From a candidate division WOR-3 bacterium (GTDB taxonomy: Bacteria; Hydrothermota; Hydrothermia; Hydrothermales; Hydrothermaceae): a stretch of DNA of 22,522 nt. The translations under genes were made by a program, and so were the position numbers. The notes under the pieces were generated by a model, which saw only the letters and a list, made by a program, of their open reading frames with translations, ran no database searches and was not told where the DNA came from. This document shows positions 1 through 22,522 of this stretch, piece after piece (the first letter of the stretch is position 1; each line of letters begins with the position of its first letter). The stretch is from positions 1 to 22,522 of the forward strand of contig JBDRZD010000031.1 of assembly GCA_039803745.1 (NCBI GenBank), in the 5' to 3' direction.

Positions 1-1134
1 TATTCTTATGCAAATGAGGCTGAAAAAGAGGGAAAAGAAGTTTATTATATAAATATAGGACAGCCTGATATTCCTTCTCCAAAAACTTTTTTTGAAGCAC
101 TAAGAAAATTTGATAAAAAGGTCATAAGTTATGTTCCATCACAGGGAACTGAAAAGTTGAGGATTGCCTTTTCAAAATATTTCAATCAATTTAATTATGG
201 AATTGAACCTGATGATATAATAATAACATTTGGTGGCTCTGAGGCATTAATATTTGCTTTTTTTGCAGTTGCTGATACAAATGAGGAGATAATTGTTTTT
301 GAGCCGTTTTATACAAACTATAACTTATTTGCTTCACTTGCTGGATGTAAACTTGTTCCAATACCAACAAAAATAGAAGAAGGTTTTGCATTACCCCCTT
401 ATAGGAGGATAAAAAAATATATTAATTCAAAGACAAAGGCAATTCTTTATGCATCACCCAATAACCCAACAGGTAAAGTATATAATGAAGAAGAACTGGA
501 AATACTCGCAAAACTTGTAAAAGAATATAATCTCTTTTTAATTGCAGATGAGGTATATAGAGAATTTGTTTATGATGGTTTAAAACATAAAGGTATTATG
601 GAACTTGAAGATATAAAGGATAAATGCATATTGACTGATTCTGTATCAAAAAGGTATTCCTTATGTGGAGCAAGGGTTGGGTGTATTGTTTCAAAAAATA
701 AGGAACTAATGTCAAATGTTCTTAAACTTGCTCAGGGAAGGCTTTCCTGTCCTGAAGTGGAACAATATGCATGTGCAGAAGTTATTGAAAAGGAAAACGA
801 ATTTGTAATGATGTGTAAAGAAGAATTTAAAAGGAGGATAGATGCAGGAATAGAAGTTTTGAAAGAGTGCGAAGACATAGTTTATTTTAAACCGCAGGGA
901 GCATTCTATACAATGCTAAAATTACCTGTTAATAATGCAGAGGACTTTGCAATATTTTTGTTAAAAGAATTTGAATTGAATAAAAAGACTTCAATGGTTG
1001 CTCCTGGTGACGGTTTTTATTCAACAAAAGGTAAAGGAAAGAATGAGATAAGGATAAGTTTTGTTTATGAAAAAGAAAAGATGTGTGAGGCAATAAGAAT
1101 TATAATTGAGGGGCTCAAAAAATATAAAAAGTAA
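1..1134 (+). CDS. PLP-dependent aminotransferase class I/II (aspartate aminotransferase-like), 5'-truncated by window edge
   Basis: Frame is open from base 1 (YSYANEAEKEGKEVYYINIGQPD...), so the ORF-track start at 157 is internal. Fold-type I motifs: IGQPD, GGSEAL, SPNNPTG, DEVY, SVSKRYSLCGARVG (PLP lysine), PQGAFY. Confidence 0.92.
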   Translation, partial: YSYANEAEKEGKEVYYINIGQPDIPSPKTFFEALRKFDKKVISYVPSQGTEKLRIAFSKYFNQFNYGIEPDDIIITFGGSEALIFAFFAVADTNEEIIVFEPFYTNYNLFASLAGCKLVPIPTKIEEGFALPPYRRIKKYINSKTKAILYASPNNPTGKVYNEEELEILAKLVKEYNLFLIADEVYREFVYDGLKHKGIMELEDIKDKCILTDSVSKRYSLCGARVGCIVSKNKELMSNVLKLAQGRLSCPEVEQYACAEVIEKENEFVMMCKEEFKRRIDAGIEVLKECEDIVYFKPQGAFYTMLKLPVNNAEDFAIFLLKEFELNKKTSMVAPGDGFYSTKGKGKNEIRISFVYEKEKMCEAIRIIIEGLKKYKK

Positions 1135-2273
1135 TGAAATTTAAGATACTCATTGCCTCTGATATATATTTTCCAAAAATTGGTGGGATAAGCGAACACA
1201 TTTATAATGTTGCTATAAGATTAAGGGAAAAAGGACATGATGTAAGGATTTTAACAGGAGGATATAATAAAAGAAAATATCCTGATTATAAAGACCCTGA
1301 ATGGGTTAAAAGAATAGGGAGAATGGTTCCTTTAATAGCAAATAAGTCAATTTCTTCTATAACAGTATCTCCGAGGATTTCAAAAAAAATTAAAGAATTT
1401 CTTGAAAGTGAAAATTTTGATATTGTTCATATTCATGGTCCAATAGCACCTGTGATTCCGCTTTTTGTTATTAAACATTCTAATTCAATAAATTTTGCAA
1501 CATTCCATTCTGCTCATGGAGATAGTAAGGGATACAGGATATTTGGGAGATATTTGAAAAAATATTTTGAAAAATTGCATGGAAGAATAGCAGTTTCACC
1601 AGTGGCAAAGGAACCAATGGAAAAATTCTTTCCCGGAAATTATAAAATTATACCAAATGGAGTTGATGTTGAATTTTTCTCTCCTTCAGTAAAACCTATT
1701 GAAAAATTTATGGATGGGAAAATAAATATACTCTTTGTTGGAAGAATTGAGCCAAGAAAAGGACTTAAATATCTTTTAAAGGCTTTTAAAATATTGTGTA
1801 AGGATTTTGATAATATAAGATTAATTGTGGTCGGAAAAGGTCCTTTACTTAGAATTTATAAATCAAGCATTTCAAAGGATATGAAAGATAAGATTTGTTT
1901 TGAGGGAGAAGTAAGAAGGGAAGATTTACCCTCCTATTACGCTTCTTGTGATATATTTTGCTCTCCTGCTATAGGCCATGAATCTTTTGGAATAGTTTTA
2001 CTTGAAGCGTTCTCAATGGGTAAACCTGTTGTTGCTTCAAGAATTCAGGGATACTCTTATGTAGCAACTGATGGAGAGGATTCCCTTTTATTTGAGCCTG
2101 AAAATCCTTATGACCTTGCCGAGAAAATTAGAATTTTAATTGAGGATGAAAAATTAAGAAAAGAAATGGGAAGAAAAGGAAGGGAAAAAGTTTTAAAGAA
2201 TTATTCATGGGATAAGATAGTGGATGAAATTGAAAATTATTATATAGAAAAATATAAGGAAATAAAAGGCTAA
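1134..2273 (+). CDS. Glycosyltransferase family 4 (GT-B), PimA-like
   Basis: PKIGGISEH N-terminal motif, IPNGVD, LFVGRIEPRKG, ESFGIVLLEA (E-x7-E). TAATG overlap with upstream stop. Confidence 0.9.
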   Translation: MKFKILIASDIYFPKIGGISEHIYNVAIRLREKGHDVRILTGGYNKRKYPDYKDPEWVKRIGRMVPLIANKSISSITVSPRISKKIKEFLESENFDIVHIHGPIAPVIPLFVIKHSNSINFATFHSAHGDSKGYRIFGRYLKKYFEKLHGRIAVSPVAKEPMEKFFPGNYKIIPNGVDVEFFSPSVKPIEKFMDGKINILFVGRIEPRKGLKYLLKAFKILCKDFDNIRLIVVGKGPLLRIYKSSISKDMKDKICFEGEVRREDLPSYYASCDIFCSPAIGHESFGIVLLEAFSMGKPVVASRIQGYSYVATDGEDSLLFEPENPYDLAEKIRILIEDEKLRKEMGRKGREKVLKNYSWDKIVDEIENYYIEKYKEIKG

Positions 2274-2274
2274 A

Positions 2275-3510
2275 TTGGTTAATTTTCTTAATTTTTTCAG
2301 GATTTTAAAAAATAGAAATTTTTTTATTTTTTCAATAAGTCAGGTTTTTTCTCAAATAGGTGATAAGGTAAATCATTTTTCTTTTTTTGCAATTTTAAAA
2401 GACCTTGCTTATGGAAATCCACTTGCTTTTTCCTTTCTTTCAGCCTCAATAACCTTACCTGTTATTCTTTTTTCTCCTTTTGCAGGAATTTTAATTGATA
2501 GGTTTGATAGGAAAAGAATAATGGTTTTTTCAGAGATTTTAAGAGCATTTTTTGTTCTTTTAATCCTCTTTATTGGAATTAAATTTAAATCATTAATTCT
2601 TCTTTATTTTTTTATATTTTTCCTTTTTTTAAGCACACTTTTCTCAAATGTTTCAAAAATTTCTTCAATACCAGAATTTTTAAAAAGTAAAGAGGAAATT
2701 TTAACAGCAAATTCTTTTAACAATATGATTGTAAGAATTTCAACCCTTTTAGCAATGTTTTCTTCTGGAATTTTGATAGAACTTAAGTTATGGAAGAATT
2801 TAAATTTAAAGGGATATGATGTTGTTTTATTTTTAAATTCTTTTCTTTTTATTATATCAGGATTCATTTTATCATTTTTAAGCATAAAGAGAGTCCAGAT
2901 GGAAAAAGAAAAGAGAAATTTTTTCAAAGATTTAAAAGAGGGCTTAAAAATTGCAAATGAAAATAAAAATGTCCTATTTGTATATTTAACCATTATTTCT
3001 CTTGCTTTTTTGGGTTCCATAATTTATGTAATTCTTTCAATATTAATTCAACAGGTTCTTAGTTTTGGAACAAAAGGGATGGGAATAATAGGAACATTTG
3101 CAGCCTTTGGGACAATCCTTTCTGCTTTTTTATTCGGAAATTATGGTAAAAATCTTAATAAAATAAAGGTGATAACTTATTCTTTCTTTTCTTTAGCAGT
3201 GATAATATTTTTATTTTCTTTTATAAATAGACTTTCTTTTTTAATTTTAATTTCTTTTATAGGCGGTCTTTTTATTGCACCAATAATGATTTCTCAGGAT
3301 ACAATAATACATGAGGAAGTGAATGTTAATTATAGAGGAAGAATATTTTCATTTCGTGAATTTTTTGTGAATACTCTCTTTGTTATTTTTGGGTTTTTAA
3401 ATGGAATTTCTGGTAAGTATATAGGAGCAAAAGAGACAATTATTATATGTTCAATTTTTCTCTTCTTTTTGAATATATTTTCCATCTTAATTTATAATTT
3501 TAAAAAATGA
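2275..3510 (+). CDS. MFS transporter (DHA3/LplT-like)
   Basis: About 12 hydrophobic segments; MFS motif A (AGILIDRFDRKRIM); 'SQIGDKV' helix 1; 'YRGRIFS' C-terminal loop; TTG start. Confidence 0.88.
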   Translation: MVNFLNFFRILKNRNFFIFSISQVFSQIGDKVNHFSFFAILKDLAYGNPLAFSFLSASITLPVILFSPFAGILIDRFDRKRIMVFSEILRAFFVLLILFIGIKFKSLILLYFFIFFLFLSTLFSNVSKISSIPEFLKSKEEILTANSFNNMIVRISTLLAMFSSGILIELKLWKNLNLKGYDVVLFLNSFLFIISGFILSFLSIKRVQMEKEKRNFFKDLKEGLKIANENKNVLFVYLTIISLAFLGSIIYVILSILIQQVLSFGTKGMGIIGTFAAFGTILSAFLFGNYGKNLNKIKVITYSFFSLAVIIFLFSFINRLSFLILISFIGGLFIAPIMISQDTIIHEEVNVNYRGRIFSFREFFVNTLFVIFGFLNGISGKYIGAKETIIICSIFLFFLNIFSILIYNFKK

Positions 3511-5540
3511 AAAAAGTTATTATTGTTGAGTCTCCTACAAAAGCAAAAACTTTGAGTAAAATGCTTGGAAAAGAATTTAAAGTTCTTGCTTCAAAAGGAC
3601 ATGTTGTCGATTTACCTGAAGAAAGATTTGGAATAAGTATAAAAAAGGGTTTTAAACCATATTTTGAAATAATAAGGGGTAAAAAGGATATTGTGGATTA
3701 TTTAAAAAAAGAGGCACAGGATGCAAACCTTATTCTTCTTGGTTCTGACCCTGATAGGGAAGGGGAAGCAATAGCATATCATATTTCAAGAATTTTAAAA
3801 AGGGATGATTCAAAAAGAGTTCTTTTTTATGAAATATCAAAAGAAAGGGTGAAAGAAGCAATAGAAAATCCAGTTGAAATAGATATGAATAAGGTTTATT
3901 CACAATTTGCAAGAAGGATACTTGATAGAATTGTTGGTTATTCAACAAGCCCTCTTTTATGGAAAGTAATGAAGAGAGGGCTTTCAGCAGGAAGAGTTCA
4001 AACTGTTGCACTAAGATTAATTGTTGAAAGGGAAAAGGAGAGGCAAAAGTTTGTTCCCGAAAAATATTATGAAATTGAAGTAATTTTTGAAAAAGATGGT
4101 AAAGAGTTTTTGGGTAAATTAAAAGAAAAATTAAAAGAAAAAGATAAGGCTGAAGAAATAAAAGAGAAAATCCAAAAAATTGGAAAAGGAATTGTAAAAG
4201 AAATAGAGGAAGAGGAAAAAGAAGTTTTTCCCCTGCCACCTCTAAAAACAAGCACTCTTCAGCAGGAATGCTCAAAAAGGTTCGGATTTTCTGCAGAAAG
4301 AACAATGAAAATAGCACAATCTCTCTATGAAGGTAAAGAAATTGGAGAAAAAGTTACAGGACTTATAACTTATATGAGAACAGACTCTTTAAGATTAAGC
4401 GAATATTTTATAAATAGTTCAAGGAAATTTATAAAAGAAAATTTTGGAGAAAATTATTTACCTCAAAAACCTAATGTTTTTGAAAAAAAGGAAAAATTTG
4501 TTCAGGGTGCTCATGAGGCAATAAGACCTGTTAATTTAGAATTAATTCCAGAAAATATAAAAGAGTATTTAAGTGAAGAAGAATATAAGGTTTATGATTT
4601 AATCTATAAAAGGGCATTGGCTTCGCAAGGTAAAAGTGCTGTGATACAAAAGAAAAAGGTTCAAATTGAAGTATCAGAATATTTATTTGAATCACAGGGA
4701 CAAAAACTTTTATTTGACGGATTCTATAAAATAATTTCTGAGAAACCAAAAGAAGTCATTTTACCCTCCCTTTCTAAAGATGAAGAAATTAAAATATTAA
4801 ATATAAATATTTTAGAAAAAGAAACAGAACCTCCTTCAAGATACACTGAGGCAAGCCTTATTAAAAAACTTGAAGAACTCGGTATAGGAAGACCGAGCAC
4901 ATATGCACCAACAATTAAAACTTTATTTGATAGAGAATATATTAAAAGAGAAAATAAAAACCTTATTCCTACAGAACTCGGTATGAAAACAATTGAAGTT
5001 TTAATCCCTCAATTTAATGAAATATTTGAGTATAAATTTACAGCAAAGATGGAAGAAGAATTAGATGAAATTGAAGAAGGAAAGAAAGAATGGAGAGAAT
5101 TTTTAAAAGAATTCTATGAAAGATTTGAAAGAGAAATTGAGAAATTTAAAGAAGAGATGAAAAGTATAAAGGAAAAAGTAGAGGAGAAGATAGAGAAGAA
5201 ATGTCCATTATGCGGAAAAGAACTTGTGGTTAAATGGAGTAAATATGGGAAATTTGTTTCCTGTTCAGGATATCCTGAATGTAAATATAAAGAAAAATAT
5301 GGAGAAATTAAGTGTCCTGTTTGTAAAAAGGGGTATCTTGTTAAAAGAAAGGGTAAAAATGGAATATTCTATGGATGCTCAAATTATCCGGATTGTGAAT
5401 TTACTTTAACAGGTGAAATAATAAAAGAAAAATGTCCTGAATGTTCCTTTGAAATAATTTCAAAAATTAAGAAAAATAAAAAAACTTTTTATTTTTGTCC
5501 AAATTGTAAAAAATATTTAAAAATAAGGAGGTCAAAATGA
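3507..5540 (+). CDS. topA: DNA topoisomerase I (type IA) with C-terminal C4 zinc ribbons
   Basis: TOPRIM IVESPTKAK and SDPDREGEAI; SAGRVQ; catalytic ITYMRTDS; QGAHEAIRP; GIGRPSTYA; zinc ribbons CPLC..CSGYPEC, CPVC..CSNYPDC, CPEC..CPNC. Confidence 0.97.
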   Translation: MKKVIIVESPTKAKTLSKMLGKEFKVLASKGHVVDLPEERFGISIKKGFKPYFEIIRGKKDIVDYLKKEAQDANLILLGSDPDREGEAIAYHISRILKRDDSKRVLFYEISKERVKEAIENPVEIDMNKVYSQFARRILDRIVGYSTSPLLWKVMKRGLSAGRVQTVALRLIVEREKERQKFVPEKYYEIEVIFEKDGKEFLGKLKEKLKEKDKAEEIKEKIQKIGKGIVKEIEEEEKEVFPLPPLKTSTLQQECSKRFGFSAERTMKIAQSLYEGKEIGEKVTGLITYMRTDSLRLSEYFINSSRKFIKENFGENYLPQKPNVFEKKEKFVQGAHEAIRPVNLELIPENIKEYLSEEEYKVYDLIYKRALASQGKSAVIQKKKVQIEVSEYLFESQGQKLLFDGFYKIISEKPKEVILPSLSKDEEIKILNINILEKETEPPSRYTEASLIKKLEELGIGRPSTYAPTIKTLFDREYIKRENKNLIPTELGMKTIEVLIPQFNEIFEYKFTAKMEEELDEIEEGKKEWREFLKEFYERFEREIEKFKEEMKSIKEKVEEKIEKKCPLCGKELVVKWSKYGKFVSCSGYPECKYKEKYGEIKCPVCKKGYLVKRKGKNGIFYGCSNYPDCEFTLTGEIIKEKCPECSFEIISKIKKNKKTFYFCPNCKKYLKIRRSK

Positions 5541-6856
5541 GGGACTTGTTTTTAGGATTTTTAATTTTTCCAATCCTCTTAGTCCAAAAAATGGGTTATC
5601 AAAATATAAAGGAGTATACTTTAAAAAACGGAATGAAGGTTTTAATTCTTGAGGATAATTCATCACCAATAATTTCACTTGGAATATGGTATAAAGTTGG
5701 TTCAAGAAATGAAGTAACTGGCAAGACGGGGATTTCTCATTTACTTGAACATATGATGTTTAAAGGAACAAAAAGAATAGGCTCTCAGGAATTTTCAAAG
5801 ATAATCCAAAGAATAGGAGGCGTTGATAATGCCTTTACTTCAAATGATGCAACATGTTACTGGGAAGTTTTTCCAAAGGAAAATCTTGAGAAAATTCTTG
5901 AACTTGAATCAGATAGAATGCAGAATTTAGTGTTCAGGGAATTTGAGGAAGAAAAGAAAGTTGTAATGGAGGAAAGGAGACTCAGAACAGAGAATTCACC
6001 TGAAGGTATTTTCTGGGAAGAACTGTATGCATTAAGTTATAAAGTTCATCCATATAAAAACCCAGTAATTGGATGGATGAGTGATTTAGAAAACATAAAT
6101 CTTTCAGATGTGAAAGAACATTATAAAACTTATTATTCTCCAAATAATGCTGTGATGATAATTGTGGGTGATGTTGAAGAAAAAAAGGCGATTTCCCTTG
6201 TTAAAAAATATTTTGAAAAAGTTCCCCCTGTAAAAAATATTCCAGAAATGAGGATAAAAGAGCCAAAACAAATGGGAGAGAGAAGAATGTATATAAAAAA
6301 AGAAGGATTTTCAAAAAAACTTGGTATATCCTTCCATATTTCAGAAGCAGGTTCTACTGATGAGATACCCTTACAAATTCTTGCTTACATTCTTGGAGGG
6401 GATAAAACATCAAGGCTTTATAGAAAAATTGTTCATGAAAAAGGACTTGCAACTGAATGCTTCGCTTATTCTGATATAAGAATTGATCCTGGACTTTTTA
6501 TAATAGTGGCTGATTTAAAACTCATCAGTTCTTTTGAGGAGGTCTTGAGCGAAATCTTAGCAGAGATTGAAAAGATAAAAAATGAAGATATTGAGGAAAA
6601 AGAATTAGTTAAGGCAAAGAATCAGATAAAAGCCTCTTTTGTTTATTCTCAACAATCTGTGCTCCGTCAGAATTTTATAATAGGCAGTTTTGAAAATTTA
6701 AGAGGATGGAAAAAAATTTTAACATATCTTGATGAAGTGGATAAAGTTAGTAAAGAAGATATTAAAAGAGTTGCAAATTTTTATTTTGCCGAGAACTCAA
6801 GAAATATCTTATATCTTGAACCAATTTTGCCTCAAAAACTTGGGGAGGGAAAATGA
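5537..6856 (+). CDS. M16 family zinc peptidase, catalytic subunit
   Basis: Inverted zincin HLLEH in GISHLLEHMMFKGT; NAFTS; EEKKVVMEER; HPY..PVIG; YYSPNNA; hydrophobic N-terminus. Confidence 0.93.
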   Translation: MRDLFLGFLIFPILLVQKMGYQNIKEYTLKNGMKVLILEDNSSPIISLGIWYKVGSRNEVTGKTGISHLLEHMMFKGTKRIGSQEFSKIIQRIGGVDNAFTSNDATCYWEVFPKENLEKILELESDRMQNLVFREFEEEKKVVMEERRLRTENSPEGIFWEELYALSYKVHPYKNPVIGWMSDLENINLSDVKEHYKTYYSPNNAVMIIVGDVEEKKAISLVKKYFEKVPPVKNIPEMRIKEPKQMGERRMYIKKEGFSKKLGISFHISEAGSTDEIPLQILAYILGGDKTSRLYRKIVHEKGLATECFAYSDIRIDPGLFIIVADLKLISSFEEVLSEILAEIEKIKNEDIEEKELVKAKNQIKASFVYSQQSVLRQNFIIGSFENLRGWKKILTYLDEVDKVSKEDIKRVANFYFAENSRNILYLEPILPQKLGEGK

Positions 6857-8202
6857 AAGGGAGCATAATTATTATGATGAGTTTTTTGATTAATGTAAAT
6901 GGTGGCGCAGGTTATAAAAAAGAAGTTTTAAAGAATGGATTAAAGGTTCTTGCTTATGAAAAAACAAAATTGCCGATGGTTGTCTGTATTTATTCATTTA
7001 AAATAGGCTCAATTCATGATCCAAAGGGTAAAGAAGGGCTTGTTAATTTATTGGTCAGCATGCTGGAAAAGGGAACTGAGAAAAGAACTTATACACAAAT
7101 AGGAGAGGAATTTGCAATTCTGGGAACAAGATTTTCCTATGATGTTTCCCGCACATTTTCAACTTTGGGGATCACCACTCTCTCGGAAAATTTAGAAAAA
7201 TCCCTTGAAATTTTATCCGACATAATATACAATCCCACATTTCCTAAAGAAGAATTTGAAAAAGAAAAGGAGAGATTGATAAATGAGATAATTTCAAACA
7301 AATCTGAACCAGATTATGTTTCTGAAATACTTTTTACAAAATACATATGCAAAGACCACCCTCTTGGACACCTGCCAGAAGGTGATGAAAACTCTTTAAA
7401 GAATATAAATCTTGAGGACATTAAAGAATTTTATAAAAAATATTTTGTTCCTGAAAATGCAATATGCGTGATTGTTGGACCCCAATCCCCTGATGAACTC
7501 ATTGATTTTGTTAAAAAGTATTTTGAGAAAGAGAAAAAGGGCGAAAATCTTCCTTGGTTTAGATTGCCACCCCCTATTTCAGGAATAAATGTGAAAATTT
7601 TCCATATGAATATCAATCAATCATATATAACTATGGGTCATTTTGGTCCATTAAGAAAATCTCCTGATTTTAATGCTGCAAGGGTTATGAATTACATATT
7701 TGGTGGGGGTGGTTTTTCTTCAAGACTTTTTGAAGAAATAAGGAATAAAAGGGGTTATGCGTATAGTGTAGGTTCAGGATTTTTAATTACAGATCCTTAT
7801 CCATCACTTTATACTTTTGGATTGCAAACAAAAATTGAAAATACAAATGACGCAATAAGGGTCATTTTTGAAGAAATAAATAAAATTAAAAGAGAAATTA
7901 AAGATAAGGAAATTGAAGATACAAAAAGTTATTTTAAAGGTTATCTTCCAAGAATAACAGAAACATATTATCAAATTGCAACAAACCTTCTAACACAGGA
8001 ACTTTATGAACTTCCGGAATTTTTCTGGGAAAAGGAAATTAAAGAAATTGAAAATCTGAAAAAAGATGAAATAATTGAAGCAGCAAGAAAATACCTTGAT
8101 CCTCAAAATATTTTAATTATTATCGTAACCGATACCTCAAAATATAAATGGAAAGTAGAAGGAATTGAAAATGTAAATGTAGAAATTATCCAAAAATTAT
8201 GA
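6853..8202 (+). CDS. M16 family peptidase, non-catalytic partner subunit
   Basis: M16 layout but HxxEH replaced by NLLVS; retains GGGGFSSRLFEEIRNKRGYAY (R/Y pair) typical of the partner in heterodimeric M16B enzymes; ATGA-coupled to the catalytic subunit. Confidence 0.88.
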   Translation: MKGSIIIMMSFLINVNGGAGYKKEVLKNGLKVLAYEKTKLPMVVCIYSFKIGSIHDPKGKEGLVNLLVSMLEKGTEKRTYTQIGEEFAILGTRFSYDVSRTFSTLGITTLSENLEKSLEILSDIIYNPTFPKEEFEKEKERLINEIISNKSEPDYVSEILFTKYICKDHPLGHLPEGDENSLKNINLEDIKEFYKKYFVPENAICVIVGPQSPDELIDFVKKYFEKEKKGENLPWFRLPPPISGINVKIFHMNINQSYITMGHFGPLRKSPDFNAARVMNYIFGGGGFSSRLFEEIRNKRGYAYSVGSGFLITDPYPSLYTFGLQTKIENTNDAIRVIFEEINKIKREIKDKEIEDTKSYFKGYLPRITETYYQIATNLLTQELYELPEFFWEKEIKEIENLKKDEIIEAARKYLDPQNILIIIVTDTSKYKWKVEGIENVNVEIIQKL

Positions 8203-9122
8203 TACAACAAAACCTCTTTTTGATCCCAATGAAAGAAATTAAAGAAGAAGATTATTTAGAATTTATAAAATCGCATAATACAGTCATAATTGAGGATGTG
8301 GAAATACCATTAATGAAAAATAAGCATAAAATTGAGGAATTTGAGCCAAAGGATTTCAAATTGGAAACAACTACCGTGTGGTCATTTCCAGATAGAGGAG
8401 AATGGGCAACTCATAAAGGTAATTATAGAGGAAATTGGTCACCTTATATCCCAAGAAATTTGATTTTAAGGTATACAAAAGAAAACGATATAGTTTTAGA
8501 CCAGATGGTTGGATCAGGCACAACTTTAATTGAATGTAAATTGCTAAATAGAAGAGGTATCGGAGTAGATATTAACATTAACGCAATAATGCTTACTCGG
8601 GATAGGCTTAATTTTGAATATAAGTATAACCCGGAAATAAGAACATATGTAGGAGATGCAAGAAATTTAAATTTGATAAATGATGAAAGTATTGATTTGA
8701 TTGCTACTCATCCTCCTTATGCCAACATAATAAGATTCTCTAAAACCAATATTGAAGGTGACCTTTCAAATATTAAAAATATTGACGAATTCGTTGAAGA
8801 GATGTATAAAGTAGCAAAGGAATGTTATCGGGTATTAAAGCCTGGAAAATATTGCTGCATTCTTATTGGTGACACAAGGAAAAAGAAACATTTTGTTCCT
8901 ATTTCTGCACGAGTATTAGAAGTTTTTTTATCTGTTGGTTTTATTTTGCGCGAAGATATTATAAAGCTTCAATGGAAAATGAAAAGCACGAGAGAAAAAT
9001 GGCGAGGGAGGAATTACGATTTTTTACTTTTATCTCATGAACATTTATATATTTTTAGAAAACCGAAAAAAGAAGAAAGATTATCATCAGTTAAATATAG
9101 TATTTGGTGGAGGACAAAATGA
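8199..9122 (+). CDS. Amino (N4-C/N6-A) DNA methyltransferase, motif I before motif IV
   Basis: SAM-binding DQMVGSGTT, GVDIN, GDAR, catalytic-type THPPY, RVLKPGK, HEHLYIFRKP. Confidence 0.8.
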   Translation: MIQQNLFLIPMKEIKEEDYLEFIKSHNTVIIEDVEIPLMKNKHKIEEFEPKDFKLETTTVWSFPDRGEWATHKGNYRGNWSPYIPRNLILRYTKENDIVLDQMVGSGTTLIECKLLNRRGIGVDININAIMLTRDRLNFEYKYNPEIRTYVGDARNLNLINDESIDLIATHPPYANIIRFSKTNIEGDLSNIKNIDEFVEEMYKVAKECYRVLKPGKYCCILIGDTRKKKHFVPISARVLEVFLSVGFILREDIIKLQWKMKSTREKWRGRNYDFLLLSHEHLYIFRKPKKEERLSSVKYSIWWRTK

Positions 9123-9706
9123 ATAGTCTGGAAATTGGTGAATATTTTGGAAGAAGAGAAAAAAAGAAAATATTGGATAAAATAGAACTTCCAAATGGAT
9201 GGATCTTAATAAAAACAGAAAACAAAAAATCTGAAAAAGACTTTAAGGTTAGAACAATAACAAATGTTGAAAAGATGAAATACTATACTCCGAAACATGC
9301 GCATTTTGCTATTGATTTTTATGGGAAATATTGTCAAAATAAAGAAAAAGCGAAATACCTGTTTAATGCTATTATTGAAGTATGGCAAGGAGGAAATCCT
9401 GATGAGATAATTGAAAAATATAAAGACAAAGTTAAAGGACTTATTGGATATGAAATAGAATATATTTTATATGCTTTAAACTGGATTTTAGAGCAGGAAA
9501 ATGTTAATTTTAAAGGAAGGGATGTTAAATTACAGGAAGAACTTGATAAAAAATTTAAAAATATGAATATAGAAGTTTCTGAAAAAAATAAGGGGAGTCA
9601 ATTGGCTATCTCTTTATTTATTGATATTTTAAATGGGATTCATCCGGTTGAAGCATTTCTATCTGCTCGTTTAGATGTAATTCCAAGGAAAAGAGCAGAA
9701 AGATAA
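9119..9706 (+). CDS. Hypothetical protein coupled to the DNA methyltransferase (candidate restriction/defence partner)
   Basis: GGAGG at 9109-9113 and ATG at 9119 overlapping the MTase stop (ATGA), preferred over the ORF-track start at 9104. No family recognised. Confidence 0.7.
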   Translation: MNSLEIGEYFGRREKKKILDKIELPNGWILIKTENKKSEKDFKVRTITNVEKMKYYTPKHAHFAIDFYGKYCQNKEKAKYLFNAIIEVWQGGNPDEIIEKYKDKVKGLIGYEIEYILYALNWILEQENVNFKGRDVKLQEELDKKFKNMNIEVSEKNKGSQLAISLFIDILNGIHPVEAFLSARLDVIPRKRAER

Positions 9707-9709
9707 ATC

Positions 9710-10807
9710 TTATTTTGAAATTACTTCTTCAAATTTTAATACTTCATCTTCATCATTAAAAAAATGAGGAGAAACCCTTATATAACCATTTCTAAAAGAA
9801 ACAATTATATTCTTTTCAATCAATTTCTTATAAATTTCAAATATATTTTTAGATTTAAAAGATATTATCCCTGAAATTTGAGAAAATTTATCAGGAATTA
9901 CTTCAAAATTATTGATTTCCAAAATTTTTCTAATTTTTAAAATTAACCTTTTAACTTTTTTATAAATTTCATTTTTGCCGAGTTCAACAAATATTTTCAT
10001 ACTTTCATTAAATCCGAAAATGCCAAGTGAATTGAATGTTCCTTCTTCAAAGGATTGTGCTCCTTTTCTTTGAAGAGGTAAATCATCAAGATTAGAGAAA
10101 TTTTTCCAGTCAAGGGAAAGCCATCCTGTATATTTTTTATTCAATTTTTTAAAAGTTTCTGAATTTATGTAAATAAAACCTGTTCCATGGGGTGATAATA
10201 ACCATTTTGAGCCACCTGTTATGAAGAAATCTAAGGGAGTTTTTGATAAATTTAAAGGTAAAACACCTGCCCCTTGAATTCCATCAACAATAAAATATAT
10301 CTCATTTTCTTTACAAAATTCACCTATTTCCTTCAAATCAATAACATATCCCTTATAAAAATGAACCCAATCAATTAAAACTGCTTTTGTGTTTTTGTTT
10401 ATCTTCTTTTTCAAATTTTTAATTGGTTCTTTTGAAAAATCACACAATTTTATTTCATATCCTGAAAAAATTGAAGGAATCCTTATAGCAGGAAAAGAAT
10501 CTTCTTGCACGATTATATTATCATTTTTCTTAAAGGGGATTGATAAAAGGGAGAGTAAAATCCCATGGGATGTGTTTTTACAAAAAGCAATCTCCTCTTT
10601 TCTACATTCAAAAAAAAGGGCTATATTTTTTCTTAATTCTTCAAGAGCAGGCTTTAAAATTTTAAAATATTCAATTTCTCCTTCAAAACAAGAATATTTA
10701 GCCATTTCTTTTATTTTTTTATAAGAAGGATAGGGTAAAGGACCTGTTGATGCAGAGTTCAAATAAATATATTTTTTCTTTATAGGGAATAATTTTTTAA
10801 AATCCAT
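9710..10807 (-). CDS. Aminotransferase class V PLP-dependent enzyme
   Basis: YLNSASTG, NTSHG, VDGIQGAG, GGSKWLLSPHGTG (PLP lysine), FEEGT, IRVSPHFFN. Confidence 0.9.
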   Translation of the reverse strand: MDFKKLFPIKKKYIYLNSASTGPLPYPSYKKIKEMAKYSCFEGEIEYFKILKPALEELRKNIALFFECRKEEIAFCKNTSHGILLSLLSIPFKKNDNIIVQEDSFPAIRIPSIFSGYEIKLCDFSKEPIKNLKKKINKNTKAVLIDWVHFYKGYVIDLKEIGEFCKENEIYFIVDGIQGAGVLPLNLSKTPLDFFITGGSKWLLSPHGTGFIYINSETFKKLNKKYTGWLSLDWKNFSNLDDLPLQRKGAQSFEEGTFNSLGIFGFNESMKIFVELGKNEIYKKVKRLILKIRKILEINNFEVIPDKFSQISGIISFKSKNIFEIYKKLIEKNIIVSFRNGYIRVSPHFFNDEDEVLKFEEVISK

Positions 10808-10808
10808 T

Positions 10809-10837
10809 TTGATTTTTAATTATAAAGATTTTATAAT
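10809..10837 (+). promoter_or_regulatory. Putative sigma70 promoter for the YbhB/YbcL gene, overlapping a divergent -10 box
   Basis: TTGATT (10809-10814), 17 nt, TATAAT (10832-10837). A minus-strand TATAAT at 10819-10824 faces the class V gene. AT richness lowers specificity. Confidence 0.5.
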
Positions 10838-10863
10838 TTAAGTTTAAAATAAAGGAGGTGGGT

Positions 10864-11421
10864 ATGTTATTAAAATATGTTTTATCATTAATGGTTTTAT
10901 TTCTTGCCTGTCAGAAAGGGGTTAAAAAGGAAGAAAAAAAAGAAGTGAAGGAGGAAAAAATGAAAGAGATAAAAGTTGAAAGTGCTGCATTTGCCCATGA
11001 GGGTATGATACCAAAGAAATATACATGTGATGGAGAAAATATTTCTCCACCTTTAAAATGGGAAGGGATACCGGAAAATGCAAAAAGTATAGCAATTATA
11101 TGTGATGACCCTGACGCACCAATGGGCACATTTGTTCACTGGGTTCTTTATGATTTACCTGCTGATATAAATGAACTTCCAGAAGGCATTCCTCCAGAAA
11201 AAATTCTTGAAAATGGAGCAAAGCAGGGAATTAACGATTTCAGGAAAATAGGATATGGTGGTCCCTGTCCACCTTTTGGAACACATAGATATTTCTTTAA
11301 AATTTATGCTCTTGATACAGTATTGAATTTAGAGCCCGGATTAACAAAATCACAGCTTTTGAAAAAGATGGAAGGACATATAATTGCTTATGGAGAACTA
11401 ATGGGTAAATATAAAAGATAA
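10864..11421 (+). CDS. YbhB/YbcL family (PEBP/RKIP-like) protein, predicted lipoprotein
   Basis: KYTCDGENISPPL, DDPDAP, FVHWV, YGGPCPP, HRYFFKIYALD. Signal peptide ending FLA-C. AAGGAGGT at 10852-10859 favours ATG 10864 over GTG 10858. Confidence 0.9.
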   Translation: MLLKYVLSLMVLFLACQKGVKKEEKKEVKEEKMKEIKVESAAFAHEGMIPKKYTCDGENISPPLKWEGIPENAKSIAIICDDPDAPMGTFVHWVLYDLPADINELPEGIPPEKILENGAKQGINDFRKIGYGGPCPPFGTHRYFFKIYALDTVLNLEPGLTKSQLLKKMEGHIIAYGELMGKYKR

Positions 11422-11422
11422 T

Positions 11423-12394
11423 CTAACTTTTTTCTAATATCTTTTTATAATAATTTATCCTTTTCTCTAAATATTTTTTCTCATGCCATTTTGTTTTTTT
11501 AATAAAAGAAAGTGCTTCCTTTATATATTTTTTTGCAATTTCTTTATCACCGAGTAAATAATTTGTTTTTGCAAGCCAGTATCTTATTGAAGCCCTTTGA
11601 TAATAGGATTTTTTCTGGTTCTTTTCAATATCTTCATAAAGTTTAGAAAATACTTCCTTTGCCTTCTTCCATTCCCCATTTGCTGCATAGGCTCTTCCTA
11701 CCTGCCATAAGAGAATTCTTGAATCAGGAAAATCTTTATAAAGTTTTTCAGCCAACTCTAAAGCCTTATTTTTCTGCCTTTCTTTTATATAAACATATAT
11801 CAAAACACTTGCAGATAATGGCTTTATAAATTTGCCTTCTTTATAAGATATTTCAATCTGTTCAATACCTTTTTCTTTTCTTTCACCCTTTAAAATTTTT
11901 TCCCCAACATATTTCTGGATTATATGCGCTCCATAATTGTATATTCCGAGTGCAAGATACGAATCTTTTAAGAAAAAATTTTTTTCAATACATTCTGTGA
12001 ATAGATTGACTGATTCGAGTCCGAAATTCAAAGCATTTAAATAATCCTCTTTTTCACTTAGCCACATTGCCTTAAAAGCAAGGGCAGTTGCTTTACAAAA
12101 TTTTCCCCACAGAATATCCTCATTATGTTTTTCAGAAACTTCTGTTAACTTTTCAATTTCTTTTAAAAAAACTTTTTCAGAATCATATACTGCATAATCT
12201 TCAGTGAAATAGTATAAATATATTGTTCTTAAAAGAAAAGGTAATGGATCTTTTTCGTCAACTTTTTCTTTTAAAATTTTTATTCTTTCTCTTACTTCTT
12301 TGTAATCTTCATTTAAAAGATAATTTAAGGTAGAATCTATAAAAGAAGGATTTTCTTTTATAAATAAAGAGAGTAAAATTAAAAAAGTAATCAA
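11423..12394 (-). CDS. Tetratricopeptide-repeat protein, probably exported
   Basis: Helical repeats ([48 protein letters not shown]); short hydrophobic N-terminus; TTG start overlapping the dcd stop. Confidence 0.72.
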
Positions 12395-12945
12395 ATCCTT
12401 GGAAGGACTATTCCTTTCTGCTGTTGATATTTACCCTTTCTATCCTTATAGGAAATTTCACAGATATCATCAGACTCAATGAATATAACCTGGGCAATTC
12501 CTTCATTTGCATATATCTTTGCAGGCAAAGGTGTTGTATTTGAAATTTCAATTGTTATATGACCTTCCCATTCAGGCTCAAGAGGAGTAATATTTATCAC
12601 AATTCCACATCTTGCATAAGTTGATTTACCAATACATATTCCAATAACATTTCTTGGAATTCTGAAATATTCAACACTTCTTCCAAGGGCAAAGGAATTT
12701 GGTGGAATAACACAAACATCTCCTTTAAAATCTACAAAGGAACGGGGATCAAAATTCTTTGGGTCAACAATTGCAGAATATACATTTGTAAAGATTTTAA
12801 ATTCATCTGCAACCCTTATATCATAACCATAAGAAGAAACACCATAGGAGATAACTCCTTTTTGGACAAGGGAATCGCAAAATGGTTCTATCATTTTGTA
12901 TTCTTTTACCATTCTTCTTATCCACTTATCGTTTTTTACAGGCAT
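12391..12945 (-). CDS. dcd: dCTP deaminase
   Basis: [51 protein letters not shown]. Confidence 0.96.
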
Positions 12946-12947
12946 TT

Positions 12948-14129
12948 TTAAAATATACTAAAATTATAAGAAATTGAAAGATTTGTAAAGAATCCTGACT
13001 CTTTTCCTGAAATTAAAAATGGTCCTTTAAAGAAAAGGTCTTTTACTAAAACTCCATCAATTCTGAATCCATCTTTAATAAAAGAAAGACCAAGTTCAAT
13101 GTTGAATTCTTCCTGGTCCATTATCTCATTTTTGAGACCGCTCATTTCATAATTTTTATCTTTCAAACTTCTTAAAAGGCTTTTTCTTATTCCGCCTCTT
13201 ATTTCAAAATGCTTACCAAGTTCCATTTCGCTTCCGAGAATGCCATTTAAATGAAAAGCATATAAACTTCCTTTCCTTTTTATAACTCCCGCTATCCTTG
13301 TAGTATCAATTTTTAAATAATTTGTATTTAATCCTGTGATAATTTTTAAATTTTCAAGGGGCTCAGTATAATATCCAATATTTATGTTAAATTCATCCCT
13401 CTTTTGCTCAAATTCAGAAATCGTTGCTCCTGTTCTTTCTTCATACTTTAGGGGATAAGAATAAAAATGAAATCCAAAAATAAAATTGGAATATTCAGTT
13501 AAATCCATAACATATCTTAAATTCAAACCATAAAAGGAATTTCCCTTTCCATCAATTGTATCTGCTATTACAAGTGTATAATATTCCTGATAAAAAGAAT
13601 TTAGTGAAAAATGTAAAGAAATATCAATATTTTTGTTTTCTGAGATTGAATAAGAAAGAGATGGCATGATTTCAATGTCCTTTGTTGAGAGTCTCGGAGA
13701 TTCTGGGAGAAGTGTATCTTCTTTCTTTTCGCTTACATATACAAAAGAAATCCCTGTGCCCAAATTAATTTTTTCACTTATGTTTTTTGCCCATAATATT
13801 TCAAATCCTCTTGATTCCTTCAATTCTTTTGAAGGATAGGAAATAATATGGGGATAAAAATAAGAAGGATAATTGTAAATAAAAGAGAAAGCACCAACTT
13901 TTTCAAATTTCATATTCACTCCTGCAAAAGAAATATACGGAAGGTTCTGAAGTGAGGAATCGGTAAATTCAATCCATAAGATATCAGGGAATTTAAGGAG
14001 GAGAGCAGGGTAAAGGTAGGTAAGGGATGGATCATATACAAAGTCTTTAACATTTCCAAAAGATTTTATCCTTGATTCAGATGCATATAAAAATAAAAAT
14101 CCTGTCAGTATATAAATTAATTTTTTCAT
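12948..14129 (-). CDS. Hypothetical outer-membrane beta-barrel protein
   Basis: True start is ATG 14129 (AAGGAGA at 14140-14134); signal peptide [16 protein letters not shown]; alternating amphipathic strands; C-terminal [10 protein letters not shown]. The ORF-track extension to 14177 runs into the tRNA. Confidence 0.7.
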
Positions 14130-14153
14130 AAAATCTCCTTTTAAAAAATTAAA

Positions 14154-14227
14154 TGGGCCCAGGTGGACTCGAACCACCGACCTCGCGCTTATCAGGCGCG
14201 CGCTCTAACCACCTGAGCTATGGGCCC
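14154..14227 (-). tRNA. trnI: tRNA-Ile (anticodon GAT), CCA not encoded
   Basis: Reverse complement folds as GGGCCCA-TA-GCTC-AGGTGGTTA-GAGC-G-CGCGC-CTGATAA-GCGCG-AGGTC-GGTGG-TTCGAGT-CCACC-TGGGCCC-A (74 nt), followed by TTT. Confidence 0.97.
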
Positions 14228-14242
14228 AAAATTAAAAATAAA

Positions 14243-14272
14243 ATTATAAAGGAAAAAAATAGAGGAATTCAA
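14243..14272 (-). promoter_or_regulatory. Putative sigma70 promoter upstream of tRNA-Ile
   Basis: Minus strand TTGAAT (14272-14267), 18 nt, TATAAT (14248-14243), 15 nt before the tRNA 5' end. Confidence 0.5.
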
Positions 14273-14282
14273 AATTCAAACA

Positions 14283-15773
14283 TTACTTTAACAATTTTAT
14301 TTCAATTCTTCTATTCAATGCTCTTCCTTCTTCTGTTTCATTTGAAGCAACAGGTTTTGTATCTCCATAACCAACTGTTTTTATTCTTTCAGGCTCTATT
14401 TTAAATTTATTAACAATATATCTTTTAACTGCTTCAGCCCTTGCCTTTGAAAGTTCAAGATTTGATGGAAATTCAGGTGTTGATACAGGGACATTATCAG
14501 TATGACCTTCTATCTCTATTTTTAATTCAGGATTCATTAAAAGAATATTTCCGATTTCGTCAATGATTGGGTATGAAATTGGTATGATTTCTGCCTTTCC
14601 TGTTTCGAAATATATGTTGTGAATAATCAATTTTTGTTCTTTCTTAAACAATCCAAAATTTTCTTCTATTTTTCTTTCAGGTAGAACATTTGTTTCTTTT
14701 TCTTGAGAAAAATAAATTTTATTTTCAGGTATAACTTTTAGATGGTATTTACCTGCAGGAAGCCTCGGGATTGAATATTTTCCTTTTATTGTTTGGGATT
14801 CACCACTTATCTTACCTTCATAAATAACAACCGCATTTAAATCTTCACCTGTCTCTGCATCATAAACTCTTCCTTCTATGATTCCTTCATAAGGTCTTTT
14901 TTCAGGGGTTATTTTTATATGTTCAGGAATCAAAAATGAAGTTGATACCCTATGCGTAAGACCCAATTTACCATAATCAGCAAACGCATAATCAAATGTA
15001 ATATTTTTCCATCTTATTCCACCCCCAAATGTAAATTTATTTATTTCATCAATGAATCTATAACCCATCCTTAAAGCAACAACCTCTTTTATCCAGAATT
15101 CTATTCCTGTGTTTATATGATATCTTTTTCCGCGCGGGAAAGTTAGATCAAGGAAAATCCCTGAAAATTCTTTTATTCTTTGATAAATTCCTGTTTTTAT
15201 TTCAAAGGGCAATGGATAATTATAATTACCGTATTTCATATTCCATCCAAAATTTTTTATGACAAATCCAAATGATAAATCTTTACTTATCCTTGTTATA
15301 AAACCTAAATCAAAACATGCACCCATTCCTTCTACCTGAGGCAATCTTTCATAAAGGTATTTAAAGTTTATCCCAGGAATAAAATAGTTTGAGATGTAAC
15401 TTGAAAGCGAAAATTGAGCAACATAGGCAATTTGTTCTCCTTTTCCTGTATAATTTCCTTCTACATCCCTTAGTTCTATATCCTTTGTTCCTGAATATAA
15501 AAAACTTAATTCCGTATTTATATATTTTAACGGAATAAAAATTCCTGAATAGAAGTCTTTAAAATCCAGAAACCAGTGATTATATGAAAAAAATGCTCCT
15601 TTTTCCTTTACAAATGCATGTGATGCAGGATTCCACCATACACCTTGAATATCATTATAAATACCTGTGAAACTTTCTCCAAGAGCAGAAGGTCTTGCAC
15701 CTATCCCAACCCTTAAAAGAGGAAAAATAATTTCCCCTTGATTTAAAATCAATATAAGTATTATCTTTATCAT
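14283..15773 (-). CDS. PorV/PorQ-family (UPF0164/FadL-like) beta-barrel fused to a carboxypeptidase-regulatory-like domain and an OmpA C-terminal peptidoglycan-binding domain
   Basis: LRVGIGARPSALGESF...WWNPAS hatch motif; barrel end FDYAFADYGKLGLTHRVS; IEGRVYDAETGEDL...GKYSIPRLPAGKYHL; OmpA IYFETGKA, IEGHTD, NLELSKARAEAV, GYGDTKPVASN, GRALNRRIE. Confidence 0.85.
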   Translation of the reverse strand: MIKIILILILNQGEIIFPLLRVGIGARPSALGESFTGIYNDIQGVWWNPASHAFVKEKGAFFSYNHWFLDFKDFYSGIFIPLKYINTELSFLYSGTKDIELRDVEGNYTGKGEQIAYVAQFSLSSYISNYFIPGINFKYLYERLPQVEGMGACFDLGFITRISKDLSFGFVIKNFGWNMKYGNYNYPLPFEIKTGIYQRIKEFSGIFLDLTFPRGKRYHINTGIEFWIKEVVALRMGYRFIDEINKFTFGGGIRWKNITFDYAFADYGKLGLTHRVSTSFLIPEHIKITPEKRPYEGIIEGRVYDAETGEDLNAVVIYEGKISGESQTIKGKYSIPRLPAGKYHLKVIPENKIYFSQEKETNVLPERKIEENFGLFKKEQKLIIHNIYFETGKAEIIPISYPIIDEIGNILLMNPELKIEIEGHTDNVPVSTPEFPSNLELSKARAEAVKRYIVNKFKIEPERIKTVGYGDTKPVASNETEEGRALNRRIEIKLLK

Positions 15774-17835
15774 CTCTTCACCGATGTTTTTTTAGTTATT
15801 GTTTTTTTAATTTTTTCACCTTTAAATTCAAAAACATATATATAAACACCCGGTGCTACATAATTTCCTTTTTCATTTTTACCATTCCAGTAAATTATAT
15901 GTTTTCCCCTTTTTAAAGGTTTATTTTTAAATAAAGTTATTATTTTTTCACCAAGCCTTGAATAAACTTCAAGGTTCCCTTTACCATCCTCAGGAACTGA
16001 TATGAAAAAGTTTGTCCCTCTTTTTGAATCAAAGGGTGATTCATAGTTGAATATATAAAGTGGTGGTATTAAATTTATCTTTATTTTTGCTGAATCATAA
16101 AGGGTATTATAAGAATAAAGATAACCCTTTAATCTTATTATACATATATCCTCTGTATCGGAAATTGAATAATTGAATTCAGGTGCTCTTAAATATATTG
16201 AGAAATAATTTTTATTTGAAGGCTCACATACCCCGAGATCTATATTCCCATTATGATTGTTATCAATTAAGGGATTTAATCCCTGTGAATCCCTTAATTC
16301 TATATTTAAATTAGCCCCTGAAAATGAGTATTCCAATTCAATATAATCATTTGAATTGCCCTGAAATAAAGAATAAAGATTTATTAAGAAAGAGGAATTA
16401 TATGGAATAGAAATCTCTGTATCAGGCTCAAGAATTATTGAATAAAATACTTTTTTAACCTGTGTAAATAAATTTGCATTATCCCATACAGATGGGTTAT
16501 TTGTAGAACTTGCCCTTATTATTGCAACATCATTATCCTCCGAACTTGCATTTTGAGGAATATCAACATTCACATAAATTTTTTGAAAAGCAAGAGGTGC
16601 CAAAATAACATCCTGATAACCATCATTGTTGTTATCATTTAATGGCATATTTGTTAAACTATCATATATAATCCTTTCAGCCCAGTTGCTTTGAAGAACA
16701 TAAACATTTATTATATCCTGGGAGTTGCCTGAATTTATAACTTTTAAATAATACCTGATTTTTTCTCCAGGAGCCCCTTCCTTCTGCTGGTCAGGCTCTA
16801 TATAAACTGCTGCAGAAACTTTAACCTCTGTTATTATCCTCGCTGAATCAGAAATACTTAAATTGTTTGATACCCCCTTAATAAAAGCAGTATCACGAAT
16901 ACCACCAGATGAATTTTCAGGAATTGAAATCTCAAAAATTATAAATCCTGTATCTTTTGCAGGCACATATATTTTATTTATTAAATTACCAAGTGTATCA
17001 GTTATCCTCGCATTCCAGTTCTGATTATGATGGAATGAAAGATTTATCGTATCAATACTTTCTTGATTGTTTATAACTCTTAATCTATATTTTAAATTAT
17101 CACCCGGATTTCCATAAGAAAAAGTGTCAGGCTCAACTAAAAGATAGGGCATATGATATAAATAGGTCATTACAAGCGCAGAATCATAAATTGAGTTAAT
17201 CCAGGAAGACCTCGCAATCACCTTTGTTAAATTCTGTGAATCAGGTGTTGCAGGTAATGGAGTAACCCATAAAATTATTTTTACAGTATCCTTTGGAAAA
17301 GTTTTTACAAAGTTTATTATTTGAGAACCCGTTGAATCTGTTATATAAGAAATATAACCTGAAGAACTGTTTGTATAAGATAATAAAATTGAATCTTTAA
17401 ATTCACCTGTATTTATTACCCTTAAAGGGTAGGGGATTGTAACACCGGGAACTGTAACACCTTCTGTATCAGGCTCAATCTTTAATGAAATATTACCTGT
17501 TATTTTTGTTATTATCCTTGCAGAATCCCTCTTTAAAGGATTTGAAATTAAATACCCTTTTATATACGTTGTATCACATTCAAATGGCGAAGGATACTCA
17601 GGTGAATATATTTTTAAATTAAAATCAAATGTATCATTCGGAATTAATAAAATCGTATCTATTAAATTGCCAAGTGTATCAGTCAATTTCACAAACCACC
17701 CCGGATGCGTATTTGATGTAAAAAGATAAACAAGTTCATTTGTTTCACCTGTATAAACTGCCTTTACTTTATAAATAACTGAATCCTTTGGATGAACATA
17801 AGAAGATGTATCAGGAAAAATATTCAATAGAGATG
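15770..17835. repeat. Direct repeat copy 1 (2,066 bp)
   Basis: Matches 20108-22173 at constant offset 4,338. Flanks differ immediately (a15769 vs t20107; a17836 vs g22174). The 687 encoded residues are identical and no nucleotide mismatch was seen by eye. Confidence 0.95.
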
Positions 17836-19345
17836 AAGAGAAAAAAAATTTAATTGAATCCAGTTTTATTTTCGTTGTTTGGAGATAATCCAAATAAAAT
17901 GTTAAGCGGTATTGGAAATATCTTCCTTCGGGTGGATATGGTTGTCCGGGCTGGATTATATACCAGGAACTCCAATTTAAAGAATCCAGAGAACTTCTCA
18001 TCTCCACATTCACTCCATTAGGAAAATTCCCATAGTATTTTACAGAATCTAATTGGGCAAGATTATTTGTATTGTAAATACTTGATAAATATCTTTCATA
18101 AGGTAATCTATTCCATAAATTACCAAGGTCCTCATAAATTACATCATTTGATGAATTCGGGAATTCAAAAAAATTAAGGGAATCAAAGCCCTGCGGAGAA
18201 TTCCAGTACAATCGTGCATAATTAGAAATAGAGCCTGTTAATAAATCCATATAAGAGTCACGATTCCAATCCGCAATCATGAGAGTATGAAGTCCAGAAT
18301 ACCCCGGCAGAGAAAAATAATTGGTATAAGTAGGTCCCCAATAAATTAATACTGAATTTAAGTTTCTTTGATTCATTACTATATCCAGATACTCATCTCC
18401 ATTAACTTCATTTATTGACATATTTCCATTACCACTTCCCACCAAATACTGAATCTGGGAAAAATTCGGTCCCCACAAAATTGCGTCCGCATTAGAACCA
18501 ATTGAAGAAATCACGACATCCAGGTATCCATCATTATTTAAATCTGCTATTGAAAAATCCCACCCTCCTGGAAAAGAATATACAAAAGAATTTGTAAAAT
18601 CTGGGCCCCAAAAAATAATAAACTTGGGAGTAGTAGACTGTGCATCAGAAATGGTAGCTATATCAAGATATGTATCATAATTTAAATCCACAAGTTCTAT
18701 TTTTTGCATCATAAAGGAACCCTGTAATATTTTATCAGGATAACGACCCCCAAATGGACCAGGTCCATAATATATATTAATCTGGAAACCCGTGGTTACA
18801 AATATATCCAAATATCCATCATAATTAATATCTCCAGCAGTAACTTGATTTACAAGATCGGATAAATAACTTAAAATATCAGAGGGAATAGGTGAGATAT
18901 TTCCATTATTATCTGAAAGATGAATAGAAGCAAGACCACTTCCGTTATAAGAACCTATTAAAGCATCAAGATATCCATTTTCATCTATATCAATAAGAGA
19001 AACTGCTTGTGGTCCAGCTTGTAAATTGGTAATTAAATAATAATTATTTAAATTAAATCCCTCTGCAGAACCCCAATATATATAAACTTTTCCTTCTGGA
19101 AAAGAAGTAAGAACCATTTCAGGCCATCCATCATCATTTATGTCTCTATCCTGTCCAATTATTCTTAACCCGCCACTCGCAGGAGAATATATTCTTCCTC
19201 CTAATTTCCAACTTATTAAATTATTTTGAAATTGATGGCATTCAAATCCATCAATAAAATCTTGATGGGTTTTTTCAATCCATATATCACCATAAATAAA
19301 ATTTAAAAATAAAAGTGAAATAAAAATAAATTTTTTAATCTCCAT
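15770..19345 (-). CDS. Large secreted/surface protein: FG-GAP-like beta-propeller head, five Ig-like stalk repeats, C-terminal FlgD-Ig/T9SS-like sorting domain
   Basis: Signal peptide MEIKKFIFISLLFLNFIYG (start 19345; 19360 also possible). Seven D-x-[ND]-x-DG-x-x-D-like motifs, most with I[YF]WG-type strands. Five ~115-aa repeats starting x-I/V/L-[EF]-PD. CTD NYESPF...VYSRLGEKI...YWNGKNEKGNYVAPGVYIY...KK. Confidence 0.82.
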   Translation of the reverse strand: MEIKKFIFISLLFLNFIYGDIWIEKTHQDFIDGFECHQFQNNLISWKLGGRIYSPASGGLRIIGQDRDINDDGWPEMVLTSFPEGKVYIYWGSAEGFNLNNYYLITNLQAGPQAVSLIDIDENGYLDALIGSYNGSGLASIHLSDNNGNISPIPSDILSYLSDLVNQVTAGDINYDGYLDIFVTTGFQINIYYGPGPFGGRYPDKILQGSFMMQKIELVDLNYDTYLDIATISDAQSTTPKFIIFWGPDFTNSFVYSFPGGWDFSIADLNNDGYLDVVISSIGSNADAILWGPNFSQIQYLVGSGNGNMSINEVNGDEYLDIVMNQRNLNSVLIYWGPTYTNYFSLPGYSGLHTLMIADWNRDSYMDLLTGSISNYARLYWNSPQGFDSLNFFEFPNSSNDVIYEDLGNLWNRLPYERYLSSIYNTNNLAQLDSVKYYGNFPNGVNVEMRSSLDSLNWSSWYIIQPGQPYPPEGRYFQYRLTFYLDYLQTTKIKLDSIKFFFSSSLLNIFPDTSSYVHPKDSVIYKVKAVYTGETNELVYLFTSNTHPGWFVKLTDTLGNLIDTILLIPNDTFDFNLKIYSPEYPSPFECDTTYIKGYLISNPLKRDSARIITKITGNISLKIEPDTEGVTVPGVTIPYPLRVINTGEFKDSILLSYTNSSSGYISYITDSTGSQIINFVKTFPKDTVKIILWVTPLPATPDSQNLTKVIARSSWINSIYDSALVMTYLYHMPYLLVEPDTFSYGNPGDNLKYRLRVINNQESIDTINLSFHHNQNWNARITDTLGNLINKIYVPAKDTGFIIFEISIPENSSGGIRDTAFIKGVSNNLSISDSARIITEVKVSAAVYIEPDQQKEGAPGEKIRYYLKVINSGNSQDIINVYVLQSNWAERIIYDSLTNMPLNDNNNDGYQDVILAPLAFQKIYVNVDIPQNASSEDNDVAIIRASSTNNPSVWDNANLFTQVKKVFYSIILEPDTEISIPYNSSFLINLYSLFQGNSNDYIELEYSFSGANLNIELRDSQGLNPLIDNNHNGNIDLGVCEPSNKNYFSIYLRAPEFNYSISDTEDICIIRLKGYLYSYNTLYDSAKIKINLIPPLYIFNYESPFDSKRGTNFFISVPEDGKGNLEVYSRLGEKIITLFKNKPLKRGKHIIYWNGKNEKGNYVAPGVYIYVFEFKGEKIKKTITKKTSVKR

Positions 19346-20111
19346 AATTTTTACATACATTCTTTTTTGCCACCACTGTATACCCTAAGGTAAAACGATC
19401 CGAACTAACCGTTTTTTCCAAAATAAGAGCCAGAATATTCATTAATATTGAAAATATAAATATTAATGGAAATAAAAATAAAAGCAAAATCCATTTGAAA
19501 AAGAATTTATAGCCGATTATCTTTTGAATAATATACATTAGATTGAGATTAAAAAATATACCCCATATGGTTCCAAAGTTCCCTCTTTTTACATATTCTA
19601 TAATTTGAAAATTATTCTTTTTCATCATATCTTGAATCCCAAATACTGTCCACCTCCTGTAATCATAAGGTATATCATGAAGGGGATATAAAAAAGGAAC
19701 CGAAAAACAAAAAATTCCTTCATCTTTCAAAATTCTGTTAATTTCTCTTAAAGCAGCCTCAGGATCGTCTATATGTTCGATAACATCTAAAAATAAAACT
19801 GTATCGATAGCTGAACTCTTTATACATAATTTTCTTGCGTCTCCGTAAATATGCGGTTTCTTCCCATAGGTTTCTTCATATAATTTGCTGGTTGGTGGAT
19901 AATCAAGGGAAATATACGAATTTGTTTTTTTGATAACTGCGTCTTTATACCATTGGGAACCTGAGCCAATATCTAATGTAATTCCTTTTATATACTTTGT
20001 TAAAAATTCAATTTCCTTTTTACGAAATTTTAAGGTAAGATATTGAGGATGAATAAAGATATTGCCTAATCTCTCTTTAAATAATCCCCATACTTTTTTG
20101 AAAAATTTCAT
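19335..20111 (-). CDS. Class I SAM-dependent methyltransferase (Methyltransf_11-like)
   Basis: LDIGSG, GDARKL, DTVLFLDVIEHIDDP, EINRILK..G, SVPF..PLH..PYDYRRWT; hydrophobic C-terminal segment. Confidence 0.88.
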   Translation of the reverse strand: MKFFKKVWGLFKERLGNIFIHPQYLTLKFRKKEIEFLTKYIKGITLDIGSGSQWYKDAVIKKTNSYISLDYPPTSKLYEETYGKKPHIYGDARKLCIKSSAIDTVLFLDVIEHIDDPEAALREINRILKDEGIFCFSVPFLYPLHDIPYDYRRWTVFGIQDMMKKNNFQIIEYVKRGNFGTIWGIFFNLNLMYIIQKIIGYKFFFKWILLLFLFPLIFIFSILMNILALILEKTVSSDRFTLGYTVVAKKNVCKNYGD

Positions 20112-22173
20112 CTCTTCACCGATGTTTTTTTAGTTATTGTTTTTTTAATTTTTTCACCTTTAAATTCAAAAACATATATATAAACACCCGGTGCTACATA
20201 ATTTCCTTTTTCATTTTTACCATTCCAGTAAATTATATGTTTTCCCCTTTTTAAAGGTTTATTTTTAAATAAAGTTATTATTTTTTCACCAAGCCTTGAA
20301 TAAACTTCAAGGTTCCCTTTACCATCCTCAGGAACTGATATGAAAAAGTTTGTCCCTCTTTTTGAATCAAAGGGTGATTCATAGTTGAATATATAAAGTG
20401 GTGGTATTAAATTTATCTTTATTTTTGCTGAATCATAAAGGGTATTATAAGAATAAAGATAACCCTTTAATCTTATTATACATATATCCTCTGTATCGGA
20501 AATTGAATAATTGAATTCAGGTGCTCTTAAATATATTGAGAAATAATTTTTATTTGAAGGCTCACATACCCCGAGATCTATATTCCCATTATGATTGTTA
20601 TCAATTAAGGGATTTAATCCCTGTGAATCCCTTAATTCTATATTTAAATTAGCCCCTGAAAATGAGTATTCCAATTCAATATAATCATTTGAATTGCCCT
20701 GAAATAAAGAATAAAGATTTATTAAGAAAGAGGAATTATATGGAATAGAAATCTCTGTATCAGGCTCAAGAATTATTGAATAAAATACTTTTTTAACCTG
20801 TGTAAATAAATTTGCATTATCCCATACAGATGGGTTATTTGTAGAACTTGCCCTTATTATTGCAACATCATTATCCTCCGAACTTGCATTTTGAGGAATA
20901 TCAACATTCACATAAATTTTTTGAAAAGCAAGAGGTGCCAAAATAACATCCTGATAACCATCATTGTTGTTATCATTTAATGGCATATTTGTTAAACTAT
21001 CATATATAATCCTTTCAGCCCAGTTGCTTTGAAGAACATAAACATTTATTATATCCTGGGAGTTGCCTGAATTTATAACTTTTAAATAATACCTGATTTT
21101 TTCTCCAGGAGCCCCTTCCTTCTGCTGGTCAGGCTCTATATAAACTGCTGCAGAAACTTTAACCTCTGTTATTATCCTCGCTGAATCAGAAATACTTAAA
21201 TTGTTTGATACCCCCTTAATAAAAGCAGTATCACGAATACCACCAGATGAATTTTCAGGAATTGAAATCTCAAAAATTATAAATCCTGTATCTTTTGCAG
21301 GCACATATATTTTATTTATTAAATTACCAAGTGTATCAGTTATCCTCGCATTCCAGTTCTGATTATGATGGAATGAAAGATTTATCGTATCAATACTTTC
21401 TTGATTGTTTATAACTCTTAATCTATATTTTAAATTATCACCCGGATTTCCATAAGAAAAAGTGTCAGGCTCAACTAAAAGATAGGGCATATGATATAAA
21501 TAGGTCATTACAAGCGCAGAATCATAAATTGAGTTAATCCAGGAAGACCTCGCAATCACCTTTGTTAAATTCTGTGAATCAGGTGTTGCAGGTAATGGAG
21601 TAACCCATAAAATTATTTTTACAGTATCCTTTGGAAAAGTTTTTACAAAGTTTATTATTTGAGAACCCGTTGAATCTGTTATATAAGAAATATAACCTGA
21701 AGAACTGTTTGTATAAGATAATAAAATTGAATCTTTAAATTCACCTGTATTTATTACCCTTAAAGGGTAGGGGATTGTAACACCGGGAACTGTAACACCT
21801 TCTGTATCAGGCTCAATCTTTAATGAAATATTACCTGTTATTTTTGTTATTATCCTTGCAGAATCCCTCTTTAAAGGATTTGAAATTAAATACCCTTTTA
21901 TATACGTTGTATCACATTCAAATGGCGAAGGATACTCAGGTGAATATATTTTTAAATTAAAATCAAATGTATCATTCGGAATTAATAAAATCGTATCTAT
22001 TAAATTGCCAAGTGTATCAGTCAATTTCACAAACCACCCCGGATGCGTATTTGATGTAAAAAGATAAACAAGTTCATTTGTTTCACCTGTATAAACTGCC
22101 TTTACTTTATAAATAACTGAATCCTTTGGATGAACATAAGAAGATGTATCAGGAAAAATATTCAATAGAGATG
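20108..22173. repeat. Direct repeat copy 2 (2,066 bp)
   Basis: Same as copy 1; begins exactly at the TGA stop/ATGA overlap and ends in the head-stalk linker. Confidence 0.95.
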
Positions 22174-22522
22174 GAGGAGATGTTAAAATATTAAAAGATA
22201 TCTCTTCCAGTTTCGGGACATATGTTGGCTTTAGATATGAAAAAATTATTTTATATTGAAGATAATGTTTATCAAATAAATTTTGAGGAATTGAGTCACC
22301 TGAATTCTGGATATAAACCCAGTCTGTCCATGAAGTATCTATTTGAGAAGAATTTCCCGATCTTAAATAAACCTCACATTTTGAGCCCTGTGGCTCATCT
22401 GCAATCCATGAAACTGTCCCACCATTTATAACCGAATCAGGTCCTAAATAAAAAATTGAAGAAATATATTCTTCATAAAAGGCTCTATTATAAGTGTTGC
22501 CTATTTCCATAAAGGAACCGTG
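20108..22522 (-). CDS. Paralogous surface protein (same stalk and sorting domain, divergent N-terminal region), 5'-truncated by window edge
   Basis: Frame is open to the window end (HGSF before the Met at 22510). The last 687 aa are identical to the 15770 protein; the preceding ~113 aa are homologous but strongly diverged. Confidence 0.85.
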   Translation of the reverse strand, partial: HGSFMEIGNTYNRAFYEEYISSIFYLGPDSVINGGTVSWIADEPQGSKCEVYLRSGNSSQIDTSWTDWVYIQNSGDSIPQNLFDKHYLQYKIIFSYLKPTYVPKLEEISFNILTSPPSLLNIFPDTSSYVHPKDSVIYKVKAVYTGETNELVYLFTSNTHPGWFVKLTDTLGNLIDTILLIPNDTFDFNLKIYSPEYPSPFECDTTYIKGYLISNPLKRDSARIITKITGNISLKIEPDTEGVTVPGVTIPYPLRVINTGEFKDSILLSYTNSSSGYISYITDSTGSQIINFVKTFPKDTVKIILWVTPLPATPDSQNLTKVIARSSWINSIYDSALVMTYLYHMPYLLVEPDTFSYGNPGDNLKYRLRVINNQESIDTINLSFHHNQNWNARITDTLGNLINKIYVPAKDTGFIIFEISIPENSSGGIRDTAFIKGVSNNLSISDSARIITEVKVSAAVYIEPDQQKEGAPGEKIRYYLKVINSGNSQDIINVYVLQSNWAERIIYDSLTNMPLNDNNNDGYQDVILAPLAFQKIYVNVDIPQNASSEDNDVAIIRASSTNNPSVWDNANLFTQVKKVFYSIILEPDTEISIPYNSSFLINLYSLFQGNSNDYIELEYSFSGANLNIELRDSQGLNPLIDNNHNGNIDLGVCEPSNKNYFSIYLRAPEFNYSISDTEDICIIRLKGYLYSYNTLYDSAKIKINLIPPLYIFNYESPFDSKRGTNFFISVPEDGKGNLEVYSRLGEKIITLFKNKPLKRGKHIIYWNGKNEKGNYVAPGVYIYVFEFKGEKIKKTITKKTSVKR

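Follow-up and report, generated by a model that had tools for sequence, protein, structure and literature searches.

The window analysed here, 22,522 nt in length, is one entire contig (C31 of genome G000) of a candidate-division WOR-3 metagenome bin, which consists of 100 contigs, is 93.5% complete and lacks the sequence between contigs C10 and C31. The host is an uncultured hot-spring thermophile from a phylum with almost no cultured members. One end of the window carries a tightly packed operon in the order B-type gene, methyltransferase gene, gene A and PorV-family/OmpA gene (Table 1). The B-type gene is truncated by the end of the window, which lies 349 nt beyond its copy of the repeat described below. 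The putative barrel gene following the operon is a conserved downstream neighbour also in the corresponding locus of another genus (synteny in contigs L014 and L039). An earlier note on this DNA had described the A and B-type genes as a tandem pair; they are indeed two paralogues in one operon, but they are not adjacent, because a 258-aa methyltransferase gene is located between them.

Table 1. Features of the surface-protein locus in the 22,522-nt window
Feature	Position	Strand	Evidence and remarks
Putative outer-membrane beta-barrel protein	12948..14177	-	Pfam OMP_b-brl 22 bits, below cut-off
PorV/PorQ-family outer-membrane barrel + CarboxypepD_reg-like + OmpA peptidoglycan-binding	14283..15773	-	NF033709, Pfam OmpA
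Gene A, 1,196 aa	15770..19360	-	ORF; signal-like N-terminus, FG-GAP/VCBS propeller + beta-sandwich head, 5 beta repeats, T9SS-like tail
Repeat copy 1 (R1), gene A stalk + tail	15770..17835	-	Exact 2,066-nt run; junction alignment
Unique segment X, head A + methyltransferase gene	17836-20107		
Head A coding part (residues 1-509)	17836..19360	-	Belongs to unique segment X
Class I SAM-dependent methyltransferase, 258 aa, hydrophobic C-terminus	19335..20111	-	Pfam Methyltransf_11 49.3 bits
Repeat copy 2 (R2), B-type gene stalk + tail	20108..22173	-	Exact match to 15770-17835
Segment Y, beta-sandwich part of B-type head	22174..22522	-	97-100% across alleles B, B2, B3

The stalks and tails of the two genes form an exact direct repeat (R) of 2,066 nt with a spacing of 4,338 nt. 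Offset comparison, a repeat search and a self-megablast agree on this repeat, which confirms the main observation of the earlier note. In the assembly, the copies show no difference, even at synonymous sites, and the 687 C-terminal residues of the two proteins are identical. Both nucleotide junctions are sharp in the alignment: the flanks on either side show 20-34% identity per 50 nt, which is the random level, and in the proteins identity sets in abruptly at the head-stalk linker (FFFSS/SLLNIFPD versus ILTSPP/SLLNIFPD, the slash marking the step), exactly where it had been placed before. Such an abrupt step at the border of an unchanged block is one of the patterns expected under gene conversion or concerted evolution. 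The repeat extends from this linker to the stop codon and ends precisely there. In both copies, the stop codon shares letters with the start codon of the gene that follows (ATGA), namely the methyltransferase gene behind the B-type gene and the PorV-family gene behind gene A. The methyltransferase gene in turn has its last 26 nt in common with the start of gene A. Upstream of the stalk, the sequences are diverged but still homologous, as had also been noted, with 30-31% identity over ~110 residues (tblastn, E 4e-4 and 9e-6).

The two paralogues are built like integrin alpha chains: a head composed of an FG-GAP propeller and a beta-sandwich is followed by five repeats, again beta-sandwiches, and by a T9SS-type tail. 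The head of gene A matches Pfam FG-GAP_3 (79.8 bits) and FG-GAP (46.8 bits) and is preceded by a hydrophobic N-terminus (KKFIFISLLFLNFIYG), a putative signal peptide. Heads A and B are homologous from end to end yet only 28% identical; the shared block is therefore not the remnant of one recent whole-gene duplication. The stalk consists of five beta repeats of ~114 aa. Their description as five Ig-like repeats is backed by an (E/F)PD(T/Q) motif at stalk residues 7, 121, 235, 347 and 470 and by an AlphaFold model of the gene A protein that is all-beta (mean pLDDT 64), but not by self-BLASTP or Pfam, both of which were blank. Among 5.8 billion proteins, the nearest to head A are 37-40% identical, and the best relative of the methyltransferase is 36% identical. 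No methyltransferase gene was found beside head-A-like genes at the nine loci examined. A polymorphic toxin was considered and rejected, because the variable part is the N-terminal propeller and no toxin domain was detected in Pfam or NCBIfam.

The tail of genes A and B falls below the cut-off of TIGR04183 in both copies (19.4 versus 23 bits), which 41 of the 47 matches in the genome pass, and also below the Pfam cut-offs of 27 bits for CHU_C (21 bits) and FlgD_ig (19.9-21.5 bits). The paralogue on contig C37, the sole other full-length relative in the genome (29-32% identical), passes TIGR04183 at 23.3 bits. The tail is probably a diverged member of the type A C-terminal sorting domains. Machinery for type IX secretion (T9SS) is encoded in the genome: the search, which covered SprA, PorU and PorV/PorQ, identified an SprA-like gene on C35 (379.9 bits summed; cut-off 200), PorU on C7 (428.6 bits; cut-off 420) and the PorV/PorQ-family gene directly downstream of gene A (NF033709, 134.7 bits, cut-off 90; Pfam OmpA, 82.2 bits). 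The proteins are presumably displayed on the cell surface. No report combining WOR-3 and type IX secretion was present among the ten best matches listed in a literature search, and our results add WOR-3 to the range of T9SS-type genes and of their concerted 3' evolution.

The 4,338-bp unit, which comprises head A, the methyltransferase gene and one stalk copy, is variable between strains. In contig C24 of genome G002, which runs on without X, head B2 is followed by R and then by the PorV-family gene side at 98-99% nucleotide identity, and in contig L038, also without X, a full gene B with R runs straight into the PorV-family gene. In L038, the upstream part that is missing from the bin encodes a GT4 glycosyltransferase. 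Logan contigs of runs X9 and X10 cross the R/Y junction without branching, and the same single-gene order, a B-type head and stalk followed by the PorV-family gene, is found at the locus of the other genus (G004/L039). X-less contigs may also arise where assemblers drop a minor branch rather than from genomes without X. Neither segment X nor head A had a match in any of the three other genomes of the genus, and the gene A cluster has three members, two of them from other NCBI assemblies. One of these assemblies apparently has both genes, P0118 (gene A) and P0139 (a full-length B3 gene), which probably lie on one contig, to judge from the equal size, 19,728 nt, given in their NCBI records. None of the 687 residues distinguishes its A-linked stalk from its B3-linked stalk, and both depart from the stalk of the window at the same three residues, 309, 312 and 527. 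The stalk copies thus co-vary, being identical within each assembly and different at 3 of 687 residues between the two, a pattern that short-read collapse would give as well.

The B-type propeller is multi-allelic, with alleles B, B2 and B3 about 57% identical, while the stalks to which these three heads and head A are joined are 99% identical. G002 and L038 match Y plus R at 98.8% and 99.1%, respectively; just beyond position 22522, an ungapped comparison of the two shows 266 mismatches in 404 positions. The contig end is therefore the exact point of allele divergence, and the Logan contigs of runs X1 and X3 end there too. Propeller B is ~73% identical to its orthologue in G004 and B3 is ~77% identical to P0129, with stalks ~69% identical to the stalk of the window. 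Propellers thus match across lineages and stalks within them, so that heads group by type and stalks by lineage. The claim that several heads share one stalk accordingly holds for the population, but not for cassettes within a genome. Over the whole B-type gene, the orthologue of the other genus diverges uniformly (head 75%, stalk 69% identical), which for this gene is an outcome that the earlier note had itself named as speaking against its proposal.

A second gene pair of this lineage exhibits the same behaviour. The tandem PorU paralogues on C7 (NF033707, 428.6 and 411.5 bits) are a textbook case of concerted evolution of 3' ends. In each of four genomes, the last 360 nt of the pair are 96-100% identical within the genome, in contrast to 65-85% between genomes, whereas the N-terminal parts cluster by paralogue, with 60-82% identity for a-a and ~50% for a-b comparisons. 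Since some of these pairs are near-identical rather than identical (99% in G003 and 96% in G004), they do not result from assembly collapse. Further near-identical blocks in genes with C-terminal sorting domains lie at contig ends (C15/C4 and C91).

The reading that we favour, with a probability of roughly 60%, is a known kind of process, in which homologous recombination or gene conversion homogenises the stalk within a surface-protein family. We agree with the earlier note that plain duplication is insufficient, because heads of 28-30% identity next to a 100% identical stalk require recombination or gene conversion. The stalk-and-tail block would be held equal by homologous recombination, either as conversion between the tandem copies or as exchange between strains, and recombination would halt at the two points where similarity ends, the head-stalk linker and the stop codon. 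The 4,338-bp unit would be lost by recombination between the direct repeats and inserted when a circular copy of it recombines in a single crossover. The B-type propeller would represent an old multi-allelic polymorphism; as it is flanked by conserved sequence, heads may be swapped between strains through ordinary flanking homology. Neither a dedicated enzyme nor a store of silent cassettes would be involved. If gene A once had a stalk of its own that was as diverged as its head (~30% identity, as for the C37 paralogue), homologous conversion could not have started, and at least one illegitimate or foreign event would have been needed; a source for this founding event was not found, the relatives of head A being at most 40% and those of the methyltransferase at most 36% identical. 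The repeat, its borders, the variability between strains, the head alleles and the concerted evolution of the PorU pair are seen in the sequences, whereas we infer the direction and timing of the events and any selective reason for them.

It is unlikely that one recent event, with no ongoing conversion, produced the locus. According to this explanation, the methyltransferase gene, head A and a duplicate of the stalk already present were inserted downstream of the B-type gene, either by integration of a circular R-X intermediate or by unequal exchange with another strain, and the copies are identical because they are young. A donor with stalk sequence on both sides of X would still be required, and the repeated homogenisation of 3' ends in this lineage argues for a continuing process. 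The ATGA overlap kept at both junctions is what a crossover inside R would leave, and the absence of any difference in R, the existence of X-less forms and the confinement of X to the species likewise suit a young insertion; however, the two gene A assemblies that differ at three stalk residues and are identical within each would then need later homogenisation, unless the repeat was collapsed in both. Such collapse leads to a different explanation, to which we give little credence, namely that in a mixture of strains a collapsed repeat node was walked twice, creating the tandem path or at least its perfect identity. The copies in the true genomes would then be noticeably different, or each genome would have a single stalk gene, with heads that alternate between genomes. 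A short-read graph assembly reads both copies off the same nodes, so that letter-perfect identity is a property of the assembly and not necessarily of a single molecule, and graph collapse could be the source both of this identity and of the co-variation between assemblies. Window and contig coincide, R2 lies close to the contig end, and repeats are break points for other contigs of the 100-contig bin as well. Logan contigs stop precisely at the edges of R, and X1 and X3 show variant letters and short alternative contigs inside it; the sole X1 contig at positions 20207 and 20826 differs from the window. In X1, the word depth per contig is 80.9 in X, 193.9 in Y and 267.9-299 in R, values that the tool cautions against taking as copy numbers. 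The co-occurrence of several head alleles accounts for the contig break at 22522. However, X1 and X3, two runs from separate studies, yield X-bearing contigs that carry 30 nt of the 3' end of R at the methyltransferase side, from where the R contig continues unbroken for 1,130 nt in X1. Because the methyltransferase start codon lies within the last letters of R, any genome with X needs stalk sequence on both sides. Moreover, both genes apparently share one contig in the second assembly, a 4.3-kb R-X circle would hold no non-coding sequence at all, and the near-identity of the PorU 3' blocks indicates that the biology is real in this lineage.

The earlier note had proposed a dedicated, programmed cassette array in which propellers are actively shuffled onto a constant exported chassis. 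Such an array would fit a population in which one stalk carries at least four heads, with breakpoints that fall sharply at domain borders, and a locus structure that varies between strains, but genome searches have left it scarcely credible. Blastn and tblastn searches of all 100 contigs with the stalk and heads revealed no stalk copies beyond the two and the C37 paralogue, so that the further stalks with other heads that had been anticipated did not appear, and no silent head cassettes were detected. Pfam scans of the 17 ORFs of the window identified housekeeping and envelope genes only, without a recombinase, invertase or reverse transcriptase. The head types are old and conserved across lineages rather than freshly diversified, and the uniform divergence of the other-genus orthologue also argues against active shuffling. 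Ordinary recombination among gene copies accounts for the locus better than a dedicated head-swapping machine would, and no new mechanism is revealed.

On this reading, the locus is a clear case of modular surface-protein rebuilding, in which the exchange of heads and the gain or loss of a second head gene leave the stalk, secretion tail and PorV-family link unchanged. It also illustrates that exact repeats in metagenome bins are not to be trusted at face value and that contig ends can mark allelic breakpoints. A more speculative possibility, which we consider doubtful, is a population-level system with many heads on one stalk. Three or more old propeller alleles (B, B2, B3), which have counterparts in other lineages, and an optional, very distant head A with its own methyltransferase would be maintained by balancing or frequency-dependent selection, for example by phages or attachment targets, while recombination keeps the stalk, tail and PorV/OmpA coupling uniform within the species. 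Homogenisation of 3' ends, including those of the PorU pair, would in that case be selected for compatibility in cargo secretion and anchoring and would be more than a side effect of tandem repetition.

Bacterial surface adhesins usually carry a variable distal N-terminal domain on a stalk that is conserved together with the C-terminal anchor, and the view that no described system has this layout thus does not hold. The sdrC-sdrD-sdrE genes of Staphylococcus aureus and the streptococcal emm-like genes are likewise tandem, with variable distal domains, a conserved stalk and a C-terminal sorting signal, but they differ from the WOR-3 pair in sortase/LPXTG anchoring, phylum and folds. In babA/babB of Helicobacter pylori, a homogenised segment with sharp borders lies beside diverged ligand-binding parts, and RecA-type recombination suffices; however, the bab genes are at separate loci and their conversion also switches expression. 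Neisseria pilE/pilS and Borrelia vlsE join a variable and a constant part by recombination and need many silent donor cassettes, and polymorphic toxins combine a constant N-terminal delivery part with a variable C-terminal toxin and an adjacent immunity gene; silent donors, toxin and immunity gene are all absent from the WOR-3 locus. The likeness to integrin alpha chains comprises the FG-GAP head and an all-beta model whose structural matches are chains of Ig-like domains, integrin alpha5 among them (7nxd_A, rank 45); with TM-scores of 0.09-0.25 and a pLDDT of 64, it is a resemblance of build in a predicted structure, and no homology is claimed. In a report on Porphyromonas gingivalis (PMC5266723), the T9SS cargo proteins Kgp, RgpA and HagA are described with different N-terminal domains, identical C-terminal adhesin repeats and a conserved tail, the combination of different heads, an identical C-terminal block and a conserved tail that we find in WOR-3. 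These repeats disrupt automated assembly, the variants of one part occur independently of those of the other from strain to strain, and gene conversion and recombination are what the authors propose (PMC5266723). In P. gingivalis, however, the genes lie dispersed, with protease heads and cleaved-adhesin shared modules, whereas the WOR-3 genes are tandem and carry FG-GAP propellers. Unlike in P. gingivalis, the block shared by the WOR-3 genes is one uninterrupted stretch that runs to the stop codon.

An offset comparison of the window with itself confirmed the exact repeat claimed in the earlier note: positions 15770–17835 and 20108–22173 are identical letter for letter over 2,066 nt at a spacing of 4,338, and on both flanks the identity ends abruptly, dropping to random level within a few bases. 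The two copies form the stalk and tail of gene A and of a B-type gene, which lie in the gene order listed below.

Genes at and next to the two copies of the 2,066-bp repeat
Feature	Position	Strand	Basis
B-type gene	cut by contig end at 22522	minus	
Class I methyltransferase, 258 aa	19335–20111	minus	
Gene A, 1,196 aa	15770–19360	minus	
PorV/PorQ-family barrel fused to OmpA domain	14283–15773	minus	Pfam/NCBIfam matches
Candidate outer-membrane barrel, then dCTP deaminase and TPR protein	after the PorV/PorQ–OmpA gene	minus	Pfam/NCBIfam matches

These genes are not separated by spacers: each stalk gene ends in an ATGA, where its stop codon overlaps the following start codon, and the first 26 nt of gene A also belong to the methyltransferase gene. 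Because of this packing, the repeat begins exactly at the head/stalk linker and ends with the stop codon. Purifying selection alone was ruled out as the cause of the stalk identity, because the identity extends to synonymous sites (0 differences in 2,066 nt). A DNA methylase gene (N6_N4_Mtase, 108 bits) is also present at 8199–9122 of the window, amid housekeeping genes (topoisomerase I and two M16 peptidases).

The head of gene A contains FG-GAP/VCBS repeats (79.8 and 46.8 bits). In the stalk, the motif (E/F)PD(T/Q) recurs at residues 7, 121, 235, 347, and 470, and an AlphaFold model (mean pLDDT 64) built from a 10-row alignment shows repeating units and beta structure throughout. Five stalk repeats are suggested by motif spacing and model only; a self-BLASTP search returned no repeats within the stalk. 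A Foldseek search with the full-length model gave matches to multi-Ig chains, including integrin alpha5, all at low TM; these were not used for family assignment. The tail resembles type IX secretion system (T9SS) sorting domains but scores below the curated cut-offs (19.4 versus 23 bits), and the genome contains a SprA-like gene, two PorU-like genes, and 47 matches to TIGR04183, 41 of which are above the cut-off. This combination of tail and genes makes surface display via T9SS likely. Two database proteins, P0131 and P0133, carry a stalk 35% identical to that encoded by the repeat and, according to precomputed Pfam hits, Kelch-type rather than FG-GAP heads; thus, the stalk pairs with other propeller types over long evolutionary distances.

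A complete B-type gene (1,192 aa) was found in L038, a contig from another metagenome. Compared with this gene, gene A shows 28% identity over the whole length of the head and then 100% from the linker, and by their sequences the two heads are old paralogues. Head A has no match in any of the three other genomes of the genus; its best match is 38% identical among 30 relatives and 37–40% identical among 5.8 billion proteins, and the best match of the methyltransferase is 36% identical. Searches with the DNA of the intervening segment that encodes them (17836–20107) yielded only 30–77-nt matches (E 1.5e-6 to 7.8e-4) in genomes G001–G004 and G010, which we take as chance, and none of nine loci of relatives has a methyltransferase beside its head-A-like gene. 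If gene A's own stalk had diverged like its head, the first step that placed the resident stalk behind head A would have been non-homologous. Gene A is not a one-off, because its 90% cluster includes two further members from other NCBI assemblies. One member of this cluster (P0118) and a full-length B-type gene (P0139) are each recorded from a contig of 19,728 nt; this is probably one and the same contig, in which case the tandem was assembled independently there. The earlier note had proposed to search the rest of the genome for stalk copies bearing other heads; the search detected none, only a paralogue on contig C37 (29–32%) and matches confined to the C-terminal sorting-type domain.

The unit made of the intervening segment and one repeat copy (4,338 bp) varies between strains. 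Contig C24 of assembly G002 (98–99% nucleotide identity) and L038 (99%) both run from a B-type head through the stalk to the PorV-family gene, without the methyltransferase or head A, and the orthologous locus of another genus (G004/L039, 72% amino acid identity) has the same single-gene order. Compared with this other-genus orthologue, the B-type gene is 75% identical in its head and 69% identical in its stalk, a uniform divergence along the gene. The reading of the orthologue on contig C2 of G004 (L014/L039) passes three in-frame stops, and the final ∼60 residues align as another, overlapping tblastn piece; the gene may be a pseudogene, or the assembly may contain errors there.

Near-identical proteins carry candidate division WOR-3 as their source name. 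The sequence of the window is present in 14 public runs from eight studies (13 of the 14 rows are hot-spring metagenomes), and four runs, each from a different study, supplied Logan contigs (k = 31) for a comparison over 17836–22522. In runs X1 and X3, the intervening segment forms its own contig that ends 30 nt into the repeat at the methyltransferase side, and the repeat contigs start exactly at 20108. A contig joining the PorV-family side to the repeat (a loose end at 20108 identical to 15740–15769) is present in all four runs. In X9 and X10, contigs bridge the junction between the repeat and the adjoining beta-sandwich part of the B-type head (22174–22522) without a branch; in these runs, the intervening segment was seen only as short low-depth contigs, and missing cover proves nothing. 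The per-contig word depths of the intervening segment, the beta-sandwich part, and the repeat (80.9, 193.9, and 268–299 in X1; 18.7–22.5, 65.6, and 66.8–91 in X3), which represent neither copy numbers nor shares of cells, hint that the intervening segment is rarer than the beta-sandwich part. A joint from 19483 to 20135 in X1 (side of 21 nt) was treated as spurious, as were loose ends at 20155, 20164, and 20701, which rest on matches of ∼21 nt. A free 4,338-bp circle of the unit is unlikely as a replicon, because it would hold no non-coding sequence; it may conceivably arise as a transient excision product.

The B-type gene also has several head alleles. In an ungapped comparison of the 404 positions just past 22522 (L013:1–404 and L038:2483–2886), G002 and L038 disagree at 266, and both are ∼99% identical to the window across the beta-sandwich part and the repeat. 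A 99%-identical stalk is common to three protein clusters, namely that of gene A, that of B, and a third comprising the B2 head of G002 together with B3 (P0139 and fragments). B and B3 are 81–97% identical over the first ∼80 alignment columns, 37–69% (mean about 57%) over columns 81–440, and 95–100% from the HGSFME motif (the window end) onward. Propeller B is ∼73% identical to its other-genus orthologue, and propeller B3 is ∼77% identical to that of P0129, whose stalk is only ∼69% like the stalk encoded by the repeat; heads therefore group by type across lineages and stalks by lineage. At least three propeller alleles (B, B2, and B3) share the downstream 2.4 kb, and these types are also represented in other lineages.

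The contig end at 22522 coincides with this allelic breakpoint. The multi-allelic head explains why this point ends both the bin contig and the X1 and X3 Logan contigs, and why a piece between contigs C10 and C31 is missing from the bin (G000; 1.67 Mb in 100 contigs, ∼30% GC), in which C31 is the window in its entirety. The end of C10 (35922–36361) matches L038:1–440 and stops exactly at the start codon of the gene upstream of a GT4 glycosyltransferase gene. C10 and C31 are probably neighbours separated by an unbinned gap of ∼2.4 kb with the GT4 gene and the variable head, a piece smaller than the smallest bin contig (2,580 nt). No contig of the bin contains a B, B2, or B3 propeller or the L038-type GT4 gene, and the window's second head was not recovered. 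Another contig of the bin, C69 (6,811 nt), has a high GC content compared with the 30%-GC genome, and its two ends carry identical copies of a 1,465-nt sequence (period 5,346); it probably represents a small circular element that stems from a different organism and was wrongly binned.

The sequence comparisons fit homologous recombination that homogenises the 3' block, both within genomes and between strains, and they also fit a 4,338-bp unit that is readily gained or lost through the direct repeats. In a second assembly, the A-linked and B3-linked stalks are identical and differ from the window copies at the same three residues; stalk variants are otherwise common to different head types (14 variable positions in 8 sequences). 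This co-variation argument and letter-perfect identity in a single molecule are both unproven, because two identical copies are seen only in short-read graph assemblies, where the same nodes supply both copies, and because variants occur inside the repeat in the Logan contigs of X1 and X3 (two window letters are absent from the X1 contig). Variable sites of the repeat include 20866/20867, 21238–21257, and 22172.

A tandem pair of PorU-like genes (T9SS sortase family; 1,267 and 1,223 aa) on contig C7 (24881–32545), which serves as a clean control from the bin itself, is ∼50% identical over most of its length, and the last ∼575 nt differ at only three positions. We compared this pair in four genomes, three of the bin's genus and one of another (including loci L042, L043, and L044). 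In all four, the last 360 nt are 96–100% identical within the genome, compared with 65–85% between genomes, and the N-terminal parts group by paralogue and the 3' 360 nt by genome. On this sequence evidence, the tails have undergone concerted evolution; assembly collapse cannot account for the pairs at 99% and 96%. Blocks of 95–98% identity in genes with T9SS tails at contig ends (C15:1–650/3518–4167 and C4:1–573; C91:1–370/2935–3304) suggest that the genome has further tandem cargo genes that share their 3' parts, and they explain part of the bin's fragmentation.

Recombination, as proposed in the earlier note, thus holds as the reading of the locus; its proposal of a dedicated new head-swapping system does not, because ORF scans of the window and genome searches for heads and stalk found no recombinase, reverse transcriptase, or silent cassette. 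Two cases are similar in principle: gene conversion among the bab genes of H. pylori, and the sdr and emm-like genes that Gram-positive cocci carry in tandem. The nearest described case is that of Kgp, RgpA, and HagA in P. gingivalis, T9SS cargo proteins in which different N-terminal domains are joined to identical C-terminal adhesin repeats; the repeats break assemblies, and variants of the two parts are unlinked (PMC5266723). Beyond these systems, the locus is of modest added interest for its multi-allelic propeller, its optional second head gene, and its presence in a WOR-3 bacterium.
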